Below, piece by piece: positions 1 through 64,000 of a stretch of 64,000 bases of DNA (the stretch's first letter is position 1; the number at the start of each line of letters is the position of its first letter). The DNA is taken from positions 62,622,001 to 62,686,000 of the forward strand of contig CM059432.1 in the NCBI GenBank assembly GCA_030390025.1. Direction: 5' to 3'. The notes beneath the pieces were generated by a model, which was given only the letters and a program-made list of their open reading frames with translations, made no database searches and was not told the DNA's origin. This DNA comes from Squalus acanthias. Its lineage: Eukaryota. The position numbers and the translations under genes are program-made.

Positions 1-752
1 CAGCGCCATCGTTGCCCTGCCTCTGAGGCTGCAGGTATCATTCCAAGAGGTGGCAGCATTCTGTGACCATCTCCTTGGTGAAGCGGAGCCTCTGAATACA
101 TTGCTCCTGGCTTAAGTGCAGGTAGGAGAAGTGCTCTCGGAAGACCCTTGGTGGGTAAGACCACTTGCTGAGAGCCCTCCTGCCCCTCCTCCTCCTCCCT
201 CTGCGAGCAGCTTGTCTTCTTCTTTGCTGCCACTGCTCCATCTCCCTGTCATGCTCCAGCACAAGGGGGTCTGCAAGTCGAGCCCCCATAACTGGGAGCA
301 AATGGTCTGGTCAGAACCCTTGAATTCAGAAGCAAGGCTTTCTCCACTTGCAGTACCACTCCCTGTCACCTCACCAACTTTAAATAACTGTAGAAAGCTC
401 CAAACAGTTCCACAAACTTACACAGAGCCAATAGAAAGCAGAAAGTAAGTCACCTGCAAGTTGTTGATGATCCCTTTAAATACCACTGGTGGGGGGGTTC
501 CCTCGTGCAGCTGAATACTTGTTCAGCTGTGTGTGCTTTGGAGAGGGCGTGCAGTCGAACGGCAACGTCCAAAATAGCAGGTCGTGCATCAAATCAGCAT
601 TGCACGCTGATTGATGTCACGATCTGCCTCATTAGCATTCTTCTGGCAAACATCCACACTACCGACCTGCCCAAAATGGCGACTGCTGTGGTCGCCATTT
701 TTCTGCTGAAACCAGCCTTAAATGTCGGCATGAAGAGGGGGAATTTCACGGC
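1..752 (-). mobile_element. PIF/Harbinger DNA transposon, terminal part with decayed transposase N-terminus
   Basis: Minus ORF 38-301 reads YPPRVFREHFSYLHLSQEQCIQRLRFTKEMV (HARBI1-like N-terminus) and then stops; the element ends in the AATTTCACGGCC TIR-like terminus near 752. Confidence 0.75.
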
Positions 753-1222
753 CTGTAACTATAAAACTGGAAAATGCACAATGTCTTCTTTTGAATTTAA
801 TTTTATAGTTAAAGTAACTTTCCTGTTTATAAACTATTTCTCCCTAAAACACCATATTTTTGTTTTTATATATAAGGAATGTATTTATTGTTTCCCTTCT
901 GTACTCTTCTCATGTCATGCACCATTCCTGGTCGAGGGCAGATAGATGGGCTGCTGTCAGTTGATAAGAGTTATATAGTGGCTGGTGTGTCTCTTGCTCT
1001 TTTCCCCCTCGTTGGGCAGACACCCCCGACCTCTGTTTAGTGCCATGATGAAATAGCCGAGACTGGTAAGTCACAGTGGAGAGTTGTCAGCAAACCTGTG
1101 TTCTTGATGGTGTGTTGACTTGGAGATGTGCCAGCCCTTTCCACAAGATCAATAAAAAATTCAATGACTGATATCTAATAGAATAACTTCAAATTTGTGT
1201 TTTTTTTTTCTACTATTTACAG

Positions 1223-1303
1223 AATAGTCAGTTTTTCCTCACCTGGATCTGTATAGTTGGAATTGGAGTGACGATGGTCACACTGTCCTCTGGAGTGGTG
1301 CTG
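1223..1303 (+). CDS. CLC gene exon A (NSQFFLTWICIVGIGVTMVTLSSGVVL, transmembrane helix)
   Basis: Polypyrimidine tract + tacAG acceptor and GTAAGA donor; 81 nt, phase 0/0; hydrophobic helix preceding the GSGxPE exon. Confidence 0.85.
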
Positions 1304-2005
1304 GTAAGAAGCATTGTGATATAATCCTTTCACAAACAGCCACAAGGTCTTTAATAATTTGAACCATTCAATTATGAAACATGAACAAAATGCAGATTAC
1401 ATGATGATAGGTCAAATGTTATGCCTTTGGTGACTGAATTCTATTCAAGTTATCTCTTGTTATGGCACAAAAGAAGGAAGGGGATGGGGAAAGTCTGTGG
1501 ATGGAGGAACGTGGAGCAGTACTTTCATCAGGGTCACAGGTGAGGGGCAGGCCAGCTGCAAGTGGCCTGTATAATGGGTACCACTGAAGTAAGCACTCAA
1601 ATAATTAAACTTTTAAACACTTGAGTTGTCTCATTGGCTTTCACCTGTCAAGTTACTTTGCCTTTGTCAAGGCTAGAAAATAATTATTGATCCATGACAA
1701 GGTCAGTCTGTCTACTTGTCATCAAAGGATTATGATGTTGAGCTTTAGTTTTTTGCAAACCTTTAGCAGGTCATTTAAAAAATGACCACTACAAGGGTTT
1801 AAAAAGGTTCTGGGGAAAGTTGCAGTACAGAAGAGATAGTATAGTAATTTAACTAACATTATTTTATAATTCTTTTGACACTAGTGCTGCCTCCCAAAAT
1901 ATTTAATAATCAGAATGAAGAACATGGCTAATATCACAGTTGTGCAGCATTGAAGGATTCTTGTATAATTCTTACAGATTAATGTTATTTGTTTGATCTT
2001 CCCAG

Positions 2006-2181
2006 TTTTTCTGTCCGTCAGGTATGCCAAGTGGCCTGCCGGAGGTGATTGGATTTCTGAATGGTGCCTCAATCCAATATATCTTTCACATAAAAACACT
2101 GATTGGGACCTTGGTGTCTTGTGTGTTAGCTGTAGCCTCCGGGCTCTTTTGTGGGCCAGAAGGACCAATGATTCATATGGG
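2006..2181 (+). CDS. CLC gene exon B (FFCPSGMPSGLPEVIGFLNG...ASGLFCGPEGPMIHMG)
   Basis: cccAG acceptor and GTAAGC donor; contains the Ser-cen motif (PSGLPE, 2027-2044) and the gating-glutamate motif (GPEGP, 2153-2167). This frame is not in the ORF track. Confidence 0.95.
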
Positions 2182-3636
2182 GTAAGCAGTTCATCGCTGA
2201 GATTAAAGTGCAATGCTACTGAGTTGAAACAACAAAACTGTATAATTGCATCAGATTTAATGATTGATCTAATCACTATAATTAATTGTCAATTTCACTT
2301 TCCAAATGATTGAAGCAGTGAAAGCCTCCTCTTTCTGATAGCTGGGAGAGAGCACAAAAAAGTCTAATTCCATTTGCAATTTAATTTCATGGAAGCTACA
2401 GCATAAACTCTCAGAAATGGAAACATAACCATCTGCTGAGAGAGACCAGAGGAGATAGTGGGGCGAATGGTACACTGGTTAAATAAGAGATACAGGAAAT
2501 GATTAGGAAGGCTGGGAATTCTACATACCTTTACTGAGAATAACTGAGACTGTTTTATCCCTTATGTTGAAGTCTGACCTTGTTTCTACGTGTGTGTGTA
2601 CAGGGAGGGGGTAGTGCAGGGCGGGGAGAGAGGTGAGGCAGACACAAACATAGAGGTGATCATTGTTTGCAAGTAGACACAGTTAACAACAAAACATTTT
2701 CCTGATGTAACATGATAGGATAAAAGTCTCTTTTTCCTGTCAGCTACAATAAGCCTACACTTGGGCAGCCTCAACTGGATGCTACTGGACACAAGTCCAC
2801 AGCACAGAAATGTCTACAAATTAGCACTAAATATCCCATCTCACTGAGTCATGCACATACTACATCTACAACAGGTGTTTGACCTCTTGGGTTGGTAGAT
2901 AATGTGTGTATAAGTATGTATAACCTTTGCTTATCCTGGTTGCAAACTAGACAGTCCAGTTTCCTCTGAAACTCACAGCACCACTGTGCAGGTCAATAGA
3001 TCTAGCAAATCCATGCAAAGCACTACTCCGAGTTTCACAGGAAGCCATAACACTACAAATGTTTGGGAACGAGTACAACCTGGGCTTTGCAAATGACAAC
3101 ACATTATTTAAAGTGTTTCACTCAATCCAACAAGTAAAGACCTGAGTGTGGGATAGGTCATAAAGATGGCCAGTGTAGGAAATATAAAAATTCACACTTG
3201 TACAAGAGGTACTCGAATATTATTGGGACATTGTAAAGGGAACTTTACTCCACATGTGGTGTATGCTATCCTTAGTCTGGTAGTTTTTGATATCCATGCT
3301 GATGCCAAAAGTGGAAAAATTGCATTTCCCATAACTGACATCTCTCACCTTGGTGTTCTTGTATTCAAAACAAATAATTTGAATCAATGAAACTATATGC
3401 ATACAACAAGGGTCCATGTCATGTGTTTTGAATAACAACAATAAAAGATACTTCTGCTTTTTACTATTTGCTGATGCAGGCTATTCTGCGCTCGAATGTG
3501 CAAGTCTGTACAAGGAAACTAAAATACAAGCAAAGTGTAATGAGGTTTCTCCATAGTGATTGTGAATGCTACAGTCACACGGCTCAAATGAAGCCCTTTC
3601 CAACTGTGGAGACTTTGTGCTGTATATGGAAACACG

Positions 3637-3820
3637 AGGGGGAGTTATGAATTTCTATGTGGGTCCTCCCATTTGTTCGCAGTAAATTCGGCAGAGGAGT
3701 TGTGGAAATCCTGGAAACACCGCGTAACTGCTATTTATGCCATTTTCCCAGATTTCCACCATGCTTCCACTGAAGTTACGGCAGATGAGCAGGAGAAACT
3801 CCACATAAATTCAACCCCCT
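3637..3820. mobile_element. Short MITE-like element (~180 bp)
   Basis: Imperfect terminal inverted repeats GGGG..TGAATTT(C)ATGTGG / CCACATAAATTCAACCCC; similar-looking sequences near 17570-17800 and 47285-47400. Confidence 0.5.
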
Positions 3821-3872
3821 AGGCATTTTCTCCTCTTTCAAATAAGTTGCTTATTTATCTATAAAATTGTTT

Positions 3873-4569
3873 GGGCTAAAAATTGAGTAGCGCCCCATTT
3901 GGGGTTAACTTCGCTACTTTTAGCGCCCCGGAAATTGAGTGGTAGCGCCCCCGCACCGGAAATTGAGTGGTAGCGCCCCAAGAGGGCCCCGCATCTCTCT
4001 TGTGGTGCTGCGAGTCAATATCGTGGTGCTACGTGCCGCGGTATTGCCGGCCTTCCTCCCCTTCTTAAAGGGGAGGGGCCTTGCACAGCGCAACCCGGGG
4101 CCCAGCTGGGCCCCCGGGGATCGGGAGTGCCAGCAAAAGAGCCCGGCACTCAGGAGAAGTGCCGGGCTCTTGGAGCGCAGCCGGCACTCCACGGGGGGGG
4201 GGGGGCATTCAGGAGGCCAGGGACGGGAGCGCAGGCAGGTGCTGGCAGGTGGCCAGCAACAAAAATGGCCGCCCCCCACCTCGCCTTTAAATTGTGCCTC
4301 CCCAGCCACAGGAAGAGTCCCCCTGACCCCGTTGGACATAGTGTCTGGCGGTAAGTCAGGGGATGCTCCTGAAGATCGCGAGCGGGGCGCTGCGCACGGT
4401 GATGACGTCATCGCTGGCGGCGCTGCCGCGGGGCGCTACCGGTTAGCACCGCCGCTAACCTCCCGCTGAATTTCACGGGAAGTGTGGGCGGCGCCGCGCC
4501 TGGGTGCTAGTTGCTTTGCACCCTCTTAGGGCACTAACGGGAGGCGCAAAGCAACCGAATTTTTACCCC
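3873..4569. mobile_element. Harbinger-type MITE (~700 bp, GC-rich)
   Basis: TIRs GGGCTAAAAATT / AATTTTTACCCC; internal tandem duplication of CCGGAAATTGAGTGGTAGCGCCC; no coding capacity. Confidence 0.65.
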
Positions 4570-4815
4570 TTTGTGTTCTAATACACTTTAAGTACAAGAA
4601 TGGTTGTAATTTTCCACTACAAGGCTGTAGTATGAAGGACTTCATTCAAAAATGCCTTGCTGAAGGGATGCTATTTTTCAAAAGGGCATGGACCATTTAA
4701 GTATCGTGCATTCTTTGTGCTGTGTGTGTATATATATCTGTGTGTGCAAATGCATGCATACATCTATGTCTACATATTGAAGGTTGGAGTTCAGCAAAAG
4801 GAGGGTCAACTTTGT

Positions 4816-7800
4816 GCCCCTGAAATTCAGCACCTTAGTGCCGGCTGTTAAGTTCTGCTTTCGGCAAAAAAATGGTGGCTGCCTCGCTTCCGCCCACTTT
4901 CATGGCTGCAGTGATCGTCATTTTGGGCAGGTCAGTAGCATGTCTGCTGCCTGTGTTCGCCAGAAGAATTCTAATGACGTAGATCATGACGTCAATCAGC
5001 GTGCAACGTTGATTCGATGCACGACCTGCTATTTTAGGCGCCGCTGCTCAACTGTACGCCCTCTCCAAAGTGTGCATTCAGCTGCATGACGGACCCCCCA
5101 CCAGCGATACTTAAAGAGAGGTAAGTTGATATTTGATTTTGTACTGGTTCCTGTACCGTTTATTTGAGCAGTGGCTTGGTGTAAGACATTTAAAAAGTTG
5201 TTAAAGTGTGCAGGGAGTGCTGCTGGACGTTTGCAAGGCTTTGGCTCTTAAAGGAAGGCCTCTGAGAACACCACTTGCTCCCAGTCCTGGGGGCTCTAGT
5301 TGCAGTCCCCCTTGGGCTGCAGCATGACATAGAGATGGAGCAGAGGCAGCAAAGGGGACAAGCTGCTCGCAGAGGAAGGAGGAGGAAGCGGAAGAGGAGG
5401 AGGAGGAGGAGGAAGCAGAATGAAGGAGGTAGCAGAATGAAGGAGGTAACCCAGACAGCTCCTTTCTGGCCGGGATATCCGGGATCGAAACATCTGCCAA
5501 ATTCCCCATTGAACATTAGTCCCACACCTTACCTTCCCTCTGTTATTGACCATCAAAGCGTCCTCTAGGCCACAATGCTGAAATAAAAGCCACCACAAAG
5601 CAAACTTTCCAATCCAACTTTATCCATCTATCCATCCAATATTACATCAAAAAAATGAACTAATCACCCTTGTGCATTCCCTCAGTGACTGTCTTGCATG
5701 TGCCTTTGCCTATCCTAGTGCTCCTACGCAGTGTTACCCCAGTGGCTGCAGCATAGCTGGTGGAAGGCTGCTGACTTCCAGTGGGGAAACTGCAGATGGC
5801 CTTGCAGGACGACCTTGAGGAGCTCTGGGCCTAGCAGGCCCGGCTTCAGACTGCACCACCTCGGCATGGACGGCAGCAGTCTGGGCCGGCTGGCTGACAG
5901 GCAACAGCAAGGGCACTGGCGAAGTGGCATTGGTGGGAGGACAAATGCGGTTATCCTGGAGAGGACAGCAGGGTTATCCTCCACGGAACCATTGCCACCC
6001 CTGGGGCAGTGCCTCAGCAATTCTAGTAATCTGCTGGAGTACAGACTGCTGTAACTGCCTGCAAGCCCCTTTCAACACTGGTAAACCCAGCCATGATGGC
6101 ATCAGTCTGTGCTTGTGTGGCAACAACTTGAGCTTGCATGACTTCAGTCTAAGCTTCCATTGCAGCACTCAGATGTTGGGTGGCTTCTGCTTGTGCTGCA
6201 ATGGAAGCTGAGACATCAGATGCTGCATGATGATTGGGTCCACAAGTGCGTTAATGGATCTGCCCAGCCCTTCCATGCTGGAAAGGATGGGCTCCAAGCT
6301 CTGCCCAGAGCCCTGTGCAAGGCTGGAGCTGGACTCTTCTATGCTTGGTGACATTGCATTCAGGCTTTCTGGCAGGCCTGCCAATGCACCAAGCATTTAA
6401 TTGTGCATACCCATCAGCGTTCTTCTGTAGGCCACCCCATTGACGTCTTCATCTGAGTCCTGTGCAGCAGAACTCGTGTGTAACCTCACCATCCGGGAAA
6501 AGAGTTGGGATAAATGGTTCATTCTCAGACTGGCAATCAGTAACTAGTGGTGTTCCACAGGGGTCAGTGCTGGGTCCCCAACTCTTTACAATCTATATTA
6601 ACGATTTGGAGGAAGGGACCAAGTGTAACATATCAAAATTTGCAGATGATACAAAGATGGGAGGGAAAGTAGTGAGTGAGGAGGACATAAAAAACCTGCA
6701 AGGGGACATAGACAGGCTAAGTAAGTGGGCAGAGATTTGGCAGATGGAATACAACACTGGAAAGTGTGAGGTGATGCACTTTGGCAGGAAAAATCCTAGA
6801 GCAACTTATTATCTTAATGGCAAGAAACTGGAGAGTACTGAAGTGCAAAGGGATCTGGGGGTCCTGGTGCACGAAACTCAAAAGGTTTGTATGCAGGTGC
6901 AGCAAGTGATTAAGAAGGCAAATGGAATGTTGGCTTTCATTGCTAGGGGGTTAGAATATAAAAATAGGGAGGTATTGCTTCAGTTGTACAAGGTATTGGT
7001 GAGACCGCACCTGGAATACTGCATACAGTTTTGGTGTCCTTACTTAAGGAAAGACATCCTTGCTCTCGAGGCAGTGCAAAAAAGGTTCACTCGGTTAATC
7101 CCGGGGATGAGGGGTGGTCATATGAGGAGAGGTTGGGTAGATTGGGACTCTACTCATTGGAGTTCAGAAGAATGAGAGGCGATCTTATTGAAACATATAA
7201 GATTGTGAAGGGGTTGGATCGGGTGGATGCGGGGAGGATGTTCCCGATGACGGGTGAGACTAGAACTAGGGGACATAGTCTTAGAATAAGGGGCTGCTCT
7301 TTCAAAACTGAGATGAGGAGGAACTACTTCACTCAGAGGGTGGTAGGTCCATGGAATATGCTGCCACAAAAAAGCTGTAGAAGCTACATCATTAAATAAA
7401 TTTAAAACAGAAATAGACAGTTTCCTAGAAGTAAAGGGCATTAAGGGTTACGGGGAGCGGGCAGGAATTTGGACATGAGTCTAGGTTCGGATCCGGTCAT
7501 GGCCCTGTGGGTAGTGGAGCGGGCCCAGGGACCGTGTAGCCTGATTCTGCTCCTATTTCGTGTGTGCAATTCTGTTAGATGCAGGAGATGGTTCTGTGAT
7601 AGATAGTAGATTGGCGGTTAGGATCAGATCAGCCATGATCTTATTGAATGGCGGAGCAGGCTCGAGGGGCCGATTGGCCTACTCCTGCTCCTATTTCTTA
7701 TGTTCTTATGTTCTTATGAAACTGGCGCCTGTGCTAGCCTTGCCCCTGCCCTGGCAGCAGGCCACTCGTGCCCGGTGACTCACCACGTGCAGATCCTGCG

Positions 7801-8620
7801 TTTAACCTATCCTCTAAAGTCCGTAGAGTGTCAGTATCTGAACTGGTGGCTGGGAGTGTGAAATCGAGTGATGGTGTTTCTTCTTCACGCTCTTCTCCCT
7901 CTTCTTGTTGACCCACTGGCTGGGCAGGCTATATTTCTTGGGTGTCTGAAATGAGAAAGGCACAAGGTTAGGGTTGTGGTGAGCGGAGCGAAGGAAAGTA
8001 AGAGGTGTATGCTTACACCATGTGCAGATTGTAAATCAGAAGAGATTGTGGGATGAGGGGGAGTGGGATGCAAGAAGGAGGGTAACGTATGAGGATACCG
8101 GCACCTCGTATTCTTTCAACCCCGCTGCTGGCCATGGGCTCAGCTATACCCCTACCCAGAATGGCCAGCACCGTCTCGCCCAAGGGGGTGATGTAAAAAG
8201 TCAGATAGCCAGGTGGTGAAGGATAGAGTACTAGAGCCCAGTCTTTACTTCCTTAGACGGCTTTATCCACAGATTACATACTGTGCATCCTCCAAGATAA
8301 GCTTGCAACCCTTCTCTAGCCTACTCCCATATACAGTATATGAAAGCAAGAGAGTCCCCAATTAATTCCCACCACCTGCATACAATTAATGCTCAATTGC
8401 TATACACCACTTAAATACAATTAACAGGTGAGGTGATGCAGGAGAGCCTGTCACCCCACCACACCAGTTAAGGTCTGCTGGCATTGGTTATGTGCCACCT
8501 TTTCCTGCAAGAGAAAGGGAAGTGTGTTAGTTTGGGTGATGTAGCTGTCATGGTTGACTAACTGACAGTGTGGTCAAACTGTGAGATGTGGGTGTGGGGC
8601 TTGCAGCAGTGTGTGATTCT
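4816..8620. mobile_element. Internally deleted PIF/Harbinger element, interrupted by a CR1 LINE
   Basis: Transposase N-terminus on + at ~5280-5420 is homologous to ORF 38-301 (GALVAVPLGLQHDIEMEQRQQRGQAARRGRRR). Strong similarity to 19140-20200. Partner-gene remnants on the minus strand. Ends approximate. Confidence 0.6.
6496..7718 (+). mobile_element. CR1 LINE, 5'-truncated (RT C-terminal half + 3' UTR)
   Basis: ORF 6462-7175 has [17 protein letters not shown] and RPHLEYC; frameshift at ~7117; (TTCTTATG)n tail. Confidence 0.93.
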
Positions 8621-8663
8621 ATGATTCTATTCTATAAATGTTCTTTCCTGTCTGCTGAGGCCA

Positions 8664-8730
8664 TTATAATTCAGTTTTCAAATCGCATTTATGTGCCGTG
8701 CATATATGCGATTTGAAAACGGGAGTATAA
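8664..8730. repeat. Near-perfect palindrome/hairpin
   Basis: GTTTTCAAATCGCATTTATG ... CATATATGCGATTTGAAAAC arms with flanking TTATA/TATAA. Confidence 0.7.
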
Positions 8731-8950
8731 CTGCGGTTTAAAGTCATGTTTGTAATCGATTCAAATTTTGGAAAGTATTATGAGACCCTCTTGAGGATGC
8801 AGTCTTGTATTGTTTGGGCTTCTCATCCACTACAGTGTAACTGCAATCAGTGACAAAAATGTGACTGAAATAAACTTTGAAAGCTGGATCGCTTATAAAT
8901 TAAATTTGCATAAAATATTCAAAGTAATTTGTGGTATAGAAGGTAAAAGC

Positions 8951-11900
8951 GAGTGGAGTGGGGGAGTGGAGTGGGGGGGTGGAGTGGGGGGGTGGAGTGG
9001 AGTGGGGGGGTGGAGTGGGGGGGTGGAGTGGAGTGGGGGGGTGGAGTGGGGGGGTGGAGTGGAGTGGGGGGGTGAGTTGGAGTGGGGTGGGGGAGTGGGG
9101 TGGGGGGGTGGAGTGGAGTGGGGGGGTGGAGTGGAGTGGGGGGGTGGGTGGAGTGGAGTGGGGGGGGGGGTGGAGTGGAGTGGGGGGGGGTGGAGTGGAG
9201 TGGAGTGGGGGGGGGGGGTGGAGTGGAGTGGGGGGGGGGGGGTGGAGTGGAGTGGGGGGGGGGGTGGAGTGGAGTGGGGGGGGGGTGGAGTGGAGTGGGG
9301 GGGGGGGGTGGAGTGGAGTGGGGGGGGGTGGAGTGGAGTGGGGGGGGGGGGTGGAGTGGAGTGGGGGGGGGGGGGGTGGAGTGGAGTGGGGGGGGGGGGG
9401 TGGAGTGGAGTGGGGGGGGGGTGGAGTGGAGTGGGGGGGGGGGGTGGAGTGGAGTGGGGGGGGGGGGGTGGAGTGGAGTGGGGGGGGGGGGTGGAGTGGA
9501 GTGGGGGGGGGGGGTGGAGTGGAGTGGGGGGGGGGGGTGGAGTGGAGTGGGGGGGGGGGTGGAGTGGAGTGGGGGGGGGGGGGGTGGAGTGGAGTGGGGG
9601 GGGGGGGGTGGAGTGGAGTGGGGGGGGGGGGGTGGAGTGGAGTGGGGGGGGGGTGGAGTGGGGGGGGGGGGGTGGAGTGGAGTGGGGGGGGGGGGTGGAG
9701 TGGGGGGGGGGAGTGGAGTGGGGGGGGGGGGTGGAGTGGAGTGGGGGGGGGTGGAGTGGAGTGGAGTGGGGGGGGGTGGAGTGGAGTGGGGGGGGGTGGA
9801 GTGGGGTGGGGGGGGGAGTGGGGGGGGGGGAGTGGGGGGGGGGGTGGAGTGGAGTGGAGTGGGGGGGGGTGGAGTGGGGTGGGGGGGGGGGTGGAGTGGG
9901 GTGGGGGGGGGGGGAGTGGGGGGGGGGTGGAGTGGAGTGGGGGGGGGGTGGAGTGGGGTGGGGGGGGGTGTGGGGGGGTGTGGAGTGGGGTGGGGGGGGG
10001 TGTGGAGTGGGGTGGGGGGGGGGTGGAGTGGGGTGGGGGGGGGTGTGGGGTGGGGGGGGTGTGGGGTGGGGGGGGGGGGGGAGTGGGGTGGGGGGGGGGG
10101 TGGAGTGGGGTGGGGGGGGGGGTGGAGTGGGGTGGGGGGGGGGGTGGAGTGGGGTGGGGGGGGGGTGGAGTGGGGTGGGGGGGGGTGGAGTGGGGTGGGG
10201 GGGGGGGTGGAGTGGGGTGGGGGGGGGTGGAGTGGGGGGGGGGTGGAGTGGAGTGGGGGGGTGGAGTGGAGAGGGGGGGTGGAGTGGAGTGGGGGGGGGT
10301 GGAGTGGAGTGGGGGGGGGGTGGAGTGGAGTGGGGGGGGTGGAGTGGAGTGGGGGGGGTGGAGTGGAGTGGGGGGGGTGGAGTGGGGGGGGTGGAGTGGA
10401 GTGGGGGGGGTGGAGTGGAGTGGGGGGGGTGGAGTGGGGGGGGTGGAGTGGAGTGGAGTGGGGGGGTGGAGTGGAGTGGGGGGGTGGAGTGGGGGGGTGG
10501 AGTGGAGTGGGGAGTGGAGTGGGGAGTGGAGTGGGGGGGTGGAGTGGGGGGGTGGAGTGGGGGGGTGGAGTGGAGTGAGGGGGTGGAGTGGAGTGAGGGG
10601 GTGGAGTGGAGTGGGGGGGTGGAGTGGGGGGGTGGAGTGGAGTGGGGGGGTGGAGTGGAGTGGGGGGGGTGGAGTGGGGGGGTGGAGTGGAGTGGGGGGG
10701 TGGAGTGGAGTGGGGGGGGTGGAGTGGAGTGGGGAGTGGAGTGGGGTGGAGTGGGGGGGTGGAGTGGAGTGGGGGAGTGGAGTGGGGGGTGGAGTGGGGG
10801 GGTGGAGGGGTGGAGTGGAGTGTGGGGGGGGTGGGTGAGTGGAGGGGAGTGGGGGTTGGAGTGGGGGTAGAGTGGAATGGGGGGAGTGGAATGGGGAGTG
10901 GAATGGAATGGGGGGGAGTGGAATGGGGGGGTGTGGAATGGGGGGGAGTGGAATGGGGGGGGAGTGGAATGGGGAGTGGAATGGAATGGGGGGGGAGTGG
11001 AATGGGGGGGGAGTGGAATGGGGGGGAGTGGAATGGGGGGGAGTGGAATGGGGGGGGAGTGGAATGGGGAGTGGAATGGAATGGGGGGGGAGTGGAATGG
11101 GGGGGAGTGGAATGGGGGGGGAGTGGAATGGGGAGTGGAACGGGGGAGTGGAGTGGGGGGGAGTGGAATGGGGGGGAGTGGAATGGGGGGGGAGTGGAAT
11201 GTGGGTGGAGTGGAATGGGGGGGAGTGGAATGTGGGTGGAGTGGAATGGGGGGGAGTGGAATGGGGGGGGAGTGGAATGGGGGGGAGTGGAATGGAGGGG
11301 GAGTGGAATGAGGGGGGTGTGAAATGGGGGTGGAGTGGAATGGGGGCGTGGAATGGGGAGTGGAATGGAATGGGGGGAGTGGAATGGGGGGGAGTGAAAT
11401 GGGGTGGAGTGGAATGGGGGGGAGTGGAATGTGGGTGGAGTGGAATGGGGGGGAGTGGAATGTGGGGGGAGTGGAATGGGGGGGAGTGGAATGGGGGGGG
11501 AGTGGAATGGGGGGGAGTGGAATGGAGGGGGAGTGGAATGAGGGGGGTGTGAAATGGGGGTGGAGTGGAATGGGGGCGTGGAATGGGGAGTGGAATGGAA
11601 TGGGGGGAGTGGAATGGGGGGGAGTGAAATGGGGTGGAATGGAATGGGGGAGGGGAGTGGAATGGAATGGGGGGAGTGGAATGGGGGGGAGGGGAGTGGA
11701 ATGGAATGCGGGGAGTGGAATGGGGAGTGGAATGGAATGGGGGGAGTGGAGTGGAGTGGGGGTGGAGTGGAATGGGGGGAGTGGAGTGGGGGGGGAGGGG
11801 AATGGAATGGTGAGGTGGAGTGATGGGGGGTGAGGTGGAGTGGTGTGGGGTGGGGTGTGGGGTGGGGTGGTGGGGGGTGGGGTGTGGGGTGGGGTGGGGG

Positions 11901-12253
11901 GTGGGGGGGTGGGGTGGGGTGGGGTGTGGGGTGGGGTGTGGGGTGGGGGGTGGGGTGGTGTGGTGGGGTGGAGTGATGGGGGGTGAGGTGTGGTGGGGGG
12001 TGGGGTGGTGGGATGGAGTGATGGGGTGGGGTGGAGTGGTGGGGGGTGAGGTGTGGTGGGGGGTGGGGTGGTGGGATGGAGTGATGGGGGTGGAGTGGTG
12101 GGGGGTGAGGTGTGGTGGGGTGGAGTGATGGGGGGTGGGGTGGAGTGGTGGGGGGTGGGGTGGTGGGATGGAGTGATGGGGGTGGGGTGGAGTGGTGTGG
12201 GGTGGGGTGGTGGGGTGGAGTGATGGGGGGTGGGGTGCAGTGGTGGGGGGTGG
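8951..12253 (+). repeat. 3.3-kb G-rich compound tandem array: (GGAGT)n+polyG, then GGAGTGGAAT+polyG, then GGGGT/GGTGT/GATGG
   Basis: Directly visible; almost no C on the + strand; zone changes at ~10870 and ~11810. Confidence 0.97.
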
Positions 12254-12945
12254 TCAAACAGGTAGGTGTAAAGGAGCGTCTTAACGGAGGAAAGGGAGAT
12301 AGAGAGGCGGAGAGGTATAGGGAGGAAATTAGAGCTTAGGGCCTAGGTAGCTGAAGGCATAGCTGCCAATGGTGGAGTGATTAAAATTGGGGATGTGTCA
12401 GAGGCCAGAATTGGAGCAGATATCTTGGAGTGTTGTAGGTCTAGAGGAGTTTACAGAGATAGGGAGGGGTGAGACTGTGGAGGGATTTGAAAACAAGGAT
12501 GAGAATTTAAAAATCGAGATGTTGCTCAACCAGGAGCAAATGTAGGTCAGCGAGCACAGGGATGATGGGTGAATGGAACGAGTTAGGAAATGGGCAGCAG
12601 AGTTTTGGATGAGTTTAAGTTTATGGAGGGTGTAAGATGGGAGGCCGGCCAGGAGAGCCTTGGCATAGTCAAGTTTAGAGGTAAGAAAGGTATGGATGAG
12701 TGTTTCAGCAGCAGATGAGCTGAGGCAGGGGTGGAGTCGGGCGTTGTAACAGAGGTGGAAATAGGCAGTCATGGTGATGGTGTGGATATGTGGTCGGAAG
12801 CTCATTTCGGGGTCAAGTACGACATCAAGGTTGCGAAAAGTCTGGTTTAGCCTCAGACAGTTGCCATGGAGAGGGATGAAGTCAGTGGCTAGGGGAAGGA
12901 GTTTGTGGCGGGGACCGAAGACAATGACTTCCGTCTTCCCAATAT
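12252..12945 (-). mobile_element. L2-clade LINE fragment (ORF2 C-terminus)
   Basis: Minus ORF: AYFHL...AAETLIHTFLTSKLDYAKALLAGLP..LKLIQNSAA, a typical L2 ORF2 C-terminal region. Confidence 0.85.
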
Positions 12946-14450
12946 CTGCCCATTAAGGTCCCTCTGCAACTGTACTCCATTTAAAATCATACCATTTAAA
13001 ATGAACTTCCTTCTCAAGTCTTTCTTCCAAAATAGTTACCTTTACCTTTTTTTTTACATTAAACCTCACCTGCCACCTCCCTGCCCTTCCTGCTACCTGA
13101 CCTATGTCCCCCTGCAGTCTTTCGCAATCTGTCACAATTTGCCATACTGCCCCATTTGCTGTCATCAGCAAATTTTGATATTGTTCCTTTAATTCCTAAG
13201 TCCAGGTAATTTATTTATAGTAAATAAAAATGGTCCCAACACAGCCCTCTGTAAAACACAGCTCTTTCTTTTCCGAGAAATTTCTCTTTCATCCTTACCC
13301 TTTGCCTTCTGCCCTCCAAACATCTCATAATCTGATTGGCCACATTCCCCTTAATTCCATGTGGCATTATCTCTTTTATGTGGTTCTTTTATCAAATGCT
13401 TTTAGAAAATCCATATATATACTACAATCGCTGCATTTCCTTTATTTATTTTCCCTGTTATTTCTTCAAAGAATTCTACAAGGTCACTTGAGAACCTGCA
13501 GCTCTGTAGAAATTCATGGTGACTGACCTTGATTAACTCATGTTCGTCCAAGTGTTTCGTAATTCCATCCTGTATGTTAGCTTGCAGTAGTTTACCAACA
13601 ACTGAAGCCTAACTTCCATTTAATTTCTTGACTTGTTCAGGTCTCCTTTTTTGAAGAAATATGGCGCTTTAGCACTTCCCAGGGCTCTGGCGCAGTAAGT
13701 CTTTTCTCAAAATTTTAGCAAATTACAGTTAGAGCCTTTGGTATTTAGTTCCTAGCTTGACTCAGGATCCTCAGATGTAAACCATCAGGCCCTGGTGATG
13801 TGATTACCTTAAGTTTGAGTAACTTGTTTAGTACTACTTCTCTTAGAATGATAACCTCTGCTATCTGTTCTGCACTCACCTCTGGTGGTTTTAAATTTCA
13901 ATATCCACCTCTTCTGTGAAAACTGATGCAAAGCGTTTATTTAGGATTTCTGGCATTTCCTCACTGTCTCCTACGAGTCATTAGTTCCATTGTTAAAACC
14001 TCTCCCCTTGGAGAGATAAGGGGGTGAGATTAAACTTCTGATTGCCTCTCCTCGCTCGGACTCACCTGTGGAACTTGACTGATGTCTAAGCCGGGCAAAA
14101 TTGGTCAGGCCCCGACTGGTGAATTGTGTCGGAGCACCTGATTGGCACCCGCAACTCACCAGAACTATGATGATGAGTCCTGAGGAACAATTTAGGATGG
14201 TCCTCGGGCCTCTCCATTCTCGCACGCCTTGGCTGCACGTTGCACAAATCACGTCCTGTTTCAGCTGCTAATGAATTTAGGCCCAATATTGTCCACACGC
14301 TGCCTTAAGGCAGCGGACAGAGAGCTCTCTTTTTGAGAGATAGAGCGGGTGAGAGTGCCATAGCAGTCAGTAACAAAAATTTTGGACCAGTTTGTTTTGC
14401 AATAGCTTGAAAATGGACCGGCACCTAGGGAGTCAGCGCCTTTATTATTT
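12946..14450 (-). mobile_element. Old degraded CR1-like LINE (RT remnants; possible 5'/ORF1 remnant at 13970-14450)
   Basis: CERLQGDI...RWQVRFNVKK and PGPDG-like remnants. The assignment of 13970-14450 is tentative. Confidence 0.5.
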
Positions 14451-14523
14451 TTCATAAACTGAGATGCATAGGAAATTGTCTGATCTCACTATGAAAACTG
14501 TATTCTGTTCATTCAAAAGCAGT

Positions 14524-14630
14524 CAGCAGTTCTGATGAAAGGTCATCAACCTGAAATGTTAACTCTGTTTCTCTCTCCACAGATGCTGCCTGACCTGCTG
14601 AGTATTTCCAGCATTTTCTGTTTTTATTTC
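14524..14630 (+). mobile_element. Penelope-associated short repeat carrying a minimal hammerhead-ribozyme core
   Basis: AGTT-CTGATGA-A-AGGT(catca)ACCT-GAAA-TGTT-AACT followed by the GATGCTGCCTGACCTGCTGAGTATTTCCAGCA segment, which also occurs at 19354-19461, 34845-34970 and 63025-63106. Confidence 0.6.
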
Positions 14631-14978
14631 TGTTCATTCATGTATTTTATGTTAAATAAACAAGTTTCTTGGTTTGAAGTAGTGCCTTGTCTCGATTGAA
14701 TGCTGCCTTTATAAAGAGAGGAGAAAACACATGGTGGCAGGGCGATATTTCAGTAGTTGGTATACCGAGCAAGGGGTCTATGTTACGAAGCCGGAGTCAT
14801 ACTATCATTTAACTAGATATTGAACAATGAAAGGTGTATTCTGAATAGTAGGGGATGCAAGATCTGCTACAGGAGTGATCGGCAGTGCTGAACTCAGAAA
14901 TTGTAACAATACTCTTATTTTCAATTAATGTTAAAATGTGACTAATTATGTTTATAATAACTGTGACTTTCTTTGTAG

Positions 14979-15071
14979 CTCAATTCTAGGAAGTGGTCTG
15001 AGTCAGTTTAAATCTGACACATTTGGAGTACAATTTCCTTTCTTCACAAGATTTCGAAACTGTGCTGACAG
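14979..15071 (+). CDS. CLC gene exon C (SILGSGLSQFKSDTFGVQFPFFTRFRNCADR)
   Basis: ttgtAG acceptor and GTAATT donor; phase 2/2; G.GLSQ..S...FRN..DR pattern typical of CLC-6/7-like proteins. Confidence 0.92.
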
Positions 15072-15588
15072 GTAATTGATTGATTTTGAAAATGTAGAAA
15101 TAGATTCCACTGAATCACAAAAGCAGATTTTATAGGGCGTGATCTTGCCAGCCCTGGGGAGGCGGGTATGGAGGCGGGACTGCCGGGAAAATGGCATGGG
15201 TTGGCCAGAAGTTGATGGAGGCGGGACTGGAACCCGACAAGTGGGAGTCCCGCCTCCAAAAGCTCCCCATTGGCACAATCACCCCCATAGTGTATGATAG
15301 TGGCACACTGCCGGTTTATCTGTGTGGCACACTTATAGTTTAGAATTATGAATTGCTTGGTGAAATTGATGTGTTTAATCCCATCCCACTTTTTCTGCCT
15401 TTTATGAAAAATGTATTTGTAAATTTATTTTCCAATATTGTCTGAAGCAGAATTAAAGCAATGCCTTAAAATATGAAACATTCCTTTATTTGCAAACAAA
15501 CAAAGGTAATGCATTTGTTTTTTTTTAAATTCCTGTTCAACAGTGTTTCAAGTGCATTGTACTCAGAAGGTATGTTAATCTGTTTCAG

Positions 15589-15832
15589 GAGAAACTTCAT
15601 CACTGCAGGGGCAGGAGCAGGCATTGCCTCTGTGTTCCGAGCCCCTGTGGGTGGACTGCTGTTTACATTTGAAGAGGTGGCTTCTTTCTGGGATATCAAA
15701 CTAGCCTGGCAGACCTTTTTTTGTTGTTTGATGGCTGCATTTACCACCGATCTCCTGTCCTCTTCCTTCCATGGATTTGTTTATCAGGGCCATTTTGGAT
15801 TCTTCAAAGCTGAAGAAAGCATCTTGTTTGGG
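15589..15832 (+). CDS. CLC gene exon D (RNFITAGAGAGIASVFRAPVGGLLFTFEEVASFW...ESILFG)
   Basis: ttcAG acceptor and GTATGT donor; CLC helices G-I with the proton-glutamate 'EE' at 15671-15676. Confidence 0.95.
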
Positions 15833-18305
15833 GTATGTTCTGCAGAGAGCCATTTGACAGAGCTCCATTAATTTAATGTGAGTTGCTGAAGGATCTTCCA
15901 GATAGTGAAACATGTCACGCTAGATAGTAGTTATAGTAAATCAATATTTTATTTCATATAATGTTAACAGAGGAACTGAAATTCACTTTGGAATCGAGGT
16001 GCATTCCACAGAATTATATATTTCACAGAGGATATTACTATATTTGCAGAACATCACTTTTATATTTATAAATCTCCTGTTGAAGTGTAAAATTACATTT
16101 TTAAAAACAATTTCCACAAACTTCTAACAATAGTTGCTTGCTTTTTTTAAATCAGCAAAGTATTTACAAATTGAAGTTACTGATGCTGAGACTTTGCTGA
16201 ATGCTGAACATTTCAATTGAGATGAGGAGCTGTGAGTCAGTGCTGCTCACTCTATTGTAGAATGTTTAACCTGATACTGAGCTACTGCCAATATAAGTTA
16301 CACATTGGATTGATACTAATTACATTTCATACAATTTGGATTTTATTTTTAATAATATGTAAGGGCGGGATCAGAGACCACAGCAGCTGCTCTTATCTGT
16401 TTGCTACAACCAGGAATATTGCAAGAGAATGTTTTAAGACTTCTTTAATAATACCTCGGTGATAATTGGGTTGGTTACTTCAAATCTGACACACAAGGCA
16501 GCAGTCTGAAAACCAACAACAATAAAGTTTTTATTATTGTGCAAACTTTGTTACGAGAACCAAGCGTTCGATATATCCAAAATCGAGGCCTGCTACCACC
16601 CAGGTTACAAACTGCTATTTCATTCTGGCCACCAGAGGGCAAACACTCCTACCCAGTTTTAACATTTCAATACAGTGTAACCTTCGTGTTCCCCAGGTTA
16701 GGCACATACTGCGGGGCTGAGGGTAATTGGTCTGCTCTTCAACGAGCACCATTGTACCAGGAAGCATGCTCGAGTGACTGTTGGACAGAGCCATCAAATT
16801 TTCCCTATCCCCTCTGGGCAATACTTCTCATCTGATCATTTTCTTTCTGTGCAACATAGCTGAGATTATAGCTTTAGTAGAGTGAGTTAGAAACTAACCA
16901 GTGTCTCTCCTCTCCATGTCACCACACGGTGCCTCAAATCACAGCACCATCTGAATTATAGTAGTTTTCATATATCTATAGGCGTCTGGAAGATAATCAT
17001 CTTAAACTGTTAGGGGTTTGAAAATATGTTTGAAATGAACCCTAGAACGGAGACCAGAAAGCTATTTTCTTTAAAGTTATTGATTGAGAAGATTAATTTG
17101 TGCAGCATTTGTGTCACACCTGTACTGTTCAGAGCAAACAATTTGCATAATTTTGCGATTAAAAAGACTGATGAACAACAAAACTGGGTTGTTTTAGACT
17201 TCTGAGTGCCAGGGTATATTCATAAATCCCTCCAGGACACTCGGTGTTATCCTTTGAGCGTTTCAGGCAGTTCTGCATAGTTCAGTGATATTTCTATCAC
17301 AGTTTAACAGTTGACACTTGAAAAGCTTTTTCTGCATTCAGTTCAATATCTCAGCTCATTGCAGTTTTTTTTTATGGCTGCCATAGAAGCAACATGTCAA
17401 TCTATTTAAAACCTATTTTTCTCCCAATTTTCTCTTTTCCCTTTCTGGAGGCAGTGATTATCGCTGGGATACACTTCCATGGCTGGCAGTCATTCTACAG
17501 TCCTTCACCCATTGACCATTCTAAAACTCAGAGATCCTTCAATCATTTCATAAATTAAAAAAAACATGTTATTTAAACTTAGAATGCTGAAGAGTTTCAG
17601 TGATATAACCACAGAACTTTCTTAAGAAATGCATGCCGGGAATTTCCTGGGGTGGGTGGGGGTCCTGATTGGCAGCTGTAACCTTGGCAGGAGATTGGTG
17701 GACACCCCGGATAGCGGGATTTCTGCCGAAGTTGTGGCAGCCGATTGGGAGAACCGCCCGAAGAAATTCCTGACAACACGTTGACTTGATTTGTTTTTGG
17801 GTTTCCCCCCCCCCCCCACCTTTTTCCTCCATCATCAAGGTGTTGATTCTTTCCTGGTTCCACAGATGCTTGTCACCCTGTGAGGTCTCATCCAAGTACC
17901 CATGCGACCCCAGACAGTGAGTCTCGGCAGGTCCTTTGATCGTGGGGGCAACACAGCTGTTCTTAGCCAAGATCCACACAAGTGCACTTTTCAATAGGAG
18001 TTAGAGAACTGCAAACCTGGTTTATTTTGCCCAGCCTAGTTGAGGGGTGCTGAGGCCAATTACAGCATCTGCGATGTCACCCTGGCTGAGATCTGCTAAC
18101 TCAGCACAGACCAGAGATCCAATCTAAGATCTCCTGCTCCCTATAGCTGAATTGCATATTTACTTTACCAATGGCATCATCCTCTTGATATATTCTATTT
18201 TGTACTGAAATGCACCTGTGGTCCTGAAAGGGCTAAAGGTTCTCAATTTTGAAATGCTATTGATACTAATGTGCTACTCTTTTTTTTTGACTTGTGTTCA
18301 TCTAG

Positions 18306-18500
18306 GTTAAATATTTGCTTGACATGAATATTTTGGTCTTCATTCCGACCATTATCCTGGGAATAATAGGAGGTCTGCTGGGAGCATTGTTTGTCTCCAT
18401 GAACCTGAGAGTCAACAAATTTCGGACAGAATGCTTTAACTTAATTAAACATGCGTTAGTGCAAAAAATATGCAAGCTCATGGAGGCAATCCTGATTCTG
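18306..18500 (+). CDS. CLC gene exon E (VKYLLDMNILVFIPTIILGIIGGLLGALFVSMN...EAILIL)
   Basis: tctAG acceptor and GTGAGT donor; 195 nt, phase 0/0; helix J motif G..GGLLGALF...N. Confidence 0.93.
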
Positions 18501-18858
18501 GTGAGTTTCTTGTGACTTTACTGCTGAATGCAGATTATTTGATTTGTTTTTCTTCCCGAGCGTTTTCTCTTGTGTCTTCCTATTGATTTCTGCTCTTTCA
18601 CACAATCTTCAGGTGCACTGCTACACTTCAGTTTGGTGCTGATTTCTGTATCATAAGCTCTGATACACAATTACTGCTGTATCACTGGGCTATTCATTCA
18701 TACTATTTGTAAGCAGAAATAGATCCACAGAAAAATCAGGTATCCCTACCCAAGGGGTGGGTGTATGTGTGCGTATGTGCACGTGTGTGTGTGTGTATAT
18801 TAGGAAAGTTTAAAACCTTAAAGGCAGGATTAAAGGCCTATATAATTTGAAAAACATT

Positions 18859-21106
18859 GGCCTAGAAATTGGGCTACTTAGCAACACCTGTTTGTGCCAC
18901 TACCCTGGCGAAAAATGGTGGTGCCACTCCAGCGCCATTCTCTGACGTGAGACTCAACGGCCGCCATTTTGGTGAGGGCCTTAGTGCTGCCGATAGCAGC
19001 GCTGGCCCTGGAGATGTAAATGAAGAGAGCATGACATCAGTTGGCGTGCAACGGCGACTTGATGCCACGTCTGCAAACTTCGATCTTAGCGCTGAGTTCA
19101 GCGCTGGGTCTTAAGCTCCTTCTGAAAAGTGAGCGTTCAGCAGACTGACAGACGCTGTTAGCACTTCTGAAAGGGACACACACATCTTTCAGGTAAGTTT
19201 GCATTTAAGCTTTTGGACTGGATTTTTTTTTAATTGAAGTAGTGGCTTGGTGCAGTACATGTTAAAAGTTTTTTAAGTGTGTAGGGAGTGCAGAAAGTGC
19301 TGCTGGACCCTTGCAAGGCCTCTGATGGTAAAGGAAGGCCTCTGAGAAGACAGAAAATGCTGAAAATACTCAGCAGGTCAGGCAGCATCTGTGGAGAGAG
19401 AAACAGAGTTCACGTCTCGGGTTGAGATGCTGCCTGACCTGCTAAGTATTTCCAGCATTTTAGGCTTTTATTTCAGATTTACAACATCTGCTCACAGAGG
19501 GAAGATGAAGACGCAGAAGAGGAGGAAGCAGAAGGAAGGATGCAACCTAGACAGCCCCTTTCTGGCCGGGATATCCGGGATGGAATCATCTGCCTGCGGT
19601 ACCAGTAACCAAACCCCCAATTCCTCTTTCAACATTTGCCTTCCCTCTGTTACTGACTATCACAGCGTTCTCTTAGCCACAATGCTGAAATAAAACCCAC
19701 CACAAAGCAAACTTTCCAATCCAACTTTATACATCTATCCATCCAATATGACATCAAGAAATCAACTAATCACCCTTGTGCATTCTCTTAGTGACTGTCT
19801 TGTGTGTGCCTTTGCCTATCCTACTGATGTCACACAGTGCTACCCCAGTGGTTGCAGCATGACTGGTGGAAGGCTGCTGACTTTCAGTGGGGACACTGCA
19901 GATGGCCTTGCTGGTCAAGCTTGAGGAGCTGGTGGCTGGGAGTGTGAAATTGAGTGACAGTGTTTCTTCTTCACTCTCTTCTCCCTCTTCTTGGTCACCC
20001 ACTGGCTGGGCAGGCTGCATTTCTTGGGTGTGTGAAATGAAGAAGGCACAAGGGTGGAGTTGTGGTGAGGGGAGGGCGGGAAATCATGGGGTGCATGCGA
20101 GAAGGAGGATAACATATGAGGATACCAGGATCTTGTATCCTTTCTGCCCCGCCGCTGGTCAAGGGCTCAGCCATGCCCCTGCCAAGAATGGCCAGCAGAT
20201 TTACAGCATCTGCTCGCAGAGGGAAGAGGAAGATGCAGAAGAGGTGGGAGCAGAAAAAGAGGAAGCAGAAGGAAGGATGCAACCCAAACAGCCCCGTGTT
20301 TGATACAGATTGTTGGTACGTGAGTGATGGGGGTGGTCGTGCATTGAGCAGTATGTGAAGACAGTGGTGCAGTTGATAGGAGATGGCTCTTGAAGATGCA
20401 TTCACTGACCTTGACCACTGGTCTGAGGTCATGAAGCTTCTTTGGGCATTGGAGCCAGGTCGTGGGGGTGACACTGCTGGCAGTGACGGCCTCGGTGATC
20501 TGGCCCCACATTGTTCTTTCTGGGGGACCTCCCGGCCCCTGTGGATAAGGGACCTCTCTTGCAGTGTTGACCCGCTGCACAAAGCTGGAGTGCTGCATGT
20601 AAGACCCTGGGTACCCCTTCCCTGGCCTGTTGAGCCATTTGTGTTAGTGCTGAAGCACTTTTCCCATTTTTTTTTTAGGTGCGGAAGGAAATTCAGCTTT
20701 AAGAGCTAAAGACTCCCATTTGGGAATTATTTTTAATGTTAATTTTTTCCCCATAAGTTGAGCTGTAAGGGCTAGACACTGCCCATTTTTATATGATTTT
20801 TATTTGTTTTCATTTCAGAAGGCAGTTCCCCTTTAAGAGACCAAGCTGCTTTCTGAAATGACAACCTCACTTTAAGAGAGGCTGTCCTTGCTGCAATGAC
20901 GTTATGGCCACATTATGTTGGGGCCTCCTGCCAGGACGAACGCCACCAGGATGGTGTTGCACAGTGAGTTTAGTGCTGGGATAATTTTAATTAGTCTCCA
21001 GCACCAATTTACCAGTCCTGCCACCGCGACCATTTTCAGCGGTCGTTAACACCGACCGGCCTGCAGTGGCACCAGCAGGTTTTTAGCGTTCACGAATTTC
21101 CAGGCC
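18859..21106. mobile_element. PIF/Harbinger non-autonomous element with Myb/SANT-like partner ORF remnant (minus, ~20380-20640)
   Basis: TIRs GGCCTAGAAATT / AATTTCCAGGCC (11/12 match); MWGQITEAVTASSVTPTTWLQCPKKLHDL resembles the Harbinger Myb/SANT DNA-binding protein. Confidence 0.75.
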
Positions 21107-21126
21107 ATAGGGTATAATGCAATTAT

Positions 21127-21718
21127 GGCCTGGATATTAACAAGGGCGGGTTGTGTAGGCAGGGGGAAGAGTTTCATACAGGAAGTCTGGGTTTCCCTGC
21201 ATGCTGTGGAGCATGCGTCTTTTCTCCTTGACAGGTTCCCCGCCAGGAAGTCAGCCTGATTGACAAGTTGGGCTTCCAGTTGGGCAGGGAGGACTCCGGA
21301 GCAGGTCGCAGGAGCAGGTAGGTCCGATCCCCGACCCTGGGGGTCTTTGTATGGTGGGGGGGAGAGCTTAGGAGGCCGGGGTGGGGGGGAAGCACTCCTG
21401 CTCCTCTAGGCCCACAAGCAGTGCTGTAAAGGCACTTAACTTCTCCATGAAGCTGGCCTCGCATCCCTTATTCTGCCGGGTTTCCCCGAAGCCTGGGAAA
21501 CCTGGCTGACCACTGTTAAACCTGCAAAGCACGTTAAATCTGAGGCTGCTAGCCTCATTAAAATATTTAAATTTCCAATCCGCCTCCTGGGAACGGATTG
21601 GCTGCCCGCCCCTTGTCCCGCATCCGTTAAACCCAGAAGTGGGCGGGGATGGGGTCGGTTTGAGATTTTTTAAAATTTTGACATCTGACCCACCCATTTT
21701 GGGGGTTAAATTCACCCT
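21127..21718. mobile_element. MITE-like TIR element
   Basis: GGCCTGGATATT...AAATTCACCC ends; reverse-complement similarity to the flanks at 54190-54600 and 54985-55180. Confidence 0.55.
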
Positions 21719-23490
21719 TATGTGTCCCCAAAAATAGGCCTAAAAGTTCTGAAAAATGACAGTTATACAACATAGTTTGGAAATTACATTGTGTGATATT
21801 ATTGTAGGAATGCTTAATGCTGCCTCTATCAACCCTGAAAACAGTGATCCTCTATGTGAATCAATTGTTGCACCATTAAGACACTGGTTAGCTTGCCTTT
21901 AAAACACAGCAGCAGTCCTTTAAGTCTGCTGCTGTGTCAGATATCCTGCCCACACATCAACTGCATTCACTGTGCAGCTCCCAATCTGTGCACGGAATGC
22001 ATGAAAAGTACTTTGCAAGATATTGTGAGGTCTGCTCGGTGTGATTTCCCCGTAAACTGCGCACAGTTGCTGACGATGGAACTGCAAAATTTAGCTTTTG
22101 GTTTCTCTGCAGTTTAATGTCCTGATTAGATTGGGCAACTTACTAGGAGAACAAATGCACAGCAGAGCTCCTTAGAAATGACTGCGGCATCCTTTTTGTG
22201 CCAGTGAGTATAACAAACTGTCCCCCATTCACTTCAGAAGTAAACGACTCTGTTTCTTTCACATGAATAATCTCCATTTAGCCTCAGGCTGAGATGCACA
22301 GGTTGAGGCTCTGGAAGCAGAACAGTTCCTGGCACAGGCTGTTACTTGGGCGAGCGAGCACCCAGCTCTATATCGGTAGCTGATTGCCTGGCAAAGTTCC
22401 TTAATAATGGAAGCATGCTGGTGGTACAAAGGAGAAGAGGACCTGCCAACTGAGAAGCGATTTTGTTGACTGTCGGCCCAGCTACAAGAGATTTGTTGTG
22501 AAAGCGCCAACTAACTGGAGCGACATCCTCATCTCACAGCACCATTGCCAAGAATAGCTCCTGCTCTCATATTCACTTTTTTTGGCCCCTCACAGTGCCT
22601 CACCTGGATAGACCTCATGCTTTATAAGTGGAGTGTGTCCCACAATTTGAGAACCGGTGGACTAGAGATAAATATGGACCGAAATGATCAAATACTCTGG
22701 GGGACATGATGATCCATGTGCTGTTGGGCCTCGGGCGGGAGAGGACATGTCATCGATGGAGAGCAACCTGTTAGGATTGAATAATGGAGATGGATGAATT
22801 TCTTGTGGTTTAACTTGGTTACCTTTTGGATCAGGGATTATTTATGCTGAACTTTCATTTGGCAGATTAAATGGGTGGGTGTTACCCATGTAGAGGATTG
22901 GAAGGAGTGGGTTTTACTCTCATTCCATGCTTTCTTATGTTCTTACTGATTTTGTAGCCATGCTTTTTTCATCTCCTTCAGTTATTCATTACAGCTCATC
23001 TATTTTGAGAAAATGTTTTAATATGTTGTGCCTGTCATATATTTTAATGAAAGCTGCATGGCTGAAATCCAGTCTGCATCACTGAGTAAACACTCACTTG
23101 TCTGTCACTCGCAGCATCAATTATTGCTTTTTGTCTACTTGAGACAGGGAAAAGTAAAATGGGTGAACCAAACTCTGCAATCACAAAGGACTTAAAGCTG
23201 AAAACGACAGAATCATAAAAATTGCAAGGTACTTGTTTGGTGTGTGTCCAGGTTAGATCTTTGCAGTTTGAGGATTTCTATTGGACAGCAGAGCTTCATT
23301 AAATGTCTGCCATTTTAGCATCTTTTTTTAAAGCTCGCATGTGAAAATACTTGAAATTCTTGTCAATGAAAAGATGTATTATTTTCATATAACTTTTATA
23401 TTAATCTCTTTCCAGCAAAGGTAACTGTAATCAGAAGAAAAGATAAATCATTTATAAAGTTCGGTCTTTTGTGCACACCCTGTTTTTCAG

Positions 23491-23579
23491 GTAATCACAA
23501 TTACGGTCACTGTCTATGTGCCTTCCTTCTTCCCATGCACACCGCTCTCTAGCCACGTGCACAGTGAACCAAAAAACAG
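23491..23579 (+). CDS. CLC gene exon F (VITITVTVYVPSFFPCTPLSSHVHSEPKNR)
   Basis: tttttcAG acceptor and GTAAGA donor; phase 0/2 bridges exons E and G exactly; end of helix K plus a loop Cys. Confidence 0.82.
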
Positions 23580-24354
23580 GTAAGAACACGCTTTTCTCTT
23601 TCCAATTTTCTACCTTCCCTCCACTCCCCTCTTGAAAGTTTTGGCTCCTCAATGGAGTACTATTTCACAGGAACCGTTACTTTGTCCAAGTGGCCATTAT
23701 TCATGTGTGAGATTTGACAGTGAATGCTGGCTGGCTATTCGCCTGTGCAAGTCATCACAGCTGAGCCTGATCCTGTTCTCACCCATTGTTCACACACACA
23801 CTTCCTTCAAGAGTCACTTTATAGTCATCTGCAAGGCCACTGGTATACAGTGACTGATTAAATCAAATACAGTTTTTAATTACATGGAATTCCAGGATTC
23901 TTATTGGTATATTAGGGATTACATTTGGAATTTTGTGATTCTGTCCCATTTTCCATGAAACCTCTGAATAAGTAGCCTTCTTGGTCAGGAGTGGGAGTCA
24001 TGGTTGATTATCCCTTTCCTCTTCCAGGCTACTGCAGATGATGTTAGTGTCCCCACTGTTGTCCTTATCAGCTAACTCAGTATCCACATGGAATTGAACC
24101 TGTGATCTGAGCTGTATGGTTTAGAGATGGTGCTTTTAGCTCTGAACCAACCGAGAGCCCCAGATGGTGCATTTTTAATTACAACACCTTCCTTCATCTG
24201 GTTTTCATTGGCAAGACTGAAGCCATTTTGTCTGACTACCATCAAAATGCCATACCCCAACCCCCTCTCTCCCTAGCTGCTCACTCAGGCTGAATTCAGT
24301 GGCATCCTGATTGATCCTTAGCTGAGCTTAGGTCATTCACTTTGGACCTAAGAA

Positions 24355-24945
24355 AGATAGATCAGAGTATTTTCTAAATGGCGAGAAGCTAGGAACTGTG
24401 TATGAGCAGAGAGATTTAGGGGTCCAAGTACAGAAATCACTAAAAGCTAGTGGACAGGTACAAAAATAATTAAAAAGGCTAATGGAATGTTGGTCTTTAT
24501 CTCAAGAGGGCTGGAATACAGAGGGGTGGAAGTTATGTTACAGCCGTACAGAGCTCTGGTTAGACCCCATCTGGAGTGCTGAATTCAGTTCTGGGCATCG
24601 CATCTCAGGAATGGATGCAGTGCAGATTCACCAGAATGATACCGAGCGAAAAGGGTTAAATTATGAGGACAGGTTGCATAGACTAGTCTTGTATTCCCTT
24701 GAATATAAAAGATTAGGATTGAACTAATTAAGATGTTTAAGATGATCAAAGGAGTTGCTAAGGTAGATAGAGAAAAACTATTTCCTCTGGTGGGAGAGTC
24801 TGAGATTGAGAGATTTTTGTTAGGCAAGGGTATTAAGGGTTACGGAACCAATGCGGGTAGATGGAGTTAAGATACAGATCAGCCATGATCTAATTGAATG
24901 GCGGAACAGGCTCGAGGGGTTGAATGGCCTACTGCTATGTCCCAA
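24355..24945 (+). mobile_element. CR1 LINE 3' fragment, degraded and internally deleted
   Basis: KGLNYEDRLHRLVLYSLE and the CR1 3' UTR (GATCAGCCATGATCTAATTGAATGGCGG). Confidence 0.8.
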
Positions 24946-25039
24946 CGTGCTTCACAGGAGTATGATCAGACAAATTTTGACACCAAGAGACATTAGGAGA
25001 TATCAGGACATGTGACCACATGCTTGGTCAAAGAGGTAG

Positions 25040-25233
25040 TGTGGTAACACAATACAGCTTCCTGTGACTCGAACTTTATTGCATCACTTCCTGTGATTAG
25101 TCCAGGATAAATACTGGACTGAGCAGTTGGATCCTGGAGAGGCATAGAGTAAGACCTCTTTTGTATGTAGCACCTTTTTAGTTGATTAAAGCTTACTTTA
25201 AGTTCACCACGCGTAAGGCTCATTCTTACGACA
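25040..25233 (+). repeat. 5' LTR (194 bp)
   Basis: TGTGGTAAC...TTACGACA; TATA-like GATAAATA at 25106 and ATTAAA at 25185; identical to the 3' LTR by eye. Confidence 0.97.
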
Positions 25234-25311
25234 ATTTAATCAACTTTGAAAAACTTCGCACTCAAACTTTTTGGACGAACTCGGAACTAAGGATCCAGGG
25301 AATCACCCATC

Positions 25312-28300
25312 ATGGAAAACATCCTTAAACCATCGCGTCTTGACTTGGACCCAAACACCCCAGCAGCCGGTAAGGTGTGGAAACACTGGTATCGCACGTT
25401 TGACAATTTTCTCGAATATTGCAAGGCTGATGATGACACAAAGTTGCGGATACTCATCAACTGTGTCACTCCGAATGTATTTCAGTATGTTGAGGAATGG
25501 GGCAGTTACGAGGAGGCAATTCGGACGCTTAAAAGACTATATACTAAGACACCGAATGAGGTCTATGCCAGACATCTACTAGCTACAGCCCAACAAGGGC
25601 CGGAGGAATCCATTGATAAATTCCTCCAAGAGCTTCGCAGACTTAGTATGGACTGTAACTTTCAGGCGGCCTCAGCTGAGCTGTACCGTGAAGAAATGAT
25701 CCGTGATGCTTTCATCTGCGGGCTTGCCTCCCCATTTATACGCCAGCGTCTACTGGAAAGTAAGACACTTGAGCTTCAGAGAGCTTATGACATGGCTTGC
25801 TCTCTAGATCTGGCAAAAAGAAATGCAGACCTTTATACAGTGCCCAGACCTCGGTCTGCTGCCTTAACTACAGTCAGGCAATTTAAGAGGCCACAGGTGA
25901 ACTCTATTAGGGAGGACTTTATCCCTGACGATCAATCTGATGACTTCACTGATGAAGAGGATGATGACCCCACTGTGGCAGCCTCTTGGCAATCTAAGAA
26001 ATGCTTCTTTTGTGGTGATGAGTTTCACCCTCGGAAATTCTGCCCTGCTCGCAATGCGTTTTGCAGTCATTGCAACAAAAAGGGTCATTTTGCAAAGGTT
26101 TGCCTATCAAGAGCCTCTACGAGGGCTTATCAAGCTAAGTCCTACCGAACTGCCCCAGTAAGGGCCTATCAAGATGTTCCGGCTAAAATCTATCGTGCTT
26201 CCTCTCGGGTTTTCTCTCGAAGAAACACACCTAGAGTTTCAGCCACTCTTTGTGCAACGACACCAATTACAGCTGCTTGTCCTCAGAACCTATTCCATGC
26301 AGCTACAAAAGCATCAATTAATGGACATACTTTAGATGCCTTAATTGACTCAGGTAGCACTGATAGTTTCATTAGGGAACAGATTGTTGCAGAGTTAAAG
26401 CTACATGTTTTCCCATCGGACCAGGCAATTGCGATGGCTCAGTCATCACTTAATACCAGAATTTCTGGCTTTTGTATGGTTGAAATAACACTTAATGGTC
26501 GCAGGTATCCCTCCACCCGGCTTTCGGTGCTCAAGGACTTATGTAGTGATCTTATCTTAGGGCTGGATTTTCAAAAGCAGCATAAGAAGCTCACCATTGA
26601 GTTCGGCGGATCCAAACCTGAACTCACTATTTCTAATATACGACCTCGATTACCGTTCTGTGCATTGTCAGCAGCTTCACTGGATGAACCCTCACTGTTT
26701 ACCAGTATCCCTCCTCGATGCAAACCGATTATAACAAAGTCACGACGTTTCAGTCAGGAAGACCAGTCTTTTATTGCGGCTGAGATTTCTCGGCTTTTAG
26801 CAGAGGATATCATCGAGCCTTGTTCGTCGCCATGGCGCGCCCAGGTCGTTATTGTTAAGAACCCTCTACAACCTCACAAGAAACGGCTGTGCATTGACTA
26901 TTCACAGACCATCAATCAATATACGGACTTGGACGCATACCCATTGCCGCGCATCGATGATATGGTTAATAAACTGGCTGAGTACACGGTGTTCTCAACA
27001 TATGATCTGAAAAGTGCCTATCATCAGGTACCCTTGAAGGTCTCAGACAAGCAGTATACGGCCTTTGAAGCCAATGGACGGCTGTATCAATTTTGTCGCC
27101 TCCCCTTTGGGGTCACTAATGGAGTGGCTGTCTTCCAGCGAGCAATGGATGACCTGGTCAAACAGGAAGACTTGAAGGATACGTTTCCTTATCTGGACAA
27201 TATTACTGTCGCAGGTCGCAATCAGCGGGAACATGACGCCAATCTCCAACGATTTTGGGATGCACTCCAGCACCGTAATTTGACATTAAATGCGGCTAAA
27301 TCCATTGAGTCACAACCAACCATCAACATCCTTGGCTATTGTGTGGGCAATGGCATCATTAAACCTGACCCTGAAAGGCTTCGCCCACTCCAAGAGCTCC
27401 CGCCACCTAAGAATCCGGCCTCCTTGCGCCGGGCCCTCGGCCTGTTTGCATACTATGCTAAATGGATTCCTAACTACTCGGACCGAATCCAACCTCTACT
27501 GAAGGCCAGCACATTCCCACTAGACACAGCGGCTGTTGCAGCCTTTAACCTCCTGAAAAAACAGTTGGAGAAAGCGGCTCTTCACTCCATCGATGAGAGT
27601 CTTCCTTTTGTTGTTGAGTGTGATGCTTCGGAGGTGGCGATCTCGGCCACTCTGAATCAGGAAGGTCGTCCGGTGGCATTTTTGTCCAGGACTTTTCAAG
27701 GGGCTGAGCTACATTATCCTCCAGTCGAGAAAGAAGCTACAGCCATCATAGAGGCAGTACGGAAGTGGACTCATCTCCTAGCTCGCCAGCACTTTACCTT
27801 AATCACGGACCAGCGATCGGTCGCCTTCATGCTCGATAATCGAAAACGGACCAAAATTAAAAATAATAAAATCCAGCTTTGGCGGCTGGAATTGGCCTCT
27901 TTTGGTTACACCATCCACTATCGACCTGGCAAGGAGAATGTGGCTCCGGATACCCTCACACGAGCATTCTGCTCCGCCATGGCACCCTCTACGCTCATAG
28001 ACATCCATGATGGGTTGTGTCATCCGGGCGTTACTCGCATGCTACACTTCGTGCGGTCCCGAAATCTCCCATTCTCTACCGGGGATGTAAAGAAGATGTG
28101 CTCGGACTGCAGAGTCTGTGCGGAATTGAAACCTCAGTTTTTCCGCCCCTCGGGTGGTATACTCATACATGCGACCCAGCCAATGCAACGGCTTAGCATC
28201 GATTTTAAGGGGCCGTTGCCCTCTTCAACTCGCAACACTTATCTATTGACCATGGTCGATGAGTATTCCCGTTTTCCGTTTGCCTTTCCCTGCCCCAATA

Positions 28301-29268
28301 TGCTGACGACCACGGTTATCAGCTGCCTTGAGCAGGTTTTTGCTTTCTGTGGCATGGCATCCTATGTTCATTCGGATCGGGGCCCTTCTTTTATGTCAGG
28401 AGAACTCAAGGCCTATCTCTCGGAACGGGGTATTGCTGCCAGCAGAACGACGCCTTATCATCCGGTCGGGAATGGGCAAGTCGAGCGTTTTAACGCTATC
28501 ATCTGGAATGCGGTACGTCTGGCTTTGAGATCTCGGGGCCTACCCAACCAGCAATGGGAAGCAGTACTTCCAGACGCATTACACTCCACACGGTCCCTCC
28601 TTTCGACCGCCACAAATACGACGCCTCATGAACGGTTCTTCCGATTTCAGCGTCGCTCATCCTATGGGATATCTCTCCCGTCGTGGCTGACTGCACCGGG
28701 ACCAGTGCTACTCCGAAGATATGTCCGGGCGTCTAAGAATGACCCCCTGGTAGATGAGGTTGAGCTCACTGACGTCAACCCTACCTACGCCTATATTCGG
28801 TATCCTGACGGTCGGGAATCTACCGTGTCATTGCGGGATCTGGCTCCCTGCCCGCCGAAACATAGAGGGACACCAGGGGATGATATTGTACCAGGCACAT
28901 CTCTGGGCTCGCCAGGTGCCTCTCATCACGATCTGGATCTGACGCCGGCTGGTACCTCACTCCAGCGTGCCGACCTGGGGCAGACTGACTATGAGCCCGT
29001 CGGGGCTCGCACGCGCAGCCACGATCCACCCCGTACCATACGCTCGGAAACGGATCTGCCACAGCCCTGCCCGACACCCGTTCGGGCACCAGTACACAGT
29101 CAGGATCGTCCTGACCCCTCACAGAGCGGGCTGGATCACTCGGACTCTGGTCCACGGCCCGCGGCGGGTAAACGGGCTAGGGGCCCTCTACCGCTACGAG
29201 AACCCAAACGGGTGCGGCTCTCCCTCGTCCGGCGGCTACGAAATGGAGGGAGCATCCCGGCCTCCTAA
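25312..29268 (+). CDS. Gypsy gag-pol polyprotein (1318 aa)
   Basis: Two CCHC knuckles (CFFC..H..C, CSHC..H..C), protease LIDSGS, RT (DLKSAYHQ, LPFG, YLDN), RNase H (CDAS, EKE, TDQ), integrase HHCC + D,D35E (IDF, HSDRG, NGQVER); Gypsy domain order. Confidence 0.97.
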   Translation: MENILKPSRLDLDPNTPAAGKVWKHWYRTFDNFLEYCKADDDTKLRILINCVTPNVFQYVEEWGSYEEAIRTLKRLYTKTPNEVYARHLLATAQQGPEESIDKFLQELRRLSMDCNFQAASAELYREEMIRDAFICGLASPFIRQRLLESKTLELQRAYDMACSLDLAKRNADLYTVPRPRSAALTTVRQFKRPQVNSIREDFIPDDQSDDFTDEEDDDPTVAASWQSKKCFFCGDEFHPRKFCPARNAFCSHCNKKGHFAKVCLSRASTRAYQAKSYRTAPVRAYQDVPAKIYRASSRVFSRRNTPRVSATLCATTPITAACPQNLFHAATKASINGHTLDALIDSGSTDSFIREQIVAELKLHVFPSDQAIAMAQSSLNTRISGFCMVEITLNGRRYPSTRLSVLKDLCSDLILGLDFQKQHKKLTIEFGGSKPELTISNIRPRLPFCALSAASLDEPSLFTSIPPRCKPIITKSRRFSQEDQSFIAAEISRLLAEDIIEPCSSPWRAQVVIVKNPLQPHKKRLCIDYSQTINQYTDLDAYPLPRIDDMVNKLAEYTVFSTYDLKSAYHQVPLKVSDKQYTAFEANGRLYQFCRLPFGVTNGVAVFQRAMDDLVKQEDLKDTFPYLDNITVAGRNQREHDANLQRFWDALQHRNLTLNAAKSIESQPTINILGYCVGNGIIKPDPERLRPLQELPPPKNPASLRRALGLFAYYAKWIPNYSDRIQPLLKASTFPLDTAAVAAFNLLKKQLEKAALHSIDESLPFVVECDASEVAISATLNQEGRPVAFLSRTFQGAELHYPPVEKEATAIIEAVRKWTHLLARQHFTLITDQRSVAFMLDNRKRTKIKNNKIQLWRLELASFGYTIHYRPGKENVAPDTLTRAFCSAMAPSTLIDIHDGLCHPGVTRMLHFVRSRNLPFSTGDVKKMCSDCRVCAELKPQFFRPSGGILIHATQPMQRLSIDFKGPLPSSTRNTYLLTMVDEYSRFPFAFPCPNMLTTTVISCLEQVFAFCGMASYVHSDRGPSFMSGELKAYLSERGIAASRTTPYHPVGNGQVERFNAIIWNAVRLALRSRGLPNQQWEAVLPDALHSTRSLLSTATNTTPHERFFRFQRRSSYGISLPSWLTAPGPVLLRRYVRASKNDPLVDEVELTDVNPTYAYIRYPDGRESTVSLRDLAPCPPKHRGTPGDDIVPGTSLGSPGASHHDLDLTPAGTSLQRADLGQTDYEPVGARTRSHDPPRTIRSETDLPQPCPTPVRAPVHSQDRPDPSQSGLDHSDSGPRPAAGKRARGPLPLREPKRVRLSLVRRLRNGGSIPAS

Positions 29269-29286
29269 TCTTTTTGGGGGGGAGAA

Positions 29287-29480
29287 TGTGGTAACACAAT
29301 ACAGCTTCCTGTGACTCGAACTTTATTGCATCACTTCCTGTGATTAGTCCAGGATAAATACTGGACTGAGCAGTTGGATCCTGGAGAGGCATAGAGTAAG
29401 ACCTCTTTTGTATGTAGCACCTTTTTAGTTGATTAAAGCTTACTTTAAGTTCACCACGCGTAAGGCTCATTCTTACGACA
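29287..29480 (+). repeat. 3' LTR (194 bp)
   Basis: Identical to 25040-25233; preceded by the PPT. Confidence 0.97.
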
Positions 29481-29904
29481 GGTAGGTTTTAAGGAGTATC
29501 TTAGAGGAGGAGAGAGAGGCAGAGAGGTGTTGGGAGGAAATTTCAAAGCTCAGAGCCTAGGCAGCTGAAGGCACGGCTGCTAATGGAGGGGCGAAGGAAA
29601 TTGCGGATGCACAAAACGGCAGAATTGGAGGAATGCAGAGTTCTCGGAGGGATGTAGGGCTGGAGGAGATTACAGAGATAGGGAGGGGCGAGGCCATGGA
29701 GGAATTTGAACACGAGGATGAGAATCTTTAATTTGAGGCGTCGCTGGACCGGGAGCCAATGTAGGTCAGTGAGCACAGGGGCGATGGGTGAATGGGATGG
29801 TGCGAGTCAGGATACGGGCAGCAGAGCTTTGGATGAGCTGAAGTTTACTGAGGGTGGAAGATGGAAGGCTGGCCAGGAGAGCATTGGAGTAGTCAATCAC
29901 CCAC

Positions 29905-30420
29905 ACTGCTGCTGAAACTTTCATCTACAGCTTTATCACCTCCATGTTGAGCTTCTCTAGTGCACTCCTCGCTGGCCTCTATTCTTCACCCTACACAAAT
30001 CTGAAGTCTGCTATTTGCGCCCTATCCTGCACTAAGTCCCACTCATCACCCCTGTCCTCATTGAACTCCACTGGCCCTTTGTCCCCGGGGTATTGATCTT
30101 CCTTGTTTACAAATCTTCCCATGGCCTCTTCCCACACTACTACTGCAAGATTCCCCAGCCAAATGTCCCAGTTAGCACCCTCTAATCCCGCAACTCCGGT
30201 TTATTGTGCACTCCAACCCTCTACTCCACTATTGGTGGAAGAGACTTCAGTCATCACACTTTGCACTCTGGAATTCTCTTGCTGCACCCTTGTACCTTAC
30301 TACACCGCTCCCAGTTTCAAAATGCACCTCTTCAATAATTCTTCTCCTAACTCCTGCTCAGTGTCTAGTCCACTTTATTTTGCTATGTTAAAGATGTAAT
30401 TTAAGTTCAAGTTGTAGTTA
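29905..30420 (+). mobile_element. Old L2 LINE 3' fragment, inverted relative to the adjacent L2
   Basis: Degenerate nucleotide match to the L2 copies at 35320-35825 and 12252-12945. Confidence 0.55.
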
Positions 30421-31424
30421 TTGATCTCAAGTGAGAAGAATGATTATTTAATAGGTCCACTATGTTTGTTCTATATTTTAGCACTGCAATATGATCTCAG
30501 CTACTGGAATGGTTTCCTGTGGACCAATATGTGGAGGCAAATTTATGATATTTTGAAGTCTGTTACCAGAAGAAATTAAACCCTTAAGTGTCACTTGAGA
30601 GTGGAGTTCAAGCCTAGCTTACTCAAAGCTTTAAGCTACCACTTTGTACTGTTATGATTGCAAAGGGTTGGAAGTGAGACCAGGGATCTCTGGCAAAAAC
30701 TATGCAGAGTACTACAGAGCTCGAAAGTTGGATGAATTAGCTTGGACTCTATTTGTCCTTTAAGGGACTTTTACGGTTGATGGGATTTCAATAATTTCAT
30801 GCCAGTTTGAAAATAAATCTGTTTATAAAGATTGTGCTACTTTTCTGAATTTTGATAACCTTGTGAAGAAAAGCAGGCCTTAGCAATAAAAATATTGCTT
30901 GGAGGAGTGTGTTGCAAACATTAGAAGAGGGGCATGCCAAAAGCCACCTGTATAAATATCCAGAACCATCACATCAACATAAATGAATTTAATCAAAGTA
31001 TTCTTAATTAGAAAGTGAATCTTGGATACACTATGCTAAAATCTCATTTGGGTTTATGCAGCAAAAAAATACATGTGCGGGTATACAAGTTGTAGGCTAA
31101 ATTCATGCTGTTGGACATTTTCTCATTTGCATTATTTATTGAGGTGCAAGTACAAGAACTACCTTCCTAACTGCCAGTCCTAAAACCCCTGGAATTTCTG
31201 CACTTAACCTTGTGATAATAATATATTTAAATAATTTATTACCGGAATCATTTAAAATTTCTAGCTATGGCTCACCAGATACTTACAGATGCGGCAGGAT
31301 ATTCTGCCCATCTTAATTTATCCATCCAGAGCAACCCTGCACTCCACCTATTGCTGCATCAAATTGTTTCTTAAATGATTCCAGGGGATTTACATCCACC
31401 ACTCTTCCCAAAAGTCTATTTTTT

Positions 31425-31700
31425 TTATTTGTTCCTGGGATGTGGGCGTCGCTGGCAAGGCCAGCATTTATTGCCCATCCCTAATTGCCCTCGAGAAGGT
31501 GGTGGTGAGCCGCCTTCTTGAAACACTGCAGTCCGTGTGGTGTTCAAGTGTCGATCACTCTTCGTTTTCTCATTTGTTCTTGGGATATGCCCATTCCTAG
31601 TTTCCCTGAGTGCATTAAGAGTCAACCACCTAGTGTGGGACTGGAGTCACATGTAGGCCAGACCAGGTAGGGGTGACATTAGTGAACCAGTTAGGTTTTT
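31425..31700 (-). mobile_element. Non-LTR LINE 3' end fragment
   Basis: GGATGTGGGCGTCGCTGGC..CCCTAATTGCCCTCGAGAAGGTGGTGGTGAGC, a 3' end I recognise as common in elasmobranch LINEs; clade uncertain. Confidence 0.55.
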
Positions 31701-32090
31701 ACAAAAATCTAGCATCTGTCATGGTCATTTTATTTGGTCCCTGCCCACAAATCACCAGATTTATTGAAATTAATTTCACAACTTTCTATGTGTGGGATTT
31801 GAGCTCCTGATCTCTGGGTTGCTTGTCCAGTACCATAACCACTATTCTAACATACCCTTAACCCTGTGTAAAGAAGAACTTACTGATATCAGACCTAAAA
31901 TGACCTTTTACTAGTTTGTCCCACTCCCACACCTAAAAGTAGTATTCTTGATTAGCTTTTTCCACACCATTTTCTATATTATATACCTTGATAAGGTCAC
32001 TGCTCTGAAGCATCTTTTCCAGACTGAAAAGACCAGGCTTTTCCAGTATTTTCTTCATAATTGAGACCCTTGACATGGGGATCAGACCAT

Positions 32091-32969
32091 GGGCCTGCGA
32101 TTTTGCCAGTGCTCAGAGGGCGGGTTTGGAGGCGGGTCAGAGATTAAATTTGTTTTGATTGACGGTGGGTTCCGATCCCGCCATCAACTCGCCTCCAAAC
32201 AGCTTTCCCAAGTGTTGGGTCCCCGATTTGCGAATGGACCCGACACCTAGCGGCGGGAAGCGGATTAAAGGCAATTACCTGCCTATTAACAGGTACTTGC
32301 CAGTTGTTTTTAGCCTGTTTTTGGATTTTCCCGCTTCTGGGTCGGGTTTCCTGACATCCGGACACCATGGCAGGTAAGTGTGGCATGTTGTGAGTCTGCT
32401 GTAATGTTTGTTGAATGATGACAGCTGCAGAAGTGGTGTGAAGGATCCAATGTTGCACATGGTGAGTTTCAAAGGAAAGAAAATGTTGGGAACTGCATTT
32501 TTAATACATTTACAGATTTTTTTAGCTTACAAGTTTTTAAATCCATGTCCAGTGCCACCTCATTAGGAGAACCTCTCTCACCAGTGACAGATCGCTTCTG
32601 TCACCTCACCTGCAGCTGCCATCTATTTTAGCCTATGGAGGGAGTCATTGGAGAGTCTGGGTGCAAGAGGTCACCTTTGTGCAGTGATTGTCAGTGATTT
32701 CAGCATCTCAATGCTGTCAAACACTGAGAAATCAACTGTCAAAATAAAATTGTGCGTGGTCCCTTTAAAGAAACCGGCAGATGACGCGCCATCAAATGAC
32801 ATCATCAGACCCGCTTCCTGTTAATCGGCCGGCAAGCCCGCAGGGCAGGCTTAACAAGGTCAATCAAGGCAAAATCACGTCTGTGGAGCGGAAGCAGCTG
32901 GGGGCGGGACTGGAAGCCGGAAACCAGCTGACCCGCACTCAACCCACCTCCATTAATAAATCGCGGCCA
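32091..32969 (-). mobile_element. Harbinger-derived non-autonomous element (~880 bp)
   Basis: Ends GGGCCTGCGATTTT / AAATCGCGGCC; both ends homologous to element 39036-42102; near-colinear with 48248-49104. Confidence 0.75.
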
Positions 32970-33611
32970 TGGCTTTTCTCCAGTGTTTGAATGGGTCCCT
33001 TGTATCTTGGAAACCAGGATTCATTGGCACTAAATCTGTAAATAGATTTTAACACTGTGGTCTTACTGGTTGTCCCTGCTTCAGTTCCAGTTCGCCATTT
33101 GGCAGGTCCTGCGCTTCATAATCTATATTTATTGTTCATATTTCATGTGGAGCTAGAAACTTAAACTAACTCTGTGACTAGTGTTGAATTATTAAGAAGT
33201 AGCATTTTAGAGGCGGTATCTGGCCTTTTATCTAAATTCGAGCCCCATTTGTGGGCTATTTAAGATGGCAGCCAAATTGCTCTGGACAGAGATGATTGAC
33301 ATAAATGAATGGGGAGCATACAACGTCCTTTGCACATAATTGTTCTCATTAAAAATGCACAAAACCTATATTTATTCTAAAATGTTATAAAGAGTTGTTG
33401 TCATTTTGATGCTGCTTCTGGAATTCATAGCACACACGAGGGAAACTTATACATCTTTCCCAATCCTACTCATTTTTAGGATAAGTTCCATTTTCAACAA
33501 CCAAGTAGCAAGTATTCTTAATTTCTCTTCCATCTCTCCCTTTATTCTCTAATTATTTTTATATCTTTTGTGATAAACCTAATTGATATTTTTCTCTGAA
33601 TGGTTAACTAG

Positions 33612-33751
33612 ATCATTTTACTACAACATCTCAACAGAAGTTACTCACCTACTGAGTAAGACAGAGCATTTTTACTCCTACAACTGTCCACCAGGAACAA
33701 CCTGGACCGGACCCGATGGTGTAAAACATTCAAATTACACTTACAATCAAG
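33612..33751 (+). CDS. CLC gene exon G (luminal loop: SFYYNISTEV...YNCPPG...SNYTYNQ)
   Basis: ctAG acceptor and GTAATG donor; phase 2/1; C-P...YN motif preceding helix L, as in CLC-6/7. Confidence 0.85.
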
Positions 33752-33789
33752 GTAATGCTGGAACAAACTCTCCCAGAATTTTGGAAGGG

Positions 33790-34060
33790 GTGGATATTCA
33801 GTCCAGTGGCAGGGGCACAGTGGTGAATATTCCATCACACTCTTGACGAACCTTGTAGATGGCGGAGAAGCTTTGATGGGTCAGGAGATGAGACACTCAT
33901 CGTGGAATACTCAGTCACTGCCCTGCTCCTGTAGCTTTGTTGTTGATATGGCTGCTCCTGTTAAGCTTCTGGTCAATGGTGACCCCCAGGATGTTGATGG
34001 TGGGGAATTTCATGATGGTGCTGGTGTTGAAAGTCAGCTGGAGGTGTTTGGCCTTTTCAG
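33790..34060 (-). mobile_element. Non-LTR LINE ORF2 fragment
   Basis: PTINILGVTIDQKLN.SSHIN..AT.AGQ, an RT C-terminal/thumb motif. Confidence 0.6.
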
Positions 34061-34529
34061 TTAAGAACCAATTGGATACTACAAGGGGGGAGTCTTTAGG
34101 TTCTTTTTGGATGGATGAACTAAGCTGAGTCAAAAGGCCTTCCTCATCCATAATTATCTTGTGATCTTGCGATGAAAACGGACATTCTTGGCTCAACAAT
34201 ACCGCCATTTGGTTCTTAGTGCAGCTATTTGCATCATAATTTTAGTAGCAAAATATACTGGGTGCAAGATTTATATGAAATATAATAGTCAAAAATAGCT
34301 GCAAAAATCAAGGGGTCTATTATAGACTTCATATTGAAAACAATTACTTCACATAATTTTTAGTAGGTTTTGTTTTGTTCACTGTTATACATTTGCCTTG
34401 TTTTTCAATTTAATAATTTTCTTTTCTTTTCAAACTAGTTTAGATAGTTTACATGTTTTTGGTTTATTAATGAATTTACTTTTCATTCTTATATGTTTCC
34501 CTCTCCAGTTTTTAGTATTTATTTTAAAA

Positions 34530-34830
34530 TCTAGGCTGCAGTGCTGTACTAAGGGAATGCTGCACTTTCAGATGAGACGTTAAACCAAGATAAACATCTG
34601 CCCTTTCAGGTGGACATAAAAGATCCCACGACACTATTCGAAGAAGAGCAAGGGAGTTCTCCCAGTGTCCTGGGCAACATTTATCCCTCAACCAACACCA
34701 CCAAAAACAGATAATTCTGGCCATTTATATCTTTGGTGTTTGTGGGATCTTGCTGTATGCAAATTGGCTGCAGCATTTCCCTACATTACAACAGTGACTA
34801 CATTTTAAAAGTGCTTCATTGGCTGGCTGT
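34530..34830 (+). mobile_element. SINE body fragment (Deu-domain-like, same family as 55561-55890)
   Basis: GATGAGACGTTAAACC..AAGATCCC..GAAGAGCA..TTTATCCCTCAACCAACACCAC shared with 57320-57610; the latter part also shared with 55645-55830. Confidence 0.7.
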
Positions 34831-34999
34831 GAATCACATTAGAGGAAAGGTCCTCGACCTGGAACATTAACTCTGTTTCTCTCTGCACAAAAGCTGCCTG
34901 ACCTGCTGAGTATTTCCAGCATTTTCTGTTTTTGTTTCAGATTTCCAGCCTCCGCAGTATTTTGCTTTTGTCTTCCTAAACTGTTGTGTCTGTCTTCAG

Positions 35000-35171
35000 C
35001 TGCTGCACTTCTGGTTGAAAACGGGAAGAATGGAATTGTGTATCTCTTCAGAAGAGGGACACATGAAGAATTTGGATATGCTGCTCTCTTCACAGCCCTT
35101 ATTATTTACTACCTATTTTCTTGTTGGACATCCGGTACTGCTATGGCATGTGGACTTGTCATACCATTGCT
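35000..35171 (+). CDS. CLC gene exon H (AAALLVENGKNGIVYLFRRGTHEEF...AMACGLVIPLL)
   Basis: ttcAG acceptor and GTAAGA donor; phase 1/2; helices L-N with the GxFxP-equivalent GLVIP at 35152-35166. Confidence 0.93.
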
Positions 35172-35319
35172 GTAAGAAACCATTTTACTTCTGTAAACCT
35201 TTAATAGGGACTGGCTTTACCTGTGTAACTCTCTAATAAGGCCTACACATACTTGTGTATATCTTTGACAGAGCAACCTAAATCTTTGAATTATTACTTT
35301 ACTGCCAGTGGAAACGCAA

Positions 35320-35826
35320 AGTGCACTCTTGGCCGGCCTCACATCTTCCACGCTCCATAAACTTAAGGTCATCCAATAGTCTGCTGCCTGTATCCTAACT
35401 GGTACCAAGTCCCGTTCGCCCATCACCCCTGTGCTCGCTGACCTACATTGGCTCCCGGTTAAGCAACACCTCGATTTTAAAATTCTCATCCTTGTTTTCA
35501 AATCCCTCCGTGATCTCGCCCCTCCCTATCTCTATAACCTCCTCCAGCCCTACAACTCTACGAGATATCTGTGCACCTCCAATTCTGGCCTCTTGCGCAT
35601 CCCCTATTTTAATTGCTCCACCATTGGTCGCCGTGCCTTAAGCTGCCGAGGCCCTAAGCTTTGGAATTCCCGCCCTAAACCTCTCCACCTCTCTTTCCTC
35701 CTTTAAGACGCTCCTTAAAACCTACCTCATCTACCCTAATATTTCCTTATGTAGCTTGGTGTCAAATTTTGTTTGATAATGCTCCTGTGAAGCGCCTTGG
35801 AATATATAAATGCAAATTGTTGTTGT
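35320..35826 (+). mobile_element. L2 LINE 3' end
   Basis: LADLHWLPVKQHLDFKILILVFKSL..LAPPYL; ends in ...ATAAATGCAAA(TTG)n. Confidence 0.85.
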
Positions 35827-36335
35827 TACTGTTGCTGTTAAAATAATGCTGATTGGAAAATCTGATGCAGCCTGTCTTTACCTGTAAGGACACATTTAAG
35901 GCACTTCTTAGGGCATTTCTCCTACAGCCTACCCCCTGCTCCTCTGGATAATGATCTCACTAAGAGTGGTCCAAACAGCAGCAGAGGAGCATTATAATGA
36001 AGCACAAGATTGATCATCAAGAGGGCCATTGGGGTCTTACAGGCACACTTGCTCTCTAGGCTCTGCCACATGGGCCATATCAGTTTCCTTCCTTTGGGAA
36101 AATATATTTAAAATTTGGTCTCCCCTGTTGGTTCATCCAATGTTAGTTTCCATGTGGGAAATCAGGAGGACATTAGGTTTTTCACTTCATTCTTGTTCTC
36201 ATTGTGTAATATTTGAAAACCGTCACCAGTAAAATGTAACTGGAAAACTATTTCAATTTGTGATCTGAAATGAAATAGATGTTTTAAATGATAATCTATG
36301 TGAAGTGTCCTAGGTCTGATTATCTTCTCCATTAG

Positions 36336-36507
36336 GTACACTGGAGCTTTATATGGCAGGATAATTGGTCTGATCATGGTGTCGATTTTTGGTGTCCAAA
36401 CTGACAAGTATGGAGCCTGGACAGATCCTGGCCTTTTTGCAGTAATTGGAGCTGCCTCATATTTCTGTGGTGTTTCAAGACTGACAATCTCCCTCACTGC
36501 CATCATG
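36336..36507 (+). CDS. CLC gene exon I (YTGALYGRIIG...DPGLFAVIGAASYFCGVSRLTISLTAIM)
   Basis: attAG acceptor and GTAAGA donor; phase 2/0; canonical CLC helix N-P motifs. Confidence 0.95.
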
Positions 36508-37569
36508 GTAAGAAATGTTCATCAAAAAGTATCTTTAAATACAGTGTTTCCAAATGATTGCTTTGTTTTTGACCATTACACTGCTAGTCAGGTGTAGATA
36601 CCTTAGACAACACCAACTACATACTTGTTTAGGACTGGCTCAGATTTCCCTCTATTTCTGCCTCTGATCTCTCTCGGATAGTCTTGTTCTTGTGCCCTGC
36701 TCCTATTCATGTTCTTCCTTATCTGATGGCCAAAGGTTCTTGATTTACTGCTGACTTTCAACCTGCTTCCTTGAAAAGTCATTGTAGCTTCTTTGCTCAC
36801 TGGAGAATAGACCAGTTTCACAAAATACAGAATGCTGGGACTGCCCCACCCCAAAGCTATTCCCTGATTCTCTCTCGTAAAATGGAGAGTGGGAAAGTTA
36901 AGTGACAAGAAGTCAACAGTTGCGAGGGATGAGTAGATGGGGACAGAGAAGTGAGATTTGGAGAGGGACATTGCACCAGGTGCATGGAGGCAAAAGAAAA
37001 CAATGTATTTTTCAGATATTCAAGTCTCCCTTGGCCACCTGTGAGCAGGTGGACTGGCAACCTGTTGCCAACCTCTGACAACGTTGCTTTTCGGCCAACT
37101 GATAGGAAGTGCATGAGAGCACTCTAGTAACAACTTGCCTTTTAATTCAACTGAGTTGGCTGTTGCTTGACATGTTCCTACAGCAATGTGGATGAGGTGG
37201 GCAACTCAGCAGATTGGCAGAGTTTAAGCATAAAACCATGTCTCACCGTTCTGTGGCATTGCACGTTGATGCTCTGACATGCTACATTGCAGCACTAGTC
37301 AAGGTGAAAACAATATTTGGGATACAATTGTTTTTCCCTATTAATTACATTCCATGATCCAAATTCCGCCTCCTGATTTTGTGCCACCATAAGCCTGAAA
37401 TATTGTTATGTTTGAAAACTGGAGTTTAATTTATTTGTAAATATTAAAAATGGATAATGTTATCCAGTTTCTTTTTATTGGTACGGGTATGTAACCCTGC
37501 AATAATGGTATACATCTTCTACCCTCCAGTGATGGCTTACACTTTCTGTTTCTCTCATTCTTGTCAGAA

Positions 37570-37805
37570 AGCACTTCGTCACACAAAGGGTAGTGGAAAT
37601 CTGGAACTCTCTCCCCCCAAAAGGCTGTTGAGGCGAAGTCAATTGAAAATGTCAAAACTGAGATTGATAGATTTATGCATGGGTATTAAGGGTTACGGAA
37701 CCAAGGCGGGTAGATGGAGTCAAGATACAGATCAGTCATGATCTAATTGAATGGCAGAACAGGCTCGAGGGGCTGAATGGCCTACTCTTGTCCCTATGTT
37801 ACTTT
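37570..37805 (+). mobile_element. CR1 LINE 3' end fragment
   Basis: CR1 3' UTR GGCTCGAGGGGCTGAATGGCCTACTC. Confidence 0.75.
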
Positions 37806-39648
37806 GTTCCCTTGTGAACCTCCCCAAACTATACAACCCTCACAGTTGTAGCAACCTGCTTCCTATCCATGTTGCTCTCAGCTAACTGCTAAAGTCAGGA
37901 ATGTTTGGTTGAGGCACCCTATCCTCTAAGAGACATTTGACCTCTGGTCACTGCTTCCCTGTGCAGTTTGGCAGAGAATTGGAACTCAGATGACTGGGTG
38001 CTTGAAACCGCAACCCTCCAGAGAGCACCTCAATAGAGAAACCTAGAAAAAGGCATCTTGGACTGGCCTTGATCAACCTTCAAGTGCTAGAGATGGCAAT
38101 AGTCAGTACCATCTGAGAACTGCTGTGCACTCAGTGATGTTGATTTTTTCCTTCAAATTGACATCCATGCCAGTCTGAGCACTTTTTCCTGGGTTTATCT
38201 CTGTAGAATGAAGTGTTTTTAACCTGCGTCATTGAATCAGCTCCCTGTTGCCAGAGAAGACTTCAAATGGCTGCTTTGTAAGAGCAGGGAATCAACAAGG
38301 GAAATTACAATAGCTGTTAGGAGCAGGAGATTTTTATACCAGTTTTGATTTACATAGTACAATCCCATAAACAGGTACATATATATATATAAAGAGAATT
38401 GTTCTTTAAGCTGAAAATGATCCCGTCTATCATTTTTAAGGAAGTGAAGGTAGATTTAGGGGAACTGTGACTGAAATTTCTTGTAGTTCGTTAAACACCA
38501 GATATTTATAAATTAGCCAATTTGTCAAAATATTTTGAATTAAAAAGTACAGTTTTAATAAATATGGACCTGTTAGCTTGACGTCTACAATAAGAAAATA
38601 TTGCAGTTTATTATAAGTAAGGCAATTAAAGTACTTTAGAGAAAGGTAAAGGCAATGATTCCATGTCAAAATGAGTTTATGAAATGCAAGTCATGCCTAA
38701 CAAGGAGTGGTTTATTGAATGTTTTGATCCAGAAGTCATTTGTTAAGGTGTCTCTCAAAAGATTTCCAGCTAAACTGAAAGCTCTTGGGATACATAAGCA
38801 TGTTGTAAATTGGCTAAACAATAGGAAATGATCAATAATATTCATTCTAATTGGCCAATGACCAGTGGAGTAATATTTGATTAGATGACTTATAAACCAG
38901 CAACATTAAAATACATTGGAGCTAAGAATGGAGCGCAACTCTGTGTAACCTGAATAGAAACAAGACTGTGGAACTACCTAAAATTACTTGATATCTAATA
39001 GCTTCAATTGCTCACCCTACTTATAAAAATACTTAGGGCTGGATTTTCTCAGTGGTGTCAGGATGGTGGCGGGATAGCTGGTTGTCGGGTTCCGGTCCCG
39101 TTCCTGGCTGCAGCCACTCTGTCAAAGGGATTTTCCCTTGATTGGCCTTGTTAAGCCCGCCCTGCGGGCTTCCCAGCCAATTAACAGGAAGCGGTTTTGA
39201 TGATGTCATTTGATGACGCATCATCAGCTGGTTTCCTTAAAGGGACCATGGCCACATTGAATTTGACAGTTGTTCTGTCAGTGTTTGACAGCACTGAGAT
39301 GCTGCAAACACTGACCAGCACTGCACAAAGGTGGACAGTTGCACCCAGGCTCTCCAATGACTCCCTCCATATGCTTATGGAGGAAGTCACAGCACGCAGG
39401 GAGGTTCTCTTCCCTTCCAAGGGCGGAAGAGACCTGCTCGGGACACTAACGCAGCCTGGTTGCACATTGCACAGGAGGGCAAAAGCAGGGATGTCATCAG
39501 CAGTCCTTAGCTGCAGTAGTGCCAACCTTTCAATGATCTCAGTGGATCACGAAATGTTACTGCAAAGCCACACTCAAACTCACCCTGCTGTGCCACTCAA
39601 CACATCTTCATCACTCTGCCTTCCATACCCTTCTCCTGCACATTCTTA

Positions 39649-40696
39649 CATAAGAACATAAGAAATAGGAGCAGGAGTAGGCCATTTGGCCCCTCGAGCC
39701 TGCTCCGCCATTCAATAAGATCATGGCTGATCTTCTACCTCATCTCCATGATCCTTGTTACATGCACCTCTAATTTCCTGATTTATACTCTGCCCTGCAT
39801 TACAACTATTGTTTGGGGGCCTATAAACAACTCCCACCAATGTTTTCTGCCCCTTGCTGTTTCTTAGCTCCACCCAAACTGATTCTACTTCTTGCTTTTT
39901 GGAGCTAAGATCCTTTCTCTCTACTGTCTTTATCCCATCCTTTATTATCAGGGCTACCCCTCCTCGTTTTCTATTTTGCCTATCTCTTCTAAAAGTTAAG
40001 TATCCTGGAATATTTAGTTTCCAACCTTAGCCACTTTGCAACCACGTCTCCGTTATGGCTATTAGATCAAACCTGTTAATTTCTATCTGCGCTATTAATT
40101 TATCTATTTTGTTGTGAATGCTTCGCGCATTCAGATATAGTGCCTTTAGCTTTGACTTATTTCTATTTTTCCTTGATGTCACCTTTGTCACTGATGCCTT
40201 ATTACCTTTGTTACTCTCTCTCTCCCTTCCTGACCCACTCTGCTTATTATTACCCAAAACTCTACTCTGCTCTAGAGTCTTGACATCTCGCTGCTTTTAA
40301 ATTTACACTTTCCTGAATCCTCCCACCCCCTGTCTATTGCCCTAGTTATTCGGTTCACCAGGACACTGGTCCCAGCCCGGTTTAAGTGGAGCCCGTCCCA
40401 ACGGAACAGCTCCCTCTTTCCCCAGTATTGGTGCCAGTGCCCCTTGAACTGAAACCCCTTCCTCCCACACCACACTTTGAGCCACGCATTTAAACCTCTA
40501 ATCTGTTTGTCCCTATGCCAATTTGCGCGTGGCTCAGGTAACAATCCAGAGATTATTACCTTTGAGGTTCTGCTTTTTAATTTGGACCCTAGCTCCTCAA
40601 ACTCCCTCAGCAGAACCTCATTCCTAGTTCTACCTATGCCGTTGGTTCCTATGTGGACCACGACAACTGGATCCTCCCCCTCCCACTCCAAGTTCT
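39649..40696 (-). mobile_element. CR1 LINE with ORF1 SGNH esterase, endonuclease N-terminus and 3' tail, but no RT
   Basis: VVVHIGTN...DGLHLN (esterase) and YLNARSI..K...DLIAITETWL (APE endonuclease), then directly the CR1 3' UTR and (TTCTTATG)n tail. Confidence 0.85.
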
Positions 40697-41045
40697 TCTT
40701 AGTCACACCAACTTACCTTGCACCTCCACCCATTCCTCTCTATCTACATTATCACTTCCCCATCTCACTAGCCACCCCTCACACTCACCCTCATCCTACT
40801 GCAAGCATACCAACTAACAACACACAAGGGTAGGCACTTGAGAGGTTTAGCCAATGTCCATGTGAAGTTTCTGGTAATGTGTTGTCATACAGAGAAATCT
40901 ATTTTTCCAACACTGCCCCTTATTGGACAGATCTGAGCGCTCCTTGAGAAGTGTCTTACTGAGTTGAGTGAATGGTGAGACATAACTCCACCCCCCTGCT
41001 CCGCTATAGTGATGAGTGTGAAAGGAATGGCTTGGACATTAAAGG

Positions 41046-41236
41046 TGACGTAAGAAAACTACTAGGCACTTGGTCTAAGCGTTAAACAAAGCTTTAATCA
41101 ACTGTTTTACAACATGGAGGTCTAGTTGTGTCCTTCACTAGTTCCTGTTAAGAATGTCCTGTGCAAGCTGGCCGGTGCCCGAGTATTTATACTCTCCCTG
41201 GACAGCGCCACCCACAGGCCACTCAGTATTATTTCA
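41046..41236 (-). mobile_element. Solo LTR (191 bp) of a Gypsy family related to 25040-29480
   Basis: Minus strand reads TGAAAT...TATAAATA...AGTTGATTAAAGC...TTCTTACGTCA; same length class, same motif and nearly the same 3' terminus as the Gypsy LTR. Confidence 0.75.
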
Positions 41237-43020
41237 TAAGTCTTTCTTTCATGAATGACAGATTCATGTCAAAAGGTATGCTTCACGGTGCTGGTGTGGG
41301 ATGGTGTCAACCTGGTGCATCATGTGGCAGCCAGGGTTAACAGCGTCAAGTGAAGAAAATCTGGCCATGGTGATGCCATCGCTGGCCTCCCGGGCAGCAA
41401 TGTTTTCAGGGGCTTGATGCCCTGTGTCCAGTGCAGCATCAGGTGATGGCAGAGAAGGTTGGTGGTGTTGCTGGTGTGCCTGGTGATGTTGGTGTTGGGG
41501 CTGAGCGTGGAAGGAATCAGAGGAGCAAGGTGAGATAGTTTCTCGGGCACTGATGTTGCTGCAATAGATGTCAGCTGCAGATGAGATGACAGAAGCGAAC
41601 TGTCAATGGTGAGAGAGGTTGTTCCAATGAGGTGGCACTGGATATACAGTTGGCTCTAAAGACTTGTTAGCTAAAGAAATCTCATATGTCTTACAAATGC
41701 AGTAACCAACGGTTTCTGCGCTCTGAAACTGACCATCTGCAACATGGTATCCTTTACACCACTTCTGCAGCTGTCAGCTTATCAGAAACATCAGAGTAGA
41801 CTCCACTCATGCCAAGGTGAGCTGGCGTGTTCCCCGAGCAGCGGGTAACCCGTGGGGGGCCACGTAAAATTGGAAGGAAGCCTCAAAATACCATTAAATT
41901 GGCTGTTAACAAGCCATTTAATGAGCTCAATTGTCTCCCTGCCGCTTGGTGTCAGGTCAGTTCTCCGCTGACAGACCCGACACCTGGGAGACTCGCGTGG
42001 AGGCAGGTTGACAGCGGGTTTCCTACTCGCTGTCAATCTTTGCTATTTGGACAGCGGACCCGCCTCCAAACCCGCACTCTGAGCACCGGCAAAATCCAGC
42101 CCATAGAGACAGTGAAAAGGTTTCAGGGAAGTTTAAGAAAGGTGATTTTATATCGTTGATCTAAAGAGAGGAATCATAAATTTACTTATTTTCATTTGAA
42201 AAAACACATTTTAGCCTTAGGTTAACTTGGGTTGCTAAAAGTGTCTGGTCTATTCCCAGTCTATGGGCTAAAGTTTGGGTTTTCCCTCCCATGCAGTGGG
42301 CCAGCTAAAGAGAGAAGCACTAATCCTCTAAATCAGCTGTAAACTGCAACTAAGAGGCAATTAAACACCTGAAATAGCAACGGAAAGGCAAAGCCAAAGC
42401 CAGCTGTTTACTTAGTAAAATTGCTTTAAAATTGGGCATTACAGAGTGATGGAAAGCCAATATTGAAGGCAGGTGCTCCAAGCACTACAGCTAGAATTAA
42501 TTTTCATAACATTTTCACCCTCTAATTCTGCAATAGCTTTGCTGGTCATTGAATTGAATAGTTAGGTGGAGCGGTGGGTGGGCACTTAAAATTGCCCATG
42601 AGACTTACCTGCCGAGATCTCGCTCCCTTCCACAGGTTCCTATTTTAACCTGCTTTTCTGACTTCTTTAAATATGCAGATTGGCTCCGATGACATAATCG
42701 GGCCTGATTGCTATTTTAATCCGAGTCAATGGAAAGTGAAATTGGGCAGGGTGTAAAGTGGGTAGTCGCTATGATCGAGTCAGCTTCCCTCCTGCCGAGT
42801 TAAGTTAAAATGACCCCTTAGGTGTCTGTCCGCAGTGAGGGGAGGGCACAGGCCGGTGAGGGGAGAAATGGTTCTCGGTGTGGCAGTGCTGGTTTGTAAG
42901 TTTCTAATAGATCTCTGCAAACATTGAATTCAGTGTATTGTAGTTGGTTCCTGGATGTGCTTTTATCTCTCTATCTATCTTTCTGTTTCTTTGGCTGGAA
43001 TATTTAGCTGCTGATGCACT

Positions 43021-44742
43021 GGGGTGGGGTGGGGTGGGGTGGGGGGGGGTGGGGAGGTCCGGTAGCGCGACAAACATGGGTCAATTACAGCTTAACTATT
43101 TAAAGGGACCCTGTGAAGGTGAAAGTTGAAGGATTGTTCAGTGGAGGAACAGAGGAAGCAACTGCATTAATGGAGTCCCAACGTGGCGAGGCTGCTCCTC
43201 GTTTAAATGAGGCCTCCCTAGAGCGGATGCTGCATTCTGTAAGGGCCCGCAGGAAGATTCTCTTCCCAAGCCGACTCCAGCACATCACTCCTCATACGTA
43301 CTTAACTTGCAGATGCACCCATTCCTATCTGCCAGGCACCAAAAGCGCATCTTCAGCATTCCGATTGCTTGCTCGATGACAGTTCTCATGGTCATGTGGC
43401 TTTGATTGTATCTCTCCTGGGCCTCATTGTTTGGGCTCCTAACGGGTGTCATCAGTCACGCTTTTGGGGGAAGCCGTTGACTCGAAGGAGCCAACCGCTA
43501 ACTCTGCTTCGAGGTCCGAAGAGCTCTGGGAGGGTGGACTGGTGCAGGATGAAAGAATCATGGGAGCTGCCTGGTAATCTTGCACGCACCTGTATGATGA
43601 TCTTTTTGTGTTGCATATGAGCTGAACATTGATGGGGTGGAAGCCCTTGCGGTTGATTAAGACTCCAGGGTGATCTGGGGGCGCCTTGATTGCCACGTGT
43701 GTACAATTGATGACTCTCTGGACTTGAGGGAACCCAGCCAGAGTCGCAAAGCCGAGCGCCCGCTCATTCTGACTGGCTTCATCGATTGCAAAGTGCACAT
43801 AATTGCCGGCCCTGGCAAACATGACATTGGTCACCTAAGTGATGCATTTGTGGGCAGCAGATTGTGAAATTCTGCAGATATCTCCTGCAGATCCCTGGAA
43901 GGAGCCAGAGGCAAAGAAATTGAGGGTGCTGGTGACATTGACAGCCACTGGCAAACTGTGCCCACCAGGTCCACTTGGCAGGAGGTCTTCTTCCAGGAGG
44001 CTGCAAATGTCTGCGACCACCTGATGTGATACCCTGAGCCCCCTGAGACACTGGTGTTCTGACATGTCCAGGAAGCGGATCCTCTGCCTATATACCTTGT
44101 ATTGGGGGTATCGCCTCTAGTGAGCTGCACCCCTGCACATCCTCTCTCACCTGTGGAGCGGCAGGTCGGTGAGGAGAAGGCTGCTGCTTCTCCTTCTCAT
44201 CTTGGTCCTCATCTGAGATCCAAGGTAAAGCTGCATAAGCGGCACCCATGCTGAACTGATGCTCGACAGATGGAAAGTGTAGATCAGACTCTCAAAAATC
44301 CAAGGTAGCAGAAATAACCTGTAAAGTACTGAAAGCACATGAGAGGAACAAGCCCTCTGAGCAAAGGCCTTTCACTTCGGCAAGGAAGCAGGTGTGAAGT
44401 CTGAGTACTTATATGATTGTTTGCCTGTGATTTGGTCAGCCCCCTCAATTTGCACTGTCAGCTTGCCTTGCTTTCACTGGCGAGCTCCAGGAAACTGGGG
44501 AAACCTGTGCATTCAGAGATAAAGCTCAAATCTGCAGTTAAAACAGCTCCTAATTGCCTCTTAACATCTTTTAATTGCCAACCCGTCTCTCCCATGGGGG
44601 TTTCTCGCATGCAGCTGAATGCGCTCCAGTTAAATGCGGAAGTCGTCAGGTTGGAGCTGGCTTCCGACGCGCTGTCAATTTCAGCGCATTTAACCACCCA
44701 CCCACTCTCAAACCCACTCACTCTTTGCTGTTAAAATTCCCC
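43021..44742. mobile_element. PIF/Harbinger element: Myb/SANT ORF start (+, ~43170-43270) converging on a transposase (-)
   Basis: AAPRLNEASLERMLHSVRARRKILFPS plus HARBI1-like ORFs; TIR-like end AAAATTCCCC. Left boundary approximate. Confidence 0.75.
43435..44249 (-). pseudogene. Harbinger (HARBI1-like) DDE transposase pseudogene
   Basis: [77 protein letters not shown]; several frameshifts, and the catalytic D of IDCTH is changed to N. Confidence 0.88.
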
Positions 44743-44859
44743 TCTTTGCCTCTCTTTCTCTTTGCCTGAGAAGTTTTCAAACCAATTAAAAAAGAGCTCA
44801 AAATAGGATGAGGAAAGATTCTCTGGAGTAAATGTTCATCTTCATCGCCTCGTAATCTG

Positions 44860-44960
44860 GTGGAGCAGATTGCCCATCTGTTATAGAAGCTGCCTGATTT
44901 TCATTCCATTGAATTCATCTGAATGAAAATTAGGCAGGTTCTACAATGGGCAAGCGATCA
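44860..44960. repeat. Palindromic MITE-like hairpin
   Basis: TAGAAGCTGCCTGATTTTCATTC / GAATGAAAATTAGGCAGGTTCTA inverted arms. Confidence 0.6.
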
Positions 44961-47900
44961 CTGTCTCTTTCTCCCTGCCTTGCTCTCTGTCTCTCTGAGC
45001 ATATGTTGATAGAATGTTTGATTATAATTTGAACACAAACAAAAGTGACAAGTATAGAATTATCATAGCTTGTCATATTTGAAATTGATCTCTGTCTTCC
45101 CTCTCACAGACAATCTCAATATAAACTTTACCTGAATAAGGTGTTGCCGATCTTTGCGCAGGTTTCCGACCCCACACACTGACATTACACTGTTGCACTG
45201 TCCCTGCTGGCAGACAGTAGCAGAAGACTTTCCTTATTGACTCAGAAACCCCCATATAATTGGTTCATTAAATTGGAACATTACTGAAGTTTGCCCATTG
45301 ATGTGTTCAGCCTCACCACTAGGTGTCAGGATTTCCAAAGTTTTAAGATTTTGGCACACTGTTTTAAGAAGATCTGAATATGTTTCTGACAGTGAAATTA
45401 TCATGCACCGAATAAGTTGGGAGCATGAAATAATAACTATGTAGCAATGGTATTTATATTACTAACAATAACAATATTAGCTTCTCTCCAACTTTTGAAA
45501 GCTATGTCACGTTTGCAACAGCTGTGGAAGATCATTGCAAATATGTAGCTGTAGCTGCAGCTTCTCACAACCGTCCTGTATTAAGGGGGTACAGTCTAGT
45601 GTACAGTGACATTTTAAAATAGAGGAAGCAGTATTGTCATGATTGACAATGTAATGACATTACCGTGTCACTCATTGGCAAAAATTCTAATCCTATTTTT
45701 AATATCTGCAGCAGATGCTGATTTTTCAAATGACCACTTCATGGCATGTAAGCTGAGTTGTTAGACTCGGTTGGTCCAGGAACTGAACTTTTCTGAGAAC
45801 TTTCATTATGATTATTACATTTTTCCAACATACAAGTTAGAAGCTGACATTGGTTTTAAGTTTTCAGAGGAGATGCAATTTCAGGAAGCTGATGGGTCCT
45901 TCACTCATGGTTCTGACCCAGGGCTCTGACTCGAATTAGATTAACACACAGGTGAACAGTGAAGGTCAGCAGTGTTAGTCCAGAAACTAAACATTCCTCA
46001 AATTGACTTCCCCTATGAAAAAAGGCACTAGAGTTAAAAAAAAAACAGATTCCATTAATTGCTGCCTACTAGTAAGATATAATGAAAGGGCAGGAAGGAG
46101 CTTCCAGCAGCTGGTTTGCATGTTCATCTATTACTAGGATCTTCCATGAATCCAAATACTGTACAGTAAAGAGAAAAATAAATCCAAATACTTTTTCAGT
46201 GTAAATATGAAAATGCAATAATTTGATACTTTGTAAAATGCCACTAATTGTCATTAAGGCAACCTAAACCTCAGTGAATATTTTGTGCACTGAAGTGAAG
46301 GATCTATCAAACTGTATTGTCTCAAGTGAGGTAGGCCCGGTAAGAATCAGCATGGCTTCTTACAGTGATAGCATTAATATTTCAACTGTACTGATTAAAG
46401 AAACAAAGCCAGATCAAAAGCCAGGCAACTTCCTTTTACAGTAAACCAAAAAGTAAATATTAATTGAGCCTTGTTTAGGCATTTCACTTGCCAAAATCCT
46501 TAGTATAATCATTCCAAACAACTGCAGATTTTTTGAGAGATTTGATACTGTTCTTTGTTCAAAGAAACCCACACACCAAAAACTACTACAACTTTTAGGT
46601 TATATTTCATGCATTAACCTAAAACTTTTGAAATACTAAAGGATATTGAGCAGTTCCGCTAAAGTTGTACACTTTTTGAACCAGAAACCAGAATAAGCAT
46701 CATGTAATGAGAAGTGAATGAAATAAATTCAAGGACTAAGCCACCCTTGGGCAGGAACCTATTACTAGGATTAACTGGGATATCCTGTATAATTATATTG
46801 TTAATAAATATACACAAATAATGTCCAGTCGAATACCATTTTGAATTTCAGTACATAAGTTAACTCTTTAAAAAAAAAAGGGGAACTATGAAAAATTTCA
46901 GTTTCTGATAAATATCAGTTTATAAACTTATTTAAAAAATAATATTTTCAACAAAGGAGTCTTATACAGCCAAACATCTTTTGTATCCCGCTGGTTAGAA
47001 CATCCTGCTACAATCTAAGCAAATCCAGAACTGATCCACTAAAGTGTAGTGCCTAATGCCATAGTCAAGAAAATTTTGGTTATTCTGATTGGGGGAGGGA
47101 TGGCTTATGTGTGAACACTGCAGATGAGAACATATTACTGATATTTCATTCAAAATGATTAATCAGTAGATCTTAGTCAATTCATGCCTGTTCTTTAAAG
47201 AAATAATTGAGGCACGTTTTCAAACAATTTTTTGACTTTTTTACTTTCTCGTAGTTTGAGAAATGGAAATTAAATGCACAATAGGGGTAATTTTATGAAT
47301 TTGTGCCTTTCTCTAGGGTTCCACTGGTCTCTGCCAAAGTTACGACAGGAGATCGGGAGAACCTATGTGAAAAATCGAGGCTGCTGTGGCGTGAATTTTA
47401 CTCAGTCTGAAGAGATAACATATTGCTCTCTTCTAATGCAAGATAAATTAAAAAGAAAACTTACTGTAATACAATATAGACAAAAAGGACTCAATTTAAA
47501 CCCAGAGTATGGCTTGTGTTGAGATATAAGCACTGGTTTTATGAGGCTTCAATAGTGGCTTGGAGCCTTGCAGGTGTCAGGAGCGATTTGTGAAATCGGG
47601 TGCCTGCCTCGCATGCCTGATTTGTAGCAGGGTAAATTTGAGGTGTGTGATTTTTGAGATCAAAGGAGCAAGCAGAACCCTAATTTAAATGCAAAAATTA
47701 TTGAAATAATGTTGAGTTTCATGAGCTTGCGCAAAGTTCCAACCCCCAGAATGCAGCTCACCCATATAAAATGGGAGCGTGACAGCTCAATGGACTTTAC
47801 CTGGCTTAGCCTAAACATTAAAGAAAGTTTTTTTTTCTTACAGTTGGTTGTGAATAGTAATTTTTTGCTGCAAGCATTTAGCTGCTATTATAATTAACAA

Positions 47901-48247
47901 CTTACATAAGATTTTTGTCCTATGTATGTCTGCATTTTTGCTAAAGTCCACAGTTTGCTAGGCAGCACTTTTCTATAGTCAGTTGTAGCTAGATGTTAAC
48001 TATGTTGGAAAGATTGGGTCCTTTTGGATGGTCCCTTTGGATGTTCCCATGGTGCTGCATGAATTTCACAAGGAGGATGATTTCATAAGGGTACAAAAGG
48101 ACTGATTCTGTGCCCTGATGTTGCCAGTGGAGAGCAGCATTTTCAGGAAATGCATTGTGGGAAATGGCAGAGGCAGTGACTGAGCTATGCTGTCTGTTGC
48201 CGGTTAACTTACAGACAACTTCAAGGAGTCATAGTCAAAGAGTCAAA

Positions 48248-49104
48248 GGCCGGAATTTTGCCGGCGCTCAGGGGGTGGGGTTGGAGGCGGGACATCCGGC
48301 AAAATCGCAAAGATTGACAGCGGGTCAGAAACCCGCTGTCAACCTGCCTCCAATCAATCTTCCCAAGTGTCGGTTCCCTGATTTGCGCATGGGCCCGACA
48401 CCTAGTGGCGGGAAGAGGATGATAGCCACTTAACTGCTTGTTAACAGGTTGTTAACAGGCAGTTAAGAGGCTTTTTGCAATTTTGACAGTTCTACTGCGG
48501 GCTTCCCAGGTAAGTGTGGCATGCTGTGGGTCGACTGTAATGTTTCTGCATTGATGACAGCTGCAGAAATGGTGTGAAGGATCCAATGGTGCACTGGTGA
48601 GTTTCAGAGGTAAGATAATATTGGGAAAATCATTTTTAATGCATTTACACTTTTCTGTGGGTAACAAGTTTTGATTTGCATGTGTAGTCCCACCTCATTG
48701 GGAGAACCTCTCTCACCAGTGACAGATCACTTCTGTAACCTCACCTGCAGCTGCCATCTGTTCTAGCCTAAGGAGGGAGTCACTGGAGAGCCTGGGTGCA
48801 AGAGCTCACCTTTGTACAGTGATTGTCAGTGTTTGCAGCACCTCAAAGCTGTCAAATACTGAGAAATCAGCTGTCAAAAAAAATGTGCATGGCCCCTTTA
48901 AGAAAACCGGCAGATGACGCATCATCAACTGATGTCATCTGACACCGGCTTCCTCTTAATTGGCCGGCAAGCCCGCAGGGCGGACTTAACAAGGCCAATT
49001 GATGCAAAATCACGTTTCTGCATCTGATGTCGTTGGGGGCGGACTGGAACCCAGAAGGCAGCTGTCCCGCATCCAAGCCACCTCAAACCGAAAAATCGCG
49101 GCCA
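48248..49104 (-). mobile_element. Harbinger-derived non-autonomous element (sister of 32091-32969)
   Basis: GGCCGGAATTTT / AAAATCGCGGCC termini; colinear similarity with 32091-32969. Confidence 0.78.
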
Positions 49105-51282
49105 TAGAGTCATAATGGCACGGAAGGAGGCCATTCGGCCCATTGAGTCCGTGCCAGCTCTCTGCAGAGCAATCGAGTCATTCCCCCGCTCTATCCCTAT
49201 AGCCCTGCAAGTTTATTTCCCTCAAGTGCCTATCCAGTCTCCCCTTGAAAACATTGAGTGTGTCCGCTTCCACCACTTCCGTCGGCAGCGAGTTCCAGGT
49301 CCTCACCACTTGCTGCATAAAAATGTTTTTCCTTAAAACCCCGTCTGTATCTCTTGCCCAAAACCTTAAATCTGTGTCCCCTAGTCCTTGTACCATCAAC
49401 TAGTGGGAACAGCCTTTCCCCGTCTAGCCTAACCAAACCTGTCATAATCTTGTACACCTCTATCAAATCACCCCTCAACCTCCTTTACTCTAATGAAAAC
49501 AAATCCAGCTTCTCCAACCTGTCCTTGTAGCTAAGATTCCCCCATCCTGGAACCATTCTGGTAAATCTCTTCTGTACCCTCTCAAGGGCCTTCACATCCT
49601 TCCTAAAGTGTGGTGACCAGAACTGGATGCAATACTCCAGTTGTGGCCTAACCAGCGCTTTATAAAGATTCAGCATAACTTCTCTACTTTTGTACTCAAT
49701 ACCTCTATTTATGAAACCCAAGATCTCATATGCTTTGCTAACCACTCTCTCAATATGTCCCGCCACCTTCAGGGACCTGTGCACATTAACTCCCAGGTCC
49801 CTCTGTCTCTGCACACTCTTTAAAACTGTGCCATTAAGTGTATGTTGCCTCTCCCTGTTCCTTCTGACAAAATGCATCACCTCACACTTCTTTGTATTAA
49901 ATTCCATCTGCCACTTGCCTGTCCATTCTGCTAGCCTTTCTATGTCCTGTTGCAGTCGATTGGTATCATCCTTACTGTTTGCCACACCCCCAAGTTTGGT
50001 GTCATCGGCAAATTTAGAAATTCTACTTTGTATTCCAATATCCAGGTCATTTATATATCAAAAAAAGCAGTGGCCCCAGCACTGACCCTTGGGGAACACC
50101 ACTGTCTACCATCCTCCAGTCTGAAAAACAGCCATTTACCACAACTCACTGTTTTCTGTCCTTAAGCCAATTCCTTATCCAAGCTGCCACTGACCCACCT
50201 ATTCCATGAGCCTCAATTTTGTTAACCAGCCTTCTATGTGGTACTTTGTCAAACGCCTTCCTAAAATCCATGTAGACAACATCCATTGCATTCCCTTCAT
50301 CGATCCTCCCTGTTAATTCATCAAAAAATTCAATTAGATTAGTCAAACTTGATGTGCCTTTTACAAATCCGTGTTGGCTCTCCTTAATTAGCTTAAACAT
50401 CTCCAAGTGCCCGTTAAATTTTCCTTGATTATTGTTTCTAAAACTTTACCCACCACTGATGTTAAACTGACCGGCCTATAGTTACTAGGATTGTCCTTAC
50501 ACCCTTTCTTGAACAATGGTGTCACATTTGCCACTTTCCAATCCTCAGGCACCTCCCCTGCATCTAGGGAAGATTGGAAAATTATGGCGAGCCCTTCTGC
50601 TATCTCCTCCCCCAATTCCCTTAGCAATCTGGGATACAAGCCATCTGGACCAGGTGACTTATCCACTCTAAGCATACCCAGCCTTTCTAGTACATCCTGT
50701 CTATCAATTTTCACCCCTTCCATTGCTTCTATCTTTTCCACTGCTACCGATATTTTGTCAGCATCCACCTCCTTAGTAAACACCGATACAAAGTACTCAT
50801 TGAGTATTCTAGCCTTGCCCTGCGCCTCTAAGCATATATCACCTTCTTTGTCCCTAATGGGCCCCACCCCACCTCTTACTATCCGCTTACTGTTTACACA
50901 CCGGTAGAAGATTTTTGGGTTCCCTTTTATGTTAACCGCCATTCTACTCTCTTATTCTCTCTTTGCCAATCTTATTTTCATCTTCACTTCCCCTCTCAAC
51001 TTATTGTATTTGGTCTGGTTCTCCCTTGAAGAATTCACCTGACATGCATCATGCACCCTCTTTTTTTGTTTCATCATCTTCTCAATCTCCCTCGTCATCC
51101 AAGGAGCCTTTGCTTTGGTTCCCTTACCCTTCCCTCTTGTTGGAATGTACCTAGCCTGTACTTGGAACATCTCCTCCTTAAAATCACCCATTGTTCCGTT
51201 ACAGTTTTTCCTGTCAGTCTTTGGTTCCAATTTACCCTGGCGAGATCCTTTCGCATCCTATTGAAGTTAGCCCTAGTCCAGT
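49105..51282 (-). mobile_element. CR1 LINE, 5'-truncated, ~2.2 kb, frameshifted ORF2
   Basis: KSPGPDG, NYRPVSLTS, YMDFRKAFDKVPH and RPQLEYC motifs in successive minus ORFs; 3' UTR at 49105-49200. Confidence 0.93.
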
Positions 51283-51299
51283 TTAGACAACTCTTGCTT

Positions 51300-51640
51300 C
51301 AGATAATAGTCATTATAGCATGAAGGTTCTATTCGACAATATGCTTTCAAACTACCTCAGGAGACATCTGCTGAGATGTGCCAATCTGCAATTCATACCT
51401 TTATAAAGAAACTGAGTGGCTCCATGTTTGCCAGAGACAAAGAAACACCAGCTGGAGAAGACACAGAACATTTACAGGCTGGGAAGCTTCCAAAGAGTTC
51501 GGGGTGCTGTGGATGGAACCCTTGTGGCCAGCAGGGCTTCACACATCAATCCGAATGCATACATGAACAGGAAGGGATACTACTCCATAAACGTGCAGGT
51601 GGCTTCTGACTTCAGACGTGCGGTCACTCCAAGGTTCAGA
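51300..51640 (+). pseudogene. Degraded Harbinger transposase fragment
   Basis: RVRGAVDGTLV...YMNRKGYYSINVQVA. Confidence 0.7.
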
Positions 51641-51875
51641 CAAAATCTCCAAAATCATTATCATTTGTTGCAAGCTGCACAATTTTGCTATTCAAAGATG
51701 AGTCAGCATGCTGTTGAATATCCACTTGAGCTGCCCTTTCTCCTGTCATACCTCAGGTGCTGGGCATCCCATCTGCATGGCCAGTGGTCTGCATGAGGGC
51801 AACAGCTTGCATTTATATAACACCTTTAAAGTAGAAAAAGGCACGTCACAGAGATATAATTGAAAAAATAGACCT

Positions 51876-53240
51876 AGAATCATAGAATGGTTACAGTACT
51901 GAAGAAGGCCATTCGACCTGTCGAGCCCGTGCCGACTCTCAGCTAGTCCCACTCCCCCGCCCTTTCCCCGTAGCCCTGCAATTTTTTTCCCTCCAGATAC
52001 TTATCCAACTCCCTTTTTAAAGATAAGATTGAATCTGCCTCCACCACCCTTTCAGGCAGTGCATTCCAGATCTTAACCACTCGCTGCGTAAAAAAGTTTT
52101 TTCTTACATCGCCTTTGGTTCTTTTGTCAATCACCTTAAATCTGTGTCTTCTGGTTCTCGACCCTTCTGCCAATGGGAACAGTTTCCCTCTATCTACTCT
52201 GTCCAGACCCCTCATGATTTTGAACACCTCTATCAAATCTCCTCTCAATCTTCTCTGCTCCAAGGAGAACAACCCCAGCCTCTCCAGTCTATCAACATAA
52301 CTGAAGTCCCTCATTCCTGGAATCATTCTCGTAAATCTTTTCTGCACCTTCTTTAAGGCCTTCACATCCTTCCTAAAGTGTGGTGCAAAGAATTGGACAC
52401 CGTACTCCAGATGGGGCTGAACCAGTGTTTTATACAGGTTCGTCATAATTTCCACACTTTTGTACTCTATACCACTATTTATGAAGCACAGGATCCCATA
52501 AGCCTTTTTAACTGCTTTCTCAACCTGTCCTGCCACCTTCAATGATTTGTGCACATATACCCCCTGGTCTCTCTGTTCTTGCACCCCCTTTAGGCTTGTA
52601 CCATTTAGTTTATATTGCCTCTCCTCATTCTTTCTCTGCGTTAAATTTCATCTGCCATGTGTCCACCCATTTCACCAGCCTGTTTATGTTTTCCTGAAGT
52701 CTATCACTCTCCTCCTCACTGTTCACTATACTTCCAAGTTTTGTGTCATCTGCAAATTTTGAAATTGTGCCCTACACCCACGTCCAAGCCATTAATATAT
52801 ATCAAGAAAAGCAGTGGTCCTAGAACCAACCCCTGGGGAATACCACTGTATACGTCCCTCTAGTCCGAAAAACAACCATTCACCGTTACTCTCTGTTTCC
52901 TGTCACTTAGCCAATTCCGTATTCATGCTGCCACTGTCCCTTTTATTCCATGGGCTTCAACTTTGCTGGCGAGCCTATTATGTGGCACTTTGTCGAACAC
53001 CTTATGGAAATCCATGTACACTACGTCAACCACATTACCCTCCTCAACCCTCTCTGTTACCTCATCAAAAAACTCAATCAAATTGGTTAAACACGATTTG
53101 CCTTTAACAAATCCATGCTGGCTTTCCTTAATTAGTCCACACCTAACCAAGTGACTGTTAACTTTGTCCCCAATTACCGTTTCCCCACTACCAAGGTTAA
53201 ACTGACTGGCCTGTAGTTGCTTTACACCCTTTTTTGAACA
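51876..53240 (-). mobile_element. CR1 LINE, 5'-truncated
   Basis: SQHGFVKGKSCLTNL, YMDFHKVFDKVPH and a 213-aa C-terminal ORF; tail at ~51876. Confidence 0.93.
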
Positions 53241-53564
53241 CCCCTGTTTGTTACTTAATTTCAGTGTGTGATTAATAAAAAAAAATTTAAAAAAGGGAAA
53301 TTGCTCCAAAATTGCTTCGAACAGGAGTTTGGCCTTTGTGATTTGATTTCCAGAGAAGACACTTATATCAATTTGTTTATAAGCTAGGTGTCAAGGAAGC
53401 CAACACTTTAACCGTCCCCGTAATGCTGCCCAGATTATTTAATTCTCGCTTAACCTAATTTTAAGTTAAAATATAAAACTTCCCTAACTTACAACTATTA
53501 TTGAGATTTATACCAGTGATGAGCTTTAGCTTGCTCTGATCTGATATCCCCAATGTTCTTGCAG

Positions 53565-53731
53565 GTGGAGCTAACCAATGATGTGCAGTCCTTACTACCA
53601 ACAATGGTAGCCGTCATGGTGGCCAGGATGACTGGAGACCTGTTCAACCATTCACTGTACAGTTCTTTACTGGAGCAAAAACGTATTCCATTCCTAGAGC
53701 CAGAGCCACGTGTCTTGTACCAGAAGAAACC
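53565..53731 (+). CDS. CLC gene exon J (VELTNDVQSLLPTMVAVMVARMTGDLFNHSLY...IPFLEPEP)
   Basis: gcAG acceptor and GTAAGT donor; helices P-R with the central Tyr (53658-53660) and the PFL motif that precedes the CBS domains. Confidence 0.95.
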
Positions 53732-54184
53732 GTAAGTATCTTCTGAACCTTCTAACGGCCCCAGCATCTCACCTGGACATAAATGCGGGCATCTATTTTA
53801 TGGTGCATCTTAATGTTTGAGTTTAAATAATTGAATAAACCAAACTTAATGGACTATAATGTATAGTCCTTTTAGAATGGGATTTTAAAGGATTATTTAT
53901 ACTGAATTCACATTTGGAAAATAGCTGGGATTTAACAACGCATTACAAAGAGTGAACATATAGGGGCTGATTTTCCTATGCATTACGTCCTGTGTGCACC
54001 TATTTCTGGGGTGTAACACTGAGGAAAAAGGGGAGAGGCTCCTTGGGGTAGATCTTGACTTTGTGCGACAGTGTAAAACGGGTGATAGCGAGTGGGCAGC
54101 CTATTTTGCATCTCTCCCCATTTTTATTTCTATTGAAGTTAATGAACTCGATAGTAACCCTTCCCCTCCCCCTCCCCCACAATA

Positions 54185-55180
54185 GGTGGGAGGAGGTCAG
54201 GCTGGGGTTTAGCCCTAAAAAAATGGGGAACGTGACCCCAACCTGACTCGTATGTACCTGTCGCATTTTTATGGCGGCGGGTAGCATGGCGTGTGAGGGT
54301 GGGACACTTCATTTAACATATTTAAATCAGTAACAGTTGCCCTGTGGGTTTCCCAAGGCTCAGGAAACCCGGCAGTGAAATGGAGACGGGAGCTGCCGGC
54401 TCCAAAAAGTAAATGATTTTTATAGCGCTCCTTGTGGGCCAAGAGGAGCAGGAGTGCATCCCCGGCCCCTCAAGGAAGCCTTTGGCCTCCCTTCTGCCAA
54501 TCGCAGCGCCTCTCTAGCCACTGCCGCGATCGGCGACATTCCTCCCCCTCCTCACCTCAGCCCCGATCTGCAGCCTGCCCACTGTCCGATTGCCGGGGAC
54601 CATTTCTTCCAGCACAATCAACGACTGTTCAACAAACCACCTAACAGTTAGAGACAAAAGAACAGTTACTCCAACACCTGGCATTGGTGCAGGATGGGTC
54701 CCAGCCACTGAAGTCCTTCACACTGAATGTAGCAGTTGTGTAGATCGAGGTGTTTTATTGTATCAGAATCCAATGGCATGAGACAGCACCGCACAATCAA
54801 TCGGGGTCGGCCACAAATCCTGAAGATTAACTGTTCCCACAGATTCCACTGGGCCCAAGGCAATCCTTTACTCAGCCTCAAACGGTTAGTGCAATGTGTT
54901 CAGGAGGTCCCTTTTACCGGTTTCACTCTCCGTGTTGCCAACCTGTCCTCCAACCTTCTCCTTCACCCAGTCAATCACTTGACAAGGGGCTGGTTTTCCT
55001 GCCCGGCAGCTGGCTTGCCTGTCAATTTGGCCAGCTGCTGGGCGGGAAACGTAAGAAAAAAATTATAATGAGGTCCTGCTGTTAAATTCGGCAGGCCCTC
55101 CACGTCCCCGGCCTCGCCGGGTTCTTCTGCCACTTTCGGCCTCCCCCCTCCCTGCCTGCCTCCCTGTAAATAACGGGGCC
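54185..55180. mobile_element. TIR/MITE-like element carrying an NLR gene fragment
   Basis: Both flanks resemble the reverse complement of MITE 21127-21718; right end GTAAATAACGGGGCC. Left end approximate. Confidence 0.55.
54670..54985 (-). pseudogene. Fragment of a NACHT-LRR (NLR) immune receptor exon
   Basis: Minus translation CQVIDWVKEKVGGQVGNTESETGKRDLLNTLH*...TPIDCAVLSHAIG/DTIKHLDLHNCYIQCEGLQWLGPILHQCQVL, then a GTAACT donor; resembles elasmobranch NLRC3/NLRP-like proteins; contains stops and a frameshift. Confidence 0.8.
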
Positions 55181-55184
55181 AATG

Positions 55185-55520
55185 TTACCTTGCCACCCAA
55201 ATATATTGGTCAAGGGGAATTATCAGGACCTGACTGGGGCAATACCTATGATTCACCAGGGAAGGAGGGAGGGATACAGCTGCGTAACGCGCTGTAGGAG
55301 AACGTACCCCAATTTCAGGGCAGACATGTCCCAGCCAGTAGCAGTGAAAGTGTCTGCTGCCCTGAACTTCTTGCTTTGGGCTCTTTGCAAGGGGCCAGGG
55401 AATTATCAGTAGCAGCAGTTAGATTGCAGTGCATCTCTGTATAAAGTAAGCTCACTGATGCCTTGTTTGCCTGAACAAGCTGCTTGCGTGATGCAAGCAT
55501 GGACAACAGGAAGTAACAGG
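55185..55520 (+). pseudogene. Degraded Harbinger transposase N-terminal fragment
   Basis: PVAVKVSAALNF motif. Confidence 0.55.
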
Positions 55521-55560
55521 AGAAAGCCATATTTTTTTTTCTTGGCACCCATATAACCCT

Positions 55561-55890
55561 GTCAGCTGTAGCTCAGTTGGTAGAACCCTCGCCTCGGAGT
55601 CAGAAGGTTGTGGGTTCAAGTCCCACTCCAGAGACTTGAGCACACTATTTCAAAGAAGAGTGGGGGCGTTATCCCCGGTGTTCTGGCCAATATTTATCCC
55701 TCAATCAACATCACTAAAACAGATTATCTGGTCATTATCACATTGCTGTTTGAGGGCACTTACCGTGGCTGTCGCGTTTCCTACATTACAACAGTGACTA
55801 CACTTCAAAAAGTACTTCATTGGCTGTAAAGCGCTTTGGAACTTCCGGTGGTCATGAAAAGCGCTATATAAATGCAAGTCTTTCTTTCTA
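55561..55890 (+). mobile_element. tRNA-derived SINE (Deu-type, L2-like tail), centrally deleted
   Basis: A box TAGCTCAGTTGG (55569), B box GGTTCAAGTCC (55613); tail GCGCTATATAAATGCAAG(TCTT)n. Confidence 0.85.
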
Positions 55891-57319
55891 TACACACCTG
55901 CCCAGTTACAATGCTGGATGTCAGAAATGTATGGTGTCCCTAGTGACAACATTGGTAAGACACAAATGATGGGAAATACACTCATTATAATACATCTGTC
56001 CATATTTGGACAGACGTATTGTATGCCCAACACCACTTCCAGTGGGAGGTGGCAGAATTTGAGTCAGATACTGGGAGCTGGCTGAAGAGCTCACTGCCCC
56101 AACCAGTTTTCCTCACCTGCCTGCCCCGAATCTGCCCAAAATCTGACAGAATGGCAGAAGGAAATCTGTGCCAATACTCTAACCATGGCCTAAATAGTGA
56201 TTTGTATAAGTTTAGAATTACATCTTTGCTTTTATACTCTGTGACCCTGGCTGGATGACCAGAGATCAGCATGAGAGCACTCTTTGTGGTGTCTCCAGTG
56301 TCGGCTAAAATCTCCAACAACATTTTACTGAAGGAGGGAGTCTTTGGTGCCATCATCATTGCACACATGATGCTGAAAACTTTATTGCTCTCTTTAGTTG
56401 CCAGCAGATAAATTGCAGGCAACTCCCCATTAATGTTGAGCAACAGTTCTTTAAGAGCTACTGGCTCACTCGATCTTGCAACTCTCAGGCCAAACTCACT
56501 GCGCACATTTTTCACGTGCAGGGAACCTATTGAAATGAAAGGGAGGGGCACACCTCACTACACCGCAAGTGAGTGTAGCCCCAGTTACTGGACTTCGGAA
56601 ATTGGGGCATCTGAGTTCAGCTGGCCTATTGTAGAGTTGTATTTGTTTCTAATGCCGCAATTCTCAGAAATAGGAAACACTTTACCGATCTCGTAAACTG
56701 GAGAATGTGCCAGTGGCTTTGGGTAGATGAGTATCTGACAAAAGCATCAGTTGAAGTGAAAGAAAAGATCTAAAGGCGAAAGAGTGAGACAGAGCTTCCA
56801 ATGGAAAAGAAAAAGACAAGAAAATCCATCTGAAATGTTTCCTTCAGAAACCTCTGTGGATCTCAAATCTACTATGAAACGTAACAACCTTTCATGCCAG
56901 CTGGACGGCTGCCTGGACAAACAAGGCAGCTGCAAATGGATACTATAGCTACCAATCTGAAATCACTCCCTGTCTGCACACTGCTCCATTTTGTTTTACA
57001 CTGGATTCGTACCAGTGGAATTATGAGTGGTTTGAATCCAAATCTAAATGTATCTGGAAGCTAGTCCCTAGTAGCACATCAACTAAATAATTGTCAATTG
57101 TTTGATTTAGGTGTGAGTGCAAAATAGATTGAAAACCTAGCCTTCTCCCAAAAGGCCTTTTCATTGTTCCGGCTCACATTTATGTGGATTTTTCTCCCTG
57201 AAGTTGACATATAAAACTATATTTTCTGAGTCCTTACCCACTTCTAGTTTGTATCAAAAAATTGCAGGAACACTGCCTATCAGCCTTGACACACTTTTGC
57301 GTCTGATGAGCCCATGATC

Positions 57320-57610
57320 TAGGCTGAAACTTCAATGCAATATTGAGTGAATACTGCATTGTCGGAGTTGCTGTCTTTCAGATGAGACATTAAACTGTGG
57401 CCCTGTCTGCCGGCTCAGTTAGATGTAAAAGATTCCATGGTAATATTCAAAGAGGGGCAAAAGGATTCCCTTCATGTCCTGGTCAACATTTATCCCTCAA
57501 CCAACACCACCAAAAACAAATTAACTGGTTATTCATCTCACTACTTTGTGTGGAACCTTGTTTTGTGCAAATTGGCTGTTATGTTTGCCTACAAAACAAC
57601 AAAGTTCTCA
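57320..57610 (+). mobile_element. SINE body fragment
   Basis: Homologous to 34530-34830. Confidence 0.65.
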
Positions 57611-58294
57611 CTGCCTTGACTACTCACTGATCTCTCCCCTCCCACCAAGTGCTCTTCCTACTCTGGGTGTCCACTGCACGTCCTCAGACTACTCACTGCC
57701 TCTCCCTCAATTTGTCACTGGCTCCAGCTCCCTTCTGAGTGCTCATAAGATCCAGATCTCCCTGCTTACTTCCTCCCTGTTTCTCTGCTTAAAGTGTTCA
57801 CTGGCCCTAGCTCTTCTTCCCAAATGCTCCCAACCCCTAACTCCAGTCCTACCAAACCTCAGAGACCCTTTTTCAATGTTCCCACACTCCAGACCCCTCA
57901 GAATTCTTTCAGGTACTTTCCACATTAATTTATCCCCCCAGCTCAAGTACTCTCAGGCTCTATAGGCCACCCATTCCTTCCCAGCTACCACTCCCTCCCA
58001 CGCAACAACCTTAGCCCTCACTCCCACTCCTTCCCTCCTTGGGCTGTACCTTCTCCCATTTTTTTTAATGTGTTACACAAGCTCCCAGACAGCCTGTCTC
58101 CATCTAATCCCAGTACCCATCTCCATTCTAGAACATGTTGGTAGGCATCTTCCTGTATACCCCATCACGACCATAATCTAAAAAAGAGTGGGACTCGGAA
58201 TCAAAAATATACAAACACAACCAAAATGGGATTTGAAAGGAGCAGGACTGCGAATGCAAAAGAGACAAAACATGGGCTTGAAAAAGAGCAGGCA

Positions 58295-58500
58295 GAATTA
58301 CATAGAAATTCAGCCCAACAGGTCTATGCTGGTGTTTATGCTCCACATGAGCCTCTTCCCACCTTAACTCATCTCACCCTATCAATATATCCTTCTATTC
58401 CTTTCTCCCACATGTACTTATCTAGCATCCCCTTAAATGCATCTATGCTAATCACCTCAACCATTCCATGTGGTAGCGAGTTCCACATTCTCACCTTACT
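58295..58500 (-). mobile_element. CR1-like 3' end fragment
   Basis: GAGTTCCACATTCTCACC and TACTTATCTAGC..CCCTTAAATGCATC, as in other CR1 3' ends. Confidence 0.55.
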
Positions 58501-59329
58501 TCATTTCATCCTATCAGCATATCAGAGACATAACTGGGAGGGAATTAAGAAATCAGAGGATTGGGGGATGGGACAGTCTAAAGGGCATGAGTGGGGCCTG
58601 AGGCAAATCCAGGAGGGGAGGTGGGAGAAGGCCAAACATGGTCAGTGTAAAATGTGGAGAGTGGGCTGAAGATCAGGGAGAGCAGCAAGCATGGATACTT
58701 TTTTTAATTTAAGGGACATTACACTTTAAAGTCCTAAGTTGTTTGCCCAGCAGAGGGATTTTCAGCATTTAGTTCTGTGGCCAGCAGAGGAACAGGATGT
58801 GGTTCATGCAAACAGGGGTGCATAACTACACCACTTAGGGGCAGGAGTCCTGAAATTACAACAGGACCTCCAAATGTTGACATAGGCTTTTCCCATTATA
58901 AAATGTTGACATATTGACATACAGTTTTCCCATTATAAATATTGACATATTATCAAAAATTGAGAGACTGGAATTAATATTAATGTTGACAGGAAGTGCG
59001 CACCATATGAAGCTATTTAGATATATTCAGACTTACGCCCCATGGAGCTTCATTATATGTTTGAACTTTAAACAAAACCGCTAAAATTTTACTCATGAAA
59101 AGAAAGTATAAGCTTCCATATATGTAATTCAAACCTGGTAAGAAACTGAGGAACACTTGATGCAGTGAATGAAATAGTCTTGAACAAATTTCCACATAGC
59201 ATTAAGAATTGGATTAAAGTCAAAACCAATTTCCTCATGTATAATCTTTAAAGGAAACTTTCAATAAATGAATGCTATTGATTTTATTATGTAGCCAGTG
59301 AATGCCCCAAAAATGTTGTGACCAATCCA

Positions 59330-59700
59330 AGACTGAATTTTGGACAAGCAGTCTGACATCACGGAGGCAGTTTAGGGGTTGAAAGAAATTGAGCTGGTTG
59401 TCATCGGTATACATGTGGAAACTGACCTCATGTCTACAGATGATGCCACCACTGAGTGGTAGGTAGATGAGGGGTGGATTTTTCAGGAGGGGGTGATGAT
59501 GGCAGTTTTGAATGACAGAGGGACTGTGCCTCAGGAGATGGAACCATTGATTATGTCAGCTAGCTTGGGCGCCAGGAAGGGCAAATTTGGTGGTTGGGTG
59601 TGGAATGGGAACTGATTGAGAGAGCAGGAAGTGAGACTCAGATGAGGTTAGCTTGGAGAAGGCAGGAGGAAGATGAAGGAGAAGCTGCAAAGAGATAGAG
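59330..59700 (-). mobile_element. Old L2-like RT fragment
   Basis: Minus strand reads VSFHMYTDDNQL (YADD-box remnant) at ~59390-59430. Confidence 0.5.
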
Positions 59701-59734
59701 TTCAGTGACAGAATGGATGGGAGCCTGGGGGCTC

Positions 59735-61253
59735 GAGCCTAGGGTTCTAAAAAGTGGCTGCAGAGATAGTGGATGCATTGGTTGTGATTTTCCAAAATTC
59801 CCTAGATTCTAGAATGGTTCCAGCGGATTGAAAGGTCGCAAATGTAACCCTGCTATTCAAGAAAGGAGGGAGAGAGAAAACAGGGAACTACAGGCCAGTT
59901 AGCCTGACATCAGTCATTGGGAAAATGCTGGAATCCATTATTAAGGAAGTGGTAGCAGGACACTTAGAAAATCATAATATGGTTAGGCAGAGTCAACATG
60001 GTTTTATGAAAGGGAAATCATGTTTAACAAATTTATTAGAGTTTTTTGAGGATGTAACTAACAGGGTAAATAAAGGGGAACCAGTGGATGTAATGTATTT
60101 GGATTTCCAAAAGGCATTCGATATGGTGCCACATAAAAGCTTTCTACGCAAGATAAGGGCTCATGGGGTTGGGGGTAATATATTAGTATGGATCGAGGAT
60201 TGGTTAATGGACAGAAAACAGAGAGTAGGGATAATGGGTCATTTTCCGTTTGGCAGGCTGTAACTAGTAGGGTACCGCAAGGATCAGTGCTTGGGCCTCA
60301 GCTATTTACAATCTATATTAATGACTTGGATGAAGGGTCCGAGTGCAACGTATCAAAGATTGTTGACGATACAAAGCTAGGTGGGAAAGTAAGCTGTGAG
60401 GAGGACACAAAGCGCCTGCAAAGGGATATAGATAGACTAAGTGAGTGGGCAAGAAGGTGGCAGATGGATTATAATGTAGGGAAATGTGAGGTGATTCACT
60501 TTGGTTGGAAGAATAGAAAAGCAGAATATTTTTTAAATGGTGAGAAACTATTAAATGTTGGTGTTCAGAGAGATTTTGGTGCCCTCGTACAGGAAACACA
60601 GCGAGGTAGCATGTAGGTACAGCAAGCAATTAGGAAGGCCAATGGCATGTTGGCCTTTATTGCAAGGGGTTTGGAGTACAAGAGCAAGGAAGTACAGGGC
60701 TTTGGTGAGACCACACCTGGTGTACTGTGCACAGTTTTGGTCTCCTTATCTGAGAAAGGACATACATGCCTTCGAGGCGGTGCAACGAAGGTTCATTAGA
60801 TTGAACCCTGGGATGAGAGGGTTGTCCTATGGGGAGAGATTGAGTAGATTGGGCCGATACTCTCTGGAGTTTAGATGATCTCATTGAAACATATAAGATT
60901 CTGAGGGGGATTGACAGGGTAGATGCTGAGAGGTTGTTTCCCCTGGCTGGAGTGTTTAGAACTAGGGGGCATAGTCTCAGGATAAGTGGTCAGCCATTTA
61001 AGACTGAGATGAGGAATTTCTTCACTCAGAGGGTTGTGAATCTTTGGAATTCTCAACCCGAAAGGGCTGTGAATGCTGAGTCATTGAGAATATTCAAGGC
61101 TGAGATAGATAGACTTTTGGACTCTAGGGGAATCGAGGGATATGTTGATTGGGTGGGAAAGTGGAGTTGAGGTCGAAGATCAGCCATGATCTTTTTGCAT
61201 GGCGGAGCAGGCTCAAAGGGCCGTATGGTCCTAATTCTTATGTTCTTATGTTC
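59735..61253 (+). mobile_element. CR1 LINE, 5'-truncated, frameshifted
   Basis: [37 protein letters not shown]; (TTCTTATG)n tail. Confidence 0.93.
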
Positions 61254-62831
61254 TGAGAGCAAGGGGAAGAGCCTCGCAAGAAAAGTCAGTGTCTCCTGCC
61301 CTGCACTCCATCCTCTTCCCTCCTGTGAGATCCTCCTGAATCCCCATCCCCACCACTTACCTGGAAGCTGAGGACGCCCAAGGGCTGCCCAATCTTCGCC
61401 TGCTAGAATCTGCTTTGTGCCTTCTTTCCGCTTGTCTCGGGCAGGAAGTTGACTGGCGGTATTTAACTGAGGCCCAGCGGTTAAAAATGCCATGGCCTCC
61501 TGCTGCCTCTAGGAAGAAAATGAACTCCGCAGAAACACGCTCAGAGTTAAATTCCACCACTGAGATTTTTTTCAGACTGTGTTCGTGAGAATGGTCAAAG
61601 AATGGGTTGAATAATACCAAATAGCCAGAAGTGTAATTATAGCATGATAGGCGAAACACATTCTAAATGTGAACTGCCTTTAATCTTTTGATAAACTGCC
61701 TAATTCAACTTAGAGAGCTCCTGCAGCTTGTACAGGGCTGGACTTTAATGGATGTCTTGCATGAACACAGTTCTGTGATTCCCCTGGTCTACAGACTCAT
61801 TTGATTTTTGTGGTGGTTGAATTCAACAGTTCATACTAGCAATTGTCCTGGGAAGGTGCAACACCGCTTTCACTTTAAACGTTACAAAAACACATTAATA
61901 ACAAATGGCATATACGTAGCATAATGGCAGGGAAAATTAGAGCACTATGAAAGGATCTCTTGACAAGTACAATGGAATAGTTGATTTCTGCATCAAATTA
62001 GTCAAAAGTACCAGACGTTTTTATTTTCCATTTTGGCTCCAATAGTTTCTACCTACTTGCCAGTATTTATTTATGGCTGCATCCCAAGTAATCATAGTTC
62101 TTCTGTACAAATTGTTCAACACACAGATACAGTAGAAAGGTGTTGTCCATAAACAGCAACTGTAAAAGCAACTGGGAAATGCTTCTGGCCACATTGATGC
62201 CTACATTGCCTTGAAATAGTAATTGAGGCCGCGCAGTATGTCAAAATTCTGGCAGTTTAAGGTGCTTTGCGGGGAGCTGCACCCACCAGAATTGTGTATC
62301 AGAAATTTTGATGCATTATTTTCCAACCATTTGAAATTAATAGTAGGAAAGGGATGCCCAAATTTCCAATATGCAGTCCCAATGGGTGAGGCTCCCTTCC
62401 CTGCCAGTAGTGCGAAGTTGGATTATTACTCCTTATTTATCACTGGCACACCCAACCTTTCCTTTCTAGGTCAATTGATACATTCACTGGAACCTGCCTT
62501 CATGGAATTTATGATTCAAATTTGCGACTGATTTTCATAAAAAGTCTATGTTTTTATAGATTAAATAATGTCGTACATCTCAGAGTGCAAATGATCTGAT
62601 AAAACACTCAATGGTTATTTTGGGGTAGGAATATGTAATGATATAGTAAATACATTTGAGAAGTTCTCCTCTGTTCAGTATTTCCAGTAAAATCGTAAAT
62701 GTGTTTTTTAAAAGGATGTGTCTTATGATTTTACTAGAAATAGCAAACAGAAAAATCCTCATGAACACATTTGCAATATAATTATGGACAGCATTCAGAG
62801 AAATTTATACCCATATTTGTAAAATCTTTAG

Positions 62832-64000
62832 TCCCGAATTTAAAACCTCGCACATGAGAGGAAAAGGACGTGTGTGGGGGTGGGGGGGGGGGAGGGGGTG
62901 GGTGTTAAGATAGCGGCAGCGTGGTGCTCACTGCATTCGAGCTAACTTCGCATTGCTCACCATTTTAACTGGCATGCTATGGGCAACATGTCAGGCCCTC
63001 GCCCCAGACAGGCTTAGGGCAGTGATAAAAACAGAAAGTGCTGGAAACACTCAGCAGGTCAGGCAGCATCGAGGAGAGAGAAACAGAGTCAAGGTTTCGG
63101 GTCGAACCATGTTGGGTGCTCCCCCCTCGGTCTTTTTCCTCTCTTTTGTTATGTGTACTGCAGTAAGACAGGGTGAGAGTTAATGAGTGTCTGTTGAGAA
63201 GGTCAGTGGAGATGTGTGGGGCTTGTGCATATAGTAGATGTGATGAGAGGTGTAGAAGAAGCAAGGTGGATTGATGATGGGGAAGTGATGAATGTAAAGG
63301 AAATGTGTATAATGTGAAGTGAGTTAAGAGTGGTGCGAGGAGTTGGTGGTTGTGTGAGTGAGAAGTAAATGGAGCTAGTGTGTGGTATGAGGAGAGGAAA
63401 GGAAGAGGTGAACGTGCTTGTAATGAGGAAGAGAGGTGTTGAAGTGTGCCCTTGTGATAGCATGTCGAAGGGTGTGATGGAGTGGAAGAAATTGTTGAGA
63501 CTGGTGGGGGAAGGGGTGAAAGAAGTGTTTGAAGTGCTGCTGAGAGAGGTGGAGAGATGAAGAGGTGTATTCACCCTTGCTGCTCTCATGAGTCCATTAC
63601 ATTTCTTTCAGCATTGCAGCTATGTGTTGGAGGTAATGCTGGTGGCATTGACCCTGTCCGTGACCTCTGTCCAGGCTTGGATCACTGTTTCTCTTGGGAC
63701 CCTCCTGCAAAGAGGAGGACCTCCCGCCTTGCCCTCATTCTCCTCAATTAAAACCTCTTGGGAGACATCTGCAAATTGGAGTGGGGGGCATCTCTTCTGC
63801 TCAGCTCTCTCGCTGTCTTTCTGTCAGGTGCTGCAGTTTAGGGAAAGGCTTGCTCCAGACCAGTCAAATTACGTTGCCCAGCAGAAACTGAAAGCGAGGA
63901 TGTAACCTCGCTTTAAGAGGTGCGTCCCCGCTTTAAATACTATTCAAAAAGTGGAGCCGTAAGTAGCGTGCGAGAGTCTGGCAGGCTGCCCGATTTATGC
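62832..64000 (-). mobile_element. Harbinger-type element remnant with a Myb/SANT-like ORF fragment (~63560-63790)
   Basis: Minus-strand WTEVTDRVNAT...QCxKK.N-like remnant and family-typical CTTTAAGAG/TTTAAATA subterminal motifs; truncated by the window end. Confidence 0.5.

Follow-up and report, generated by a model that had tools for sequence, protein, structure and literature searches.

The window analysed here is a 64,000-nt stretch of Squalus acanthias contig CM059432.1, and all positions below are counted from its first base. Between 25040 and 29480 it holds an intact, young Ty3/gypsy LTR retrotransposon, recognizable by the order of its pol domains, its TG...CA LTRs, a short target duplication and a purine tract. 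Its features are as follows.

25035..25039, +: left target-site duplication, 5 bp, GGTAG
25040..25233, +: 5' LTR, 194 nt, TG...CA, ending in GACA at 25233; 100% identical to 29287-29480
25107..25113, +: TATA-like ATAAATA, 73 nt 5' of the arm
25178..25183, +: initiator-like TTAGTT, which overlaps the arm at its 5' end
25180..25190, +: candidate primer arm AGTTGATTAAA, complementary to the site of primer binding (PBS); its 3' end is the hexamer ATTAAA (25185-25190)
25191..25203, +: short hairpin directly after the arm, predicted by folding; GCTTA/TAAGT in the window family
25234..25234, +: spacer A between the LTR end and the PBS
25235..25245, +: candidate PBS TTTAATCAACT, without TGG; reverse complement of the arm
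25312..29268, +: single gag-PR-RT-RH-IN open reading frame, 1318 aa, with the domain order PR-RT-RH-IN after gag
aa 231-244 and 251-264 of the 1318-aa frame: two CCHC knuckles
29276..29286, +: polypurine tract GGGGGGGAGAA
29287..29480, +: 3' LTR, 194 nt, with a second arm copy at 29427-29437
29481..29485, +: right target-site duplication, 5 bp, GGTAG

A preliminary description of this DNA had pointed to a PBS that pairs with the element's own LTR and not with a tRNA, and its main observations hold. The 11 nt at 25235-25245 are the exact reverse complement of 25180-25190, which recurs at 29427-29437; A25234 is the sole base between the LTR end and the PBS; no TGG lies within the PBS; and the arm ends in ATTAAA, as claimed. 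The distance of about 74 nt given from the TATA-like box to the arm is 73 nt when counted from the start of ATAAATA at 25107. In the 3' LTR copy of the arm, the hexamer probably directs polyadenylation. When the first four offsets past the LTR are considered, 29 of 100,000 dinucleotide-shuffled LTRs hold a complementary 11-mer, so the complementarity is not due to chance. Beyond the 11 bp, a fold of the window leader allows about three further pairs on the far side of an internal loop, and the spacer may comprise two bases, AT, if the RNA is cut one base earlier.

The LTR-PBS junction is fixed in the window family. All 40 copies scored, from 844 candidates in the 3.7-Gb genome, are 100% identical over 25040-25330. 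At one locus (G000:C1:566428-575212), three matches to this junction follow one another at 4247 bp, as expected of tandem elements with LTRs in common.

Arm-PBS pairing across the clade

A search with gag returned 27 homologues and one with RT-RH returned 1374, the named hosts among the 120 listed being crustaceans, cnidarians, nematodes and elasmobranchs. Viral contigs were searched and held no relative of the clade, and a search of a protein atlas gave unnamed gag-like clusters only. DNA context was obtained for a second family in the window genome, for 80 of 469 metagenome loci and for 10 contigs from prokaryote assemblies. Contigs L161-L170, which lie in bacterial genome assemblies and carry animal-type retrotransposons, are probably host contamination. 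All loci were collected through the clade's own RT motif, which places sister clades outside the sample.

The gag start is present in 43 loci, the window included, and in 37 of these a duplex forms with a PBS located one base past the LTR end. The six loci without it (L069, L090, L102, L103, L116 and L166) are truncated or decayed. A TGG in L103 was considered as a PBS and rejected, being the context of the gag ATG. The same locus (L103:385-3299) is a gag-pol member of the clade without an LTR pair, with an N-terminally extended gag, and could possibly be a truncated copy or a case of domestication. After removal of these six loci and of 14 near-duplicates, 23 families chosen by eye were left for comparison; some of them are related to one another and thus not statistically independent. 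Pairing registers were set by maximizing pairing, with five shifted by hand by 1-2 nt.

Counted back from the arm end, positions -1 to -13 are paired in 21-23 of the 23 families and positions -14 to -16 in 14-15, with pairing at background level from -17. Pairing is kept while the letters change, which is the covariation that the preliminary description had proposed to look for. Seventeen distinct arm 11-mers occur among the 23 families, and perfect runs of at least 10 bp are found in 19/23 pairings of a PBS with its own LTR versus 41/506 cross pairings. Within one family, L073 differs from L066 by a double change. Two more families in the window genome, with 662 junctions jointly, pair over 12 bp and differ in their letters at -12, a position at which arm and PBS co-change among the families of this genome. 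The arm-PBS pairing is real and clade-wide, and tRNA-independent self-pairing, as first suggested for the window element, is borne out by covariation in 23 families. The statement that pairing stops at exactly 11 bp fared differently: it is correct for the window family, where perfect pairing does end at 11 bp, but relatives typically pair over 12-17 bp (12 in a sister subfamily in the window genome), which makes 11 bp the lower end of the range.

Other Gypsy families of the same genome served as a control. An LTR junction could be read in seven of 15 such loci (L193, L195 and L199-L203), and these show TGG-type sites. These are older Gypsy families with short LTRs, and we take their TGG-type primer site to match tRNA-Ser.

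Leader structure, aberrant junctions and the priming site

Directly after the arm, the RNA can form a second helix (RCCT...AGGY in most relatives). Its partner is present in 16/23 families, with 3.9 expected and a maximum of 11 in 2000 shuffles; in a looser test the signal is weaker, with 6/23 families at p<=0.05. A simple duplex-energy test for the additional arms of the Tf1 "pretzel" gave 0/23 families on the 3' side and 2/23 on the 5' side at p<=0.05.

Two positions for the transcription start can be proposed from sequence features. At the 5' end of the arm, an initiator-like YHAGY occupies -13 to -9 in 15/23 families, versus 31 of 2185 upstream positions; for comparison, PMC3601003 gives a TCAKTY initiator. 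The start could accordingly be placed at A25180, within the initiator-like word, a reading that draws on this word, on the sharp loss of pairing at -17 and on the precedent of Tf1. The TATA-like box, if used, would instead place the start near 25135-25138, in which case the arm would not be at +1, as the preliminary description held probable. Such boxes (ATAAATA or TATAAA) lie at -84 to -103 from the arm end in all four window-genome families and only in these, at a distance that is not fixed. The upstream start is favored by these boxes, by family-specific pairing upstream of the initiator-like A, and by the inverted part of one aberrant insert (L298, discussed below) that stops at 25135. We would give just under even odds to a short capped primer that begins at the arm or no more than about 6 nt away from it, while a 55-75 nt primer running from the TATA box is a lesser but appreciable possibility. 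With either start site, a single cut at the arm end would still give a usable primer. In RNA data, one raw run contributed no reads and three sets of contigs revealed no ends of molecules. Locus L135, which begins exactly at the duplex, was considered as a mark of the start site and rejected, since its LTR end lies at base 55 and its beginning is likely an assembly k-mer effect. The idea that the AG of the arm is a splice acceptor, formed by eye, was also dropped; the PBS pairs with unspliced sequence across the AG.

We propose, with a probability of about 0.78, that this element and its clade self-prime minus-strand DNA with their own RNA by way of the 5' arm. The arm of the 5' LTR would fold onto the PBS, with the short hairpin stacked directly behind it, and the RNA would be cut at the 3' end of the arm or one base before it, the RNase H of the element being the probable enzyme, as in Tf1. 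Extension of the freed 3' end would then copy the spacer and U5 as far back as the cut, and the strong-stop DNA would jump to the short R that remains in the 3' LTR from the cut to the poly(A) site. As a side benefit, the poly(A) hexamer of the 5' LTR would be masked by the duplex. The cut, the enzyme and the choice of the RNA end that primes are steps that we infer. For Tf1, the transcript is described as cut between bases 11 and 12 (PMC7175516); as an internal cut is needed there too, it would not by itself amount to a new mechanism.

Aberrant insertions left in the genome bear on these steps. The first case was a single locus with an inverted LTR copy after its PBS. A pattern search of the window genome then gave 44 matches, comprising 21 junctions of a PBS with an inverted LTR, 21 ordinary copies and two others. 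Three of the aberrant junctions belong to the window family, and 3 and 15 to two other families. Twelve of the 21 were examined, together with one of the two others, which proved unrelated. Three of the twelve are palindromic LTRs ending at the LTR start. In three more (L301, L304 and L309), the PBS is followed by the inverted arm, U3, purine tract and internal sequence; the far ends of these run-through inserts were not found at the predicted full-length position. Four are solo LTRs in which 18-29 nt of inverted spacer and U5 are inserted at the arm end, with U5 resuming at -1, -1, -3 and an ambiguous -1/+1, and three of these four have perfect target duplications. The remaining two carry LTRs from which U3 and arm are missing, with the deletion running to a 5-nt microhomology at the arm end. 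From these junctions it follows that DNA was synthesized from the arm-PBS duplex and that the minus-strand copy of U5 ends at the arm end; the aberrant inserts yield a predicted cut position. The junction sequence is identical whether the arm or a copy of the PBS was extended. In Tf1, a single-stranded copy of the PBS is present on about half of the cDNA (PMC11042837), which would be a ready source of such junctions.

Three internally deleted mini-elements (L298, L299 and L316) share this LTR deletion, which removed most of U3 and the arm, and are counted as one event. Two of them carry an inverted LTR copy after the PBS, versus one match among window-family copies with intact LTRs. In L298 the inverted part stops at 25135, near the start expected from the TATA-like box, which is weak evidence given an 8-nt microhomology at that point. 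L297 was considered as a long-primer copy reaching the start site and was rejected, as it continues past the TATA box as far as the LTR start.

The primer could also be the arm copy of the 3' LTR, cut there so that the long 3' end primes at the PBS, either in a circle or between two packaged RNAs. The inverted LTR part reaches the LTR start in 10 of the 12 inserts; seven copy U3 to that point and three continue into the purine tract and internal DNA. Inserts of this extent require the 3' LTR as template, and priming from the 3' copy would fit them too. Pairing at -12 to -16, upstream of the initiator-like A, would likewise be natural if the partner carries U3. However, only products with two integrase ends insert, and U3-complete products are therefore favored under any model, while the minus-strand U5 copies stop at the arm end in 4/4 of the solo-LTR inserts, as fits a template cut in the 5' copy. 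A cut in the 3' copy would, moreover, leave that RNA with no R acceptor, and plus-strand copying would meet no stop after 12-16 nt. We consider priming from the 3' copy improbable. The preliminary description had offered internal cleavage or the transcript's own 3' R end as the source of the primer. A cut at the end of the 11-mer agrees with the aberrant inserts, but the 3' R end is less likely because the minus-strand U5 copies stop at the arm end.

Resemblance to tRNA-Thr and the poly(A) hexamer

When the PBS was compared with host tRNAs, as had also been proposed at the outset, a targeted pattern search pointed to the D-loop of tRNA-Thr as a competitor. The tRNA-Thr(AGU) genes of the host carry AGTTGGTTAAAGC, and their D-loop is a near match to the arm. 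It pairs with the window PBS through 10 Watson-Crick pairs and one G-U, for a duplex energy of -10.7 kcal/mol versus -11.1 for the element's own LTR. At L256 (G000:C4:30109705-30112753), the D arm of a tRNA-Thr(AGU) agrees with 14/15 positions of the commonest arm and flank letters of the clade. The primer might be a tRNA-Thr(AGU) 5' fragment of the host that ends in the D arm, with the LTR match as a by-product. In line with this reading, the two duplexes are of similar energy in the window family, and tRNA-Thr is mismatch-free over 11 nt in 8/23 families. Yet the own LTR outpairs tRNA-Thr in 23/23 families and pairs at 35 of the 38 PBS positions at which tRNA-Thr mismatches, counts that apply the one tRNA-Thr sequence of the window genome to all hosts and so inflate mismatches for distant hosts. 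Only three copies of the window family differ at the wobble position, and none of them has the C that would match the tRNA. We regard a tRNA-Thr primer as highly improbable. The resemblance of the arm to the tRNA-Thr D arm may instead reflect ancestry, mimicry or convergence.

Equally improbable is that the duplex serves only to hide the poly(A) hexamer of the 5' LTR against premature 3' end formation while another primer is used: a canonical AATAAA or ATTAAA does end the arm in 14/23 families, but pairing holds in the 9/23 without one, occupies the primer position, where no TGG-type site is seen, and gives rise to the DNA synthesis recorded in the aberrant junctions.

Clade identity and known self-priming systems

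The preliminary description had found the element unlike a chromovirus, with no chromodomain and two CCHC knuckles. Both features are confirmed in the window protein, and the assessment is borne out at the domain level. Among the Pfam families listed for 28 members of the clade (25 of 29) there is likewise no chromodomain, and PF00385 is absent from the matches listed for the 27 gag homologues and for 120 of the 1374 RT-RH homologues. Tf1/sushi chromoviruses carry a GPY/F or SH3_Tf2-1 module after the integrase core. The window frame is without GP[YF], and SH3_Tf2-1 (PF24626) has no match in the window protein or in the Pfam families shown for the 28 members.

In a quick RT-RH tree that included no chromovirus, a single branch (SH-aLRT 100) unites all 23 self-pairing families, and the TGG-site control families form a separate branch. 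We assume the latter to be Mag-like, tRNA-primed animal Gypsy elements. Several candidate chromovirus outgroups were set aside: PF24626 matches were endogenous-retrovirus-like, nine chromodomain loci of the window genome were without pol, and a search with PF03732 gave no match. The window genome also holds endogenous-retrovirus-like loci (L171-L182) with a second RNase H and a long frame after integrase, most of them broken. The published name of the clade may be Cigr-1 or that of a MolGy clade of animal Gypsy. PMC6238403 lists such Gypsy clades without PBS data; a search of one of its five supplementary files for the RT motif of the clade gave no match, and the other supplements may name the clade.

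Tf1 has been shown to self-prime, and the same has been predicted of Tf1/sushi and Tcn1 elements and of the TAR clade of copia (PMC7175516, PMC4600332, PMC6317226). The clade described here resembles Tf1 and Tf2 of S. pombe, Tj1 of S. japonicus and Tf1/sushi elements in having no tRNA site and a PBS complementary to its own 5' LTR (PMC7175516, PMC4600332, bioRxiv 10.1101/2022.12.06.519325). In the window family, the duplex is also 11 nt long, and one cut after it would yield the primer, as for Tf1. Unlike Tf1/sushi, the clade is without a chromodomain, GP[YF] or SH3_Tf2-1 match. It also differs from Tf1 in that most of its families have a duplex of 12-17 bp, that a hairpin following the arm takes the place of a conserved three-duplex pretzel (bioRxiv 10.1101/2022.12.06.519325), and that the arm has a poly(A)-type hexamer at its 3' end, with a start site that may lie upstream. 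Judged from domains and predicted fold, it probably lies outside Tf1/sushi, with a mechanism that would work as in Tf1.

Other likenesses are found further afield. For TAR Ty1/copia elements (Houba, Osr-1) and Tcn1 chromoviruses, self-priming was also predicted from PBS-LTR complementarity (PMC6317226), and in the case of the TAR clade, which is plant Ty1/copia, this indicates that the trait can occur outside Tf1/sushi. Those elements belong to another superfamily or are chromoviral, with plant hosts, whereas the window clade is gypsy-type and has animal hosts. With the half-tRNA-primed copia elements Osser, Bryco and Bianca (PMC6317226), the clade would share a primer made by internal RNA cleavage and the absence of TGG; unlike theirs, its PBS tracks the own LTR and not a fixed tRNA.

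In the literature found, gypsy self-priming is tied to Tf1/sushi chromoviruses, and a non-chromoviral animal Gypsy clade of this design is not described there, with subscription journals and Repbase Reports outside the coverage. Another large lineage in animals, with neither chromodomain nor pretzel, would mean that the trait re-arose or is older than thought, and would bear on whether hairpin priming preceded tRNA priming, a question raised in PMC3601003. A fuller reading would combine self-priming that arose independently of Tf1 in a non-chromoviral animal clade, a long or 3'-derived RNA primer, an arm that is primer, initiator and poly(A) signal at once, and descent from or mimicry of the tRNA-Thr D arm; as a whole we hold it to be doubtful. 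If true, such an origin of the arm would document how tRNA-fragment priming passed into self-priming. Self-priming elements would presumably escape silencing by tRNA fragments directed at the PBS. Annotation software that expects a tRNA site will overlook them or give them a wrong label. The very young, high-copy families described here make the start site and the primer directly measurable in host tissue.

Two further observations concern the window itself. A solo LTR of a third related family lies at 41047-41271 on the minus strand; it contains the same arm, at 41093-41103, and has AAAGG as its 5-bp target duplication. At 8951-12253 there is a 3.3-kb G-rich tandem array with an extreme strand skew, which accounts for the long spurious frames there.

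Follow-up and report, generated by a model that had tools for sequence, protein, structure and literature searches.

A recently multiplied Ty3/gypsy retrotransposon family with asparagine at the last position of the reverse transcriptase YxDD box

We conclude with considerable confidence that the element at 25040-29480 of the window, by which we mean the whole 64-kb stretch of DNA analysed here, is an intact, recently multiplied Ty3/gypsy retrotransposon, likely copied by its own reverse transcriptase (RT), an enzyme with two catalytic aspartates. Its motif C reads YLDN, and the Asn is fixed in the window family, in essentially every copy. A broader reading, to which we give slightly less than an even chance, is that the RT site was rebuilt across a whole clade so that the third carboxylate became optional and the residue could flip between Asp and Asn. 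The two-Asp form would then drive bursts of thousands of vertebrate copies, and the RNA would serve as its own primer, cleaved where its poly(A) signal ends, with one duplex both priming and hiding the 5′ poly(A) site.

The window element has the following parts.

25040..29480, + strand: full-length env-less Ty3/gypsy LTR retrotransposon, 4,441 bp (LTRs, Pfam, target duplication)
25035..25039, no strand: target-site duplication GGTAG, left copy, 5 bp (flank comparison)
29481..29485, no strand: target-site duplication GGTAG, right copy, 5 bp (flank comparison)
25040..25233, + strand: 5′ LTR, 194 bp, TG...CA, 100% identical to the 3′ LTR
25106..25113, + strand: putative TATA-like box in the LTR, from the sequence; TATAAATA stands at a comparable place in the LTRs of two sister families
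25180..25190, + strand: arm within the LTR that pairs with the primer site and is predicted to give the self-primer end, by a cut after 25190; an ATTAAA poly(A)-like hexamer overlaps it
25235..25245, + strand: primer-site position, 11 nt complementary to 25180-25190; lacks the TGG start that a tRNA 3′-end primer would need
25312..29268, + strand: single Gag-Pol ORF, 1,318 aa, no stop or frameshift (ORF list, translation)
25312..26103, + strand: Gag, two Cys/His knuckles recognised by eye in the translation; without a Pfam match
26308..26589, + strand: aspartic protease (DSG), Pfam PF13975/PF13650
26749..27411, + strand: RT domain, approximate limits, PF00078; model pLDDT 89
27004..27006, + strand: RT motif A catalytic Asp D565, intact (ORF translation)
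27190..27201, + strand: RT motif C, YLDN (D629, N630), Asn codon at 27199-27201 (sequence, alignment to Ty3 RT)
27535..27966, + strand: RNase H domain, approximate limits, D771, E808, D833, D880; PF17917/PF17919
27991..28851, + strand: integrase, zinc-binding region and core, approximate limits; PF17921, PF00665
29276..29286, + strand: polypurine tract, directly 5′ of the 3′ LTR (sequence)
29287..29480, + strand: 3′ LTR, 194 bp (LTR comparison)

The element has the protease-RT-RNase H-integrase order, the TG...CA LTRs, the polypurine tract, the short target duplication and the Ty3-related RT/RNase H of Ty3/gypsy elements. A chromodomain on the integrase is a feature of the Tf1/sushi group; no chromodomain and no env are among the Pfam matches of the window ORF (to E 0.01). 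A preliminary description of this DNA held that the element had just transposed, and the 100% identical 194-bp LTRs together with the 5-bp duplication GGTAG support a recent transposition. Both flanks (24936-25007 and 29480-29797) match one inverted repeat copy 6 kb away (35410-35806) at 81-82%, which shows that an older interspersed repeat was the target of the insertion. At its end (28860-29268) the ORF has a Pro/Arg-rich tail without a Pfam match, and this tail makes the ORF ~100 residues longer than most homologs. Elsewhere in the window, a 3.3-kb G-rich tandem array at 8951-12253 (5-, 16- and 31-base periods) is the source of several long spurious ORFs, and no tRNA gene was found in the 64 kb.

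The second Asp of YxDD is near-invariant in RTs, and textbooks treat the three RT aspartates as invariant. In the window element, TAT CTG GAC AAT at 27190-27201 encodes YLDN, residues 627-630 of the ORF, and this lines up with the YLDD of Ty3 RT in PDB 4OL8, the top PDB sequence match for the window RT/RNase H (E 2e-51). Codons and alignment thus bear out the motif as first described, and the same is true of the intact motif A Asp and of an ORF without stops or frameshifts. Compared with a canonical three-Asp RT, the element retains the motif A Asp and the first Asp of motif C and has YLDN in the place of YxDD. The RNase H acidic residues D771, E808, D833 and D880 are all intact. An AlphaFold model of the RT-RNase H region (mean pLDDT 89) confirms the RT fold, at the level of the fold only; the closest folds are those of CaMV RT and then Ty3 RT (Foldseek rank 2).

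YLDN could be a private mutation, a product of CpG decay or a sequencing error of the window copy, and GAC-AAT is indeed the codon pair expected from CpG deamination of an Asp-Asp pair. The preliminary description had named a private mutation or sequencing error as the finding that would overturn its reading, and the genome (3.7 Gb) speaks against both: 2,136 sites match a 38-nt stretch including the Asn codon exactly. Where the flanks are kept, no copy carries another first codon base, two carry another second base (AGT) and four another third base (two AAC and two AAA), the last being a positive control that degenerate patterns work in the genome search. No Asp-bearing copy of the family was found by these same-flank codon patterns across the genome. 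In four of four public runs, from four organisms, contigs cover the Asn codon and list no other letter, and the exact matches together with these runs rule out sequencing error. Over 58 loci the Asn codon is AAT (39) or AAC (19), and the codon before it is GAT in 31, which excludes CpG decay as its source. With 97 of the best 120 homologs also reading YxDN, the chance that the window copy alone carries a defect is close to nil.

The family is young. Thirty loci from the similarity search, window copy included, are 99.1-100% identical over 3.6 kb, and all have YLDN. We examined 40 whole copies, namely the 20 best matches to the window and the first 20 plus-strand pattern matches on contig 1. 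All 40 fetched copies read YLDN, which is no independent test of the Asn because the pattern behind 20 of them includes the Asn codon and the other 20 were picked by similarity. The ORF is fully open in 17 of the 40. Nine were not scored for LTRs, being truncated or having a partial extra LTR match; among the 31 scored, the 5-bp duplication is present in 30 and the LTRs differ at 0-1 positions in 26. A structural subfamily of seven among the 40 (L173, L174, L176, L181, L184, L186, L189) has the first 40 bases of the LTR matched once more, ~70 bases upstream of the 3′ LTR. In runs X1, X5, X10 and X12, from four organisms, contigs are >99% identical to window 26700-28000. A second LTR variant (25082-25235) with 11-13 differences, arm 25180-25190 being unchanged, is found in all four of the runs X1, X2, X5 and X6.

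The variation among the copies carries a signature of selection. Singleton variants have a pN/pS of 0.58, versus 0.22-0.29 for variants common to several copies, and the nonsynonymous to synonymous counts are 231:128 for singletons versus 77:103 for shared variants (Fisher p 2e-6). Since shared variants have passed through replication and are depleted of amino-acid changes, the ORF is under purifying selection. Such filtering of coding changes is not what one would expect if the family were a passive passenger, copied in trans.

The same genome holds other families of the clade. A degenerate pattern for the motif C of the clade, which misses copies differing at its fixed positions, finds 3,254 Asn matches versus one Asp match, in at least three families. 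The second young family (L121-L150, L199) has a 1,315-aa ORF, 215-bp LTRs and an RT 80% identical to that of the window family, and all 30 of its loci read YLDN. The third YLDN family (L192-L196) is older and mostly broken. The sole Asp match is frameshifted, has no LTR pair in its stretch and is 94-96% identical to this third family; as a candidate Asp helper from within the clade, the pattern search thus yields one broken old copy only. Between the window family and the second young family synonymous sites are saturated, so that no dN/dS ratio is computable; dN is 0.10 in RT, 0.09 in RNase H and 0.11 in integrase.

These data bear on the idea, raised in the preliminary description, that the element was mobilised in trans. 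The Asn enzyme would then be weak or dead, and the family would be copied by the YxDD RT of another element, with its own Gag, protease, RNase H and integrase remaining in use. In favour of such copying, D-to-N abolishes the transposition of both Ty1 and Ty3. However, the window family has no Asp copy, and the one Asp copy found by the clade pattern is broken, a count that concerns the same clade only, as unrelated YxDD gypsy families lie outside the pattern. Between the two Asn families, constraint on the RT matches that on RNase H and integrase, and shared mutations are under purifying selection. In addition, D565 and D629 are conserved in 104 of 105 and 105 of 105 Asn-type homologs, and the whole arrangement would need to be repeated in many hosts. 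Copying in trans is thus very unlikely, and the Asn enzyme is very probably autonomous, as judged from these sequence comparisons.

The Asn extends far beyond this genome. Of the best 120 of 1,382 homolog matches, 97 read YxDN, 19 YxDD and four do not cover the site; named sources of homologs include prawns, a mantis shrimp, a copepod, corals, a whipworm, a catshark and rays, and, from further searches, a sea slug and a fluke. Among 150 representatives (50% clustering), those with at least 44% identity (n=95) divide into 47 DN, 44 DD and 4 other, and all 55 below 44% are DD. A further 119 scored short matches give 94 DN, 19 DD and 6 other, and 86 metagenome and genome loci give 57 DN, 24 DD and 5 other. 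On a 207-tip tree, 16 Asp/Asn changes are needed versus 54 (minimum 45) when the states are shuffled. The tree was built with FastTree from ~220 columns with the motif column left out, and many of its inner branches are weak. Early branches are mostly Asp. Gains number 3-8 with 13-8 losses depending on tie-breaking, such that gains and losses are not separable on the tree. Asp families are nested among the Asn rows, with YLDD in 11/11, 11/11, 5/5 and 7/7 covering members of four clusters, and close natural Asp and Asn families have RTs 65-75% identical.

Asn is therefore the majority state of a cross-phylum clade without being fixed there, with at least 16 switches. The suggestion of a lineage-wide two-Asp RT holds in that Asn prevails across phyla and is fixed in the window family, and falls short in that the clade as a whole keeps both states. 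Likewise, the emphasis on a near-invariant second Asp overstates the rarity of Asn, given the published YVDN of nematode BEL/Pao elements and the switches within the clade. Some invertebrate elements reach up to ~70% RT-RNase H identity with the window element, and horizontal transfer among aquatic animals is possible. No relative of the element was found in the viral contigs searched. Clade members L115-L120 lie inside bacterial genome-bin records and are most likely host contamination.

What allows the enzyme to work with Asn might be sought in residues that change along with it. Among 105 Asn-type and 40 Asp-type homologs no residue tracks Asn across the nested Asp families, and no compensating change was identified; positions 528 and 724 are weakly enriched with Asn, and the strongest raw associations follow the tree. 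D565 is kept in all 40 Asp-type homologs as well, and the RNase H acidic residues are conserved in both types alike. What the clade does have is 44 positions that are near-fixed in its Asp and Asn members and rare in the outgroup. Those in fingers and palm include R509-A510-Q511, S531, T533, E586-A587, G604-V605, T632 and G635, and others lie in RNase H. We propose that D565 and D629 would hold the catalytic metals in the way of D151 and D213, the metal ligands proposed for Ty3 RT (PMC5371799), and that, of what the third residue does, N630 would take over just the part of its carbonyl and hydrogen bonding. An early remodelling of fingers/palm and RNase H across the clade may have made the third carboxylate optional without any Asn-specific partner. 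We give roughly even odds to the remodelled pocket being the cause of the tolerance, as the link is a correlation at the level of the clade.

The second unusual feature is the primer site. The 11 nt at 25235-25245 pair with LTR positions 25180-25190, and the duplex starts one base past the LTR end. The z value is -2.8 for 25170-25260, but -0.7 for 25137-25260. The same 13 nt occupy the primer site in 31 of 31 scored full copies of the window family, and the stem is present in 28 of 28 scored copies of the second young family and is nearly the same in the window, second and third families. Of 27 foreign loci with a repeat pair, whose repeat boundary was set regardless of pairing, 17 have a 10-19 nt complement starting 0-3 nt past the repeat. 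Several of the ten without a stem are contig-end overlaps and not whole LTRs, and four of the ten gave a stem in a boundary-free scan. That scan covered 43 loci, and the stem turned up in the usual setting in 23 of the 35 that are Asn-type and in three of the eight that are Asp-type. Across 17 distinct arm pairs, chosen from stem-positive loci, own arms keep 10.9 of 11 Watson-Crick pairs versus 7.4 with arms swapped between families, and both sides of the pairs have changed at positions 4-9 and 11 (covariation). One fixed tRNA is excluded, as the primer sequence varies freely between families while the pairing is kept. Self-priming is thus the probable mode, as read from pairing and covariation. 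If the mechanism is that of Tf1 and Tj1, the primer end would be freed by RNase H cleavage directly after the arm at 25180-25190.

The arm itself shows a further regularity, since it ends in WTAAA, a poly(A)-like hexamer, in most families. TATA-like boxes lie ~65-100 nt upstream of it, which would place the arm some 40 nt inside the RNA and not at its extreme 5′ end. Accordingly, a longer piece of the 5′ region may act as the primer, and a second effect of the duplex may be to hide the 5′ poly(A) signal. Alternatively, the duplex of LTR and primer site is not the primer at all: it would mask the ATTAAA signal of the 5′ LTR, or the copy of the arm in the 3′ LTR would prime, or the true primer would be another. 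The hexamer-like arm end and its distance from the 5′ extreme, where the arm of Tf1 lies, speak for this alternative. On the other side, the duplex begins one base past the LTR end, exactly at the primer place, where no TGG-type tRNA site exists; its sequence varies between families with pairing kept; and L047 retains the pairing without the hexamer. We consider the alternative unlikely, and masking and priming are not mutually exclusive. A primer made by splicing is disfavoured: the DNA already contains the complement in one piece, and the contigs of four runs list no joint over 24900-25500. In L057, L069, L074, L099, L102 and L105, a pyrimidine-rich tract ending in AG, similar to a splice acceptor, lies ~10-35 nt before the arm; it may be due to chance, or the 5′ end of the RNA may be set by cis- or trans-splicing at this tract.

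The preliminary description proposed that YxDN had co-evolved with the self-complementary primer site. In this account, Asn would be an adaptation to self-priming, for example through a polymerase slowed to the pace at which RNase H cleaves the RNA duplex, and both would have evolved in concert. Both traits do occur in the window family and in most of its relatives, the Ty1 D211N mutant is partly rescued by suppressors in the RNase H domain, and the clade has diagnostic RNase H residues. However, four YxDD loci, L058, L074, L099 and L102, share the stem, and L074 and L099 are among the early-branching Asp rows. Because YxDD members have it too, the stem is a clade trait independent of Asn, and co-evolution is not upheld; the predicted priming mode is older than Asn. 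Whole YLDD families nest among the Asn rows in the four clusters (the nested Asp locus L036 has no LTR pair), and Tf1 and Tj1 self-prime, Tf1 reportedly with YxDD. An adaptation of this kind is quite improbable. In a weaker form, a self-priming background may permit Asn.

More than 2,000 young Asn copies in one genome are strong in vivo evidence that two Asp suffice in the right protein context. The natural Asp and Asn families with 65-75% identical RTs offer matched enzymes with which to ask how the third carboxylate contributes to metal binding, to the release of pyrophosphate and to processivity, a question raised in print by 2005 at the latest (PMC554778). There is a practical side as well: an annotation pipeline that scores YxDN copies as dead would get a large, apparently active clade wrong. 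The YVDN already published for nematode elements makes the finding less surprising. What appears new here is an independent, switching two-Asp RT lineage within Ty3/gypsy, with unusually strong genomic evidence of function. Our literature search, conducted outside Repbase, GyDB and subscription papers, where a prior remark may exist, found no paper on YxDN in Ty3/gypsy, and among works on YVDN, YADN, YMDN, YIDN or YXDN only the two nematode-related ones were relevant.

Among known elements, Cigr-1 resembles the homologs of the window element in its short LTRs and its single ORF, of ~1,210 codons. The window clade may be the Cigr-1 clade, which is a lead only; no homolog match named Cigr is among the matches listed. 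The Cigr-1 clade of Ty3/gypsy is described from Ciona, molluscs and annelids (PMC6238403, PMC8556966), and the searched text of these two papers makes no mention of the RT motif or primer site. Tf1 and Tj1 are described as self-priming LTR retrotransposons (PMC4600332). Like them, the window element has a primer site complementary to its own LTR over at least 11 nt, with no tRNA match and with covariation. Unlike Tf1, it has no chromodomain match, and its arm ends in a poly(A)-like hexamer and lies probably ~40 nt inside the RNA, judging from the TATA-like box.

The Asn itself has counterparts in engineered and natural enzymes. Ty1 RT with D211N is reported to polymerise with kpol down 223-fold and not to transpose, and suppressors in the RNase H domain restore 5-10% (PMC2148107). 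Ty3 RT with D214N is reported as active, with low processivity, and lethal for transposition (PMC5371799). The window enzyme has the same substitution at the same position, and those mutants keep polymerase activity in vitro. Here too the preliminary description overstated how rare the trait is, the Asp at the last position of YxDD being known as the dispensable one in vitro in Ty1 and Ty3. Unlike these mutants, which do not transpose, Asn is the natural state of the expanding window family. Natural YVDN is described for Cer7-Cer12, BEL/Pao elements of C. elegans, whose activity with Asn was stated as undetermined at that time (PMC554778), and for Ancylostoma Atlas virus, an intact BEL/Pao element with identical LTRs (PMC9094657). 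Like these Belpaoviridae, the window family has Asn as the natural, lineage-wide residue at the end of the YxDD box, and the element that carries it is intact, its LTRs identical. Belpaoviridae have a triple Cys-His Gag, a Pao-type RT and, in the nematode group, env, whereas the window element has two Gag knuckles, no env-sized ORF and no Pao or env Pfam match, and its RT is nearest Ty3 among solved structures. Given the different superfamily, the different Gag, the lack of env and the Ty3-nearest RT, the Asn change arose independently of BEL/Pao. Unlike in the nematode elements, moreover, the site switches repeatedly in the window clade, and the window family counts more than 2,000 young copies.
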